Made by a program: the position numbers and the translations under genes
Source of the DNA: a virus
Taxonomy: Duplodnaviria > Heunggongvirae > Uroviricota > Caudoviricetes
IMG/VR virus record: IMGVR_UViG_638341086_000016
Reading direction: 5' to 3' (one strand)
DNA: 44,207 nt
The notes under the pieces: model-generated
Database searches by the model: none
The model's input: only the letters and a program-made list of their open reading frames with translations
Told to the model about the DNA's origin: nothing
Part shown: positions 1-44,207 of the stretch, piece by piece
Layout of the letters: every line of letters starts with the position of its first letter
Numbering within the stretch: the first letter of the stretch is position 1

Positions 1-84
1 ATCAATCACGCTCATCATCTGCGTGGACTTAAGATTGTCCTTTGCCTCAACCGGCGTGTGCGCCTTGCCGCCACCTTTGCCCAT
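1..84 (-). CDS. J: tail tip / host specificity protein J, first 28 codons only (gene continues beyond left edge)
   Basis: Reverse complement of 1..84 reads MGKGGGKAHTPVEAKDNLKSTQMMSVID, matching the conserved lambda gpJ N-terminus; absent from ORF track because no stop lies in the window. Confidence 0.75.
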   Translation of the reverse strand, partial: MGKGGGKAHTPVEAKDNLKSTQMMSVID

Positions 85-112
85 TGTCTCACCCTTTACT
101 GTGATAACTGTT

Positions 113-150
113 ACGCACAAAAACAACAGGCATCCCGGAGGATGCCTGTA
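113..150 (-). terminator. intrinsic-terminator-like hairpin between I and J
   Basis: Perfect 9-bp inverted repeat CAGGCATCC / GGATGCCTG with 4-nt loop at about 127..148, followed on the - strand by a T-rich tract (TTGTTTTTGTG). Confidence 0.5.
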
Positions 151-279
151 TCATCACTGAATAAAACTTATGAATATCTTCACATTTTCACAAACTGACT
201 GTGGTGCTAATAATTTCTCTGCGTTAATGTTTTTGTCGTGACATAAGAATAATTCTCTATAGTTAATCTTCGTAACTCT

Positions 280-312
280 CCCGCAGCTCCGCAACACTGC
301 GGGATTTTTTTA
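280..312 (+). terminator. intrinsic-terminator-like hairpin, plus-strand orientation
   Basis: 7-bp stem CCCGCAG / CTGCGGG with 10-nt loop followed by ATTTTTTTATTCTTTTT on the + strand. Confidence 0.45.
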
Positions 313-318
313 TTCTTT

Positions 319-999
319 TTACCCCTGCCGCCCGATAACCACGACCTTTCCGCCACCGCCTTCATCACGGGTGCTGATGTCCTGGGAGATTCGCCGGGAG
401 CCAACCAGCATTTCACCGTAAGGCACCGGCATCGGGTTCCCCTGGGCAATCATATTGTCCAGTGACGAAAAATACGTGTTCTGTTTACCGTTATCCGTTG
501 CGCGGTAATCCGGTGTTTTTGCCTTCGGTGCCAGCATCTGGGCCACACCACCCAGAATCATACTGGCACCCAGTGAAAACAGCATCGTGGTGGCAGAAAA
601 ACCACCGGCACTCAGGGCTGTACCCCATAACGCCATCGAGCCTCCGGCAGTGAAGAAAGAGCCCACGATGGCTGCCGCCCCCAGCACAATCTGCAGTCCA
701 CCCTTTCCGGCTCCGGCCAGTCGCGGCACAATATGGATAACCGTTCCCTCACCCAGTTGTTCGTGAAGGCGGGCATACACCACCTCCGGTGCCGTGTCCT
801 CACCGCGAATACGTATCTGGTACCACCCTTCGTTCATCTGACGGCGGAATCCCGGCACCTGTAACGACAGCGCCCGGATGGCTTCCGCTGCCGTGTTCAC
901 GTACAGGCTGAGGCGGCGGCCAAATCGTTGTAAATCCCCGTGAAGGCAGATGCGTGCCAGTGGCGGTGACGCCAGACAGAATGCGTTCGTCGTTGCCAT
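319..999 (-). CDS. I: tail tip assembly protein I
   Basis: 226 aa; N-terminus ...ARICLHGDLQRFGRR... and Gly/Ala-rich C-terminal half ending VVVIGRQG as in lambda gpI; sits after K. Confidence 0.9.
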   Translation of the reverse strand: MATTNAFCLASPPLARICLHGDLQRFGRRLSLYVNTAAEAIRALSLQVPGFRRQMNEGWYQIRIRGEDTAPEVVYARLHEQLGEGTVIHIVPRLAGAGKGGLQIVLGAAAIVGSFFTAGGSMALWGTALSAGGFSATTMLFSLGASMILGGVAQMLAPKAKTPDYRATDNGKQNTYFSSLDNMIAQGNPMPVPYGEMLVGSRRISQDISTRDEGGGGKVVVIGRQG

Positions 1000-1640
1000 T
1001 TTTCGGAATACCTCTCCCGTTTACTCAGTTGTTCAGGCAGATGGTGAAGCAGTTCACCGTTGCCGCAGTAAATGGCGGCATGATTGGCCACCGATGCGCC
1101 AAAGCAGCACAGCAGGATATCGCCCTCCTGTGCAGAGGACAGGGGCACCCGGTAAAAGCCTGTGACCGCCATATTGTCCAGGTAAAGGTTCTGACCGTTG
1201 CGCCACCAGTCATCCTCACGCTCAAAATCCGGCATATCAATTCCCGCCAGATGGTATGCATCCCGGAACAGGGTGTAACAATCCGTCACCCCGTGCTCAA
1301 AGCGCCGTCCCGTCAGGTGCGGCACGCAGCGGAATTTGTGAATGTCACCCCGGCAGACCAGCCACCAGGGCAGTGCGCTTTTTATCTGCAGCCGCCGGTC
1401 AGCCTCGCTCAGCCAGGGCAGCCCACCGGGATGACTGTGGACCAGTGCCACAATCTCCCCCTGCATCTGTGCCTGCAGCCAGTCTTCCGGTGCGATACGA
1501 AAATACGCCTCCGGCTCTGCAGAAATATTCACACAAGGGATATACCACTCCCCCTCCGGCGTGCTTATCACGAAGCCGCACGACTCCGCAGGCGCACACC
1601 GCCGGGCATGCGCCAGAATCGCTGATTCTGTCTGTGTCAT
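897..1640 (-). CDS. K: tail tip assembly protein K (JAB/MPN plus NlpC/P60-like domains)
   Basis: 247 aa with HSHPGG metalloprotease-like motif and conserved RCVPHLTGRRFEHGVTDCYTLFRDAYH block; track ORF overlaps I by about 100 nt, so the true 3' end is uncertain. Confidence 0.85.
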   Translation of the reverse strand: MTQTESAILAHARRCAPAESCGFVISTPEGEWYIPCVNISAEPEAYFRIAPEDWLQAQMQGEIVALVHSHPGGLPWLSEADRRLQIKSALPWWLVCRGDIHKFRCVPHLTGRRFEHGVTDCYTLFRDAYHLAGIDMPDFEREDDWWRNGQNLYLDNMAVTGFYRVPLSSAQEGDILLCCFGASVANHAAIYCGNGELLHHLPEQLSKRERYSEKWQRRTHSVWRHRHWHASAFTGIYNDLAAASACT

Positions 1641-1645
1641 TGGAT

Positions 1646-2344
1646 TTACTGCGAAAGTTTGTTAATGGAAAGGAAACCGCCAAAATTAGCCACCATGCCG
1701 CGCATCTCACACCCGCGCATGCACTTGCTGCATCTGTCCTTACGGATATCGGTGGTGGGTTTATCGAACTCATCCGCCACCGCAGGACCGTTATACCCGC
1801 ATTCATCTCCCCGGTAATCCCACATACAGGTGTTCGCCAGCATGATGCGACCGGGAAACAGCGCTCCGTCCGTCTCCGTCGGTGTTGCCAGCACAAACGA
1901 GGCTGTCATGGCCGTCAGCTCTGACATCTGCTCCACCACCCAGCGGTCGCTCAGCTCCTGCTCCGGGTCCGCTTCCGGATTGCCCGCCACAAAATTCACC
2001 GCATCCAGAAAACGGGCATACACCCGGCGGCGGACCACCGTGGCCCCCACCAGGCTCTGCAGGTCCTCCGCCATCCCGGTGACCAGACCGAACAGATTCG
2101 ACACCGTCAGCGACGGGCGGGCACTGCTGCCCTTCCCGTTCATCTCAAAGCCACTGCCGTCAATCGGGTATGCCTGATATTGCCGCCCCTGCCAGGTAAC
2201 CGCCTCCCCTTTTTCATTCAGCTCATTACAGAAAAAATACCGCTCACCGCCCTGTACCATCAGGTCGATTTCCCAGAGTACCACCCGCGGTGACTGCTCT
2301 GATTTAACCGACTCGTTCAGACTTTCTTCGTGAATATCCTGCAT
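1646..2344 (-). CDS. L: minor tail protein L
   Basis: 232 aa, same length as lambda gpL, with Cys cluster CSKCMRGCE near the C-terminus; positioned between M and K. Confidence 0.9.
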   Translation of the reverse strand: MQDIHEESLNESVKSEQSPRVVLWEIDLMVQGGERYFFCNELNEKGEAVTWQGRQYQAYPIDGSGFEMNGKGSSARPSLTVSNLFGLVTGMAEDLQSLVGATVVRRRVYARFLDAVNFVAGNPEADPEQELSDRWVVEQMSELTAMTASFVLATPTETDGALFPGRIMLANTCMWDYRGDECGYNGPAVADEFDKPTTDIRKDRCSKCMRGCEMRGMVANFGGFLSINKLSQ

Positions 2345-2685
2345 CAGTTCACCACCTGCTCAATCGTACAACTGAAATCACTGTACCTGGCGTTATCTGT
2401 GACGCTCCACTCCCGGCATACCACCCTCACCGTCCGGTTATGTTTCGGCGGTCGCCACAAAAAGGCACGGTAACCACCATGCCACGATAAAAACTCTTCC
2501 AGCCATCGCCGGGTCGCCTCATCCGTCACCCGGAACACCGCCTGAAACGTCTTCAGTCGGGCATTAAGTCCCGTCGGGCGGCGCTGTTCATAACCGTCAC
2601 CAAACCGTACCCTCGCCACCGACGGTTTCTCACTCACCTGCATCCCTTCACGCGGGACCAGATGCAGCGTTTTTATCTCAGCCAC
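2344..2685 (-). CDS. M: minor tail protein M
   Basis: 113 aa, lambda gpM-like, start overlaps the stop of H. Confidence 0.85.
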   Translation of the reverse strand: MAEIKTLHLVPREGMQVSEKPSVARVRFGDGYEQRRPTGLNARLKTFQAVFRVTDEATRRWLEEFLSWHGGYRAFLWRPPKHNRTVRVVCREWSVTDNARYSDFSCTIEQVVN

Positions 2686-5600
2686 TCAGCATTCCTCCGT
2701 CACGTCGCATGGACAGCATCACCGCCTGCACCCGCTGGTCAATCAGCTGCACAAGACTGCCTGCCGCCTCCGGCCCTATCTGGCCATTAGTCCCGTCATT
2801 CTGAATGGCGATATGGTAGACCGGGGAATACACCAGACCTGCACTGCCGTTCATACTGCCCACCGCTCGCACACCCAGCGAGCCATCCGCCGCCCGGGTC
2901 AGGGGCATAATGGCTTCAGGACCGGCCTCCCCCATCAGTCCCGCCCCTTTTGCAAAGGCAAAGTACGTGGGCGTATCCACAATACTGTTGCTGTACGCAC
3001 TCAGGTTTGCCGAGGTATACACGCCGCCTTTTGCATTGGCCACCGCACCGCCCAGCCAGTCACCAATGCTGCCGAGAAATCCTCCTGCACCGGACATACT
3101 GTTTGCCGCCGTCTTAATTCCGTTGACAATCGCGGCATTCATAAGAACTTTTGAGATTTCCTGCAGTACGGATGAGGCCCAGCTGCGCCATTCCACTTTA
3201 TTTCCGTTCAGCATCTCCGTGATGTTATTCACTATCCCTGAGATACCCTCCGTCGCAAGCTGTGCTGCCTGTGAGGCGTAATCGGACGCATTATCCACCC
3301 AGTTACTGAATCCCTCCTGCAGCCCTTTCTGCCAGTCCGCACGCTGCACATCCGATTCGGCATAAAAGGCTTCCTGCTCTTTCAGACGTTCACTCAGATA
3401 CTGTGCATTCTGCGCCAGCGCCTGTCTGTAAAAATCCTCACTGATATCCCCGGTCTGATACTGAGACTGAAGGTCCGCATCCTTCTGGCGGAAGCTGTCG
3501 CGGATCTGCTGCAACTCCCGCATGCGTTCCCTGGCTCGTTCTCCCTGCCCGTACCCCAGCAGTTCGGCTTCATTTGATGCACGCGCAGCCGCATTCTCAT
3601 TCTTCAGGGTCTCTTCCCGGGATCGCAACTGTTCCCGGATTTTTTGCTGGTCAATCAGGGCCGCGTTACGCAGCAGTTCCTGCTTCTGTATCTCCGACAG
3701 GGTTTTCAGTTCGCCCTGCGCAGTCTGGTACTTCAGCTTCGCCAGCTCTGTATTCTGACCCGCCAGTGCCAGCTGCTCTTTCTGCTGCTTAAGCAGCCGG
3801 GAAAAACTGTCTTCCGCTTTTTCCGTCTCTGATTTTCCACCCCGGGATTTGGGTTTATTCGCCTCGTTATTGCGCCAGGCTTCCAGGGCATTACTGATAT
3901 AACGTTGTCTCGCCTCCTGATACGGATCACCCACAAAACCGAGGTCATCCGCCGCATACCCCAGTCGGACACGCTCTTTTTCTTCCCCTTTCAGTCTGGA
4001 CAGGGCCAGCTCACGCTCTGTTTTTGTCAGGGCACTCTGCTGTTTATCATCCAGAGTGGCCTGTGGCAGCCGTAACGGCACATTCACCAGTCCCTGCCGC
4101 TGCTGAAGCAGTTCATTACCCAGCCCCAGCAGACGGTTGAATTCCGTATGCTGACCGTTCATAACCAGCATGGACTGGTACACCTTATTCTGCTCTGCCG
4201 CCTGCTGACGAATTAACGCCACACGACGGTCTTCCAGCCCGGCAAGCACATCCTGAATGGACTGCGCTTTTTCCTGCATCTGTGCCAGACGGGACTGCTC
4301 AACGGCAAGCTGCTCTGTTGCCTGAGCAAGCCCTTCCGTTACGGTCTTCACCGAGGTCAGATGGTTTATCATGAATCCGTCACCGGTCGTCCAGCCCGGG
4401 GTCGCCAGAACATACTGATATCCTGCGATTTTTTCCTGCAGGGATTTCACCCGACTGGCCTGTTCATCAATCAGCCGGTTCTGCTCTGTCAGCGCCGCCC
4501 GTGTTCGTCCTTCATTATCTGAGGCTTCAGGCAAAGACATTGACGGCGTTTTATGCGCGATTTCATCTATCGTCAGTGCATACTGGCGCGCAGACTCCCT
4601 GGCCTGCTCCTGATTCTGGTACAGCGTGTACCATGCTGCAGCCCCCAGCATCACCAGTCCGGGTACGCCACCAACCAGCCCCAGCGCACCGCTCATCAGA
4701 CGTGAGCCCACCGCCGTTGTACTGTTCAGCGCATTCTGGGCGGCGCTTCTGGCAGCAATATTTCTGTTCAGGCGTTCCTGTGTGGCCGCCAGACGGGCCT
4801 CTGCAGCAATCTGCATCTCCGTCCCGCGGGCTGCCGCCACGGCCTGCTGAGCACGGTACACGGCTGCCCTTGCCCGCGCCGTGGCAATCTGCGTTCCCCT
4901 GAACTGTGCTTCCGCCAGTGCAACTTCATTACGTGCAGCCGTCACAAGTCCTGCCGTGGCAGACATCGCTCCGGAGGCCATATTGCCAAAGTACCGGGCA
5001 ACCCCGACGGCAACCAGCGCCCCCGCGGCTGTTGCCACATTATCAATCTGTCCGGCAACACCGTTCAGCACGCCGGAGAGCGTTTTTGTCACCCCGCTGG
5101 CCTCATTCGCACCGCCCACCCAGGCCATAAAGGCGTTTTCCACCTTTGTGATCCCGTCAGAGACCGTTTCTGGCATGGCGGCATATTCATCACGCAATGT
5201 CCCCAGCTGGCTGATTAACGCGGGCACGACTTTATCCGCCGTCAGTTTGCCGTCATCCGCCATCGCCTTCAGATCTTTACGGGCCACGCCCATGCCTGCA
5301 GCCAGTGCACGAATGATCCGGTCACCACTTTCATTGACCGAATTAAATTCCTCACCGCGCAACACACCCTGTGCCAGCGCCTGGCTGAACTGGGTGATCA
5401 CCGAACCCGCCTCAGCCGTACTGGCACCGGAGATTTTCAGCCCCGTGGAAATGGCCTCCGTCACCTTCAGCACATCATCAGCACTGTAACCATATTCACG
5501 CATCGAGGCAGCCGAACGGGCAAACAGGGCCGCATTATCCGAAAAAGCGGTACCTGTCCGCTGACTGATATCCATCAGCACTTTCTGTGATGACGAAAAT

Positions 5601-5920
5601 TCATCGGATGACTGTGATGCCTGTTTCAGACGGGCATTCACGGAACTCCACTCATCAGCCAGTGAAATCAGGTGTCCGGTGGCAAAGGCACCGGCAAATG
5701 CGCCAGCCATTCCGACAGCCGAAGCGCGGATTTCCGTCAACTGGCTGTTCAGTTCTGCCAGGGCACGTCGCTGCTCCCGGGCTGCCGCAGCGGCCTGACG
5801 CCCGCCATTCTGCAGGGTCCGGTAATATTCACTGCCCATACGGGAAGCCCGCTGGATCTCCGACTGGAATGACTGTGAATTTGCCGAAATTTTGATAATC
5901 AGTTCACGTAACGTCGCCAT
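2678..5920 (-). CDS. H: tail tape measure protein H
   Basis: 1080-aa Ala/Gln/Leu-rich coiled-coil protein with Gly-rich hydrophobic segment, located between GT and M as in lambda. Confidence 0.9.
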   Translation of the reverse strand: MATLRELIIKISANSQSFQSEIQRASRMGSEYYRTLQNGGRQAAAAAREQRRALAELNSQLTEIRASAVGMAGAFAGAFATGHLISLADEWSSVNARLKQASQSSDEFSSSQKVLMDISQRTGTAFSDNAALFARSAASMREYGYSADDVLKVTEAISTGLKISGASTAEAGSVITQFSQALAQGVLRGEEFNSVNESGDRIIRALAAGMGVARKDLKAMADDGKLTADKVVPALISQLGTLRDEYAAMPETVSDGITKVENAFMAWVGGANEASGVTKTLSGVLNGVAGQIDNVATAAGALVAVGVARYFGNMASGAMSATAGLVTAARNEVALAEAQFRGTQIATARARAAVYRAQQAVAAARGTEMQIAAEARLAATQERLNRNIAARSAAQNALNSTTAVGSRLMSGALGLVGGVPGLVMLGAAAWYTLYQNQEQARESARQYALTIDEIAHKTPSMSLPEASDNEGRTRAALTEQNRLIDEQASRVKSLQEKIAGYQYVLATPGWTTGDGFMINHLTSVKTVTEGLAQATEQLAVEQSRLAQMQEKAQSIQDVLAGLEDRRVALIRQQAAEQNKVYQSMLVMNGQHTEFNRLLGLGNELLQQRQGLVNVPLRLPQATLDDKQQSALTKTERELALSRLKGEEKERVRLGYAADDLGFVGDPYQEARQRYISNALEAWRNNEANKPKSRGGKSETEKAEDSFSRLLKQQKEQLALAGQNTELAKLKYQTAQGELKTLSEIQKQELLRNAALIDQQKIREQLRSREETLKNENAAARASNEAELLGYGQGERARERMRELQQIRDSFRQKDADLQSQYQTGDISEDFYRQALAQNAQYLSERLKEQEAFYAESDVQRADWQKGLQEGFSNWVDNASDYASQAAQLATEGISGIVNNITEMLNGNKVEWRSWASSVLQEISKVLMNAAIVNGIKTAANSMSGAGGFLGSIGDWLGGAVANAKGGVYTSANLSAYSNSIVDTPTYFAFAKGAGLMGEAGPEAIMPLTRAADGSLGVRAVGSMNGSAGLVYSPVYHIAIQNDGTNGQIGPEAAGSLVQLIDQRVQAVMLSMRRDGGMLSG

Positions 5921-5936
5921 TCACCTTTCTCCGGGC

Positions 5937-5960
5937 GTAAAAAAACCGCCTCAGCGGTTC
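5937..5960 (-). terminator. terminator-like hairpin AACCGC-CTCA-GCGGTT plus U-run between T and H
   Basis: 6-bp GC-rich stem, 4-nt loop, A7 on + strand (U7 on - strand), immediately upstream of the H ribosome-binding site. Confidence 0.5.
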
Positions 5961-5967
5961 TCATCAT

Positions 5968-6647
5968 TCATGACTGTGCTGCAAAGCTCAGCGCGTCTTC
6001 CAGCGCCGCAAACGGATCCACCTCCGGCTTATCCTCATCCTCGCCCCAGCAGAGCATGGCGTCCTTCAGTGCAACATTCATCCCCTGTGCCCCGAAAACC
6101 GCTTTCACGATCTGTGCATTACGGATATCCCCGCGCTCATCACCCAGCGGGGACACCCTGTCAAACTCCATCCACATCATCGCCTCGCTCGCACTCAGGC
6201 TGTGCCGCAGTTCGGATAAGGTGCGCCCCAGACGGAGCGCAAGTCGCATCAGAAAGCGAATTTCCGGGCGGGCTACTTTTTTCTGGCCGACTCTGCATCA
6301 GCGATCAGTTCCAGTGCCTGACGCAGCAACCGGGCATGTACCGGACCATAGACGGCCAGCACCTGCTCACGGTCGTCCGGAGTGAACACCCGTTGCAGGT
6401 CCGTATCACACAGGACATCGCAGAACAGCGTCACATCCGCTTCCAGGTTACGGCGGGTTTTCGCCACCACCGACAGGGTATCGTCATCCTCTCCATCACC
6501 ATTGAGCACTTCCTGCCACAGATACCAGGCCTCTGCCGAAGGCTCCCGCAACACCACGCTGACATTTCCCCATTCCGGCACCTTCACCGTTTTATGACGG
6601 AACCCCGACAGTCTGGCCAGCGCCAGTGTTTTCAGATCTTTTGCCAT
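5968..6647 (-). CDS. tail assembly chaperone GT, -1 programmed frameshift fusion (G plus T extension 5968..6249)
   Basis: After a -1 slip at AAAAAAG (about 6276..6282) the reading continues KKVARPEIRFLMRLALRL... into the 93-aa T frame; arrangement matches lambda G/GT. Confidence 0.75.
6273..6647 (-). CDS. G: tail assembly chaperone G
   Basis: 124 aa, acidic; ends ...ADAESARKK-stop with slippery heptamer A-AAA-AAG directly before the TAG stop. Confidence 0.85.
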   Translation of the reverse strand: MAKDLKTLALARLSGFRHKTVKVPEWGNVSVVLREPSAEAWYLWQEVLNGDGEDDDTLSVVAKTRRNLEADVTLFCDVLCDTDLQRVFTPDDREQVLAVYGPVHARLLRQALELIADAESARKK

Positions 6648-6652
6648 AAGCC

Positions 6653-7369
6653 TTATCCGCCCGCACCATTAACCGTTACCGTACACGCATCAGAGGTAAT
6701 GCTCTGCGGCTGTTCTGCAGAATCCGTTACCTCGCAGGTATAAGCCCCCTTATCACCTGACTGCGCATTGGCTTTACTGAAAGTGTCAGTAGTCTGTCCC
6801 TCTACCGGCTGACCATCCTTCTTCCAGGCGTGTTTATAAGGCGGCGTTCCCCCGTTGATACTGACTGACATTGTCAGCAGCGCACCGGTATTCACGGTAA
6901 GTGTCTTCTCCGGATTTTTCACAAACGCCAGCGGTACCACATAGGACACCGGTTTACCCTTCAGGCGAAGTGAGAACGTTGCAGCCACCACGCCGTTGGT
7001 ACCGGATGACCAGGTGTGCTGACGCACTTCCGCCAGGAACTTAAAGCCCTTACCGGACGGAAACTGCACCTTAAACGCATACACCGTGTCATTGTCATAG
7101 GCATCACGCAGGGCGTTCTGGGCCTGATTCAGATAAAAATTACCCGACATGGAAATCTCGGACGACGCCCCCAGACCGTTGATGTTCTCCTGCTCTGTGG
7201 AGCAGAGCGTGGTCACATCAATATCCTGTTTCTGACCGGCGGTGAACTGGACTTCCTTGATGGTGCAGTCCAGGCGCAGATATTCCGCCTTATCCATAGT
7301 TTCAGCAGTCGCCGGGGCAGATGAAATCATCACCTGCGTCAGCTGTGAGCGTTCATACAAAGCAGACAT
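6653..7369 (-). CDS. V: major tail protein with C-terminal Ig-like domain
   Basis: 238 aa; position upstream of G; C-terminal about 90 aa resemble a bacterial Ig-like (Big_2) domain (...TCEVTDSAEQPQSITSDACTVTV). Confidence 0.8.
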   Translation of the reverse strand: MSALYERSQLTQVMISSAPATAETMDKAEYLRLDCTIKEVQFTAGQKQDIDVTTLCSTEQENINGLGASSEISMSGNFYLNQAQNALRDAYDNDTVYAFKVQFPSGKGFKFLAEVRQHTWSSGTNGVVAATFSLRLKGKPVSYVVPLAFVKNPEKTLTVNTGALLTMSVSINGGTPPYKHAWKKDGQPVEGQTTDTFSKANAQSGDKGAYTCEVTDSAEQPQSITSDACTVTVNGAGG

Positions 7370-7382
7370 TCTGCCTCCTGAT

Positions 7383-7408
7383 AATAAAAAACCCGCACGC
7401 GGCGGGGT
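7383..7408 (-). terminator. terminator-like hairpin CCCGC-ACGCG-GCGGG plus U-run upstream of the major tail gene
   Basis: 5-bp stem preceded on + strand by A7; followed on - strand by TTTTTTATTATCAGGAGGCAGA-ATG (RBS and start of V). Confidence 0.45.
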
Positions 7409-7435
7409 ATGGGTTTTGTAGAAAAAAAGAAAAAG

Positions 7436-7780
7436 TCACACCGTGACCTGAAACTCCAGGGTAGCACGGTAACAGCGGTTTTCCGGAATATAGTCCTGCA
7501 TTTCACTGACGGATCCCGGGGCCAGCAGCATTATGGCTTCACGGGCGTCCTGACGTATCTGACGCGCCTGCGTCACTGTCCCGGCATAAACGTCTATCTG
7601 CACCGACACTGAGGACTCCGCCTGCCCGCCCATCACGTCCGCTGACACCGATGAAATCAGGCTGAAAACCACCCACGGAAGCGCCACCGACGGCCTGCCA
7701 TCCAGCAGGGGGACCACATACGGGTACACCTGCCCGCCGGCAAGATGCGCCAGATGAGGATACAAATCCGCCTCCGTCAT
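7436..7780 (-). CDS. tail completion / tail terminator-like protein (DUF3168-type)
   Basis: 114 aa; gene order between gp10-like protein and major tail protein. Confidence 0.55.
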   Translation of the reverse strand: MTEADLYPHLAHLAGGQVYPYVVPLLDGRPSVALPWVVFSLISSVSADVMGGQAESSVSVQIDVYAGTVTQARQIRQDAREAIMLLAPGSVSEMQDYIPENRCYRATLEFQVTV

Positions 7781-8223
7781 CGTCTCAGTACCTCATCAAT
7801 GGCCCGGTTCATCCGCGCAATCGCCACCTGTGCCGCCTGTTCACTGCGCACATCAAATGCCGGGCGCACAAACGGGTGCGGTGGCATATTCACGGTCCCC
7901 ATTTCCACAAACCGCCAGTAGAAAGCATTGCGCGGGTTATCCGCCTTCATGGTGTTATCGCTGTTACCGGTGTCCGGATTAACACCACGGATATGGACAC
8001 CGGATTCCATCCCGCCATCGCGGGAGCACCGGGAAAGGACCACCACATTGCGGCGCAGTTTTCCCCTGCGTACCGGTGCCCGTGACACCACTTCTTCTTT
8101 CAGCACATTCGCACCCGCACGGGTTGCCTCACGCAGCACCCGGTTATTTTCCGCACCACTCAGAAGCTGCAAATCGCGGCTGATGTCCTCCAGCCCCGAA
8201 AAATCCAGCAGGGTTTCGATCAT
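7777..8223 (-). CDS. HK97 gp10-family neck/tail component
   Basis: 148 aa with the characteristic FYWRFVEMGTVNMPPHPFVRPA block. Confidence 0.65.
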   Translation of the reverse strand: MIETLLDFSGLEDISRDLQLLSGAENNRVLREATRAGANVLKEEVVSRAPVRRGKLRRNVVVLSRCSRDGGMESGVHIRGVNPDTGNSDNTMKADNPRNAFYWRFVEMGTVNMPPHPFVRPAFDVRSEQAAQVAIARMNRAIDEVLRR

Positions 8224-8570
8224 TTTTCCCCTCCCAGNCGACAGAGAATTTCCAGACGCCCGCCGGTCGCATCCGGCACGGGCAGCCCGACAACGTTCAG
8301 GATCCGGTCACGCCATGGACCACTCAGCACATGAAGTCGTGACGCTGCCGTGATTTCCCGGCCGGACTGACCGCGCACCCAGATGCGGATTTCCGCCTGC
8401 GCCATTTCCGCACCGGACTGCATCCGCTCCCGGCTGCTCCTGCCACGGATATCCGCATGAATTTTCCCGCATGACACCCATTCTTCCGTCATTTCTCCGG
8501 CAGCATTACGGGTTAACACCGGGTTCAGAACACTTATCATCTGTGTCAGACGACCTGCAGATATTGCCAT
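8220..8570 (-). CDS. head closure / head-tail adaptor protein
   Basis: 116 aa; ...ADIRG...SGREITAAS... pattern typical of head-tail joining proteins; contains one ambiguous codon. Confidence 0.6.
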   Translation of the reverse strand: MAISAGRLTQMISVLNPVLTRNAAGEMTEEWVSCGKIHADIRGRSSRERMQSGAEMAQAEIRIWVRGQSGREITAASRLHVLSGPWRDRILNVVGLPVPDATGGRLEILCXLGGEK

Positions 8571-8579
8571 TCCCCCTCC

Positions 8580-8906
8580 TCATAACACCGTCGGACAACG
8601 CAAATCGTAAATCAGCACGGAAACAGAAAACGGCAGCTCCCCCTGAATCAGTTCTTCCCGCTCCGCAAGATCCGGATTCCGGTACAGCATCCCGGTCAGT
8701 CGCATGGCAGCCCCCTTCATCCGGGTTAATGCCTCGCCCGGGATCAGTTCACCGTCCTCACGAATCACCTTATCCCGGCTGCCCTGAATGTAGGCCAGCA
8801 GCACGGCGGTAGCCTGACGAACCTTGTCCATCAGCATGTCATCATCCGCGTCATGGTCGACACGCAGATGTGCCTTGATCTCTTCCAGTGTCAGTAATGC
8901 CGTCAT
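8580..8906 (-). CDS. gp6-like head-tail connector protein
   Basis: 108 aa; N-terminus LLTLEEIKAHLRVDHDADDDML is the hallmark of gp6-like connectors. Confidence 0.7.
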   Translation of the reverse strand: MTALLTLEEIKAHLRVDHDADDDMLMDKVRQATAVLLAYIQGSRDKVIREDGELIPGEALTRMKGAAMRLTGMLYRNPDLAEREELIQGELPFSVSVLIYDLRCPTVL

Positions 8907-17846: not shown

Positions 17847-18328
17847 GTATCCTCCGGATAATAAAAAGCCAGCTTAGTGCACTGAGTGCGGATATATTCC
17901 TGCGCCCCTTCCAGCTGCTTCTGCATTGTCATCAACCGTTCTCTGAGGATGAAATAATCCCGTTCAGCGGTGTCTGCCAGTCGGGGGCCGGTTGCATTAT
18001 CCACGCCGGAGGTGCCGGTGGCTTCACGCACGGTACCGGAGCAGGTGGCGTTGATCCGCAGGCGCTTACGACCAGCGGCAACATCAGCACGCAGAGTTTC
18101 ATTTTCAGCTCTCGCATCGGCTAATTCCCTCGAGTATTTTGCATCGAGCGCAGCAACATCGCGCTGGCGCACCTGCATATCAGTAATGGTTGCGTTTGCC
18201 AGCTCCAGCTCTCTGGCTTTTTTATCGCGCTGCGCTTTGTAGGTGATGACGTTATCGCGGTAATGATTCAGCCCCAGACTAAGCGCACCACAGACCACCA
18301 GCAGAATAACGGTAAACGCGGAAAGCAT
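17843..18328 (-). CDS. Rz: i-spanin Rz
   Basis: Internal start MLSAFTVILLVVCGALSLGLNHYRDNVITYKAQRDK... of track ORF 17843..18436; strongly lambda Rz-like including C-terminal ...RLADTAERDYFILRERLMTMQKQLEG. Confidence 0.85.
   Translation of the reverse strand: MLSAFTVILLVVCGALSLGLNHYRDNVITYKAQRDKKARELELANATITDMQVRQRDVAALDAKYSRELADARAENETLRADVAAGRKRLRINATCSGTVREATGTSGVDNATGPRLADTAERDYFILRERLMTMQKQLEGAQEYIRTQCTKLAFYYPEDT
17932..18117 (-). CDS. Rz1: o-spanin Rz1 (embedded in Rz, +1 frame)
   Basis: 61 aa MRELKMKLCVLMLPLVVSACGSTPPAPVPCVKPPAPPAWIMQPAPDWQTPLNGIISSSENG; lipobox VSAC, proline-rich, near-identical in pattern to lambda Rz1. Confidence 0.85.
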   Translation of the reverse strand: MRELKMKLCVLMLPLVVSACGSTPPAPVPCVKPPAPPAWIMQPAPDWQTPLNGIISSSENG

Positions 18329-18565
18329 TCGGTTTATGCTCACCCCACCAGCCCTGCCGAAGTCAACGCCATCCAGGTTATGGAAAGAAAAAGAACAACC
18401 AGCATTAGTGAAAATGAAATACCGACGATTACACAAAGGCCCTTCGCCAGCATTATGAGTTTGTCTGACATCTTTACCCCTTAATAGCAGTAATTAACCG
18501 GGCAACCACCCATAAAAACGGAATCAGCCAGACCAGCAAAAATTTCCAGTCCGTTTTTATCATCT

Positions 18566-19261
18566 TCATGCTGCGGTAGCTCTCCATGCAGCAAGCAGAC
18601 CAGCAATCCACTGAACACCTTTTGGGGTGAATTTAACCTGCGTAAAAGCATGACCATTGCCCGCCTCGCCCGTTTTCACGCTAAACCGCCCCGCATCCAG
18701 GTGATGCGAGTAAGGCGTCATTTTTCCAGCGAGGCGATACATTATTCCGTTCTCCAACAAAAACAGCCGGAAATCGGTTTCTTTGATACCGAGTAACTTA
18801 GCAACTTCCCGGAATCCCATCAGACCAGATACTTCAACATAGTTATCAACAAATTCAGCCTTCGGCGCTGCTATTGCCAGTTGATTTTCCAGCACTGCTT
18901 TCTGTTCAGCCAGTTTTGCCGCAAATCGCAACGCCTCAGGTAAAGTCCGGGGGATCTGAATACCATGCATCGCTTTGAGTCTTGCCAGCACAGAACGACG
19001 AACGGCCTTTGACTCCCTCATGCCAACGAGCATCATCTGGTCAAAATCCAGATCATAGTATGCCGTTCTTGTCTGGTTATTGTTTAACCGGAATTTTTTT
19101 CCGGTTCCATCAAGCTCTAGCTCATCCTCAATTTTTGCAAGAAACTTACGCGGTTCATGAGGGACTTCTCCGGCTTCTGCCCGGGCTGGATTAATAATGT
19201 TATTCAGAAAATCCAGACTACTCATGGATATTTCATGATCGACAGAAATCATCTCTTTCAT
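18566..19261 (-). CDS. antirepressor-like protein with C-terminal KilAC-type domain, located inside the lysis cassette
   Basis: 231 aa; C-terminal region ...PEALRFAAKLAEQKAVLENQLAIAAPKAEFVD... is paralogous to the C-terminus of the Rha/Roi-like protein at 26128..26856. Confidence 0.65.
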   Translation of the reverse strand: MKEMISVDHEISMSSLDFLNNIINPARAEAGEVPHEPRKFLAKIEDELELDGTGKKFRLNNNQTRTAYYDLDFDQMMLVGMRESKAVRRSVLARLKAMHGIQIPRTLPEALRFAAKLAEQKAVLENQLAIAAPKAEFVDNYVEVSGLMGFREVAKLLGIKETDFRLFLLENGIMYRLAGKMTPYSHHLDAGRFSVKTGEAGNGHAFTQVKFTPKGVQWIAGLLAAWRATAA

Positions 19262-19534
19262 GGTTGATTCCTTTTAGTGATGAACCCTGCGCACAGGAAT
19301 AACCAGCCCAAAGAGGGTTAACCAGACCACTGCCGGTTATCCACCAGGGCTCATCCTGAAAGGTTCTTTGGTTTATTTACGCTTGTGCGAAGCGCAGAAA
19401 TGACAAAGGCACCATTACGGTGCCTCTGCGTGAAATAATCTGCCTAACTTTATTCACTTACATTTTGCCAGTTCGCAGGATTTCGTGTTATCCGCCCGCG
19501 CTGGCCAACGTCATTTTTCAGCAAAATATTCTGC

Positions 19535-20068
19535 TTATCTGTCGATTCCCCAGCACGCCAGAGCGCTCTCCTGGTCACGACGGGATACCTGACCATAACA
19601 GTTATTTGAGCGAATACGGCAGTCTCTGCCACCGTCCTTAATCCACCAGCGAATCGCTTCGCAGGCACCTTTTCGATCTCCTGCATTAATTCGTTTATAA
19701 AACGTCGACGGGAAACACTTACCTGGGCCAATGTTGTAAGGACAGAATGACGCAATACCCGCTTTCTGGGGTTCAGTCAGTGGCACTCTGATGTTTTTCG
19801 CCACCCATGCCAGCGCCTTATCACGTTCAATGGCGTTAACCTGGTCGCATTTTTCCTTCGACAACTTCATGCCCGGAACGACAGGTTTACCATCCACCAG
19901 GATGGCACCGCGGCAGATGGTCCAGATACCCGCGCCATCACGGTATGCCGTGGTGTGGTTACCTTCCTTTTCATCCAGAAACTGGTCGAGGATTTCAGGC
20001 GCAGGCGCACCTGCGGCAATCAGCGCCAGAACGGCAGCCGACAGGCCGTATTTGATTTTGGTGTTCAT
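19535..20068 (-). CDS. R: SAR endolysin (T4-lysozyme-type, glycoside hydrolase 24)
   Basis: 177 aa; N-terminal signal-anchor-release helix YGLSAAVLALIAAGAPAP followed by catalytic E...D...T spacing (EKEGNHTTAYRDGAGIWT); resembles phage 21 R. Confidence 0.9.
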   Translation of the reverse strand: MNTKIKYGLSAAVLALIAAGAPAPEILDQFLDEKEGNHTTAYRDGAGIWTICRGAILVDGKPVVPGMKLSKEKCDQVNAIERDKALAWVAKNIRVPLTEPQKAGIASFCPYNIGPGKCFPSTFYKRINAGDRKGACEAIRWWIKDGGRDCRIRSNNCYGQVSRRDQESALACWGIDR

Positions 20069-20118
20069 GGATATTTATCAGGGTTTATCGATTTCAAATC
20101 CCTGGATATGTTAAGTCT

Positions 20119-20463
20119 TCAGGCCAGCGGTGGAGTCTTCAGAGAACCAGTAATTATTCCCGGTAGTTTTCCTCTGTAGATTATCAACACATCCTGCGCC
20201 TCTAAAATGATGGGCCGCTTTTCCGGCAACGGACCATCCCCTTCACATAACCCGGCAGCAACATCCATGAAAAACTGCTTCGCCTGCTTTTTCGCCTCCG
20301 CTTCGTAAAACTCCAGCGTGGCACCTTCAGTACGGTCAAGACTAATCGCCACATCTGGCAACAACAGTGACGGATACCCACCAATTTCCAGTGCCACAGT
20401 AACAGTAATCTTATCCGGGTAATTATTTATCCCTTTAACAACCAGTTCGTATTTTTTCTTCAT
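20119..20463 (-). CDS. hypothetical protein inserted between holin and endolysin
   Basis: 114-aa ORF with no TM segment, tightly packed between S and R; no family recognised. Confidence 0.5.
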   Translation of the reverse strand: MKKKYELVVKGINNYPDKITVTVALEIGGYPSLLLPDVAISLDRTEGATLEFYEAEAKKQAKQFFMDVAAGLCEGDGPLPEKRPIILEAQDVLIIYRGKLPGIITGSLKTPPLA

Positions 20464-20467
20464 CGCT

Positions 20468-20674
20468 TTACTCTCCCCGCGCCGCCTTACGCTTATCTTC
20501 TTTAATCTTGAAATAAAGGTTTGTCAGATACGTCAGCAGGCCAAACAGCAGACTCCCCAGCACACCTATCGCCACCCACTGGGACGGAGAGACTTTGTCC
20601 AGCAGCTGCAGTAACCAGTATCCCGTCCCCACCGCTGACGTGGTGTATGACACACCCGTTGTGATTTTTTCCAT
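20468..20674 (-). CDS. S: holin (phage-21 S-type pinholin)
   Basis: 68 aa, two hydrophobic helices and basic tail ...[42 protein letters not shown], close to S21. Confidence 0.9.
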
Positions 20675-20968
20675 CTGATGTATGTCTCCGTCACCGCCGA
20701 CAGAAAATGAAAGTAAAGGAAAACAAAAAGCCGCCAGTGTCGCCCACTGACGGCCAACGCCGGGAGCCGTGATTATGGCATTCAGGCTCTGCTAAAAATG
20801 CCAGATAACATTCCGGCTCCCCCCCCTGATTCAGGTTATAAATGACACAATATCTTGACAACATCCGTCACTATCTGTCAGAAAATGTACTGCCAGATAT
20901 AAGTATCATGTGAAGTACATCTACCCGTTTTAGCCAGCGTCCTTCAGAGTGGGCGCTGGCTTTTTTTA

Positions 20969-22819
20969 TTATGCTGCGGGTGCATTTATCTCCAGCACCA
21001 GACTTTCTATCTCAACGCCATACGCTGCATTTTTTGTAACATCCGTCAGCGTCAGCGCATTCAGCCCCAGTGTCAGACTGTCTTTTATGACCTGGAATGC
21101 CGGGCCAGCCACTCCATTCAGTTTCGGAGTAACCGTGGCACTGCCGGCGGTGAACACCAGCTCCAGCGTCTGCCAGTCGTTACCGTAATCGCCGAACTCC
21201 CCCAGCTTCGTGTTTCCGNCTTTCCTGTGATGCATCAGATTCACTCTGCCGTCAGTGGTCTGAGTNAAGTACGACATCAGGAACGGATTACCGGTACCNG
21301 TCATCGCCACACCATCAGGAACGGGAGCNTCCGTATACAGATAAATCCCCAGCCCGAACTGATNGTTGGTCAGTGCGCCTGACAGGCGGAACTTACAGGT
21401 CAGTCTGCCGCCCTGTGTCAGCAGGGTAATTGTGTCATCCACCGGATGCGTCAGGGACCAGGNTTTATTGCTCTGCTTGGNGATCTTAAATACACCATCT
21501 GACAACTGAATTCCGCCATCCTTAATGCTCCAGCCCTGCGCAGCAGCCTCTCCGGCTGTCGGCAGCAGGGAGATTGTACGGACGGATGTATCTTCAGACG
21601 GCCCTGATGGTGTGTCATCGCCGGGAGAGGGTTTGATCTCCGGGGCTTTACCGCTGATGAAGGCGCTGGTTCGACCAACTGCGTTCAGAATAGCAGTTGC
21701 CAGACGATCAGGAATAATGCCCCTGCGCGCCCATGAACTGAAATGTGTCGGACGATTTGACGATACCCAATTACCATTACTACGGGATTGCGCGCCGTAA
21801 TAACCTGCATCAGCAATATCCGGGTCTTCTGCCGGTAAGTTGGTGGGCGTGTTGTTGCCGTTACCGTCTGTCATGAAGGGCACAAAATAAACGCCCTCAC
21901 TCTCCCTGTTTTTATACCCGCCGTACACGGTGTCGTACTGGGTAGCGTATGTATTTTTCCAGTAATACGTCGTGTCACCACAAATCCACGGCACATCTGC
22001 AGCACTGCCACCATGGCACTGCGCGTTAAACACGGAGAGGTCAGCACGAAACTGTGTCAGCATGGCTGTAAACAGCGCAGGTTGCTGTGCGTGGGTGGCG
22101 GCGCTCATGTCAAACTCACCCTGCATCCAGCAGACGGCCAGCAGAACGTTTTTGGGATTTTTCTGCAATGCCGCTTTTGTGCGGGAAATCAGATCCTGAT
22201 ATAACGGCTTGCCCACCCCCCAGCGTGCCGAATCCTGACTGGCCCCCGTGGACTCGCTGAATGTCCCCTCCGCGCCCTGGGTAAATGCCGAACCACCACG
22301 ACAGCATGGTACCAGCAGGATCCCCGCGTTATTCGGGATATACGGGAGCAGTTTTTTGGCAATATGTAAACCCTGGCCGACACAGCCGTACTGCCCTTTG
22401 CTCAGGTCAGCCCTCGGATGATTCAGCGTACTCATATCCTGCACATCATGCAGACAGTGGTCAGCCGGAATAATATCGTTATATCTGCAGGCAGCCCCGC
22501 CCGGCGTCACTGTACTGCGGCGCGCCAGCTGTTTAATGCGCGGATCCGGAGCATCGTATGAATCCGGCAGCGGAAGCCCTTCACCGTAAGCCATGGCATT
22601 GGACTGCCCGGCCAGTACGATGACGTAGTACCAATCCGGCTCAGATGAAGGGCCGACCTGTGGCTCTCCTTCAATAGCCACCGCCTGCATCAGTGTGTAC
22701 GGCGTAATGGCAACCGGTCCGCCGTATGGCTGCCAGCCCTCTTTCAGTTTGTGTGTCAGCTTTTCCGCAAGGTCTGACGGCGACGCCGCCCTGACAACAT
22801 CATAATGTTTAATCGACAT
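20969..22819 (-). CDS. nanS-p: prophage sialate O-acetylesterase NanS-p (DUF1737 N-domain plus SASA/SGNH esterase domain)
   Basis: 616 aa; N-terminus MSIKHYDVV...; esterase motif VLAGQSNAMAYGEG; position between holin and the stx-equivalent slot; several X residues from ambiguous bases. Confidence 0.8.
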   Translation of the reverse strand: MSIKHYDVVRAASPSDLAEKLTHKLKEGWQPYGGPVAITPYTLMQAVAIEGEPQVGPSSEPDWYYVIVLAGQSNAMAYGEGLPLPDSYDAPDPRIKQLARRSTVTPGGAACRYNDIIPADHCLHDVQDMSTLNHPRADLSKGQYGCVGQGLHIAKKLLPYIPNNAGILLVPCCRGGSAFTQGAEGTFSESTGASQDSARWGVGKPLYQDLISRTKAALQKNPKNVLLAVCWMQGEFDMSAATHAQQPALFTAMLTQFRADLSVFNAQCHGGSAADVPWICGDTTYYWKNTYATQYDTVYGGYKNRESEGVYFVPFMTDGNGNNTPTNLPAEDPDIADAGYYGAQSRSNGNWVSSNRPTHFSSWARRGIIPDRLATAILNAVGRTSAFISGKAPEIKPSPGDDTPSGPSEDTSVRTISLLPTAGEAAAQGWSIKDGGIQLSDGVFKIXKQSNKXWSLTHPVDDTITLLTQGGRLTCKFRLSGALTNXQFGLGIYLYTXAPVPDGVAMXGTGNPFLMSYXTQTTDGRVNLMHHRKXGNTKLGEFGDYGNDWQTLELVFTAGSATVTPKLNGVAGPAFQVIKDSLTLGLNALTLTDVTKNAAYGVEIESLVLEINAPAA

Positions 22820-22899
22820 CGAATTTCTCCCGTGTACAGGAACAGAGTTAAAAAGCCGGAATCAAATCGCAGGATGAACATCTGCCAGTGGCTGGTCGT

Positions 22900-22926
22900 A
22901 AAAAAAAGGCCGCGCCATGCGCAGCC
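22900..22926 (-). terminator. strong intrinsic terminator upstream of nanS-p
   Basis: 8-bp stem GGCUGCGC-AUG-GCGCGGCC (one G-U pair) followed by U8-9 on the - strand. Confidence 0.6.
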
Positions 22927-23141
22927 GGAAATAAAGGGATAACGATGATAGTTTGAGAAAAACAGAAATAACACTTTTGTGGCAAAGCATGGTGCCGGGT
23001 GCCTCCCGGTGAATTCAGCCGGTGTCACTGAACCCGCGTCGGCTTGCCTATAACATAATAAATGCTACCCACACCAGTCGCCCCTCCGCACAGGGGGATT
23101 CACCATGCAGAAGTGTTTTTAATAAACAGCAAACAAAAAAA

Positions 23142-23312
23142 TCAAGCATTATGCAGGCTGTTTCTTTTTATCACCGGCCACAGCAATACCACAATGCCGC
23201 AGACCAGCACCCCATCCGCCAGCACCGACATGATTCTGCTGGTGAAATCCACCATCACCACCAGAAACAGCAGGAGTGCAGCCACAGCCAGGCGCAGTTT
23301 TACCGTCACAGG
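23142..23312 (-). CDS. small hydrophobic two-helix membrane protein (about 56 aa), translationally coupled to the TerB-like gene
   Basis: Hand-translated: GTG overlapping the TerB-like stop (GTGA) then VTVKLRLAVAALLLFLVVMVDFTSRIMSVLADGVLVCGIVVLLWPVIKRNSLHNA; below the 60-aa track cutoff. Confidence 0.4.
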   Translation of the reverse strand, partial: PVTVKLRLAVAALLLFLVVMVDFTSRIMSVLADGVLVCGIVVLLWPVIKRNSLHNA

Positions 23313-23767
23313 TGATTCTCCAGACGAAGACCCAGAACACCGGCAATCTCTTCCAGCACCTTACACTCTTCCGGCTCAATTTCGCCTTCGGCCTCCGCAA
23401 TGGCCACCGCCACATCCAGCACATCTTCCGCTTCACGCGTATCGTGTTTCACATCCTCGATCTCACGTAACGCCGCACGACGACCAATTTTAAAGTTCGT
23501 ATCCAGCTGACCGATAATGGTTGCGCTCATCGCATTAATTTCTGACGTAAACGCGGACAGCGCTGGCTGATTACGCAGTACCTGTTCGATCTTCGCTTTC
23601 TCGGAAGCCTCACATTCACCATCTGCACAGGCCACCAGGTATGCGGCGTTAATCACCGCCTGTGCCAGATCGCGTTTTTCAAACTTTTTAATTTCCGTTG
23701 CCGCTCTGCGGGCTTTTTTTACCAAAAATACCAAACATCGTGACGTTCCTTTGGGTGGGTGAGCCAA
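23306..23767 (-). CDS. TerB-like (tellurite-resistance TerB family) protein; 5' end apparently frameshifted in an A7 run
   Basis: 153-aa track ORF with TerB-type LVACADGECEASEKAKIEQ block; the only RBS-preceded ATG (about 23738, AAAGGAAcgtcacg-ATG) is in another frame and stops after 16 codons at the A7 run (about 23713..23719). Confidence 0.6.
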   Translation of the reverse strand: MAHPPKGTSRCLVFLVKKARRAATEIKKFEKRDLAQAVINAAYLVACADGECEASEKAKIEQVLRNQPALSAFTSEINAMSATIIGQLDTNFKIGRRAALREIEDVKHDTREAEDVLDVAVAIAEAEGEIEPEECKVLEEIAGVLGLRLENHL

Positions 23768-23909
23768 CGCCCGGGAGCGATCTGCCCACAGAGAAAGTCA
23801 CACTGACCACTCCGTAAGCTCCCCCCCGAAAGGCTCTGTGGTTGGTATGCGCCGGGCGTGGCGCGGATACAAAAAAGGTCCGCAAAAGCGAGCGAGGGAA
23901 AATAAGTGT

Positions 23910-23986
23910 GGTGCGTTGTACTGGGTTCGAACCAGTGACCGATTGCTTAGAAGGCTGGCGTTCTATCCCGATGAGCTAATGGCGGT
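23910..23986 (-). tRNA. tRNA-like sequence, Arg(UCU)-type anticodon loop, probably degenerate
   Basis: Reverse complement contains D-arm TAGCTCA...ATAGAAC, loop CTTCTAA and T-arm ACTGGTTCGAACCCAGT, but acceptor and anticodon stems do not pair in my reading. Confidence 0.4.
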
Positions 23987-24062
23987 TGGTGGCCCTTGCT
24001 GGATTTGAACCAGCGACCTGGCGATTATGAGTCGCTCGCTCTCACCACTGAGCTAAAGGGCC
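23987..24062 (-). tRNA. tRNA with anticodon CAU (Ile2/Met type, ileZ-like as in Stx-phage tRNA clusters)
   Basis: Reverse complement GGCCCTTTAGCTCAGTGGTGAGAGCGAGCGACTCATAATCGCCAGGTCGCTGGTTCAAATCCAGCAAGGGCCACCA folds as a cloverleaf (acceptor GGCCCTT/AAGGGCC, D-stem GCTC/GAGC, T-arm GCTGG-TTCAAAT-CCAGC), encoded CCA. Confidence 0.8.
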
Positions 24063-24071
24063 GAGCGCAGG

Positions 24072-24100
24072 ATGATAACGTTACGAAATCAATGTTGCAA
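24072..24100 (-). promoter_or_regulatory. candidate sigma-70 promoter directly upstream of the tRNA genes
   Basis: On - strand TTGCAA - 17 nt - TATCAT, with the -10 ending about 9 nt before the tRNA 5' end. Confidence 0.45.
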
Positions 24101-24282
24101 GAGTTCACAAATTCACTGATTCAAAATTATTCTTGTAAAAAATCTTTTAACGTCAGGCACAAAGAGCCTGTACATAGATTTGTGTAATTGCCTGATTTTG
24201 ATATGTTCAATCCAGCATCAAATGAAGGTTAATTTATGGACGAAAAACAGTTACAGGCTCTAATGACCTTTATACGATTGAC

Positions 24283-24375
24283 CCAAATAAAAAAAGCCAC
24301 CGTTGCAACTTAAGAGTCACTAACGGCAGCTTATGCGAATAGTGTTGCTCATTTGCTCAACGATGTCAACACGTT
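24283..24375 (-). promoter_or_regulatory. candidate late promoter region downstream of Q (-35 TTGACA at 24364..24369) with a U7-tailed weak hairpin (about 24290..24325)
   Basis: Perfect -35 hexamer just after the Q stop but no convincing -10; the hairpin CCGTT...AACGG followed by TTTTTTT could be a tR-prime-like terminator. Confidence 0.3.
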
Positions 24376-24864
24376 CTATGCTACATGTTTAATTTTCTCT
24401 ACACGTTTCCGGTTTTTAAACGCACTATCCAGAATCGGATAAATCATAAACAACGAGGCATTGAGGATTTCGTCAACTTCCCGTCGACAGGTTGCTAGCG
24501 ATGGTTTTTGAATGCGCCCGCCGCCCCGGCATAACATCTTGCGAGGTCTTGCGACGCTATGATAGTAAGATGCAATGGCGTGCTTGGAAGAGCCGTGGGC
24601 GTAGTAGCTGAGGAGGATGCCAAAGGCTTTCTTGTCAATGTACATGACGGAATCGACGACCTGAGAAATCAACATTCCATCATCATCATTACACATTGGC
24701 CTTGTCATAACTCTTCCCGGCTCCACGCTCTCCATGAATTTAGCTATTACGCTGCTCATGCGCTTTTCCAGACGACCTGAATAAACCCATGCGCCCCACA
24801 GTTCAAGCCAGCCATTCAGCCACTCATGCTGTTCTTTGGTGAGGTTTAGTTCTCTTATGCCCAC
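24376..24864 (-). CDS. Q: late antiterminator Q (phage-21/82-type)
   Basis: 162 aa; [11 protein letters not shown] block and Cys/His-rich middle typical of the antitermination-Q family; located between nin genes and the tRNA/lysis region. Confidence 0.8.
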
Positions 24865-25526
24865 GCGCCTTCTCCCTGTACCTGAATCAATGTGAGATTT
24901 CCGCAGAACACTGCGCCGGTATCGATATACATCTGGTTGGCAAATTTGAGTGGTTTCACTGCTTGCGTATGACCAAAGATGAACGTGTCCGCGCCTTTGA
25001 TTTCTTTCACGATCCCGTCTTGTGAGTTGCTGATTCGTTCGCGGTTCCAGATTACCTGCTGATGATCAACTGGCTTTCCAAACTCGTATTTATCACAAGG
25101 ATAATCGGCGTGGCAGATGACATATTTTTTTCCTTTACTCACCAGTTCGATGATTAACGGAAGTTCATCTGCTTTATGGGCAAGAGCTTTAGCCAGAATT
25201 TCTTTGTCGTAATCGAGATTAAAGAACCAGCCACCGCCATTAAGCAGCCAGTGATTGACGTTTCCACGCTCTGATAAGCCATCAATCATCATTTGCTCAT
25301 GGTTTCCACGTACAGCTCTGAACCAGGGGAATGTGATTAATTCCAGGCATTCTACGTTCTCTGTACCGCGATCAACCAAATCGCCCACCGAGATAAGCAG
25401 GTCTTTTTTGGTGTCGAATCCTATCGTCTCCAGTTTTTTCATCAGGTTCGTGTAGCATCCGTGCAGATCGCCAACTACCCAAATATTTCGGTATTTGCTG
25501 CCATCAATTCTTTCGTAGATATTCAT
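24855..25526 (-). CDS. ninI: serine/threonine protein phosphatase (lambda NinI-like)
   Basis: 223 aa; metallophosphatase motifs GDLHG, GDLVDRG, GNHE; near-identical pattern to lambda ORF221. Confidence 0.9.
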
Positions 25527-26128
25527 GCAACCTCACTTCTGCTGTTTCGCAGTTTTTTAAGTTTCTGTTGATACTCCGCCTTGATGGCCCTGCACTCTTC
25601 GACAGTCCAGCGATAGCGGTTATGGTTTGATTCGATTTCCTCTACTGCTTCCTGCCCGATGCGGCTAATCAGTTCGACGCGATACGGAACGAGATTTCCG
25701 CTTTTGTGCTGGTTGCACACCACGCATTGCTTGTGAATATTGCGTTCATCAAATCGGAGTTGAGGTGCCGCAGCAGTTGTCCGGTAATGTCCGGCATCCC
25801 ACTGAGCAGACGTGAGCGTTCCGCACGAGATACATGGTAAGTCGCGGTCTCTTTCTCTGATGAAGGCGTTTACGGCTTGTTGGGCTTGTTTAATCCAGTA
25901 ACTGCGGGGCTTTAAGGCGAGTTTTCGAATCTTAATTTTATCTTTCTGTTTCTGCTCCTCTCGTCGTCGTTTCTTCTCTGCTGTTTTTTCCGCCTTTTCG
26001 CGTTCTTTATTTCGTCGTTCGAGCGCTAATTTAGTTCCGTGTTCCGGGCTGCACCACCACTGATTTGAGAATGCCGGGTGAAACCATTCCTTACAGATTT
26101 TGCATTTCCTTCGCGCTGGTTTAGCCAT
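25523..26128 (-). CDS. ninG: recombination protein NinG (Rap-like)
   Basis: 201 aa; N-terminal Cys cluster [11 protein letters not shown]...WWCSPEHG, Lys/Arg/Glu-rich linker and second Cys cluster CISCG...CVVCNQHK. Confidence 0.85.
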
Positions 26129-26856
26129 TAAGCAGCCTCCCCTGTTACTTTAAGCATTCCGTTATCTAGCAGCTTTCTTGTCAGCCACTGTTGACCACGC
26201 CCGGTGATTTTTGTGGTGAACGATATCTGTATTCCGTGATTTGTGTTGACCGCTGTTTCTTTCACTGTGAAATAGCCACGATCCATATATTCCTGCATTG
26301 GCACATTGCGCCGGGAGCCTGAAGCAATAAGGATTTTGTGATCGCGCATCCACGCAAACAGTTTGTTTGGACCAATACCAACAACCTTTGCAAAGTTTCC
26401 AATCAAAATTCCGCTGGACTCGCCAACGCGATCGGCAAACTCAACTTTAGGTGCTGCGAGAGCAAGCTGTTTCTCCAGTTCAGCCTTCTGGTCTTCAAGG
26501 TCGGCCGCAAGGCGCAATGCCTCAGAAAAGGTTTGTGGTATTTTCGCGGTTGCCCCTTCGAGTTCTCGCCAGCGGTCAACAAGGCGAGCGGTGAATTCCG
26601 GCGACAACTGGGCAACGACAATAATGCTGTCGCGCTTACCTTGTTCGCCCTCAAAAACGTAAGCCTCTACGCCACGAAGTAATCCTAAGTTATTGATTTT
26701 TTCGAAAACCACCATTGGGGGATTTCGGATCACACCTCGAACCGCCAGTCGTTCAATGGATTGTTTCACCTTGTCATGACGACTTCCCACCAACTCAGCG
26801 ATTTCAATGCTTGTCATTTTGATGGCATTGCTATTTATCAGCTCATTCATTGTCAT
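26128..26856 (-). CDS. Rha-family regulatory protein with C-terminal KilAC antirepressor domain (Roi-like)
   Basis: 242 aa; N-terminus ...[24 protein letters not shown]... typical of Rha; C-terminus paralogous to 18566..19261. Confidence 0.75.
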
Positions 26857-26880
26857 GTCCTCTCATATTGAAAATTCAGC

Positions 26881-26906
26881 AATAAAAAACCCAGCCGAAG
26901 CTGGGT
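26881..26906 (-). terminator. intrinsic terminator CCCAGC-TTCG-GCTGGG plus U-run
   Basis: 6-bp stem, tetraloop, TTTTTTATTGC tail on - strand; lies between 26925..27602 and the Roi-like gene. Confidence 0.55.
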
Positions 26907-26924
26907 TTGTTAAGTTGTCAATTG

Positions 26925-27602
26925 TCAGTAGCGATGCAGTGAAGGCGGCAACTCTTTGTTCTTAAGCCTTTCCCATGCCAGAAGGTTCGTCGGCCCGTCA
27001 GGCTCATAAATATCTATATCCCGCGTGTGATTAATTAAAACGCCCCTCGCCCTCCCGATGATATACGAGAACTCATAGCCGTAGTCGTGGCATATGCCGG
27101 AATAGCCAGACTGAATCAGTTTTAATGCGGGATACAACTCACGGAACAATGCCTGTGAGCGGTTGGCATAATCCCACAGCCATACAAGGCTGTCTGTTTC
27201 TTTTGCGGAAAGCCCGTTGAGCTTCTTCTCTTGTTTGCCAGTATTTTTCTCGCACTGGCTGAAATAGCAGTCTTCCAGTTTTTCGAACACATCCCACGCC
27301 TGATCGGTTTCGAGCATTTTTGCGTGACGGGCTGCGCCGCGTTCTGTCCAGAGGATGAGGGAGCGGGCATTTTTACCAACTAACCCGATTGTTTCGGGTC
27401 TGTTCTTAAACTCGCGTAATTCGTTTTTTTCAATTTTAAAGTAATGCTTTCCGGGCATGAATCGCGTCGTGTTGTTCAGAAAGTTATCAGAAATGTTTTT
27501 GATTTTTGTTCCGTAAAGGTGAGCCAACAGTTCAGTAGTAATTACGGGGATCTGGTTATAGGTAACAGGGGAAAGGTTTTCGACAGAAATTTGAACAGCC
27601 AT
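26925..27602 (-). CDS. antirepressor-type N-terminal domain protein (ORF6N/KilA-N-like)
   Basis: 225 aa; block ...[38 protein letters not shown]... resembles ORF6N/Rha-type regulatory domains; flanked by terminators on both sides. Confidence 0.5.
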
Positions 27603-27763
27603 AATGACCTCGCGTTTCGATAATTTTTACCTCGCCACCGTCAGGTGCTAATCATCGTGGTGGCGAACTGTGCGGGGTTAGCACTACCGGTCGAAACATC
27701 CGGCGAGCCTTTCGGCTCCCCCACACAGCCCGCCATAAATCGCGAATGTGACTGTGCTTAGCG

Positions 27764-27788
27764 CATAAAAAAACCGCCAGCGCGGTTA
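27764..27788 (-). terminator. terminator-like hairpin AACCGC-CAGC-GCGGTT plus U-run downstream of ninE
   Basis: Same 6-bp stem as at 5937 and 13650; A7 on + strand. Confidence 0.5.
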
Positions 27789-27877
27789 TGCACCGTTTCG
27801 ATATCCGGGGTGCTAATCCCGACGCCAGATTTTGCTGGCGCGTGAGGAATATAGCCCCGAATAAATCATCGCGTCAA

Positions 27878-28060
27878 TCACCTTGTTTTCCTCGCACGAT
27901 GTCTTAGCCACCGGATATCCCACAGGTGAGCCGTGTAGTTGAAGGTTTTTACGTCAGATTCTTTTGGGATTGGCTTGCGTTTATTTCTGGAGCGTTTCGT
28001 TGGAAGGTATTTGCAGTTTTCGCAGATGATGTCGGTGATACATCTTCGCTGTCGCCTCAT
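27878..28060 (-). CDS. ninE: NinE-like protein
   Basis: Internal start of track ORF gives about 60 aa [60 protein letters not shown]. Confidence 0.7.
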
Positions 28061-28584
28061 GCCGCCATCCTGACGCCCTGCCCGATCGCCATCAATGCCG
28101 CTTTGGATACNGTAGTAAACATNCGTCGAGGACTGATGAACGGTCGCCAAATCAGCAGCATGGANCCTTTGCTGTTTCCCTTCTTCTCCAGCCCTGTCGA
28201 TGGTTCGATAAAATTAATCCGTCCATCAGTGATAATGCGAACTTCGTCAACACTCTCCAGAGCCTTGCTGAACCATCCGACTGACATATCCTCTGGTACA
28301 AGCATAACTACCGTCTGTCGCTGTTGTATGCACTGCTCAGCGGCTTTTTCCACCCACGGCCTGATATTGCTGTACGGTGGGTTATTCCAGATTGCACCGT
28401 GGCTTACCCACTCAGAATTGAGCGCGTCGTCGGCCTCAGTTAGCCAGTGAGCACACAGAGCATTTTTGTCGCTCGCTGCCGAATCCAGCCAGAATCCAAA
28501 CTCAATATCCAGTGCATCAAAAAGCCAAAGCGGCGTTTGCCAGCAGTCCTTGTCGTGTGCTGGCGTATTTGATTTGATAGTCAT
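28057..28584 (-). CDS. DNA N6-adenine methyltransferase (phage Dam-like)
   Basis: 175 aa; N-terminal ...[13 protein letters not shown]... and catalytic NPPY motif (IWNNPPYSN); C-terminal part contains X from ambiguous bases. Confidence 0.8.
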
Positions 28585-29027
28585 GCAGCCCTACCTTTTC
28601 GTTGTGACCATTCATACTCTCGCCGGGAGTCATCACTCCACCGCACGTTGCGCTCTGAGCCGAACCAGAACATGATTTCGATAAGCTCAGTCATGCTGGC
28701 CTTCCGCATTTTGCTGGTACGCACGCCAAGCATGACAACGCCACCGTCGATACCAGGCACACTTCGTTGCTCCAGTTTTTTGGTCTTAAGCCACAGGGCA
28801 GTGAACAGGTCTTTCCAGTCTTCCGGCGCCAGCCGTTGACCATGCCATAGCACCTGACGCGAAACATCGTTCAGCATCGGCCACATACGGTCATTCTGCG
28901 CTTTGCTGCGCCTGGGTTCTTTAACGTGGACTTCGTGGGGTGACTTGTCGTCGATGGGTAGTGAGAGAATGGCGTCTATGGCGTTATTTCTGATTGCTTC
29001 GTTGCGAAGCAGAAAGGNTTGCTTCAT
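28581..29027 (-). CDS. ninB: NinB-like recombination protein
   Basis: Internal start MKQ(X)FLLRNEAIRNNAIDAILSLP...; conserved ...QNDRMWPMLNDVSRQVLWHGQRL... and C-terminal ...SERNVRWSDDSRREYEW... as in lambda NinB. Confidence 0.75.
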   Translation of the reverse strand: MKQXFLLRNEAIRNNAIDAILSLPIDDKSPHEVHVKEPRRSKAQNDRMWPMLNDVSRQVLWHGQRLAPEDWKDLFTALWLKTKKLEQRSVPGIDGGVVMLGVRTSKMRKASMTELIEIMFWFGSERNVRWSDDSRREYEWSQRKGRAA

Positions 29028-29220
29028 CTCCTGCTCTCCGGTTCCATTTTTCAGCCGCCGCAGCAACTGATGGTGCCCATGCCCCCCTGGCTTCACAGAG
29101 GTCACATTCTGCATAGCCCCACACATCAATATTTATTCCGGCCTCAACCCACAGACGAGCATTACCGCCGCAAAACGGACATTCTTTTAGCTTTGGCTGG
29201 GTTAATGATAGGTCGCTCAT
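28984..29220 (-). CDS. Lar-family restriction-alleviation-like zinc-ribbon protein
   Basis: Internal start (AAGGAG RBS) gives MSDLSLTQPKLKECPFCGGNARLWVEAGINIDVWGYAECDLCEARGAWAPS... with two Cys pairs; 3' end uncertain (ambiguous base, overlap with ninB). Confidence 0.5.
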   Translation of the reverse strand: MSDLSLTQPKLKECPFCGGNARLWVEAGINIDVWGYAECDLCEARGAWAPSVAAAAEKWNRRAGDEAXLSASQRSNQK

Positions 29221-29230
29221 GCTCACTCCT

Positions 29231-29446
29231 TCACTTAAAATCCAGACTCCGGATAATTCTGTTGCGCTGAAACTCATTGTTGAGTTTGAACAACCGTCGA
29301 AGAACACGGTCACGCGGATAGCGTCGTGCGGCAGGTGAATGCTCATACAACTCATCAAGCGGCAAACTGAACGATGAACGATACCGATACCAACGCACCA
29401 ACTCTTCACGAAAATTAGCCCTGACAAGCTCAGCTATCGTACTCAT
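29231..29446 (-). CDS. hypothetical protein
   Basis: 71-aa basic ORF directly upstream of the Lar-like gene. Confidence 0.35.
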   Translation of the reverse strand: MSTIAELVRANFREELVRWYRYRSSFSLPLDELYEHSPAARRYPRDRVLRRLFKLNNEFQRNRIIRSLDFK

Positions 29447-29578
29447 TTCTTAAAACCTCCTCAAACGCATTCTGACGCATTTTTCATTCTCGCTGCTTAT
29501 TGGCATACCTTGCACGCGTTTACCTCGCTACAGAGCGATTGTGATGCCTTAAAAGCGATTTATTGAAGTGATATTTGC

Positions 29579-29872
29579 TTAATCGAAATTCTTTTCTTTG
29601 ATTCCTGCGGCCCTGATGGCTTTCATTACTGCAATTACCGTTTTGTCACGCCCATCCTCATAACCCATCGCATAAGCACCTTCTTCACCATCTTTCCAAA
29701 GGTCGTCATTCGATTCGGGCCAGTCGATATCCAGTTCAATAGCTGCTCGTGATGCCTGCCATATCACCCAGGCAAACTCTTTTAATTCATCGTCTTCTGT
29801 AAACTGGCTTTTGTCTTTTGACCACCAGTTTTCAAACTGTCGGTAGCTATCGTTCACTTCCCTCTCCCCCAA
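29579..29872 (-). CDS. hypothetical highly acidic Trp-rich protein
   Basis: 97 aa with about 25 percent Asp+Glu (…WPESNDDLWKDGEEGAYAMGYEDGRD…); no family recognised. Confidence 0.45.
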   Translation of the reverse strand: MGEREVNDSYRQFENWWSKDKSQFTEDDELKEFAWVIWQASRAAIELDIDWPESNDDLWKDGEEGAYAMGYEDGRDKTVIAVMKAIRAAGIKEKNFD

Positions 29873-29927
29873 ATAAAAAGGCCTGCGATTACCAGCAGGC
29901 CTGTTACAAGCTCAGTGATGTAGATGG

Positions 29928-30218
29928 TCATCTTTTAACTCCATATACCGCCAATACCCGTTTCATCGCTGCACTCTGGCGACACTCCTTAAAAATCAGG
30001 TTCGTGCTCACCTTTCCTTCCCGTTCTTCCCTGGTAGCAAACCGGTAATACACCGTTCGCCAGACCTTACCTTCGATAACCAGAAGACCTGCCCGTGCCA
30101 TTTTAGCCGCGGCCTGATTTATGCTGGTTACTGTTGCGCCTGTTAGCGCGGCAACGTCCGGCGCACAGAAGCTATTATGCGTCCCCAGGTAATGAATAAT
30201 TGCCTCTTTGCCCGTCAT
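29928..30218 (-). CDS. ren: Ren protein
   Basis: 96 aa MTGKEAIIHYLGTHNSFCAPDVAALTGATVTSINQAAAKMARAGLLVIEGKVWRTVYYRF..., essentially lambda Ren. Confidence 0.85.
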   Translation of the reverse strand: MTGKEAIIHYLGTHNSFCAPDVAALTGATVTSINQAAAKMARAGLLVIEGKVWRTVYYRFATREEREGKVSTNLIFKECRQSAAMKRVLAVYGVKR

Positions 30219-30916
30219 ACACTTGCTCCTTTCAGTCCGAACTTAGCTTTAATTTCTGCGATCTTCGCCAGCGCCTGAACATGATTTAGAGGTCTGCCGC
30301 CCATGACAGGAAGTTGTTTTACTGGTTCAGGGATCACCTCACCACGATTAATTCTCGCAGTCATATGGACAAGCTCATCTGCGGCCTTGCGCCGTAATTC
30401 CGCGTCAGTCAGCGCATTGGCCCGCATGTTCTGGTACAGGTTGGTAACCAGCCAGTAGTGCGCGTTNGATTTCCACGGATAAGACTCTGCATCCGGATAC
30501 AGGCCNCGCTTCCGGCAATACTCGTAAACCATATCAACCAGCTCGCTGACGTTTGGCAGTCCGGCGATAACGGATGCTTCTTCCCGGCACCATGCAACAA
30601 ACTGCCCGGGTGATGGAAGAAATGGTCGATTCTGCCGACGGGCTACGCGCATTCCTGCGTTAACCTGTTCCATCGAGGTGATCCCGTTTTCCCGGAAAGC
30701 CAGAACCCACTGGCGGCGGATTTCATTCAGTTCGTTCTGGTCCCGGTTAGCCAGACTCGCCGGGAAAGTTGCCAGTAACTGGCTGAACACACCGTTGATG
30801 ATCTGCGCTACCTGTTGTACCTGCGGCTTTTCGTCGTACTGTTCCGGCATGTTGTTGGCGATCAGACGCATCTGCTCACGGTCAAAGTTAACCATCTGTG
30901 CGGCGATGTTTTTCAT
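30215..30916 (-). CDS. P: replication protein P (DnaB helicase loader)
   Basis: 233 aa, lambda P-like over full length (MKNIAAQMVNFDREQMR...KFGLKGASV); two X residues. Confidence 0.9.
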   Translation of the reverse strand: MKNIAAQMVNFDREQMRLIANNMPEQYDEKPQVQQVAQIINGVFSQLLATFPASLANRDQNELNEIRRQWVLAFRENGITSMEQVNAGMRVARRQNRPFLPSPGQFVAWCREEASVIAGLPNVSELVDMVYEYCRKXGLYPDAESYPWKXNAHYWLVTNLYQNMRANALTDAELRRKAADELVHMTARINRGEVIPEPVKQLPVMGGRPLNHVQALAKIAEIKAKFGLKGASV

Positions 30917-31784
30917 AAATCCACCCCGTAAATCCAGTCAGTGTTTGTCAGGTCGAGTTTTGGTTTTCCAGCTGTCACGCCAGCCTGTTGCTTGTTACGG
31001 TTGATTTCGAGTTGGGTCCACTTGTCGCGGAGTTTGGCCGGACTTAGCACGTTACCGGACCAGAAGTTGTCCTGGCATGCCCAGCGGAACAGCACGCACA
31101 TATCGCGGTGGTTACGTCCGTCACGTTCACGCATCAGGCGGATATCGTTAGCCCACCCTGCAAAATTCGGTTTTCTGGCTGATGGTGCGATGGTCTTCAC
31201 CATGTCAAACATCCACTCTGCGGCGGTCAGGTCTTCTGCTGTTCCCCACTTGCTGCCGCTCTGAATTGCAGCATCCGGTTTAACCACAGAAAGATCGTTT
31301 TCTGGCTGGTCAGAGGATTCGCCAGAATTCTCGGACGAATAATCTTTTCTTTTTTCTTTTGTAATAGTGTCTTTTGTGTCCCCCTGTTTTGAGGGATGTC
31401 CCTCATTTTAGGGGAACCTCCCTCGTTTTGAGGGATGCACCATTCTGAGATGTTTTTATTTGGTCCAAACATGCCGCCTTGCTGCTTGATAATATTCATT
31501 CTGACGAGTTCTAACTTGGCTTCATTGCACCGTTTGACAGGTAACTTTGTAATCTCGCTAAGTTGAGAATCGGTGATTCTGTCCATTGGTTTATTCCACC
31601 CATAGGTTTTACGCAGAATGGCAAGCAGCACTTTAAACTGTCGCTTGGTCAGATCTGCGCCTGAATAAGCCTCAATCAGCATATTTGATAGTCTGGCGTA
31701 ACCATCATCGAGATCTGCCACATTACGCTCCTGTTCGGCAAAGTTACCTCTGCCGAAGTTGAGTATTTTTGCTGTATTTGTCAT
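30913..31784 (-). pseudogene. O: replication initiator O, split into two frames inside the ori iterons
   Basis: Track ORF 31227..31784 is the lambda-O N-terminal DNA-binding domain (MTNTAKILNFGRGNF...EWCIPQNEG) and 30913..31287 is the O C-terminal domain (...AAEWMFDMVKTIAPSARKPNF...TDWIYGVDL); they are offset by one base with a TAA in the downstream frame. Confidence 0.75.
31378..31435. repeat. ori iterons (three copies of TCCCTCAAAACGAGGGA-type repeat) with AT-rich region at about 31290..31375
   Basis: On - strand TCCCTCAAAACGAGGGA, TCCCCTAAAATGAGGGA, TCCCTCAAAACAGGGGGA; lambda has four, the third appears absent here. Confidence 0.8.
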
Positions 31785-31816
31785 AATGACTCCTGTGGAT
31801 TGATCCAGTAATTCCC

Positions 31817-32113
31817 TCAGAATTGCATATCAATTTGCTTAGAGTCCCCGGCGGCCACCGGGGATTTTCTCTTTGTGATTTCATCAAGCGCATACTTAAA
31901 AGCCCTGCTAATCGGACTGATGTCTGATGCCATTCCGAAAGCACACAAGACCGAAGCAATAAATCTCCAGTCCGTTCTGCTTATCTTCGATTCATGACAG
32001 CCAATCATCTTTGCCAGACCGCGCTGGGTAAGCGTTGACAGGTTGATGAGTAAATCAGTTTCAGCGCGATCAATTTCTCGCTGTGTTGGCTTGCTGTAGC
32101 TTGCTTGTGCCAT
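31817..32113 (-). CDS. cII: transcriptional activator CII
   Basis: 98 aa; helix-turn-helix ...LAKMIGCHESKISR... and C-terminus ...KQIDMQF parallel to lambda CII ...QIQMEF. Confidence 0.8.
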   Translation of the reverse strand: MAQASYSKPTQREIDRAETDLLINLSTLTQRGLAKMIGCHESKISRTDWRFIASVLCAFGMASDISPISRAFKYALDEITKRKSPVAAGDSKQIDMQF

Positions 32114-32180
32114 TTGTTAATTTTCCTATATTGATATTGAGTTATAGCGGCACACCCAATGGATTTGCCGCTGATGTTTG

Positions 32181-32200
32181 CTCACCCGGTTAGAGGTGAA
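32181..32200 (-). promoter_or_regulatory. nutR boxB hairpin (phage-21 type)
   Basis: - strand TTCACCTCTAACCGGGTGAG between cro and cII. Confidence 0.6.
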
Positions 32201-32230
32201 AGGCCATGACTGTTAAAGAGCGGGTACTGC

Positions 32231-32449
32231 TTAGGCGGCTTTGTTACTGGATGGAGGGAAAACATCATCCAAAGAACATTGGCACCCTAACTTCCTGAGG
32301 CCTTCTACGATCATTCGGCAATCGTTAAGGCCAGGAGTACGGATATTCAGCTCATAGTTGGCGATGCGGGATTGCCCCCAACCAATTGCCGAAGCTAGTA
32401 CAGCTTGCGAAACTCCGATTTTTTTTCGCTGCTGGGCAATTTTGTTCAT
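32231..32449 (-). CDS. cro: Cro-like repressor (HTH)
   Basis: Internal start MNKIAQQRKKIGVSQAVLASAIGWGQSRIANYE... (about 72 aa); divergent from cI. Confidence 0.75.
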   Translation of the reverse strand: MNKIAQQRKKIGVSQAVLASAIGWGQSRIANYELNIRTPGLNDCRMIVEGLRKLGCQCSLDDVFPPSSNKAA

Positions 32450-32557
32450 TGCGGTCTCCCTAGCATTAATCACACACCCATTACACACAATTTGTGATTA
32501 ACAGTCAACCTCAATTCGTGTACAGAGTTCAATCACGTTGCGTGTTACATTTAAGGG
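32450..32557. promoter_or_regulatory. immunity operator/promoter region OR with PR and PRM
   Basis: Intergenic region between divergent cro and cI containing the 9-bp inverted repeat TTAATCACA...TGTGATTAA and further TGTGA/TCACA half-sites also seen near OL. Confidence 0.6.
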
Positions 32558-33205
32558 ATGAAAACGATGCATGAAATTATCGGGGAAAGGATCAAGTCCC
32601 TTAGAGAAGCTAAAGGACTTAGCCAGGCTCAATTGGCCAAGCTTTGCGGCTGGGCTGCGCCTTCACGCCTGGGGAACTACGAGTTAGGAACAAGAAAGGT
32701 TAGCGCGGATGACGCGCTGGTTCTTGGGGCGGCACTCGGCGTATCTCCGGCAAAAATAATGTTTGGCGAGGATTCAGACGCCGTATTTCGCCAATATGAA
32801 TACCCGTTATTTTCTTCAGTGCAGGCCGGGCCATTTTCGGAGGTGGGAAGCTACACAGCCAGCGATGCAAAGGCATGGGTCCCAACGACCACAAAAGCCA
32901 GCGAAAAAGCTTTCTGGCTTGAGGTGAAGGGGCATTCAATGACGGCGCCTCAGGGGGTTCGTCCAAGTTTTCCGGAAGGCATGCTGATACTCGTTGATCC
33001 GGCTGAGCCGGTAGAGTCTGGGGATTTCTGCGTGGCTTCTGCAAATGGTGATTCAGAGGCAACGTTCAAGAAGTATGAGAAGGATGCAGGGGTTAGTTAC
33101 CTGGTACCTTTAAACCCGGCATATAGAACCCTGGATTGCGACCATAGCTGCCGCATCATAGGCAAGGTAGTTAAGGCGCAGTGGCCTGAAGAGACGTTTG
33201 GCTGA
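32558..33205 (+). CDS. cI: CI prophage repressor (HTH plus LexA-like S24 autoprotease domain)
   Basis: 215 aa; N-terminal HTH ([12 protein letters not shown]), C-terminal ...GHSMTAPQG... and ...ATFKKYE... signature of S24 repressors. Confidence 0.9.
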
Positions 33206-33327
33206 TCGGCAAGGTGTTCTGGTCGGCGCATAGCTGGTAATCCAACTTTTCCCTGTTCTTTTTATGCAAATTAATCTAATGAAATTGAAAAGATTTTTAC
33301 CTATTTTGTTGGTTCAGGAGAACATAA

Positions 33328-33609
33328 GTGAGCGATAAACAAGAAGTTTCCTTAGCACATATCAATGATGTGCTGGAGTCCAAAAATTATATTGAAACTA
33401 ATGCTGATGGGGTTGTAACCATCGGAACGGATAACAATGGCTACGAAGTTTTTAACTTCGTTTTTCTCAATAGCACCCCTGTCATCGGCCATATGAATGG
33501 CGAAATCGCAGTGGCAGGAATGCAGCGCACTAAGGTTGCGTCCGTGACTTTAAGTAAACAGAAGGCCTTCGATTTCTATCAGTCCTTGAAAAGCATGTTC
33601 GAGGAATAA
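33328..33609 (+). CDS. hypothetical protein, first gene of a two-gene cassette in the rexAB position
   Basis: 93 aa, GTG start 8 nt after AGGAG; AT-rich; 120-bp AT-rich spacer after cI. Confidence 0.5.
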   Translation: MSDKQEVSLAHINDVLESKNYIETNADGVVTIGTDNNGYEVFNFVFLNSTPVIGHMNGEIAVAGMQRTKVASVTLSKQKAFDFYQSLKSMFEE

Positions 33610-33615
33610 AAGCTG

Positions 33616-34167
33616 ATGAATGCAGCTCAATCATCTTTGGATGAGGGAAAGCTAGTAATTGCTTACTCTGATAAGAATGGCTCTACAGTAGGGCTGGAAT
33701 TTTCTTCTGTAGCATCAAGCCAAGCAACGCTCTTGATGAAAGCTTGTTCTGTTGCTGCTTCAGATAAAGAAAAACGGATTGTCACATCGGTTGTGATGGA
33801 TGATACTGAGATCATTCAAACAACAAGTGATGATGGAGGCGACGACATGGATAAGCGATTAGCAGTTCTTGAAGCTGAAGTTGCGCACATCAAGAGCAGC
33901 ATGGCAGGAATTAAAGAGGATACCCGGAAAATATCTTCTGATTCTACTGACGCCAAAAGAGACACCGCTGTACTTTTACAGAAGAGCCTGGATTTTGATG
34001 CTTCATTATCTAAGAAACCATCGGTTGACTACTTTGAAGCTAAATTTTCCGCTTTGGAAACCAAGATAGCAGATGTAAAAGTATGGATGCTCGGGGTTCT
34101 CCTGGCCTCGCTTGCTATGCCAACTATATTTTTCCTAATAAACTTGTACCTTAAGAAAGGTCAGTAA
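33616..34167 (+). CDS. hypothetical tail-anchored membrane protein with central coiled coil, second gene of the cassette
   Basis: 183 aa; acidic N-domain, heptad-like middle (RLAVLEAEVAHIKSSMAGIKEDTRK), single C-terminal hydrophobic helix VWMLGVLLASLAMPTIFFLINLYL. Confidence 0.5.
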   Translation: MNAAQSSLDEGKLVIAYSDKNGSTVGLEFSSVASSQATLLMKACSVAASDKEKRIVTSVVMDDTEIIQTTSDDGGDDMDKRLAVLEAEVAHIKSSMAGIKEDTRKISSDSTDAKRDTAVLLQKSLDFDASLSKKPSVDYFEAKFSALETKIADVKVWMLGVLLASLAMPTIFFLINLYLKKGQ

Positions 34168-34177
34168 TTTAGCAAAT

Positions 34178-34200
34178 CCGGCCACCGAGCCGGGTTTTTT
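34178..34200 (+). terminator. intrinsic terminator after the cI cassette
   Basis: CCGGC-CACCGA-GCCGG followed by GTTTTTTATT on + strand. Confidence 0.55.
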
Positions 34201-34419
34201 ATTGCCCGCCGATCACTATCAGGACAGCACCTGCCCGCCGGTCCAAACTATTGATTAAATTACTATAATTCTTAATACAACTCCCATATCCCGCCATCTC
34301 GCCACCACCCCATTCGCTCGTTTTTCGAACTTTTCAGCACCCATCCTGCTGTTGCCACCGACTTAAGTAAGCAAAACCATCGCGGGTAAAACTATTTACA
34401 CAAAAAAATCATACACATA

Positions 34420-34490
34420 ACGTGTCACACCTTTATTTTACACATTTTGTGATTGACCATTAAATCACAATATGTGACTATCATTTCCAT
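34420..34490 (+). promoter_or_regulatory. OL/PL operator-promoter region
   Basis: Palindromes TGTGATT-n7-AATCACA and TCACAATATGTGA with a TTGACC -35-like hexamer, upstream of nutL and N. Confidence 0.5.
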
Positions 34491-34549
34491 CAGCAGGACG
34501 CTGAGACGCCACAAGGAACAGATTGGCAGGCTCTTTAACATCGACGAAC

Positions 34550-34569
34550 TCTCAACCTAACCGTTGAGA
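34550..34569 (+). promoter_or_regulatory. nutL boxB hairpin (phage-21 type)
   Basis: TCTCAACCTAACCGTTGAGA: 7-bp stem, 6-nt loop, about 110 nt upstream of N. Confidence 0.6.
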
Positions 34570-34679
34570 CCAGAACTTGAGTGGTTTTGGGGATGGCGCG
34601 AATTGCAGCTGCAAGACAGCGATCGAGAAGATAAACACCTCGACGCGTCATGCGCCAAAGCCACTTAAAGGAGACCATC

Positions 34680-34952
34680 ATGGTAACCATTGTCTGGAAA
34701 GAATCCAAAGGTACGGCAAAAAGCCGCTACAAAGCTCGCAGAGCAGAACTTATTGCCGAGCGACGCAGTAATGAAGCACTGGCGCGAAAAATTGCGCTAA
34801 AGCTCTCTGGTTGCGTCAGAGCAGACAAAGCAGCATCACTCGGAAGCCTTCGCTGCAAGAAGGCAGATGAATGCAGTGGAAGTATTTGCCTGCCAAACGT
34901 AGCCATTTACGCGGCAGGCTACCGGAAATCAAAACAACTGACGGCGAGATGA
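34680..34952 (+). CDS. N: early antiterminator N (phage-21-type arginine-rich motif)
   Basis: Internal start with AAAGGAG RBS gives MVTIVWKESKGTAKSRYKARRAELIAERRSNEALARKIA..., as I recall the phage-21 N ARM peptide. Confidence 0.8.
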   Translation: MVTIVWKESKGTAKSRYKARRAELIAERRSNEALARKIALKLSGCVRADKAASLGSLRCKKADECSGSICLPNVAIYAAGYRKSKQLTAR

Positions 34953-34968
34953 TAAATTAATTTGCTAA

Positions 34969-35550
34969 TTACTTGTTTTTGCCATGCTTATCCTGAGCGA
35001 TAAGTTCATCCATAAGACTGTCTTTCTTCCCAGCAAACCTAATGTAGCACTCATTTCTATAGCGTTCCGGGATAACAAAACGGTCGATTTCAGGATATCC
35101 AGTAGCAGAAGGTACCCGAATAAGAAGCCCTTTTTCGAGCAATGAGATTGCTTCAGGGCTTCCCTTTTCTGTCTTTAGCTGGTTATTAGCGGCTACAGCG
35201 AATGCCAAATACGCTCTTTCTCCAAGAGTTAACGAATCAAACAAATCTTGCACGTATTTCTCTTCTTTAGATTTGCGCTTCTGAGCAGCGAATATCTCAA
35301 TTCTTTCAGTCACAGCGTGATAAGCGGAATTAACAACGCCGTTAAGCACATAGCTAACGCAAAACAACAGGATGTAATACATCCAGTAATGAGGAAGGAT
35401 TTCTGGATTATGCAGGTTTATCCATTCTTTTACGCTTACAGGCATAACAATAATCAATATAATCAGGATGATTAGCATATGAATCAACTGTTTAAGTGTC
35501 ATTCCTTGCAGGAAAAAATGCATTAGTTCCTGCCACCATGAGTTGTTCAT
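34969..35550 (-). CDS. sieB: superinfection exclusion protein B
   Basis: 193 aa MNNSWWQELMHFFLQGMTLKQLIHMLIILIILIIVMPVSV... with N-terminal TM helices, lambda/P22 SieB-like; opposite strand to N as in lambda. Confidence 0.8.
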   Translation of the reverse strand: MNNSWWQELMHFFLQGMTLKQLIHMLIILIILIIVMPVSVKEWINLHNPEILPHYWMYYILLFCVSYVLNGVVNSAYHAVTERIEIFAAQKRKSKEEKYVQDLFDSLTLGERAYLAFAVAANNQLKTEKGSPEAISLLEKGLLIRVPSATGYPEIDRFVIPERYRNECYIRFAGKKDSLMDELIAQDKHGKNK

Positions 35551-35762
35551 CGGCGTTTCTCTTTTGCTCTCTGTAGGGGTGAATAGAGTTTATCCGATTT
35601 CTCGCTGTAGGGGTACACGAGAACCACCGAGCCTGATGTGGTTAAAAGACAGGCATACTAATAAACACTGCACTGTGTATTCATTCCAACGAGTGAATAC
35701 ACTGAGCAATGTCGCTCGTAACTAAACAGGAGCCGACTTGTTCTGATTATTGGAAATCTTCT

Positions 35763-44207: not shown

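What the first reader, a model, noticed from the sequence alone, without database searches (positions are those of the whole stretch)
85..318. 234-bp insertion between tail genes I and J carrying two opposed terminator hairpins
In lambda J follows I directly. Here I ends at 319 and J starts at 84. The spacer holds a + strand terminator-like hairpin (280..312) and a - strand hairpin with a perfect 9-bp stem and U-tail (about 127..148). No convincing protein ORF is present (best is a 23-codon + strand ORF without RBS). This looks like a small inserted transcription unit, possibly an sRNA on the + strand, or a transcriptional insulator ahead of J.
Basis: seen in the sequence. Interest (0 to 1): 0.5.

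Follow-up and report, generated by a model that had tools for sequence, protein, structure and literature searches.

The report
PasB-family prophage small RNA gene

Summary
I ends at 319 and J starts at 84. The 234-bp spacer carries a + strand terminator (279-311) and a - strand hairpin (126-149).

The right part of the spacer (about 166-311, + strand, antisense to the tail genes) is a complete small transcription unit:
- a sigma-70 promoter, TTCACA-16-AATAAT;
- a non-coding RNA of about 77-91 nt;
- an intrinsic terminator that ends 8 nt before the stop codon of I.

It is homologous, at the same position and in the same orientation, to two experimentally found sRNAs. One is PasB of EPEC E2348/69 (83 nt, Northern-validated, Hfq-dependent, 37 RIL-seq partners). 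The other is EcOnc22/23/24 of EHEC Sakai (about 85 nt, destabilised in delta-hfq). A covariance model built without any allele of the window's type hits 221-311 at 73.8 bits (E 1.8e-12).

The allele is divergent: 73% identical to PasB overall and 63% upstream of the terminator.

The - strand hairpin is not part of this gene. It belongs to a separate, exchangeable J-proximal module. Lambda's own 60-bp I-J spacer has an analogous hairpin.

Neither candidate ORF shows coding conservation: the 23-codon ORF's ATG is unique to this window, and the indels among relatives do not keep a reading frame.

Verdict: a divergent member of a known sRNA family, of low to moderate interest.

The parts
1..84 (-). 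5' end of the tail tip / host specificity gene J (start codon at 84-82). This is context, not part of the element.
   Evidence: A homologous RefSeq locus is annotated gpJ.
116..149 (-). J-proximal hairpin: a 10-bp stem at 149..126 followed by the run TGTTTTTG at 125..118. It looks like a terminator on the tail-gene strand. It is a separate module from the sRNA gene.
   Evidence: -20.1 kcal/mol, z = -4.3. It is conserved with 98% of cells paired. One pair switches between U-A and C-G in 4 of 10 distinct sequences, but 57 of 500 shuffles reach that score, so the covariation support is weak. Lambda's 60-bp spacer has an analogous hairpin.
169..184 (.). Conserved inverted half-sites TATGA-N6-TCACA (TCTGA-N6-TCACA in relatives), resembling a CRP site. 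This is a candidate regulator site upstream of the promoter.
   Evidence: It is the only match with at most 1 mismatch to TGTGA-N6-TCACA in the 44-kb window. The half-sites are invariant in 33 distinct sequences apart from the window's own C170A, while N6 varies. Binding was not tested.
187..214 (+). Sigma-70-type promoter: -35 TTCACA (187-192), a 16-nt spacer, and -10 AATAAT (209-214). The -10 is TATAAT in most relatives.
   Evidence: 10 of 12 matches. The same aligned position carries TTCACA-16-TATAAT in relatives.
221..311 (+). PasB / EcOnc22-24 family small RNA. The 5' end is predicted at about 221 from the -10 hexamer. The published, coverage-based PasB 5' end aligns to about 236. The 3' end lies in the U-run at 305-311.
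   Evidence: Covariance model R1, built without window-type alleles, scores 73.8 bits, E 1.8e-12, full length. Alignment to E2348/69 PasB is.
245..253 (+). A-R-N repeat run (AAG AAU AAU), a candidate binding site for the distal face of Hfq.
   Evidence: An A-R-N run is present at this aligned position in all allele families, although its sequence differs (AACAAAAACAAC, AAAAAUAAC, AAUAAAAACAAAAC). Inference only.
262..271 (+). GUUAAUCUUC, the most conserved single-stranded stretch of the RNA body and the candidate seed or Hfq-contact region.
   Evidence: Mean column conservation is 0.89, against 0.61-0.78 for the flanking stretches. Zhu et al. 2026 place the PasB seed just upstream of the terminator.
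279..311 (+). Intrinsic terminator and Hfq-binding 3' module: an 8-bp stem (279-286 with 297-304), a 10-nt loop, and U7.
   Evidence: The stem is invariant across 13 family members while the loop varies in sequence and length.
319..999 (-). Tail assembly gene I. Its stop codon lies 8 nt beyond the sRNA's U-run. This is context.
   Evidence: A homologous RefSeq locus is annotated 'tail assembly protein'.

Best explanation
The I-J spacer carries a 'moron'-type sRNA gene: extra DNA with its own promoter and terminator, set into the late tail operon on the opposite strand.

**Proposed mechanism.**
1. Host RNA polymerase starts at the TTCACA-16-AATAAT promoter, at about position 221.
2. It stops at the CCCGCAG/CTGCGGG-U7 terminator, just before it would run antisense into gene I.
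3. The resulting RNA of about 77-91 nt is an allele of PasB (EPEC) / EcOnc22-24 (EHEC).
4. By analogy with those RNAs, it is made from the resident prophage and is bound and stabilised by Hfq. Candidate contacts are the terminator with its U-tail and the A-R-N run.
5. It then base-pairs in trans with host and accessory-genome mRNAs, probably through the conserved single-stranded stretch just upstream of the terminator.

**The - strand hairpin.** The hairpin at 126-149 is a different, exchangeable module of the junction. Lambda has an analogue. It probably acts on the tail-strand transcript, either as a terminator that Q-modified polymerase reads through or as an RNA-end stabiliser.

**Shown versus inferred.**
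- Shown here: the anatomy, homology, position and orientation, and the conservation pattern.
- Shown in the literature, for homologues only: the transcript, its size, its Hfq dependence and its RIL-seq partners.
- Inferred: expression of this particular allele, its exact 5' end, its targets, and control by CRP.
For: **Homology in place.**
- The window spacer aligns end to end with the E2348/69 PP6 I-J spacer.
- PasB is mapped there at 1466343..1466261, opposite to the flanking tail genes.
- The reverse complement of the PasB Northern probe, AGCTCCGCGATCACTGCGGGATT, corresponds to window 285-306.

**Match to the EHEC sRNAs.**
- The EcOnc22/23/24 Northern probe matches 23 nt (GTTAATCTTCATCGTTCTCTCCC) of the Sakai Sp15 I-J spacer sequence read.
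- The stretch around the sRNA is identical in the Sp15, Sp14 and Sp11 spacers.
- This is the same aligned stretch as window 262-282.

**Published properties of the homologues.**
- Sizes are about 85 nt and 83 nt.
- Both lose stability without Hfq. PasB has log2FC -6.8 and -2.4 in delta-hfq.
- PasB has 37 RIL-seq interactions.

**Independent sequence test.** Model R1, built from 13 family members with no window-type allele, hits 221-311 at 73.8 bits, E 1.8e-12. The next best hit in the 44-kb window scores 12.3 bits.

**Conservation pattern.**
- The promoter and terminator sit at conserved aligned positions.
- Regulatory and structural blocks score 0.90-1.0. Parts of the RNA body score 0.61-0.78, and indels are not multiples of three.

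**Distribution.** The module is absent from lambda-type I-J junctions. The spacer matches 1241 of 5426 complete E. coli genomes.
Against: - There are no expression data for this window or for the window-type allele.
- Its -10 hexamer is AATAAT rather than the TATAAT of most relatives.
- It carries a unique substitution (C170A) in the most conserved upstream block.
- The body is only 63% identical to PasB, so its targets may differ.
- The fold is not unusually stable apart from the terminator (z = -1.9).
- The terminator stem shows no covariation because it is invariant.
- The published PasB 5' end lies about 15 nt downstream of the start predicted from the -10 hexamer. Either processing occurs or the published end is approximate.
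- No target or phenotype is known for any member of the family.
Confidence: 0.85

Rival explanations
1. The spacer is only a transcriptional insulator. Two opposed terminators keep tail-operon and antisense transcription apart, and no stable functional RNA is made.
For: Both hairpins look like terminators. The + strand terminator abuts the stop codon of I, and the - strand hairpin precedes the J leader.
Against: - A conserved promoter lies 65 nt upstream of the + strand terminator.
- Homologous loci give abundant, Hfq-bound RNAs of 83-85 nt.
- The two hairpins belong to modules that recombine independently.
Confidence: 0.04
2. This allele is a decaying or silent copy of the sRNA gene. The gene family is real, but this copy is not expressed or not functional.
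For: - The -10 is AATAAT instead of TATAAT.
- A unique C170A change hits the invariant upstream half-site.
- The exact allele is rare: only 12 of 561 records are at least 95% identical.
Against: - AATAAT keeps the critical A at position 2 and T at position 6, and the promoter still matches 10 of 12 consensus positions.
- The terminator, U7 tail, A-R-N run and GUUAAUCUUC block are all intact.
- Alleles of the same type occur in 558 of 5426 genomes, which speaks for maintenance.
Confidence: 0.1
3. The RNA works mainly in cis. It is fully complementary to the I-J intergenic part of the late tail transcript. Pairing with that transcript would trigger RNase III processing, or tune the I:J ratio, or silence leaky tail-gene expression in the lysogen. 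This is not exclusive of a trans role.
For: - It is encoded antisense to the late operon by construction.
- The gene keeps this position in every one of the loci examined.
Against: - RIL-seq finds PasB with many trans partners.
- The complementary stretch does not cover the J ribosome-binding site, which lies about 130 nt from the RNA's 5' end.
- No data exist on late-mRNA processing at this junction.
Confidence: 0.12
4. The spacer encodes a small protein: either the 23-codon + strand ORF at 170-241 or the 47-codon - strand ORF at 154-297.
For: Both ORFs exist.
Against: - The ATG at 170 is unique to this window. It reads CTG in the other 32 distinct sequences, and it lies upstream of the promoter.
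- The - strand ORF starts at a GTG inside the terminator loop.
- Relatives differ by indels of one to several bases, most not multiples of three, so no reading frame is kept.
Confidence: 0.01

Closest known systems
PasB (E2348CN_0006), the Hfq-dependent sRNA of EPEC E2348/69 prophage PP6 (Pearl Mizrahi et al. 2021, PMC8550237; Zhu, Shabalina & Storz 2026, bioRxiv 10.64898/2026.05.13.724894)
   Same: - Same locus (I-J spacer) and same orientation (antisense to the tail genes).
- Same promoter position.
- Same terminator stem, CCCGCAG/CTGCGGG, followed by U7.
- A conserved A-R-N run and a conserved (U)UAAUCUUC block.
   Different: - 73% identical overall and 63% upstream of the terminator.
- The longest shared exact word is 17 nt.
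- -10 is AATAAT against TATAAT.
- The predicted 5' hairpin (GUUUUUUUG/…CAAAAAC) is not kept.
- A megablast search with PasB as query returned only hits at least 90% identical. The published survey used word size 28 and more than 75% coverage. That survey would therefore probably not have counted this allele type; this is an inference.
EcOnc22 / EcOnc23 / EcOnc24 of EHEC O157:H7 Sakai prophages Sp15, Sp14 and Sp11 (Tree et al. 2014, PMC4104026, Table S2)
   Same: - Same I-J spacer and same strand.
- About 85 nt on Northern and destabilised in delta-hfq.
- The probe covers the block homologous to window 262-282.
   Different: - 77% identical overall and 69% upstream of the terminator.
- None of the papers I read links EcOnc22-24 to PasB.
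Phage 'morons' and other prophage sRNAs (AgvB, AsxR, PasA/C/D, STnc100) downstream of PR'
   Same: - A self-contained promoter-plus-terminator unit added to a lambdoid genome.
- Expressed from the prophage and Hfq-associated.
   Different: - It sits in the tail operon, not at the PR' moron site.
- There is no Rfam match to AgvB, AsxR or any other family here.
- It is longer than the anti-sRNAs of 51-60 nt.

Membership tests
PasB / EcOnc22-24 sRNA family | Located in the spacer between tail genes I and J of a lambdoid prophage, on the strand opposite to the tail genes | tested here: met
   Window. E2348/69 PP6. Sakai Sp15, Sp14 and Sp11.
PasB / EcOnc22-24 sRNA family | Sequence and structure homology to experimentally mapped members | tested here: met
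   Model R1, built from 13 members that include PasB and EcOnc22 but no window-type allele, scores 73.8 bits, E 1.8e-12, over model positions 1-94. The runner-up scores 12.3 bits.
PasB / EcOnc22-24 sRNA family | Own sigma-70 promoter at the conserved aligned position | tested here: met
   TTCACA-16-AATAAT at 187-214. It is aligned with TTCACA-16-TATAAT of relatives. This is a consensus match only; activity was not measured.
PasB / EcOnc22-24 sRNA family | Intrinsic terminator CCCGCAG-loop-CTGCGGG followed by a U-run of at least 7 | tested here: met
PasB / EcOnc22-24 sRNA family | Accumulates as a discrete RNA of about 83-85 nt | not testable with these tools
   Shown only for homologues.
PasB / EcOnc22-24 sRNA family | Hfq binding and Hfq-dependent stability | not testable with these tools
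   Shown for homologues. The window keeps the U7 tail, a U-rich stretch upstream of the terminator, and an A-R-N run.
Phage moron (Juhala et al. 2000 sense) | Extra DNA between two genes that are adjacent in related phages, with its own promoter and terminator | tested here: met
   Lambda-type junctions have a 60-bp spacer without this module. Promoter and terminator.
Anti-sRNAs AgvB / AsxR (Rfam RF02702 / RF02703) | Match to the Rfam models, and location 3' of the PR' moron site | tested here: not met
   No Rfam hit in 60-360 even at E up to 10. The same search recovers AgvB in a Sakai control locus.
CRP-dependent promoter | CRP site TGTGA-N6-TCACA at a productive distance from the start (centred near -41.5 or -61.5) | tested here: inconclusive
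   The site at 169-184 has 1 mismatch and is the only such match in the window. Its half-sites are invariant among relatives. Its centre lies at -44.5 from the predicted start at 221, or -59.5 from the homology-based start at 236. Neither is canonical. Binding and regulation were not tested.
Type I toxin-antitoxin or small-protein gene | A conserved short ORF with conserved start codon and reading frame | tested here: not met
   The ATG at 170 is unique to the window. Indels among relatives do not preserve a frame.

The most novel reading that the evidence does not exclude
The I-J junction sRNA is not one gene with minor variants. It is a set of at least five allelic body 'cassettes': the PasB type, the window type, the Sakai EcOnc22 type, the V02 type and the V25/V29 type. 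These are swapped by recombination between an invariant upstream block, which resembles a CRP site, and an invariant terminator. Different prophages would then plug different target specificities into the same nutrient-responsive expression slot. The RNA could in addition act in cis on the tail transcript to which it is antisense.
Probability: 0.15. Interest if true: 0.5.

Novelty: new member of a known kind. Interest (0 to 1): 0.25.

Why it matters
**What this settles.** An unannotated 234-bp gap in a prophage is explained. It also shows that an sRNA family known under two unconnected names (PasB, EcOnc22-24) is one family with several divergent alleles at a fixed position in the tail operon.

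**How wide the family is.** It is absent from Rfam and from RefSeq annotation. It is probably under-counted by the published survey. In the 5426 complete E. coli genomes:
- PasB-type alleles are in 956 genomes;
- window-type alleles are in 558 genomes;
- the whole spacer matches 1241 genomes.

**What remains open.** No function is known for any member. The practical value is therefore annotation plus a few testable leads: the candidate CRP-like site, the conserved A-R-N run, and the GUUAAUCUUC block. It does not open a new kind of biology.

Tried and rejected
- **Rfam.** Searches at gathering and at permissive thresholds found no family in the spacer. The only hits were chance-level (E 0.23-2.3) to unrelated Bacteroides, Dictyostelium and Actinobacillus RNAs.
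- **AgvB/AsxR anti-sRNAs.** This was my first guess from memory. It was rejected: they lie at the PR' moron site and do not match.
- **Consensus structure of the RNA body.** RNAalifold keeps only the terminator. The predicted 5' hairpins differ between allele families.
- **Covariation in the terminator.** None is possible, because the stem is invariant.
- **Covariation in the - strand hairpin.** One compensatory pair was found, but 57 of 500 shuffles do as well. I do not claim covariation support.
- **The hit class covering only spacer positions 1-150.** I suspected it might be another body allele. It is a prophage deletion in O157:H7 PA20.
- **The sodC-containing spacers.** I suspected a 3'UTR-derived sRNA. 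However, sodC has its own hairpin terminator upstream of the pasB remnant, so this is not supported.
- **EcOnc22 coordinates.** The published coordinates first seemed to fall on the wrong part of the spacer. They refer to NC_002695.1, which is offset by about 140 nt from NC_002695.2, judged from AgvB. The probe sequence settled the identity.
- **PasB target list.** I did not extract it from the large RIL-seq table.

Full report
**1. The observation**

The window begins inside a lambdoid tail gene cluster read on the - strand.
- ORF 319..999 (-) is the I-type tail assembly protein.
- The ATG at 84 (-) opens MGKGGGKAHTPVEAKDNLKSTQ, the J N-terminus.
- A 98.7%-identical RefSeq locus is annotated 'tail assembly protein' and 'phage attachment tail tip protein J', with nothing annotated in between.

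- The + strand terminator has stem 279-286 paired with 297-304, followed by T7 at 305-311.
- The - strand hairpin has a 10-bp stem at 149..126 followed by TGTTTTTG. It folds at -20.1 kcal/mol, z = -4.3.
This places a start near 221 and gives a unit of about 91 nt.

**2. What it is**

Rfam has nothing here. The spacer is nevertheless widespread. It matches 149 phage records, mostly Stx-converting phages, and 1241 of 5426 complete E. coli genomes. No feature of its own is annotated in the spacer in any listed hit.

The literature search led to PasB, one of five prophage sRNAs found by Hfq RIL-seq in EPEC E2348/69.
- It was validated by Northern blot and is Hfq-dependent (PMC8550237).
- Table S6 maps it to NC_011601.1 1466343..1466261 (minus strand), 83 nt, in prophage PP6, convergent with the upstream gene.
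- That interval lies in the 240-bp spacer between 'tail assembly protein' and gpJ of PP6.
- The window spacer aligns with the PP6 spacer end to end.
- The reverse complement of the PasB Northern probe corresponds to window 285-306.

A second, older record turned up in EHEC. EcOnc22, 23 and 24 of Sakai prophages Sp15, Sp14 and Sp11 are Hfq-CRAC peaks with a Northern band of about 85 nt that is destabilised in delta-hfq (PMC4104026, Table S2).
- All three fall in I-J spacers on the strand opposite the tail genes.
- The published coordinates refer to NC_002695.1, which is shifted by about 140 nt relative to NC_002695.2, judged from AgvB.
- The published probe settles the identity. Its reverse complement matches GTTAATCTTCATCGTTCTCTCCC in the Sp15 spacer, immediately upstream of the terminator. 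The three Sakai copies are identical around the sRNA.
- None of the papers I read connects EcOnc22-24 with PasB.

**3. Membership test**

I built a covariance model from 13 distinct family sequences: PasB, PasB-2, EcOnc22 and three other allele types. All window-type alleles were excluded.
- The model hits window 221-311 (+) over its full length at 73.8 bits, E 1.8e-12. The next hit in the 44 kb scores 12.3 bits.
- The same model finds the gene in every tested locus that has the close I protein (96-100% identical).
- It finds nothing in lambda-type, Citrobacter or distant I loci.

**4. Anatomy from comparison**

I fetched 117 loci encoding I relatives and measured their I-J spacers.

- **Lambda-type junctions.** These are identical to J02459. 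They have a 60-bp spacer with no sRNA gene but with a stable hairpin of their own (-21 kcal/mol, z = -2.8). The simple terminator scan does not score this hairpin.
- **Junctions with the close I protein.** All other measured junctions carry the sRNA module (window 161-318).
- **The J-proximal part is exchangeable.** It is either the 76-bp module with the window's hairpin or a module of about 180 bp with a different hairpin.

The - strand hairpin is therefore not half of one insert. It belongs to the J leader region and has an analogue in lambda. It is well conserved, with 98% of cells paired. One pair switches between U-A and C-G, but shuffles reach the same score in 57 of 500 trials, so I do not claim covariation support.

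Conservation within the sRNA module, over 33 distinct sequences:

| Block (window coordinates) | Mean conservation |
|---|---|
| Upstream block 166-187 | 0.96 |
| -35 hexamer | 0.90 |
| -10 hexamer | 0.92 |
| A-R-N run 245-253 (kept in every family, though with different letters) | 0.86 |
| GTTAATCTTC 262-271 | 0.89 |
| Terminator stem | 0.95-1.0 |
| U-run | 0.99 |
| Body stretch 236-244 | 0.67 |
| Body stretch 254-261 | 0.78 |
| Body stretch 272-278 | 0.61 |
| Terminator loop | 0.77 |

Indels run from one to several bases and most are not multiples of three. This is the pattern of a non-coding RNA gene, not of a protein gene.

The ATG of the 23-codon ORF is a C-to-A change found only in this window, and it lies upstream of the promoter.

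**5. How divergent is this allele?**
- Against PasB: 73% overall and 63% upstream of the terminator. The longest shared word is 17 nt.
- Against EcOnc22: 77% overall and 69% upstream of the terminator.
- A megablast search with PasB finds 956 genomes, all at 90% identity or more.
- A megablast search with the window RNA finds 558 genomes, mostly at 80-90% identity. Only 12 records reach 95% or more.
- The 2026 survey of Pas sRNAs used word size 28 and more than 75% coverage within Escherichia, and reports only 'a few nucleotide differences' among PasB variants. I infer, without having checked its tables, that it did not count window-type or Sakai-type alleles.

**6. Mechanism**

*Shown here:* a promoter, a short non-coding body and an intrinsic terminator that ends 8 nt before the stop codon of I, all antisense to the tail operon.

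*Shown for homologues:* a discrete RNA of 83-85 nt, strong Hfq dependence, and 37 RIL-seq interactions with core and accessory transcripts. PasB is more abundant in overnight static LB than in DMEM.

*Inferred:*
- This allele is expressed from the prophage.
- It binds Hfq through the terminator with its U7 tail and the A-R-N run.
- It pairs with targets through the conserved single-stranded block upstream of the terminator, as the 2026 preprint proposes for PasB.

*A lead of my own:*
- The invariant upstream block reads TCTGA-N6-TCACATTT (TATGA in the window).
- It is the only match with at most 1 mismatch to the CRP core TGTGA-N6-TCACA in the whole window.
- This would fit lower PasB levels in DMEM if that medium keeps cAMP low. 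The glucose content of DMEM is my own knowledge, not from these papers.
- However, the spacing to the predicted start (-44.5, or -59.5 from the homology-based start) is not canonical, and nothing was tested.

**7. Rivals**
- A pure insulator is unlikely, given the conserved promoter and the published transcripts.
- A silent or decaying copy cannot be excluded, because of the weaker -10 and the unique C170A. All other functional blocks are intact, though.
- A cis-antisense role on the tail transcript is possible alongside a trans role and is untested.
- A small protein is excluded for practical purposes.

**8. Verdict**

The element is a divergent member of a known, experimentally supported sRNA family whose function is still unknown.

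Modest additions from this work:
- EcOnc22-24 and PasB are the same family.
- The family comes in several divergent body alleles between an invariant upstream block and an invariant terminator.
- There is a candidate regulator site upstream of the promoter.
- The - strand hairpin is a separate junction module.

Interest is low to moderate.

Noticed in passing
L033:2186-3020 (also L028, L052, L070, L116): In I-J spacers of 839-842 bp, a Cu/Zn superoxide dismutase gene (sodC; Pfam Sod_Cu, E 3.9e-32) is inserted in the same orientation as the sRNA gene. It has its own hairpin terminator. It replaces everything upstream of the sRNA's +1, so that copy of the sRNA has lost its promoter. The I-J junction is thus a recurrent moron insertion site.
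   Followed up: partly
L006:2180-2525 and the other loci with spacers of 336-344 bp: An alternative J-proximal module of about 180 bp replaces the window's 76-bp module. It carries a different GC-rich hairpin (AAACCCCGGTATC-AGCA-GATACCGGGGTTT) with T-runs on both sides.
   Followed up: no
window 170: C170A is unique among 33 distinct relatives.
   Followed up: yes
window 22951-23137 (-), 23990-24062 (-), 27656-27854 (-), 36238-36296 (+), 42020-42136 (-): Rfam gathering-level hits elsewhere in the window: STnc100 (said to be related to PasD in the 2026 preprint), a tRNA, a C4 antisense RNA / isrK / c4-a1b1 cluster (P1/P7-type immunity RNAs), the lambda cIII thermoregulator, and an ALIL pseudoknot (frameshift element of an insertion sequence).
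   Followed up: no
L085-L098, L100 and others; L082: Phage lambda DNA, 100% identical to J02459 at the junction, sits in genome assemblies of unrelated organisms: Neobacillus, Shewanella, Chromatium, Paenibacillus, Leeuwenhoekiella and others. Several of these contigs are about 48.4-48.5 kb. A 3.4-kb 'Streptomyces flavalbus' contig carries an E. coli-type prophage I-J junction. These are most likely contamination.
   Followed up: partly
L119 (E. coli O157:H7 PA20, NZ_CP017669.1 3114621-3115970): A prophage deletion joins the I-J spacer, shortly downstream of the sRNA gene, to a truncated L gene. This removes I, K and part of L. It explains the class of hits that cover only the first 150 bp of the spacer.
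   Followed up: yes
L125 (Sakai, NC_002695.2 1941920-1941981): Coordinates in Tree et al. 2014 Table S2 refer to NC_002695.1. AgvB lies about 140 nt further along in NC_002695.2. Anyone mapping EcOnc sRNAs onto the current record needs to apply this shift.
   Followed up: partly

Follow-up and report, generated by a model that had tools for sequence, protein, structure and literature searches.

A DUF1327/YdfR-family gene between the holin and SAR endolysin genes of a tailed-phage genome: a possible late accessory protein directed at host RNase E or RNA

RIII of phage T4 and LydB of phage P1 are soluble lysis regulators that are encoded next to holins, and RIII is a cytoplasmic antiholin co-factor. 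In phage 21, the antiholin is the 71-aa form of the holin. Dip of phiKZ, gp0.7 of T7 and Srd of T4 are phage proteins that bind or modulate RNase E, and the targets of Dip and gp0.7 are in its C-terminal scaffold. Classical morons have their own promoters and terminators and are expressed in the lysogen.

In Escherichia coli K-12, YdfR (b1555, UniProt P76160, PF07041) is a 103-aa protein whose gene lies in the Qin prophage between those for the class II holin EssQ and the R21-type lysozyme RrrQ, and overlaps rrrQ by 4 nt. In the study of Gopel et al. (2026; PMC13232886), a two-hybrid screen yielded residues 1-72 of YdfR three times, a two-hybrid signal with Rne 1-597 was also obtained for the full-length protein, and Rne 1-598 co-eluted with Strep-YdfR in an eluate that held DNase-resistant nucleic acid. 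The same study describes YdfR as a stable, foldable and overproducible protein, whose overexpression in K-12 was non-toxic, changed very few transcripts and caused no growth or lysis phenotype, and names RapZ and RraA as host proteins that bind or modulate RNase E (Gopel et al., 2026). In one screen, overexpression of YdfR raised the MIC of streptomycin threefold (PMC12924614).

The window analyzed here, which is the whole stretch of 44,207 nt of DNA, contains a relative of K-12 ydfR on its minus strand at positions 20119-20463. Like K-12 ydfR, this gene is found between a class II holin gene and a gene for an R21-type lysozyme, with the same 4-nt junction to the holin gene, and its 114-aa product shares a core domain with K-12 YdfR. 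Unlike K-12 YdfR, in which an unrelated helical and His-rich tail follows residue 74, the window protein continues with a conserved PEKRP...GSLKTP module, and its gene is followed by a 50-nt gap.

The gene and its lysis cassette

The 114-aa CDS (12.4 kDa, pI 5.5) has an ATG start at position 20463 and a TGA stop codon at 20119-20121, and is supported by the ORF list, Pfam, phrog, RefSeq and dN/dS. Among 88 related loci there were 29 distinct 345-nt alleles, with dN/dS values mostly of 0.1-0.4; the comparison with a 63%-identical allele gave a dS of 0.89, a dN of 0.31 and a dN/dS of 0.35. Because the dN/dS values were 0.1-0.35, with more synonymous than non-synonymous changes per site, the ORF is a real coding gene under selection. 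On the plus strand opposite the ORF only chance ORFs of 33-34 aa were found, and a search of Rfam detected no RNA family either inside or beside it. The protein contains no transmembrane segment, as the earlier note on this DNA had claimed: its maximum Kyte-Doolittle(19) value is 1.18, compared to 1.83 in the holin.

The ORF is also placed as that note described, on the minus strand from 20463 to 20119 between a holin and an endolysin gene. The holin is a class II (phage 21 S-type) pinholin of 68 aa with a single start (20468-20674, minus strand; PF04971, E = 1.2e-32; aligned with EssQ, EssD and S of phage 86). Just upstream of the holin ATG (20675-20683, minus strand), the in-frame codon from which the 71-aa form would start is ATA in the window, so that no 71-aa product can be made, whereas that codon is ATG in K-12 EssQ and EssD (MKSM...) and in S of phage 86 (MYQM...). 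The endolysin is a SAR endolysin, an R21-type lysozyme of 177 aa (19535-20068, minus strand; PF00959, E = 3.6e-24; phrog_7, endolysin), and its N-terminal segment as translated is Gly/Ala-rich (YGLSAAVLALIAAGAPAP). A leader of 50 nt (20069-20118, minus strand) separates the stop codon of the 114-aa gene from the endolysin gene.

The junction between the holin gene and the 114-aa gene (20464-20476, minus strand) consists of a Shine-Dalgarno sequence GGAG(AG) within the last holin codons (20476-20471), with GGAG 9 nt upstream of the ATG, the holin stop codon TAA (20470-20468) and the spacer AGCG (20467-20464). The tight placement behind the holin gene that was claimed before is thus confirmed, but the gap counted from the sequence is 4 nt rather than 5 nt. 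This 4-nt spacing is constant in all 86 related loci in which both genes could be placed (86/86), including that of K-12 Qin. The Shine-Dalgarno sequence inside the final holin codons together with the 4-nt spacer favors translational coupling, and translation of the 114-aa gene is probably coupled to that of the holin.

No promoter-like site was found just upstream of the ORF, and within the CDS there are only two weak terminator-like matches. Between the ORF and either S or R we found no convincing terminator, and the flanking promoter- and terminator-like sites are not above chance. The placement requires transcription together with S and R, which bears out the proposed co-expression with the lysis genes. 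Strong terminator-like hairpins are present at 20729-20755 (minus strand) and 20932-20961 (plus strand), in the 294-nt gap between the holin gene and an upstream esterase gene. The minus-strand hairpin precedes the holin start by 55 nt, so that antitermination by Q is presumably needed for late transcripts to reach S, ydfR and R. The product would be a small soluble cytoplasmic protein that is made, together with S and R, from a Q-dependent late transcript.

Downstream of the endolysin gene, an anti-repressor-like gene (Ant/KilAC, 231 aa; 18566-19261, minus strand; PF03374, E = 1e-27; phrog_63) precedes the Rz i-spanin ORF (17843-18436, minus strand; PF03245, E = 2.5e-49), the true start of which is probably an internal ATG. 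The Rz1 o-spanin gene is embedded in Rz (17932-18117, minus strand; PF06085, E = 1.7e-21). An Ant gene is found between endolysin and Rz genes in phages YYZ-2008 and 86 as well. The GC content of the 114-aa ORF is 0.47, with a GC3 of 0.49, while the values in S, R and Rz are 0.52-0.53 and 0.55-0.64, respectively; this low GC content is a foreign-insert signature. Since the GC content of Ant is also 0.47, the lysis cassette of this phage group is interrupted by two foreign accessory genes.

Family membership and architecture of the protein

The 114-aa protein matches Pfam PF07041 (DUF1327) over residues 1-112 with E = 4.7e-46 and 155.4 bits (cut-off 25) and phrog_406 with E = 1.4e-63, and a gene that is 99.4% identical in DNA sequence is named "YdfR family protein" in RefSeq. 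Its membership in the DUF1327/YdfR family is thus virtually certain, and the previous assertion that it has no recognizable family must be rejected: the family is an already known, annotated and catalogued prophage family and the gene is not an orphan. No NCBIfam model matches the ORF.

BLASTP against K-12 YdfR gave 47% identity over 74 aa (residues 1-74; E = 1e-23) and no similarity beyond residue 74. Together with AF2 and profile matches, this delimits an N-terminal core domain of codons 1-76 (20236-20463, minus strand), which is acidic (pI 4.85) and homologous to residues 1-74 of K-12 YdfR and to stand-alone relatives of 72-86 aa. The AF2 model, which was built with an alignment of 31 sequences, has beta strands at residues 5-14, 18-27 and 38-43 and a long helix at 50-76, with block-mean pLDDT values of 73-92 over residues 1-70 and below 50 for residues 76-114. 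Residues Y5, L7, V9, Y53, E54 and A57 of the core are invariant or nearly so. The remaining codons 77-114 (20122-20235, minus strand) encode a basic C-terminal module of 38 residues, PEKRPIILEAQDVLIIYRGKLPGIITGSLKTPPLA (pI 9.5; alignment A1), which is highly conserved in the E. coli and Shigella copies and is missing from K-12 YdfR and the stand-alone relatives. In alignment A1, E81, R83, P84, I86, L87, A89, Q90, G98-G102, I104, T105 and S107-K109 of this module are invariant. The protein would accordingly be built of an acidic beta-beta-beta-alpha core (residues 1-76) and a basic 38-residue module.

The structure-based homology search that the earlier note had suggested yielded no significant neighbor: Foldseek against PDB and BFVD returned none at E ≤ 0.001, and a family-profile sequence search of PDB returned no relative. 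A double-stranded RNA-binding domain (dsRBD) was considered, as the helix begins with KKQAK and K-12 YdfR co-purifies with RNA. We do not assign the protein to the dsRBDs, as the motif is not conserved, Pfam dsrm did not match, a comparison of the family profile with RNase III of E. coli by hhalign gave a probability of 0.06%, the core is an acidic domain, and the AF2 model lacks helix alpha-1 of the alpha-beta-beta-beta-alpha fold.

The 3' end of the gene carries a breakpoint with an 8-nt direct repeat, CTGAAGAC (20115-20142, minus strand; DNA alignment A6), the two copies of which (20135-20142 and 20115-20122) are 12 nt apart. YdfR-family proteins of 103, 110, 114, 148, 176, 183, 206, 268 or 329 aa were found, and the DNA of the variants of 110, 114, 148, 176, 183, 268 and 329 aa is collinear up to the first CTGAAGAC copy and then diverges. 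The 110-aa variant, found in two viral contigs (L071 and L072), lacks exactly one repeat and the 12-nt spacer. From this alignment, the repeat is probably a site of short-homology recombination or deletion. The C-terminal extensions found in the forms of 176-268 aa contain no domain that Pfam recognizes.

The breakpoint raises the question of whether the 114-aa form is a decaying and functionless relic that was left of the 176-329-aa proteins after a deletion between the short repeats. That all the variants diverge exactly at the repeat, that the last four codons and the stop codon of the window gene are within a repeat unit, and that frameshifted, duplicated and fused versions are found in the databases are consistent with such an origin. 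The 114-aa reading frame is, however, intact in 1,257 complete E. coli genomes (coverage ≥ 80%), and its dN/dS values of 0.1-0.4 are those given above for a gene under selection. In addition, forms of 103-116 aa are the commonest, and the 103-aa K-12 YdfR is a stable, foldable protein that can be overproduced (PMC13232886). A relic is thus highly improbable.

Occurrence of the gene and its relatives

Of 5,426 complete E. coli genomes, 2,922 contain DNA of the 114-aa gene, at 6,148 places in total and in up to 8 copies per genome. The holin type of the window was detectable at 13,905 places in 4,812 E. coli genomes, so that roughly half of such cassettes have a ydfR that is detectable by megablast and half do not. 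Among phage records, 418 match the cassette DNA and 101 encode the 114-aa protein, including H-19B, BP-4795, YYZ-2008 (gp44) and many Stx1a- and Stx2c-converting phages, in which the protein is 97-99% identical. In Stx2a phages, 124 records match the cassette DNA and only 2 encode the protein. The holin and SAR endolysin genes, which were previously said to be normally adjacent, are so in DLP12 of K-12, where essD and rrrD are found without ydfR, but the S-ydfR-R order is common as well, as exemplified by essQ-ydfR-rrrQ of Qin and by the phage records and genomes counted above.

The Stx phages YYZ-2008, BP-4795 and H-19B and the Stx1a/Stx2c-converting phages have the same neighbors as the window, i.e., nanS-p esterase, S, ydfR, R, ant and Rz, with essentially no differences. 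In the H-19B record (AF034975.3), the copy at 16464-16805 between S and R is a 99%-identical ORF that was never annotated. Phage 86, in contrast, has a 268-aa version of YdfR and a convergent gene. In Stx1a and Stx2c phages, expression of the 114-aa gene would coincide with Shiga toxin release and lysis and would use the same transcript.

A pattern-based scan with one genome per species found the gene only in Escherichia and Shigella and on two MAG contigs, labeled Veillonella parvula and Bacillota, that have loci of the K-12 Qin type and may be E. coli contigs that were mis-binned into MAGs. When 1.84 billion representative proteins were searched exhaustively with an HMM, only 90 matches were obtained. 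It was this search alone, not the species scan, that uncovered the wider DUF1327 relatives, which are stand-alone proteins of 72-86 aa that match profile positions 1-72; those named are from Citrobacter freundii, Pantoea, Cronobacter and Sodalis ligni.

The stand-alone DUF1327 genes are located in late operons of lambdoid prophages, but not at the S-R junction. They are found after the tape-measure gene in Citrobacter, between gpM and gpL, between gpL and gpK, between Q and a class I holin gene (PF05106) in Pantoea, and after an Rz-like gene in Cronobacter. Co-occurrence with a holin gene is thus not obligate, as the relatives in Citrobacter, Sodalis and metagenomic prophages are between tail genes. 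That the distant relatives occupy other late-operon sites, usually together with a convergent gene, argues against a dedicated role in lysis. The comparison of cassettes across related prophages, which the earlier note had suggested, revealed a gene that is widespread and conserved, but also one that is dispensable and not tied to the lysis genes.

These results bear on the suggestion made before that the protein is a lysis-timing regulator, i.e., a soluble cytoplasmic partner of the pinholin or the SAR endolysin that delays or sharpens hole formation as T4 RIII and P1 LydB do. Its likeness to RIII and LydB is that of a small cytoplasmic protein that is encoded with the lysis genes and co-expressed late, but there is no detectable relationship to either in sequence or fold, and in several phage lineages the DUF1327 core is not encoded near a holin. 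The position right behind the holin gene, with an invariant spacer in all placeable loci and the Shine-Dalgarno sequence in the holin gene, is what a lysis timer might have, and a function linked to the holin would also be compatible with a junction that is strictly the same in every E. coli copy. The 68-aa-only holin likewise leaves room for another lysis regulator, as it lacks the 71-aa antiholin form; K-12 EssQ and S of phage 86 nevertheless keep the 71-aa start in cassettes that have ydfR, so that ydfR and the dual start are not complementary. Of the seven independent contexts in which the family was found, three are in or beside lysis genes and four are among tail genes and far from any holin, and the holin next to the Pantoea relative is of an unrelated class. 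Also against a lysis timer are the lack of a transmembrane segment, the absence of ydfR from roughly half of the S21-type cassettes that could be detected in genomes of E. coli, and the Stx2a phages, which share the cassette DNA and almost never encode the protein. The Keio ydfR mutant scored as envelope-leaky (CPRG+) at 30°C in LB without salt (Paradis-Bleau et al., 2014; supplementary tables of PMC3879167), which would be consistent with a role in lysis, but the kan cassette immediately precedes rrrQ, the gene for the SAR endolysin, and polarity on rrrQ is a plausible cause. Overexpression of YdfR, moreover, had neither a growth nor a lysis phenotype (PMC13232886). A literature search found no paper on a role of the ydfR gene in lysis of Stx phages. 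Given these observations, the lysis-timing idea is weakened and we regard it as unlikely, although the protein is compact and soluble, as the earlier note described.

Further analyses revealed that nearly all DUF1327 genes except the short E. coli forms have a small convergent gene within a few to about 50 nt, which in some E. coli loci slightly overlaps the DUF1327 gene. In 10 of the 11 stand-alone loci whose DNA was examined, a small gene on the opposite strand is found 4-49 nt past the DUF1327 stop codon, and at least four families that are unrelated to each other are represented among these genes. In E. coli, those cassettes in which R is separated by a long gap contribute four more partner families (phrog_2411, 2572, 18136 and 1853), and one of the E. 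coli partner genes is annotated in RefSeq phage 86. Altogether, the partners represent eight or more unrelated families: phrog_25324, 18578, 10490, 2411, 2572, 18136 and 1853, and one orphan. The pattern is found on the minus strand of related loci L092 (754-966), L098 (4266-4553), L101 (4240-4545), L103 (1469-1765), L105 (4273-4821), L003 (4311-4589), L004 (4500-4766), L081 (3464-3727), L086 (3817-4131) and L107 (3317-3631). The copy in the window has no partner, with only the 50 nt to R. The recurring convergent partner genes are an uncharacterized pattern that may merit a separate study.

Another explanation is that the gene has a different accessory (moron) function, either as a late anti-defence factor, as the earlier note had suggested, or a superinfection-related factor, or as the constant half of a two-gene module with the convergent gene, of which the window copy would be a minimal form that lost its partner. 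The convergent genes in the stand-alone loci, the four further partner families in the long-gap E. coli cassettes, the low GC content of the gene and its 3' end, a breakpoint of recombination beyond which C-terminal extensions of many kinds are found, would be in line with such an accessory function. The variation of the partner next to a constant DUF1327 argues, however, against a specific protein pair, and the partner-less short form is the commonest (60 of 88 loci, a biased sample) and is itself under purifying selection. A PADLOC search, which covers models of defence and not of anti-defence, gave no match at E ≤ 1 for the 114-aa, 183-aa and 268-aa forms, and no convergent partner matches a defence model. 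An accessory function of these kinds is in our view rather doubtful.

Possible function and genomic setting

On balance, a late accessory protein with RNA or host RNase E as its target is better supported than a lysis timer. We propose that the 114-aa gene encodes a late-expressed accessory protein that modulates RNA turnover through contacts of its conserved core with RNase E or RNA, and we assign a probability of about 0.4 to this proposal. In this scheme, the core domain would, as in the K-12 homologue, bind to RNase E of the host in its catalytic N-terminal half and also bind RNA, be it directly or indirectly, and through this contact RNA turnover would be adjusted late in the lytic cycle. 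The gene itself would be an accessory, moron-like insertion in the cassette, like the Ant gene two genes downstream, and would be outside the lysis machinery.

Several observations are consistent with the accessory part of this proposal. As judged by sequence comparison, the core appears to be a conserved mobile unit that also occupies non-lysis positions in late operons, and the 114-aa gene is probably dispensable for lysis, given DLP12 and the 101 encoding records compared to the 418 phage records with cassette DNA. The two foreign inserts in the cassette and the many cassettes without ydfR argue that the gene is not a component of the lysis mechanism. Like the lambdoid late-operon morons bor and lom of lambda, it is a non-essential insert of lower GC content that is variably present between conserved late genes. 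Unlike classical morons, it lacks flanking signals of its own and is wired into the late transcript.

We infer the RNase E or RNA target from the homology of the binding region (47% identity), and likewise a consequence for mRNA decay. The RNase E binding of the K-12 homologue, which was reported in 2026 and did not feature in the earlier note, is the sole functional lead. If the K-12 result transfers, the protein would resemble the modulators of RNase E, i.e., RraA/RraB and RapZ of the host and the phage proteins Dip, gp0.7 and Srd, to none of which it has homology. It would also differ from Dip and gp0.7 in its site of contact, since the contact of YdfR is with the N-terminal, catalytic half of the enzyme rather than with the C-terminal scaffold.

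It should be noted that the binding was shown for the K-12 protein only, from which the window protein differs at 53% of the shared-domain positions and in its unrelated C-terminus. Given that the evidence in the accessible part of the report consists of a two-hybrid interaction and co-purification from lysates, the contact between YdfR and RNase E could be bridged by RNA, and given that very few transcripts changed upon overexpression, an effect on RNase E activity was not demonstrated there (PMC13232886). The pI of 4.85 of the core domain disfavors direct binding of RNA, and the fold searches without a significant neighbor also weigh against the RNase E model.

A more far-reaching version would join the two lines of evidence. 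In it, phages would carry the DUF1327 core as a ligand for the catalytic half of RNase E, and the DUF1327 gene, followed by an exchangeable convergent gene, would be the constant part of a small mobile unit that spreads through late operons of Enterobacterales prophages. The core would reprogram RNA decay late in infection, perhaps that of the unit's own antisense or convergent transcripts, with the window copy as the minimal, partner-less form; we consider this version quite improbable. Returning to the proposed accessory protein, if binding of RNase E holds, it would be a temperate-phage factor whose target is the main enzyme of mRNA decay, in its catalytic domain. The natural cassettes with and without ydfR make the RNase E idea easy to test.

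The esterase gene upstream of the holin gene (20969-22819, minus strand) encodes a 616-aa NanS-p-like protein of the SASA family and contains several N bases at about 21219-21480, which are X in the translation and reflect a problem of sequence quality. Only about 1.5 kb (22819-24376) lie between it and the next large ORFs that read leftward (24376-24864 and further ones), and these ORFs occupy the place of the Q region of related Stx phages. A match to the STnc100 sRNA (22951-23137, minus strand) and a tRNA-Met gene (23987-24062, minus strand) are found in this interval. As 22819-24376 has no room for an stx operon, the window looks like an Stx-phage-like prophage without stx. Elsewhere in the window, Rfam matches above the gathering score are the C4 antisense RNA with its a1/b1 targets and isrK (27656-27854, minus strand), the lambda cIII thermoregulator (36238-36296, plus strand) and the ALIL pseudoknot, a frameshift element of an IS3-family insertion sequence (42020-42136, minus strand).

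Follow-up and report, generated by a model that had tools for sequence, protein, structure and literature searches.

The five adjacent genes at positions 28057-29872 of the window (the whole stretch of viral DNA analysed, 44,207 nucleotides long) probably belong to an ordinary and already known mosaic nin region, of which they form the promoter-proximal part in a lambdoid E. coli prophage of the Stx-phage type, and whose cassettes are independently exchangeable. A first-pass annotation had read the same genes as an anti-restriction island; two of the five (dam and the Lar-like gene) do fall in restriction-related families, but neither the DNA mimicry nor the coordination that this reading also implied was borne out. 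All five open reading frames were found on the minus strand with exactly the boundaries that had been claimed, and their homology indicates that they are genuine genes and not chance open reading frames. The block and its surroundings comprise the following features, from the lowest coordinate upwards.

26925-27602: antirepressor gene ant, after the isrK/c4/a1b1 module, with Ant domains found
27656-27854, minus strand: isrK / c4 antisense RNA / a1b1 target module (RF01394, 76.6 bits; RF01695, 75.1 bits; RF03163, 50.6 bits; Rfam, all above the gathering score)
27878-28060, minus strand: NinE (PF05322, E = 3.6e-42; RefSeq NinE family protein)
28057-28584, minus strand: dam, 175 aa (PF05869, E = 1.2e-63)
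28581-29027, minus strand: ninB (NinB/Orf, homologous recombination mediator; PF05772, E = 4.9e-48; phrog_72)
28984-29220, minus strand: Lar-like gene, 78 aa (PF14354 and TIGR03655, both above cut-offs)
29231-29446, minus strand: DUF7301 basic protein, 71 aa (PF23975, E = 1.8e-25; phrog_1785)
29579-29857 (GTG start, 92 aa) or 29579-29872 (TTG start, 97 aa), minus strand: acidic PF26207 protein (Phage_phiTE_015; phrog_343, E = 6e-30)
29854-29931, minus strand: ninA-like 25-aa mini-ORF (translation MTIYITELVTGLLVIAGLFIWGRGK), containing the tR2 hairpin
29879-29902, inside the ninA-like mini-ORF: tR2 intrinsic terminator hairpin, an 8-bp stem followed by TTTTTATTT (terminator scan)
29928-30218, minus strand: ren (Ren-like exclusion protein; phrog_142, E = 8e-42; RefSeq 'protein ren')

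The gene order P, ren, tR2, ninB, ninE, ninG, Q sets the block between the replication genes and Q, with ren as the last gene ahead of tR2 and the upstream edge of the nin region, and NinE as the downstream edge of a tightly coupled gene chain. Read from the sequence, ATGA overlaps join the ren stop to the ninA-like start, ninB to dam and dam to ninE, and the overlap of the ninA-like stop with the PF26207 start is a GTGA, in agreement with the description of ninR as a 'chain of interlinked genes' (PMC8022706). Fifteen bases of the window are ambiguous, three of them within dam and one in ninB/lar, and they appear as X residues in the translations. The tR2 hairpin, its T-run and the downstream Shine-Dalgarno stretch are identical in phage P22, whose record annotates the identical hairpin as terminator tR2 within ninA. 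On the other side, the isrK/c4/a1b1 module and ant constitute a separate immI-type unit that bounds the block downstream, and terminator-like sites were located at 27795-27772 (terminator scan). Inside 28057-29872 the Rfam search returned no RNA family, including no RalA-like antitoxin RNA, and neither repeats nor extra promoters beyond chance were found within the block. Since the block lies downstream of the tR2 terminator, we infer that its expression is N-dependent and delayed-early, and the earlier wording 'expressed early' should be amended in this sense. Transcription from pR would have to pass tR2 through N-mediated antitermination and would then run through a translationally coupled chain made of ren, ninA, PF26207, DUF7301, Lar-like, NinB, Dam and NinE, a chain that is a mosaic of separately exchangeable cassettes rather than a co-evolved unit.

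The distribution of the genes bears directly on this point. The block shares 98-99.6% identity with JLK-2012, the DEC5E prophage, Stx1a phages, 933W, VT2-Sakai and phi24B, where its genes carry the same annotations; it is the start of the nin region common to hundreds of Shiga-toxin-type E. coli phages, and has already been annotated there. Elsewhere the genes come apart: in HK140, mEp332, Lambda_ev245 and 2G7b the match is confined to ninE-dam-ninB and ren, at about 46% coverage, in 17 related loci PF26207 is followed directly by ninB and ninE with DUF7301, Lar and dam missing, three loci keep DUF7301 and carry an unrelated 62-aa gene instead of Lar, and in two further loci dam lies behind a divergent Orf/YbcN-like protein. 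The slot ahead of ninB is occupied by Lar or by unrelated cassettes (62-, 68- and 100-aa alternatives), and dam is an optional insert after an Orf-family gene in the loci surveyed. Whichever gene stands upstream of ninB, it ends in ...SQRSNQK, reading into the conserved 5' end of ninB, an ending that appears to mark a fixed recombination joint. Each of the five genes was found without the others in related phages, and nearly every combination occurs; record counts in the phage collection are likewise unequal, with 244 for the dam allele (at 95-99% identity), 119 for the local Lar allele and 140 for the acidic protein. All the genes co-occur solely in DNA that is 96-100% identical, and co-occurrence beyond shared descent was not observed. 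The related loci came mostly from near-identical E. coli prophages (viral contig profile searches; genome contigs gave 8 loci), and for this reason the mosaic argument is qualitative and not statistical. Heavy gene shuffling around orf has been described in this region (Curtis et al., PMC4118853). What appears here as adjacency is a single stretch of nearly identical DNA passed down to many Stx-type phages, not an independently recurring association.

The Dam-type N6-adenine methyltransferase, originally recognised from its NPPY motif, was confirmed by its scores on PF05869 (214.2 bits, cut-off 28.1) and on the TIGR01712 equivalog (260.2 bits, cut-off 97.05), the catalytic motif being present as 'WNNPPYS' at residues 66-72, in the form (D/N)PP(Y/F). 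The protein is identical to VT2-Sakai orf32 in 171 of 175 residues; three of the four mismatches come from bases that are ambiguous in the window, the sole determined substitution is M173 vs R, and all four positions are close to the C-terminus. VT2-Sakai orf32, with no other methyltransferase annotated within that phage's first 30 kb, is very probably M.EcoVT2Dam, and the Dam of the window is predicted by homology to be GATC-specific, GATC being the target given for M.EcoVT2Dam in two papers that cite a common source (PMC6602927 and PMC7556043, both citing Radlinska & Bujnicki 2001). The enzyme is an orphan, flanked by ninB and ninE with no adjacent restriction endonuclease gene, and its strongest matches in PADLOC were orphan-methyltransferase models, followed by two weaker type II methyltransferase models. 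Most likely it would methylate GATC on fast-replicating phage DNA and so keep the progeny fully methylated, and it could protect from methylation-sensitive GATC cutters, shield the DNA against nicking by MutH, or add to the activity of host Dam in lysogens.

The zinc ribbon that had been called Lar-family-like also proved to be so, exceeding the curated cut-offs of both PF14354 (41.3 bits against 28.6) and TIGR03655 (62.3 bits against 39.6). Its ribbon has four cysteines, CPFCG...CDLC (C14, C17, C39 and C42), in alignment with those of RalR, the identity to Rac Lar/RalR is 38% over 53 aa (E = 1e-9), and both phi24B and VT2-Sakai have the same gene under the annotation 'lar'; the final 44 nt of the gene cover the start of ninB. 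Orthology to RalR was not found, the score on the RalR equivalog NF007260 being 26.9 bits against a cut-off of 113. The earlier statement that Lar of Rac alleviates restriction was correct, EcoKI restriction having been alleviated genetically by Rac Lar (King & Murray 1995, as cited in PMC4041452), and later work identified RalR as a non-specific DNase toxin (PMC4041452). Because the allele of the window falls below the RalR equivalog cut-off, the DNase activity is not transferable to it. The Lar-like protein is a candidate type I restriction-alleviation factor, which may lower restriction by EcoKI-type (type IA) systems and increase their modification activity, as do Rac Lar and lambda Ral. 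Current anti-defence annotation tools count both Dam and Lar-family genes as anti-RM; the two genes lie 0.4 kb apart, and a functional synergy between them may exist.

The NinB assignment was upheld by the PF05772 match, and the protein loads recombinases onto SSB-coated ssDNA; the function of lambda Orf is described in PMC4118853. The 71-aa basic protein, also correctly described, belongs to DUF7301 and has a pI of 10.8 and a net charge of +7; no solved structure was found for any relative.

The claim of DNA mimicry concerned the last of the five genes, reported as a 97-aa extremely acidic Trp-rich protein. The GTG start, giving 92 aa, is the more likely one, because RefSeq uses it and because of the GTGA overlap with the ninA-like stop. 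The protein is indeed acidic (pI 4.37; net charge -10, or -11 if the 97-aa form is taken, with -7 in the central 30 residues) and contains 6 Trp, but 'extremely' overstates it: a charge of -10 over 92 aa corresponds to -0.109 per residue, as compared to -28 over 117 aa and -0.239 per residue in T7 Ocr. It lies in the acidic tail of its own phage's proteome, and the Ea10-like DUF2528 protein of the same window is slightly more acidic (-0.115 per residue). PF26207 was assigned to all close homologs, and a profile search recovered 651 representative clusters, in which net charge has a median of -4 to -6 and ranges from -15 to +4, indicating that acidity is not conserved across the family. In these clusters the termini are conserved and the centre is highly variable, and the most acidic segment of the window protein is a variable insert whose place is taken by unrelated sequence in homologs. 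Members of the family are positioned just downstream of replication genes. An old note in the 933W record suggested that the acidic protein is homologous to P22 'ninA'; P22 ninA, however, corresponds to the 25-aa mini-ORF over tR2 and not to the PF26207 gene, and this candidate was rejected.

Structure prediction had been proposed as a way to look for DNA-mimic charge patterning. Two AlphaFold2 models, from 27- and 69-sequence alignments, reached mean pLDDT values of 67.7 and 68.5, both of low confidence, and the acidic segment was unstructured in them, with pLDDT of about 50 or below. Foldseek of these models against PDB and BFVD returned no match with E < 1 and only noise, at E values of at least 1.8; BLASTP against T7 Ocr aligned just 8 residues of low complexity, single-sequence and profile searches of PDB yielded nothing relevant, and no known mimic was matched in Pfam, NCBIfam or PADLOC. 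A literature search on PF26207, phiTE_015 and DUF7301 found none. The protein is thus no recognisable DNA mimic, having neither a sequence nor a fold match to Ocr or ArdA; a charge-based inhibitor role may still apply to it, the structural models being of low confidence.

In view of these results, it is highly improbable that the five genes constitute a coordinated early anti-restriction island, in which Dam would self-modify the phage DNA, Lar would alleviate type I restriction and the acidic protein, as an Ocr/ArdA-like mimic, would titrate restriction enzymes. The confirmed memberships of Dam and Lar, the low pI and the charge of the acidic protein with its acidic centre, and the tight packing of the genes in one transcription unit are in line with such an island, as is the known co-localisation of anti-defence genes in mobile elements (PMC11724313). 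However, the supposed mimic does not reach half the charge density of Ocr (-0.11 vs -0.24 per residue), its family extends up to +4, its acidic segment is a poorly modelled variable insert, and neither Ocr nor any solved structure is matched; NinB is a recombination mediator, and genes that occur one without the other in almost every combination do not make up a coordinated counter-defence block. In addition, a location past tR2 and some 3 kb along the pR operon would be a poor place to protect incoming DNA. A possible reading, which we hold only tentatively, is that Lar-like, NinB and Dam serve recombination, replication or prophage maintenance and not counter-defence, with Lar-family proteins acting on DNA beside recombinases and Dam supplementing host Dam for lysogeny stability or MutH avoidance. 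RalR, the only Lar-family member studied besides the original restriction-alleviation phenotype, is a DNase, and the Lar genes examined adjoin recombination genes, namely ninB here and recET, with recT as neighbour and no methyltransferase, in the RalR clade of Rac and two related prophages (both word-indexed searches retrieved nothing beyond the local allele and the RalR clade). Expression of the phi24B copy of dam was detected in lysogen cultures, and the authors of that work suggested that this copy adds to the activity of host Dam, which 933W requires for stable lysogeny (PMC3342100); host Dam leaves the virion DNA of lambda and P22 under-methylated (PMC8022706). In the same direction, dam usually follows an Orf-family gene in the loci surveyed, including the divergent Orf/YbcN-like protein, and GATC is depleted in the window (116 observed vs 209 expected). 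Orphan phage methyltransferases are nonetheless generally regarded as anti-RM devices, genetic experiments did show relief of EcoKI restriction by Rac Lar, the window allele falls far below the RalR equivalog cut-off, and adjacency to recombination genes could merely reflect sites that tolerate non-essential cassettes.

We consider it unlikely that the stretch from tR2 to ninB is a cassette-exchange site gathering small counter-defence or host-takeover genes, each with a different host target, whose members would include Lar, the 62-, 68- and 100-aa cassettes and the PF26207 proteins, which are hypervariable in their middle segment. The unrelated alternatives found in the same slot between DUF7301 and ninB, the shared ending of the gene upstream of ninB and the conserved termini of PF26207 around a variable centre point this way, but small variable genes characterise the nin region as a whole and do not have to act in anti-defence, PADLOC matched nothing except Dam, and publications on PF26207 or DUF7301 were not found. 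More doubtful still is the fuller proposal of a fixed-joint hotspot in which PF26207 would be a large inhibitor family, its termini forming a scaffold and its hypervariable, often acidic middle setting the target, with the Lar-like protein and the 62-, 68- and 100-aa alternatives as separate anti-defence factors. Had the island been real, it would have meant a compact multi-mechanism anti-restriction cassette in Stx-type phages, with a new DNA-mimic family among its components and a bearing on which hosts toxin-converting phages can infect. What the evidence shows instead is a familiar, already annotated mosaic nin region, and the practical value is small. What is confirmed is that the prophage carries a VT2-type Dam and a Lar-family gene, and PF26207 and DUF7301 are two widespread small-protein families that could be possible entries for anti-defence screens.

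Among known systems, the mosaic nin region of the window is closest to that of the Stx phages 933W, VT2-Sakai, phi24B, Stx1a and JLK-2012, in which the order acidic ORF, DUF7301, Lar-like, ninB, dam, ninE is the same and the existing labels 'dam', 'Lar-like restriction alleviation' and 'NinB' agree with our assignments. Upstream of the block, lambda-type O/P/ren genes are shared by the window, JLK-2012 and 933W, while a DnaB-type helicase is found in VT2-Sakai and phi24B; unlike the Stx phages, the window has no ORF of stx size downstream of Q, and its O gene bears a 67-bp deletion in the ori iterons. Like M.EcoVT2Dam (VT2-Sakai orf32), the Dam of the window has 175 aa, the NPPY motif and no partner nuclease, and it belongs to the small phage Dam family (PF05869, TIGR01712), which occurs in T1-like phages as well.

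Rac RalR shares with the Lar-like protein the four-Cys ribbon (CPFCG...CxxCE), the E(K/R)WN(R/K)R motif and a small size (64 vs 78 aa), but the Lar-like gene is located in the pR nin region before ninB and owes its C-terminal tail to the ninB overlap, while Rac Lar/RalR lies after recT in the pL operon; lambda Ral is a functional analogue of Rac Lar. The acidic protein, small, acidic and phage-encoded as are T7 Ocr and ArdA, occupies a delayed-early position, in contrast to mimics of the Ocr/ArdA type, which are expressed first. The ninR regions of lambda and P22 resemble the window in their location between the replication genes and Q, in the tR2 terminator within the ninA mini-ORF, in the ATGA links and in the presence of ninB, ninE and ninG; lambda and P22 have no dam, Lar, DUF7301 or PF26207 gene here, whereas the window has these cassettes inserted around ninB.

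The five open reading frames that the first-pass annotation placed at 28057-29872 were recovered with exact boundary agreement, all on the minus strand:

28057-28584, minus strand: dam, methyltransferase (PF05869, E = 1.2e-63; TIGR01712 equivalog, 260 bits vs. cut-off 97)
28581-29027, minus strand: ninB (PF05772, E = 4.9e-48)
28984-29220, minus strand: Lar-family zinc ribbon (PF14354, 41.3 bits vs. 28.6; TIGR03655, 62.3 vs. 39.6)
29231-29446, minus strand: basic 71-aa protein (DUF7301, E = 1.8e-25; pI 10.8)
29579-29872, minus strand: acidic protein (phrog_343, E = 6e-30)

The feature is already known and annotated. At 2.5 kb, the segment reaches 99.6% identity with phage JLK-2012 and with a prophage of E. 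coli O55:H7 DEC5E, shares 98-98.7% identity across 85-100% of its length with Stx1a phages, AU5Stx1, 933W and VT2-Sakai, and 99.1% over 69% with phi24B; at least 80% of it is present in 434 of 5426 complete E. coli genomes, and part of it in 3705. Public labels read "phage N-6-adenine-methyltransferase", "recombination protein NinB" and "Lar family restriction alleviation protein", and a 2025 study of EHEC phages reported AntiDefenseFinder calls of methyltransferase-based anti-RM for genomes of this kind (PMC12502783).

The block is placed in the pR operon of a lambdoid prophage, among these neighbors:

Upstream of the block: cII-type regulator, O, P (30215-30916) and ren (29928-30218)
29854-29931: ninA-like 25-aa ORF between ren and the acidic gene, containing a terminator hairpin
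29879-29902: intrinsic terminator hairpin, inside the ninA-like ORF
27878-28060: ninE, downstream of dam
27656-27854, minus strand: isrK, c4 antisense RNA and a1b1 targets (Rfam), a separate immI-type module after ninE and before the antirepressor gene
26925-27602: antirepressor gene ant, then a KilAC/Roi-type gene, ninG, a phosphatase and Q

The hairpin, its T-run and the next Shine-Dalgarno stretch are identical in phage P22, whose record annotates the hairpin as terminator tR2, and an N gene was found at 34650-34952. By the lambda paradigm, expression of the block would be delayed-early and N-dependent, and its position behind tR2 would disfavor a first-line protection of incoming DNA. Together with ant, the RNAs at 27656-27854 form an RNA-controlled antirepressor module of the P1/P7 immI and Gifsy IsrK types, embedded in the nin region.

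Membership of the Dam and Lar families, with profiles above their cut-offs, is what stands of the anti-restriction reading. Dam matches orf32 of VT2-Sakai at 171 of 175 residues (three of the four differences are ambiguous window bases), and orf32 is very probably M.EcoVT2Dam, since the first 30 kb of VT2-Sakai contain no other annotated methyltransferase. M.EcoVT2Dam is reported to methylate GATC in papers citing Radlinska and Bujnicki, 2001 (PMC6602927, PMC7556043). For the phi24B copy, expression was seen in cultured lysogens, and the authors of that study suggested a supplement to host Dam (PMC3342100); lambda and P22 virion DNA is under-methylated by host Dam (PMC8022706). GATC is under-represented in the whole window despite the phage-encoded Dam (116 sites vs. 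209 expected under a Markov model); this depletion and the under-methylation are both consistent with a need for extra Dam activity, which might serve against restriction, to avoid MutH or to maintain lysogeny, alternatives that computation does not tell apart. Sites for EcoKI, EcoBI and EcoR124I occur at chance frequency in the window, and those for EcoAI are somewhat low (2 vs. 5.6 expected).

The Lar-like protein shares 38% identity over 53 residues with RalR, the Lar of Rac (E = 1e-9), keeping all four cysteines and the E(K/R)WN(R/K)R motif. Rac Lar alleviates EcoKI restriction, as PMC4041452 cites from King and Murray (1995); later work identified the same protein as a toxin with non-specific DNase activity, paired with an sRNA antitoxin (PMC4041452). 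For the present allele the restriction-alleviation label would hold at family level, because its RalR equivalog score, 26.9 bits, falls below the cut-off of 113, because the RalR-clade genes examined have a different context (downstream of recE-recT and close to xis/int, no methyltransferase being nearby), and because Rfam returned no RNA family inside the block.

The acidic protein had been proposed as a DNA mimic, a role that neither its charge, nor its models, nor database searches supported. It has 6 Trp, a pI of 4.37 and a net charge of -10 or -11; it gave no match in the local Pfam copy, and all its homologs are assigned to PF26207 (Phage_phiTE_015). A GTG at 29857, giving 92 aa, is the likelier start, as RefSeq uses it and it forms a GTGA overlap with the upstream mini-ORF stop. 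Searching 1.84 billion representative proteins with a profile (E 0.001 or better) yielded a family of 651 clusters. Its N-terminal helical hairpin (motifs F-E-x-W and W-Q-A-S-R-A-A-I-E) and its C-terminal A-I-R-A-A-G-I-K-V-K are conserved, and the middle segment between them is strongly variable. Median net charge is -6 over all sequences fetched and -4 among distant representatives (range -15 to +4), and the variable residues 37-66 hold 7 of the 10 net negative charges of the window protein, whose -0.11 per residue compares with -0.24 for T7 Ocr (-28 over 117 aa); these data argue against mimicry. In two AlphaFold2 models (pLDDT 67.7 and 68.5) the N-terminal hairpin was fairly confident and the acidic segment low-confidence, followed by a C-terminal helix, and Foldseek against PDB and BFVD and sequence/profile searches of PDB returned nothing. 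Because the models are poor, DNA mimicry is best called improbable rather than disproved. In distant members the gene directly follows a replication gene of the P or DnaB type and precedes ninB, without Lar or Dam. Some homologs (P0103, P0108, P0117-P0119) carry N-terminal extensions, one type a CxxC...CDC zinc-ribbon-like segment and another a conserved "MRWAIKHKSGRTLFVTSDEFIANNRRKMGW" segment, both suggesting fusion with neighboring small genes. The window's most acidic product is an Ea10-like DUF2528 protein of the pL operon (122 aa, net -14; 35811-36179, plus strand), adjacent to the ORF (36482-36856, plus strand) for Gam, a known host nuclease inhibitor. No lambda ral homolog was found in the ORFs examined, the stretch from N to DUF2528/Gam showing only sieB, on the opposite strand.

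Two overlapping ORFs (31227-31784 and 30913-31287; 30913-31784 overall, junction near 31398) take the place of an intact replication gene O, and relative to the DEC5E prophage 67 bp are absent from the ori iteron array inside O, removing iterons and shifting the frame; this could be a genuine prophage defect or an assembly collapse of repeats. An ALIL frameshifting pseudoknot (42020-42136; RF01497, 119 bits) and two overlapping ORFs indicate an IS3-family insertion sequence at 41204-42417, within the early-left arm and close to the gene for integrase. No stx A subunit-sized ORF was found between Q and the 616-aa SASA-type esterase, the Stx-phage stx site (22819-24376), which instead holds a tRNA (23990-24062), a TerB-domain ORF (23306-23767) and the sRNA STnc100 (22951-23137). 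Fifteen ambiguous bases (8238, 21219-21481, 28111-28165, 29018, 30467, 30506 and 36712), of which seven cluster within the esterase gene and three within dam, give X residues in translations and suggest a draft-quality source.

The DUF7301-Lar-ninB-dam-ninE block recurs among 80 NinB-anchored loci at 96-100% identity, which makes it a single inherited DNA segment. Variants among related loci break every link between the genes, and the proposed coordinated island was not upheld. The acidic gene is missing from about a dozen NinB-anchored loci; in two others (L067, L077) a 72% identical homolog abuts ninB with neither Lar nor dam, and acidic-ninB-ninE stands alone in 17 loci anchored on the acidic family. 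Three loci (L146, L150, L151) keep DUF7301 with an unrelated 62-aa gene replacing Lar and a ninB only 46-47% identical; the Lar slot of L161 holds a 100-aa hydrophobic protein, L162 and L163 read acidic-ninB-dam, and in L153 and L154 dam follows a divergent protein resembling Orf/YbcN. In phages HK140, mEp332, Lambda_ev245 and 2G7b the match is confined to ninE-dam-ninB and ren. PhiR12_4 carries Lar and ninB, and its listed annotations include no methyltransferase; both Lar and dam are absent from lambda and P22. Among phage records, 244 have the dam allele, 119 the Lar allele and 140 the acidic protein.

A mosaic nin region is the best-supported reading. NinB mediates recombination, Dam very probably methylates GATC on replicating phage DNA, and the Lar-like product may act as a modulator of type IA R-M enzymes; no role is assigned to the acidic and DUF7301 proteins, whose uncharacterized families are part of the residual novelty. 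The gene upstream of ninB always ends in ...SQRSNQK, be it Lar-like (28984-29027), PF26207 or the 100-aa hydrophobic protein (L161, L165), because it reads into the conserved ninB 5' end in another frame, and the ninB start appears to be a fixed joint at which cassettes are exchanged by recombination. The slot between tR2 and ninB may likewise count as novel, as a possible accessory-gene hotspot; comparable shuffling was described for the orf neighborhood by Curtis et al. (PMC4118853). Neighboring genes are joined by ATGA/GTGA overlaps at ren/ninA, ninA/acidic, ninB/dam and dam/ninE, with a 44-nt overlap between the Lar-like gene and ninB, the same pattern as the "chain of interlinked genes" classically described for ninR (PMC8022706).

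Follow-up and report, generated by a model that had tools for sequence, protein, structure and literature searches.

The stretch of DNA analysed here (the window; 44,207 nt, IMG/VR record IMGVR_UViG_638341086_000016) contains a lambdoid prophage whose early-right operon lies on the minus strand in the order cII (32113..31817), O (31784..30913), P (30916..30215) and ren (30218..29928). The cII gene is directly upstream of O in the same operon, and in related loci PF05269 was found on a 98-aa gene at this position, just upstream of O. The replication gene P, which overlaps the O stop codon by 4 nt, encodes 233 aa and is intact except for two ambiguous bases (PF06992, E = 8e-61).

A functional O of the lambda or 933W type is expected to span 299–312 aa. 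In the window the gene is not continuous, and it contains no second indel that restores the frame. Its N-terminal ORF begins at an ATG and occupies 31784..31227 on the minus strand (185 aa). Residues 1–133 are native and comprise the DNA-binding Phage_rep_O domain and the start of the linker, whereas the final 52 residues are out-of-frame read-through that ends at a TGA codon (31229..31227). The Phage_rep_O model (PF04492) is complete in this ORF, with residues 22–115 covering all 95 model positions (E = 2.6e-36). The C-terminal part lies in the −1 frame relative to the N-terminal ORF, where 164 codons are open (31407..30913, minus strand), and its residues 5–164 correspond to residues 153–312 of 933W O. 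The two frames overlap by 181 nt (31407..31227). The earliest start codon in the C-terminal frame past the TAA that closes its 5' side is a GTG at 31287, which would give 124 aa; no Shine-Dalgarno-like sequence was seen just upstream of it. The C-terminal domain of lambda O recruits P and the host DnaB helicase. A preliminary description of this DNA had proposed that O is split at its own origin into parts that lie in different frames and are both near-identical to lambda O, and our alignments bear this out (125/129 residues for the N-terminal part and 159/160 for the C-terminal part).

Between the N- and C-terminal parts of O lie three iterons of 18 bp each. Iteron 1, ATCCCTCAAAACGAGGGA (31436..31419, minus strand), equals 933W iteron 1 and corresponds to iteron 1'' in the scheme of Kozlowska et al. 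(PMC7466680), which is outermost and weakly bound. Iteron 2, TTCCCCTAAAATGAGGGA (31416..31399, minus strand), equals 933W iteron 2 (1'). The third is a hybrid (31397..31380, minus strand): its first 12 nt, ATCCCTCAAAAC (31397..31386), are common to 933W iterons 3 and 6 and hold the deletion junction described below, and the remainder is iteron 6 (lambda ITN4). The count of three repeats is therefore as first described; the range given for them, 31378..31435, was in the right place, with ends that are off by one or two bases. The full array, which comprises four iterons in lambda and six in Stx phages, is absent from the window. The AT-rich arm of the origin beside the array (31379..31336, minus strand) has been kept intact; it is identical to that of 933W and contains three in-frame A_AAG sites (31374, 31359 and 31347).

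The preliminary description also drew attention to a TAA in the downstream frame. This triplet is present (31410..31408), where it closes the C-terminal frame on its 5' side, but it lies within iteron 2, upstream of the junction. It is a native out-of-frame triplet of that iteron, neither a new mutation nor a product of the deletion.

The appropriate comparator for O is 933W and not lambda. The array measures 57 nt in the window and 85 nt in lambda, so that the figure of about 28 bp missing relative to lambda, as initially reported, is arithmetically correct. It is a by-product of the comparison, and the actual event is a 67-bp loss relative to 933W. The best database matches to O are 933W, H-19B, VT1-Sakai and other Stx phages, which are 99.8% identical but 939 bp long compared with 872 bp in the window. 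Moreover, iteron 2 and the spacers of the window (GG, AAAATG and C) are those of the six-iteron 933W type, unlike those of lambda. Aligned with 933W, the window is identical over 361 aligned window bases save for a single 67-bp gap. The 933W record annotates six iterons, the third and sixth of which likewise start 67 bp apart (1955 − 1888). The resemblance is not due to chance, since, the deletion aside, one synonymous base is all that separates the 872-bp gene from 933W O (871/872 nt identical). Both halves translate to 933W O residues 1–133 and 153–312 with zero substitutions (133/133 and 160/160).

This alignment indicates that a 67-bp segment, running from where iteron 3 begins to where iteron 6 begins, was removed in one clean, in-register event, with the loss of three of six iterons. 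The earlier suggestion that one of lambda's four iterons is missing thus does not hold: the ancestor is of the six-iteron 933W type. The proposal that the missing length is not a multiple of three stands, at 67 bp, and the downstream frame has moved to −1 because 67 = 3 × 22 + 1. Given that the origin lies inside O, a single event removed three initiator-binding sites and shifted the reading frame, and hence, as anticipated in the preliminary description, one lesion damages initiator gene and origin together. The 67 bp were probably lost when the 12 nt with which iterons 3 and 6 both begin recombined, either by strand slippage or by unequal exchange. The deletion is recent, with the caveat that the undecayed state of O and P, together with the largely intact prophage in the window, would fit a lesion that is either "recent or mildly tolerated".

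Because tandem repeats are involved, we considered whether the short array could have arisen by collapse of the iterons in a draft assembly of a genome that truly carries six. The window contains 15 isolated N (at 8238; 21219–21481, seven sites; 28111–28165, three sites; 29018; 30467; 30506; and 36712), several of them clustered as would be seen in a consensus over similar co-resident prophages, and it is common for an STEC genome to carry multiple near-identical O genes (at up to five places). However, none of the 15 N falls within O, and iterons 3 and 6 share 12 identical bases only, which we judged too short for assembler collapse. Furthermore, 42 finished genomes share exactly this junction, as do independent assemblies from several sources. 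An assembly or sequencing artefact is thus hardly credible as the explanation, and the allele is real, independent of the window's assembly. The N clusters lie inside the esterase gene and the nin region, and two N introduce X residues into P; overall, the pattern suggests a consensus over near-identical co-resident prophages.

The exact 58-nt junction was found as one copy each in 42 of 5,426 complete E. coli genomes, and the intact six-iteron junction in 524 places in 357 complete E. coli genomes. The deleted form therefore accounts for approximately 7% of 933W-type arrays in complete genomes (42/566), many of the 42 being clonal O26:H11. Both forms are co-resident in some genomes (E2865, RM10386 and RM8426). 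An end-to-end match to the window was not found in any complete genome, the best matches being ~97% identical. The label "replication protein, frameshifted" (PGAP, NCBI) was present in all four complete genomes whose annotation was examined, and RefSeq pseudogenes with an identical junction and a gene of 872 bp include ECO26_RS31175 (O26:H11 11368), ACZ51G_RS06440 (OkiPb01717) and CR540_RS08930 (14EC047). No paper describing this allele was found in our literature searches, and a paper on Stx-phage replication regions makes no mention of a truncated or frameshifted O. The lesion is an ordinary one that is already known, as an annotated pseudogene, from public E. coli genomes.

The exact 185-aa ORF was present in 45 blocks of a public assembly index, and the 23 contigs examined from this set carry at least six immunity-region/repressor-gene types and varied nin regions. 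The intact 312-aa ORF occurs on at least 1000 contigs compared with 29 for the split form. Among cluster members of 215–295 aa we found no frame-restoring variants; each proved to be a piece of the intact six-iteron gene cut off at a contig end. The junction gave no matches in GTDB representative genomes, but this negative is uninformative because the set has one genome per species. It was likewise absent from all 50,697 phage records searched, 72 of which contain the intact six-iteron array; the six-iteron counts are drawn from these records and from the complete E. coli genomes. At the chromosomal frequency, approximately five phage records with the junction would be expected, and the probability of observing none is ~0.004, a figure to be read with the qualifications that the records are non-independent, that many "phage" records are extracted prophages and that many of the 42 genomes are clonal O26:H11. 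The absence of the allele from phage records is suggestive, and it fits non-viability.

What the lesion would mean for replication can be judged from work on a closely related origin. In the Stx phage P27, the six iterons are ordered 1'', 1', 1, 2, 3* and 4, followed by the AT-rich arm, and clear protection by O was observed only at the four AT-proximal iterons (PMC7466680). In that numbering, the iterons left in the window are 1'', 1' and 4; those deleted, 1, 2 and 3*, would by analogy be three of the four that O clearly protects. The three retained iterons were classed as the weakly bound ones, although iteron 4 is among the four AT-proximal, clearly protected sites of P27. Disruption of iteron 1 or iteron 1' alone, the two that were tested, abolished P27 plasmid establishment while the protein was unchanged (PMC7466680). 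O uses its N-terminal half to contact the iterons, and neither arm of the origin is dispensable (PMC4488673). In the window, the DNA-binding domain has been separated from the C-terminal domain and half of the binding sites are gone. Since disruption of either tested iteron stops plasmid replication in a six-iteron Stx-phage origin, we infer that initiator and origin are both dead and that the prophage would be unable to amplify after induction. In this scenario, the derepressed prophage could not assemble an O-some, theta replication from its own origin could not start without one, and the prophage would stay at single copy and yield little or no phage. Recombination with a co-resident intact copy could repair the lesion. 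Overall, a replication-defective prophage is the most likely outcome, and we put the probability of a loss-of-function lesion in a 933W-type lambdoid replicon at roughly 0.85.

The exact −1 relationship of the C-terminal frame raises the alternative that the replicon is leaky or assisted, that is, attenuated and not dead. Low-level −1 slippage at A_AAG in the AT-rich arm would yield an O of 290 aa whose linker is shortened; alternatively, O could come from a co-resident prophage, and in either case the three iterons with the AT-rich arm would fire weakly. The overlap between the frames contains three in-frame A_AAG sites and one A_AAA, and A_AAG is a minimal −1 shift site in E. coli that has compensated a nearby frameshift mutation (PMC5009743); a trace of full-length O protein may therefore be made. 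The linkers of lambda O and 933W O already differ in length by 13 aa, no further damage has accumulated in O and P, and E2865, RM10386 and RM8426 hold intact six-iteron copies beside the deleted allele. On the other hand, a canonical X_XXY_YYZ heptamer was not found in the 181-nt overlap, which contains only Z_ZZN tetranucleotides, and no protein product, of whatever length, would mend the defect in the origin. The closest tested origin fails after the loss of one iteron, whereas here three of the four clearly protected iterons are gone. The allele occurs in none of the phage records (0/50,697), the intact single ORF is the norm (at least 1000 contigs versus 29), and the allele is also found in the plainly decayed prophage of O26:H11 11368, which lacks cI and cro. 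Taken together, these observations make weak residual replication quite improbable. We also considered a programmed −1 frameshift gene. A −1 overlap is present, but there is no X_XXY_YYZ heptamer, the split is not conserved in homologues and it derives from deletion of an intact gene, features that speak against this candidate.

Completeness of the Phage_rep_O domain raises a different possibility, namely that the remnant is retained because it is useful. The truncated DNA-binding domain or the residual iterons would act as a dominant-negative protein or a decoy, damping co-resident or incoming phages of the same O specificity. Ectopic copies of ori-lambda arrest lambda replication by titrating O (PMC4488673), oop with iterons gives an exclusion phenotype (PMC3349717), and the allele is frequent among 933W-type arrays in complete genomes. 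These published effects were obtained from multicopy plasmids, however, whereas the prophage is present in single copy. The O region of lambda is transcribed only after derepression, and the same would apply to the fragment in the window. In O26:H11 11368, no cI or cro is annotated upstream and the promoter region is apparently gone. Finally, the out-of-frame tail shows no sign of selection. We consider such a retained function very improbable, and the reading as a loss-of-function lesion remains the preferred one.

Related arrays indicate that such deletions are not confined to this allele. IMG/VR arrays with these flanks fall into discrete classes, with 63 arrays at 85 nt (four iterons), two at 57 nt and one at 104 nt; no arrays with fewer than three iterons were found in IMG/VR. 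The 104-nt array (L082, IMG/VR UViG_2671180417_000002, 4833..4967) has five iterons owing to a 20-bp in-register deletion between iterons 3 and 4. It represents a second kind of frameshifting iteron deletion, in which O ends at 135 aa. A four-iteron array in another record (L070, IMG/VR UViG_2740892234_000001) consists of 933W iteron 1 and a hybrid of iterons 2 and 4, the product of an in-frame 39-bp deletion that is distinct from lambda's four-iteron arrangement. Four-iteron origins can thus arise from six-iteron ones by more than one route, and the two records together indicate that iteron-to-iteron deletions recur. As judged from flanking SNPs, the three-iteron alleles occur on at least three cII haplotypes and at least two O C-terminal haplotypes, a spread that fits lambdoid mosaic recombination as well as it fits recurrence of the 67-bp event.

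These observations invite a broader proposal, in which the array would be a built-in self-inactivation hotspot. The 67-bp deletion and relatives such as the 20-bp deletion would arise repeatedly, lysogens would favour a dead replicon that spares the cell replicative killing on induction, and the spread over immunity types would reflect recurrence and selection and not drift. If this were true, prophages, including those that carry stx, would be locked in the chromosome and toxin gene dosage would be lowered. We regard this proposal as doubtful.

Apart from the replication region, the part of the prophage contained in the window appears largely intact, with terminase, portal domain, capsid-protease fusion, tape measure, lysis genes, Q, cI, a cro-like gene and integrase. 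A portal span at 8903..11487 comprises a 454-aa ORF with a complete portal domain and, after a 4-nt overlap, a 407-aa ORF without a clear domain. In a close relative this span is annotated as a single frameshifted portal gene, and other genomes list two portal CDSs. An 83-nt tRNA-Ala(CGC) called by ARAGORN at 32756..32838 on the plus strand lies within the cI repressor ORF and is absent from the Rfam report; the call is probably a false positive. In the nin region, matches to C4 antisense RNA, its a1/b1 target and isrK lie beside antirepressor genes (27656..27854, minus strand); together they form an immunity module of the P1/P7 type within a lambdoid prophage.

A 1.3-kb IS3-family element at 41162..42471, with two transposase ORFs and an ALIL frameshift pseudoknot (42020..42136), sits in the 3' end of a DUF4222 gene. 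Beyond it lie a stretch that matches the excisionase-like DUF1233 gene of relatives and the integrase, whose stop codon is the end of the window. In two relatives that share this gene order, DEC5E (six iterons) and 14EC047 (three iterons), the integration site is beside mlrA.

The interval from Q (24376..24864) to a 616-aa SASA esterase gene includes a slot (22819..24376) that corresponds to the position of stx in Stx phages. In the window we found no stx or toxin genes between Q and the esterase gene; the slot contains a TerB-family gene (23306..23767), a tRNA-Met (23987..24062) and a match to the STnc100 sRNA (22951..23137). Two other contigs with the same O allele, L004 (19455..20558) and L008 (14256..15482), also encode both Shiga toxin subunits, A and B, at a site downstream of Q; the A subunit has 319 aa in L004 and 315 aa in L008. 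Some Stx prophages, exemplified by these two contigs, may therefore be unable to amplify. That the allele lies beside stx in these contigs and is spread over many mosaic backgrounds would also be compatible with one that is still travelling. It is generally held that a prophage must be induced and replicate for Stx output; the allele, some copies of which adjoin stx genes, could therefore, once tested, serve as a cheap marker for low-yield Stx prophages. For replication biology the lesion opens no new question, and it should not surprise a specialist. In practical terms, the prophage in the window should be treated as replication-defective and not as a lambda-like phage with a variant four-iteron origin.

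Among copies of the deleted allele, that of 14EC047 is in a prophage at mlrA whose overall gene order is as in the window. The three RefSeq pseudogene copies nonetheless differ from the window in their immunity regions and accessory genes, and the prophage that holds the O26:H11 11368 copy, at the lambda attachment site, has decayed much further and has no annotated cI or cro upstream.

The closest intact system is the O gene and origin of 933W (NC_000924 13556..14494; also H-19B, VT1-Sakai and P27), which matches the window in iterons 1, 2 and 6, the AT-rich arm and the cII-O-P-ren order. The difference is that 933W has six iterons within a single 312-aa ORF, whereas the window has three iterons and two out-of-register ORFs. 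Lambda O and ori-lambda (NC_001416 38686..39585) share the family and the architecture, with an origin inside O that consists of 18-bp iterons and an AT-rich arm. The lambda array nevertheless has four iterons over 85 nt, and its iteron 2 and spacers differ from those of the window. Functionally, the nearest counterparts are the iteron 1/1' mutants of P27 and the lambda mutants r99 and ti12, which, as proposed here for the window, carry cis-acting origin lesions that impair or abolish replication (PMC7466680, PMC4488673); r99 maps to the AT-rich arm, outside the iterons (PMC4488673). Those mutants were designed or selected to spare the O protein, whereas the deletion in the window also frameshifts O.

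Follow-up and report, generated by a model that had tools for sequence, protein, structure and literature searches.

The interval between cI and N of lambdoid phages has been described as a common site for morons, and as the home of both rexAB and bstA. In lambda, two genes behind the repressor, rexA and rexB, are expressed in the lysogen and encode one soluble and one inner-membrane protein. BstA, from the Salmonella prophage BTP1, is encoded in the moron slot downstream of cI and transcribed from the cI promoter, and stk of phage 933W presumably occupies the same cI–N slot. [quoted passage not shown] Here, we analyzed a stretch of phage DNA of 44,207 nt, hereafter called the window, in which two genes, A and B, directly follow cI. 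Our preferred, though tentative, interpretation is that they constitute a mobile, lysogen-expressed cassette in the rexAB position that may act as a Rex-like module for post-entry exclusion without being homologous to RexAB.

Genes and edges of the A–B cassette

Two open reading frames behind cI had been proposed from the sequence alone, and both are present with the starts and lengths claimed for them, each behind a ribosome-binding site. Gene A (33328..33609; coordinates refer to the window and, unless noted, to its plus strand) starts with GTG, 7 nt behind the Shine–Dalgarno sequence AGGAG (33316–33320), and encodes an acidic, soluble protein of 93 aa (pI 4.85, without a hydrophobic segment) that belongs to phrog_12039 and is also known as ECs2991, Z3359, HK544c104, and WP_001280993.1. 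Gene B (33616..34167) starts with ATG 6 nt past the A stop codon, with GAGGA upstream at 33601–33605, and encodes a C-tail-anchored coiled-coil membrane protein of 183 aa (phrog_12602; ECs2992, Z3360, HK544c103, H0053, and WP_000990548.1). Compared with an 82%-identical copy (L021), A shows a pairwise pN/pS of 0.098/0.726 (omega ~0.04), and the N-terminal domain of B has an omega of 0.13–0.2 against close relatives; judged by these values, A and B are real genes. They had been described as unannotated, which is accurate insofar as no function has been assigned, including in their PHROG families, and inaccurate in that hypothetical-protein entries exist in HK544, RefSeq, and Sakai. In AP000400, the record of VT1-Sakai, B is listed and A is not, and the EDL933 annotation gives A as a 35-aa fragment.

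With a G+C content of 0.42, A and B are indeed AT-richer than cI (0.525) and N (0.50); the spacer between cI and A (33206–33327) has a G+C content of 0.36 and the whole window one of 0.517. This low G+C content, together with the linkage to many unrelated repressors described below, is the behavior expected of the moron that the sequence-only reading had proposed.

The left junction of the cassette (33179..33240) is made up of the final 27 nt of cI and the 35 nt past its stop codon. It is 98.4% identical to lambda over 62 nt and common to lambda, 434, SfI, mEpX1, and HK544, and the homology to lambda stops at 33240. An AT-rich leader (33241..33327) follows, which ends in the Shine–Dalgarno sequence of gene A. 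The cassette is on the same strand as cI; a consensus scan matched neither a terminator nor a promoter between cI and A, and the 122-nt gap between the two genes is unchanged behind four different repressor types. A promoter-like site at 33779–33807 was discarded as evidence, because shuffled sequence gives 3.3 consensus matches on average, compared with the one found here. The right edge is formed by an intrinsic terminator homologous to lambda tIMM (34174..34203), in which a hairpin at 34174–34197 (9 pairs, −13 kcal/mol, z −2.4) is followed by a T run, so that B is closed by a plus-strand terminator as predicted. This terminator is annotated as Timm in HK544; the VT1-Sakai record marks it as rho-independent and assigns it to the pRM transcript.

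Phage HK544, which carries the lambda cI, has a 934-nt A–B cassette in place of the 1365-nt rexA–rexB segment, base for base. Its edges are the 35-nt post-cI junction and the tIMM hairpin, and the assignment of the pair to the rexAB slot is thus confirmed at the nucleotide level. The HK544 immunity region was reportedly deposited by Degnan et al in 2007. The likeness to lambda RexA/RexB is one of position, identical to the base, and of layout, with one soluble and one inner-membrane protein encoded behind the repressor; A and B would likewise be transcribed together with cI, by read-through from PRM or PRE. The proteins themselves share no sequence similarity with RexA or RexB in Pfam or PHROGs. 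RexB is polytopic, with four helices, and acts as an ion channel that the soluble subunit activates, which leads to exclusion of T4 rII; B instead has one hydrophobic helix, its C-terminal anchor (residues 157–179), and a long cytoplasmic coiled coil. A is far shorter than the product of lambda rexA, which spans 840 nt (~279 aa) in the lambda record.

Profile searches agree with the earlier impression that A and B resemble neither RexA/RexB, nor SieB, nor kinases, as no Pfam, PADLOC, or NCBIfam model was matched. Specifically, neither protein matched the families annotated as Rex in NCBIfam, Pfam, and PHROG, the SieB profile PF14163, or any of the 5027 defence-protein models of PADLOC-DB v2.0.0, a check that had been suggested for this pair. 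In Pfam, A had no match and B gave only sub-threshold coiled-coil matches; the alternative partners and B-like relatives from other loci yielded only coiled-coil noise against PADLOC. Sequence profiles of A and B retrieved only generic coiled coils from the PDB, and a Foldseek search with the model of B (pLDDT 65) gave no match at E < 0.1 in BFVD or PDB. BstA and Stk differ from the pair in being single large cytoplasmic proteins, and they show no similarity to A or B. The SieB profile does match a neighboring gene on the minus strand (34969–35550; E = 1.1e-25), ~800 nt from B. No Rfam family was found in 32000–35600.

Architecture of B and its relationship to A

The N-terminal module of B (residues 1–73; 33616..33834) consists of a beta-hairpin and a helix at residues 10–47, followed by an acidic linker of low model confidence. 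AlphaFold2 assigns a pLDDT of 70–81 to residues 10–47 and below 50 to residues 59–75 (65 for the model overall), and residues 1–77 contain 13 D/E vs 6 K/R (pI 4.2). Alignment, model, and heptad pattern then delineate a conserved coiled-coil core (residues 78–156; 33847..34083), which is helical from residue 78 to ~153 and hydrophobic at 12 of its 17 heptad a/d positions. The core carries the motif M-x-(K/T)-R-LAVLE-x-(D/E)V-x-HIK ... AV-LQK ... LSKKPS and is common to phrog_3556 and to 661 proteins in a representative library (E ≤ 0.001). Hydropathy places a transmembrane helix at W157–L179 (34084..34152; mean Kyte–Doolittle value 2.15 over residues 157–175), and only KKGQ follows. Charge, heptad, and hydropathy values thus bear out the acidic N-domain, coiled coil, and single C-terminal hydrophobic helix attributed to B from its sequence. 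B is a C-tail-anchored inner-membrane protein with ~155 cytoplasmic residues, which comprise the N-domain, a flexible acidic/glycine linker, and the coiled coil. Among its relatives, the membrane helix occurs in at least four interchangeable types, and in most of them 0–4 residues lie beyond it, compared with 4 in B. With only one membrane helix, B offers weak grounds for proposing a pore.

A different membrane attachment, as a lipoprotein, has been proposed for Z3360 (PMC3210124). The suggested lipobox, MKAC44S, sits 44 residues into the protein without a hydrophobic leader and falls within the helix of the cytoplasmic N-domain, and the authors themselves mark Z3360 “no hydr LS” (PMC3210124). 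We have therefore rejected this assignment.

Comparing the two genes across loci, we found that A and the N-domain of B co-vary strongly (Mantel r = 0.81, p ≤ 0.0005), with r = −0.10 for A and the C-terminus of B, and the mosaic pattern of pN agrees with this result. By these sequence comparisons, A is inherited as a unit with the N-domain of B, and the B core and membrane helix are exchanged independently. We infer that the N-terminal module of B may be the docking domain for A; as the AlphaFold2 model of A is unreliable (pLDDT 45), the interaction is deduced from co-variation only. Part of the co-variation signal could stem from the physical proximity of A to the 5′ end of B.

The N-domain of B had also been thought to echo A, which was not supported: BLASTP aligned a different region (E = 0.088), and hhalign gave a probability of 0.3%, or 0.2% with deeper profiles. 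On the basis of BLASTP and the two profile–profile comparisons, we rejected a duplication, and what remains of the echo is a short, non-significant hairpin-turn motif.

Under the Rex-like reading, A would dock on the N-terminal domain of B, and the soluble variable part, made up of A and the B N-domain or, in other prophages, of unrelated small proteins, would sense a cytoplasmic cue of the superinfecting phage. The constant part, that is, the oligomerizing coiled coil and membrane helix of B, would then perturb the inner membrane and stop the infection. Most of B lies in the cytoplasm, as does its soluble partner, and no more than 4 residues extend past the helix, which points to sensing after entry and not at the cell surface.

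The membrane end of B could alternatively serve exclusion at the entry step, as in P22 SieA and HK97 gp15, with the helix blocking the DNA-injection conduit or an inner-membrane host factor and A tuning or stabilizing B. Relatives of the pair do occupy the sieA position of P22-like prophages, directly after mnt and before gene 16, and sieA itself is carried by only 22 of 66 P22-like phages. [quoted passage not shown] We nevertheless regard this mode of action as unlikely, given that B has almost no periplasmic exposure and that the variable, co-evolving parts of the system are cytoplasmic. Moreover, the known entry blockers are, to our knowledge, single proteins without a soluble cytoplasmic partner. 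A and B differ from SieA in forming a pair, and no homology to SieA was detected.

Repressor linkage, distribution, and expression

A is followed by B at all 30 loci found with A. Conversely, an A-family gene lies upstream of 33 of the 44 distinct B-like ORFs; the rest have other small partners upstream, and a cI-type or HTH repressor still precedes these where readable. The upstream neighbor of the pair is a maintenance repressor of the cI or Mnt type in 17 of 18 distinct loci (14 HTH_3, 12 of them with Peptidase_S24, and 3 Arc/Mnt), and one A–B pair lies at a prophage end without an upstream repressor. The location between mnt and gene 16 in P22-like prophages, the sieA position, is a second exclusion slot taken by the pair and also favors the exclusion reading. 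The A family comprises ~60 clusters, all in Enterobacterales. Relatives from across this order show one arrangement: a small soluble protein is encoded first, and the coiled-coil protein, with its single membrane helix at the C-terminus, second. A scan of GTDB with the B profile returned one locus only, and one remote B-like protein was found in a non-phage context.

The tight linkage to many maintenance repressor types, with which the pair is probably co-transcribed, is also what one would expect if the pair modulated the cycle of its own prophage, for example as a membrane tether or timer acting on induction, the lysis–lysogeny switch, or lysis, in parallel to the modulation of the lambda switch by RexA/RexB. 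In a variant of this idea, B would be a holin accessory similar to XhlA of PBSX (PF10779), to which it is similar in architecture, with a coiled coil in the cytoplasm and a single transmembrane helix at the C-terminus. Two relatives match phrog_937, annotated as “hemolysin” (~5e-6), and there are sub-threshold Pfam XhlA matches (E ~0.08); all XhlA-type matches fall below curated thresholds (13.5 bits vs a cutoff of 34.7 for B relatives against PF10779), and B itself has no XhlA match at E ≤ 1. XhlA is encoded in the lysis cassette beside the holin, whereas A–B pairs lie behind repressors and never within the lysis cassette in the loci examined. The cassette can also be exchanged for rexAB and is missing from most phages with the same switch, and is therefore not a core regulatory part; the cI type of the window is found in 104 genomes, and the cassette in 93. 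Taken together, a role in the prophage's own cycle appears still less probable than a block at entry.

We found the cassette in 93 of the 5426 complete genomes of E. coli, and the Stx1-type prophages Sp15 of Sakai and CP-933V of EDL933 (E. coli O157:H7) carry it. The O157:H7 strain 86-24 likewise carries the cI of the window and the A–B cassette. In a proteomic study of uninduced 86-24 cells, Z3360 (B) is reported in the membrane-enriched high-Mr SEC fraction only (APEX 858 vs 0), and Z3359 (A) in all fractions (PMC3210124). The C-terminal transmembrane helix of B explains its fractionation. According to the same study, A and B accumulate to comparable APEX values in stationary phase, with no toxicity evident, and only 13–16% of the prophage-encoded proteins were detected (PMC3210124). 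The material included LB-grown and piglet-intestine cells, which the rows for A and B do not separate (PMC3210124). These data support expression of both proteins without induction, as in the case of RexA/RexB in the lambda lysogen. As real genes in the rexAB position that are made in uninduced lysogens, A and B are credible candidates for an exclusion module.

Small adjacent genes with tight spacing, cognate pairing, and a membrane-active candidate are likewise compatible with a toxin–antitoxin-like addiction or stress module, in which A would hold the membrane toxin B in check and the benefit would lie in prophage stability or persistence, without phage sensing. The upstream soluble A is also more conserved than B (76% vs 58% mean column identity among relatives). 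Such a module seems improbable to us in view of the reported accumulation of both proteins at similar levels, and neither A nor B is similar to known toxin–antitoxin families in Pfam or NCBIfam. Many toxin–antitoxin systems are abortive-infection systems, and this possibility therefore overlaps with the exclusion reading.

We give equally little weight to the idea that the cassette is a moron for host fitness or virulence with no connection to phages, such as an envelope stress or colonization factor of EHEC. Carriage by Stx1-type O157:H7 prophages, the inclusion of piglet-intestine cells in the proteomic material, and the listing of both genes as lineage-specific in one CGH study would suit this idea. 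However, the same cassette is found in the K-12 coliphage HK544 and in Pantoea, Serratia, Rahnella, Cronobacter, and Klebsiella prophages; and, unlike Bor or Lom, B has essentially no part exposed beyond the cytoplasmic membrane.

Our literature search found no paper linking the A or B genes to phage resistance or assigning them a function. If the pair does exclude phages, a new protein family would join the few understood repressor-linked exclusion systems, and the cI–N slot of lambdoid phages and the mnt–16 slot of P22-like phages would exchange the same cargo. The pair is easy to test, since HK544 is a coliphage of K-12 and has the immunity of lambda. Given its presence in O157:H7 Stx1 prophages and in 93 of the 5426 genomes, the cassette could affect phage typing of EHEC, phage therapy, and competition between prophages.

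A candidate internal start in B

Gene B contains an internal GGAGG (33835–33839), located 7 nt before the codon of Met78 (33847–33849; the whole element spans 33835..33849). Translation might initiate internally at Met78 and give a short isoform, B′ (residues 78–183), at which the sequence hints: G74, G75, and Met78 are invariant or nearly so in the alignment of relatives, an equivalent of Met78 is present in 44 of 44 distinct B relatives, and the codon of the first Gly (G74) always ends in A or G, with a variable synonymous site adjacent to it. The recoding test of the internal Shine–Dalgarno sequence gave −9.3 against −8.1 kcal/mol, with per-sequence p values of 0.1–0.9, and a Gly–Gly peptide yields a Shine–Dalgarno-like sequence ~40% of the time regardless.

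Two products from one frame have precedents in SieB/Esc of P22 and in S105/S107 of lambda. As in P22 and lambda SieB–Esc and lambda S105/S107, an in-frame Shine–Dalgarno sequence and Met lie within a phage membrane or exclusion gene, with the difference that the internal start of B is predicted from sequence. If made, the short isoform, which lacks the N-domain, may modulate full-length B within the Rex-like mechanism outlined above.

A broader and more doubtful proposal is that A–B founds a modular, repressor-linked family of prophage defence systems in Enterobacterales. A constant effector, the C-tail-anchored coiled-coil membrane protein of phrog_12602 and phrog_3556, would here be combined with interchangeable sensors, which would be drawn from the A family, from Zn-ribbon proteins, and from at least two further families of small proteins. 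The start at Met78 would give the effector gene two products, with the short form regulating the long one, and the pair would be a functional analogue of RexAB in Stx1 prophages. The design of a constant effector with variable partners and the possible internal start offer concrete, testable mechanisms.

“Stand-alone” relatives of the B core, 93–107 aa in length, were also considered as independent genes. One of them, P0059 (locus L118), is called from the equivalent of Met78 although its ORF is open for 75 codons upstream and encodes an N-domain there; its start is therefore the choice of the gene caller, and we do not regard the stand-alone forms as verified. They are likely only in cases of overlap between the upstream frame and the partner gene (L093 and L110).

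The cassette and the slot that it occupies

A and B form a genuine, mobile two-gene cassette that is made in uninduced cells and lies in the slot held in lambda by rexA-rexB. Gene A (33328-33609, + strand) starts with GTG, with AGGAG 7 nt upstream, and encodes a 93-aa protein; gene B (33616-34167, +) starts with ATG 6 nt past the A stop, with GAGGA upstream, and encodes 183 aa. A hairpin (34174-34197, +) followed by a T run ends the unit. The sequence-only reading had given the same ORFs, GTG start, 6-nt gap and terminator, and was equally correct in calling both genes AT-richer than their neighbors (G+C 0.42 for A and B and 0.36 for the spacer vs 0.525 for cI and 0.50 for N). It had described A as soluble, and A contains no hydrophobic segment; its picture of B agrees with the three-part layout found here, which comprises an acidic N-terminal third (pI 4.2), a long heptad-patterned helical region and a hydrophobic helix (W157-L179) followed by only four residues. 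The likeness it had seen between A and the B N-domain was rejected: BLASTP (E=0.088) aligned a different region, and two profile-profile comparisons returned probabilities of 0.3% and, with deeper profiles, 0.2%. Purifying selection acts on A (pN/pS 0.098/0.726, relative to an 82%-identical homologue) and on the B N-domain (omega 0.13-0.2, relative to close relatives).

The window is a lambdoid Stx1-type prophage in opposite orientation to the lambda map, with cII (31817-32113, -), cro (32231-32449, -) and cI (32558-33205, +; HTH and Peptidase_S24 domains) to the left of the cassette and N (34680-34952, +) to its right. The N ORF as listed starts at ATG 34650 (34650-34952, 100 aa), and in VT1-Sakai and RefSeq N is the 273-nt, 90-aa gene (MVTIVWK...) corresponding to 34680-34952. 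Directly after N, about 800 nt from A-B, lies a full-length sieB (34969-35550, -; PF14163, E=1.1e-25; phrog_1301), so that a known exclusion gene is present in this prophage. The 15 single ambiguous bases of the window (8238, 21219-21481, 28111-28165, 29018, 30467, 30506 and 36712) all fall outside A-B; that at 36712 places an X in a 124-aa ORF (36482-36856).

The placement in the rexAB slot is borne out at base level by coliphage HK544, which carries lambda's cI. Its match to lambda runs from cI to 35 nt beyond the stop codon, a 934-nt A-B cassette then takes the place of the 1365-nt rexA-rexB segment, and homology returns at the rexB stop and the terminator hairpin tIMM. In the window, too, cI is followed by this 35-nt stretch (33206-33240), and a homologous hairpin is present. 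These 35 nt are 97-100% identical in lambda, 434, SfI, ev243, mEpX1 and HK544 irrespective of cargo, and look like a conserved boundary for cargo exchange. A sequence scan found neither terminator nor promoter between cI and A, and the pair is therefore probably transcribed together with the repressor by read-through from PRM/PRE.

Relatives and genomic contexts

The 995-base interval holding A-B is 100% identical in E. coli 2013C-3342 and 99.8-99.9% identical in VT1-Sakai (Sp15), phiSTEC801-Stx1a, EDL933 and HK544. Both genes, which had been taken as unannotated, are already catalogued as hypothetical (ECs2991/ECs2992, Z3359/Z3360, HK544c104/c103, WP_001280993.1/WP_000990548.1, phrog_12039/phrog_12602), and none of these records assigns a function; novelty thus lies in function and modular design. 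The VT1-Sakai record annotates B and misses A, and EDL933 lists A (Z3359) as 35 aa, 3.9 kDa. The sequence-only reading had recognized no resemblance to RexA/B, Stk, SieA/B or Old, and no known relative emerged here: Pfam, NCBIfam and the PADLOC defense models yielded no match for either protein or for the alternative partners, and searches of PDB with sequence profiles and of BFVD and PDB with Foldseek found generic coiled coils at best. Some relatives weakly match XhlA-type "hemolysin" families below thresholds; the architecture agrees, but the genomic context differs.

A word-seeded search gave 21 A and 21 B clusters, and the A clusters increased to about 60 with a profile built from divergent members. 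All of these clusters are from Enterobacterales and named hypothetical. B directly follows A in 30/30 viral contigs found through A, and a B scan added 67 loci, for 44 distinct B-like ORFs altogether. An A-family gene lies immediately upstream in 33 of these; the remainder are paired with other, unrelated small proteins (a Zn-ribbon group of 115-137 aa, a 132-150-aa family and a 98-aa family), likewise behind a cI-type or HTH repressor at the loci whose context was read.

The genes immediately preceding A encode 18 distinct proteins, of which 14 are HTH_3 (12 with Peptidase_S24), three Arc/Mnt and one DUF3024. Apart from one 91% copy, the repressors share 6-47% identity with the window's cI, indicating that the cassette passes from one immunity type to another. 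The pair also occurs in P22-like prophages of Salmonella, Serratia and Leclercia, where it sits between mnt and gene 16, the interval that holds orf59a-sieA in P22; sieA is present in only 22/66 P22-like phages. One pair adjoins tail-fiber genes at a prophage end. One distant B-like protein (E=1e-11) is encoded amid metabolic genes, so a shared function cannot be assumed for the most remote of the 661 profile matches.

Two loci, L038 (Pantoea-type, 5692-6012) and L044 (Serratia P22-like, 4957-5262), carry an extra small gene after B, before N or gene 16, showing that the slot can hold further cargo. Both products carry a hydrophobic leader at the N-terminus, which in the Pantoea-type product includes a lipobox-like LLTGC, and a Pfam search found no match for either. 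In one viral contig (L086, 662-2977), an IS91-family transposase gene (Y2_Tnp and Zn_Tnp_IS91, 419 aa) separates the A-like and B-like genes, and the B-like frame is lengthened to 225 aa.

Modular pairing, expression and possible function

The membrane-anchored coiled-coil protein is the constant member of the pair, and its cognate soluble partner varies. B alignments are mosaic: around an invariant D-G-G-D-x-M-x-R-LAVLE-x-V-x-HIK core, the N-terminal modules are of several unrelated kinds and the C-terminal membrane helices of at least four, likewise unrelated. In a comparison of 33 distinct pairs, A divergence follows that of the N-module (Spearman 0.81, Mantel p<=0.0005), is weakly related to that of the core (0.37) and unrelated to that of the C-terminus (-0.10). 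The mosaic recurs in pairwise pN values: at L038 the core and C-terminus are near-identical and A and the N-module distant, and at L021 and L024 the reverse holds. Physical linkage alone explains this covariation poorly, since N-module and core are also adjacent and correlate at only 0.28. Judged from these sequence patterns, A may bind the N-module of B, and the glycine/acidic linker of B may tolerate recombination.

Both proteins were detected by shotgun proteomics in the uninduced O157:H7 strain 86-24, sampled from LB cultures in stationary phase and from piglet gut (PMC3210124), which supports expression without induction; the window's cI and cassette are both present in this strain. A (Z3359) appeared in all four fractions, cI in one, and B (Z3360) in the membrane-enriched high-Mr fraction alone (APEX 858 vs 0). 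In that study just 13-16% of prophage-encoded proteins were seen (PMC3210124). The abundance value of A is unreliable, as it was quantified against the 35-aa EDL933 entry. The proteome authors proposed Z3360 as an atypical lipoprotein (PMC3210124); B has no signal peptide, and its C-terminal membrane helix therefore accounts better for the fractionation.

A-B may function as an exclusion module; our literature search found no reported phenotype. A post-entry, Rex-like mechanism is, tentatively, the likeliest reading, because the variable, co-evolving parts are cytoplasmic and because both slots that the pair occupies, the cI-N interval among them, are well-known sites of exclusion genes expressed in lysogens. 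An entry block at the inner membrane is conceivable but rather unlikely. An effect on lysis or on the prophage's own life cycle is unlikely, and a toxin-antitoxin-like module and a host-fitness moron both seem very unlikely. The original observation was largely right and its exclusion interpretation reasonable but unproven, which makes A-B a good experimental lead.

The invariant core and Met78

A second, shorter B product may arise from an internal start at Met78; several sequence features suggest such a start but do not prove it. GGAGG (33835-33839) lies 7 nt before an ATG (33847), encoding the invariant Gly-Gly and then Met78, whose equivalent is kept in 44/44 distinct relatives. Among DGGD-type sequences the first Gly codon ends in A or G without exception, whereas the next one ends in C, A or T. 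Predicted anti-Shine-Dalgarno pairing averages -9.3 kcal/mol vs -8.1 for synonymous recodings, a difference that is weak per sequence (p 0.1-0.9) and drawn from related sequences. At least one family member (P0059) is called from the Met78 equivalent despite a frame open upstream.

About 40 nt upstream of GGAGG/Met78, the only sigma-70-like match in 32200-34800 (TTGTCA-17-GATACT, 33779-33807, +) lies inside B in a position reminiscent of lambda pLit inside rexA; shuffled sequence averages 3.3 such matches, so it is not evidence by itself. Five proteins of 900-1600 aa (P0088, P0089, P0112, P0119 and P0152) contain 7 to 9 separate stretches matching the B core (profile positions ~61-133), and the LAVLE-x-V-x-HIK unit thus also occurs as a tandem coiled-coil repeat.
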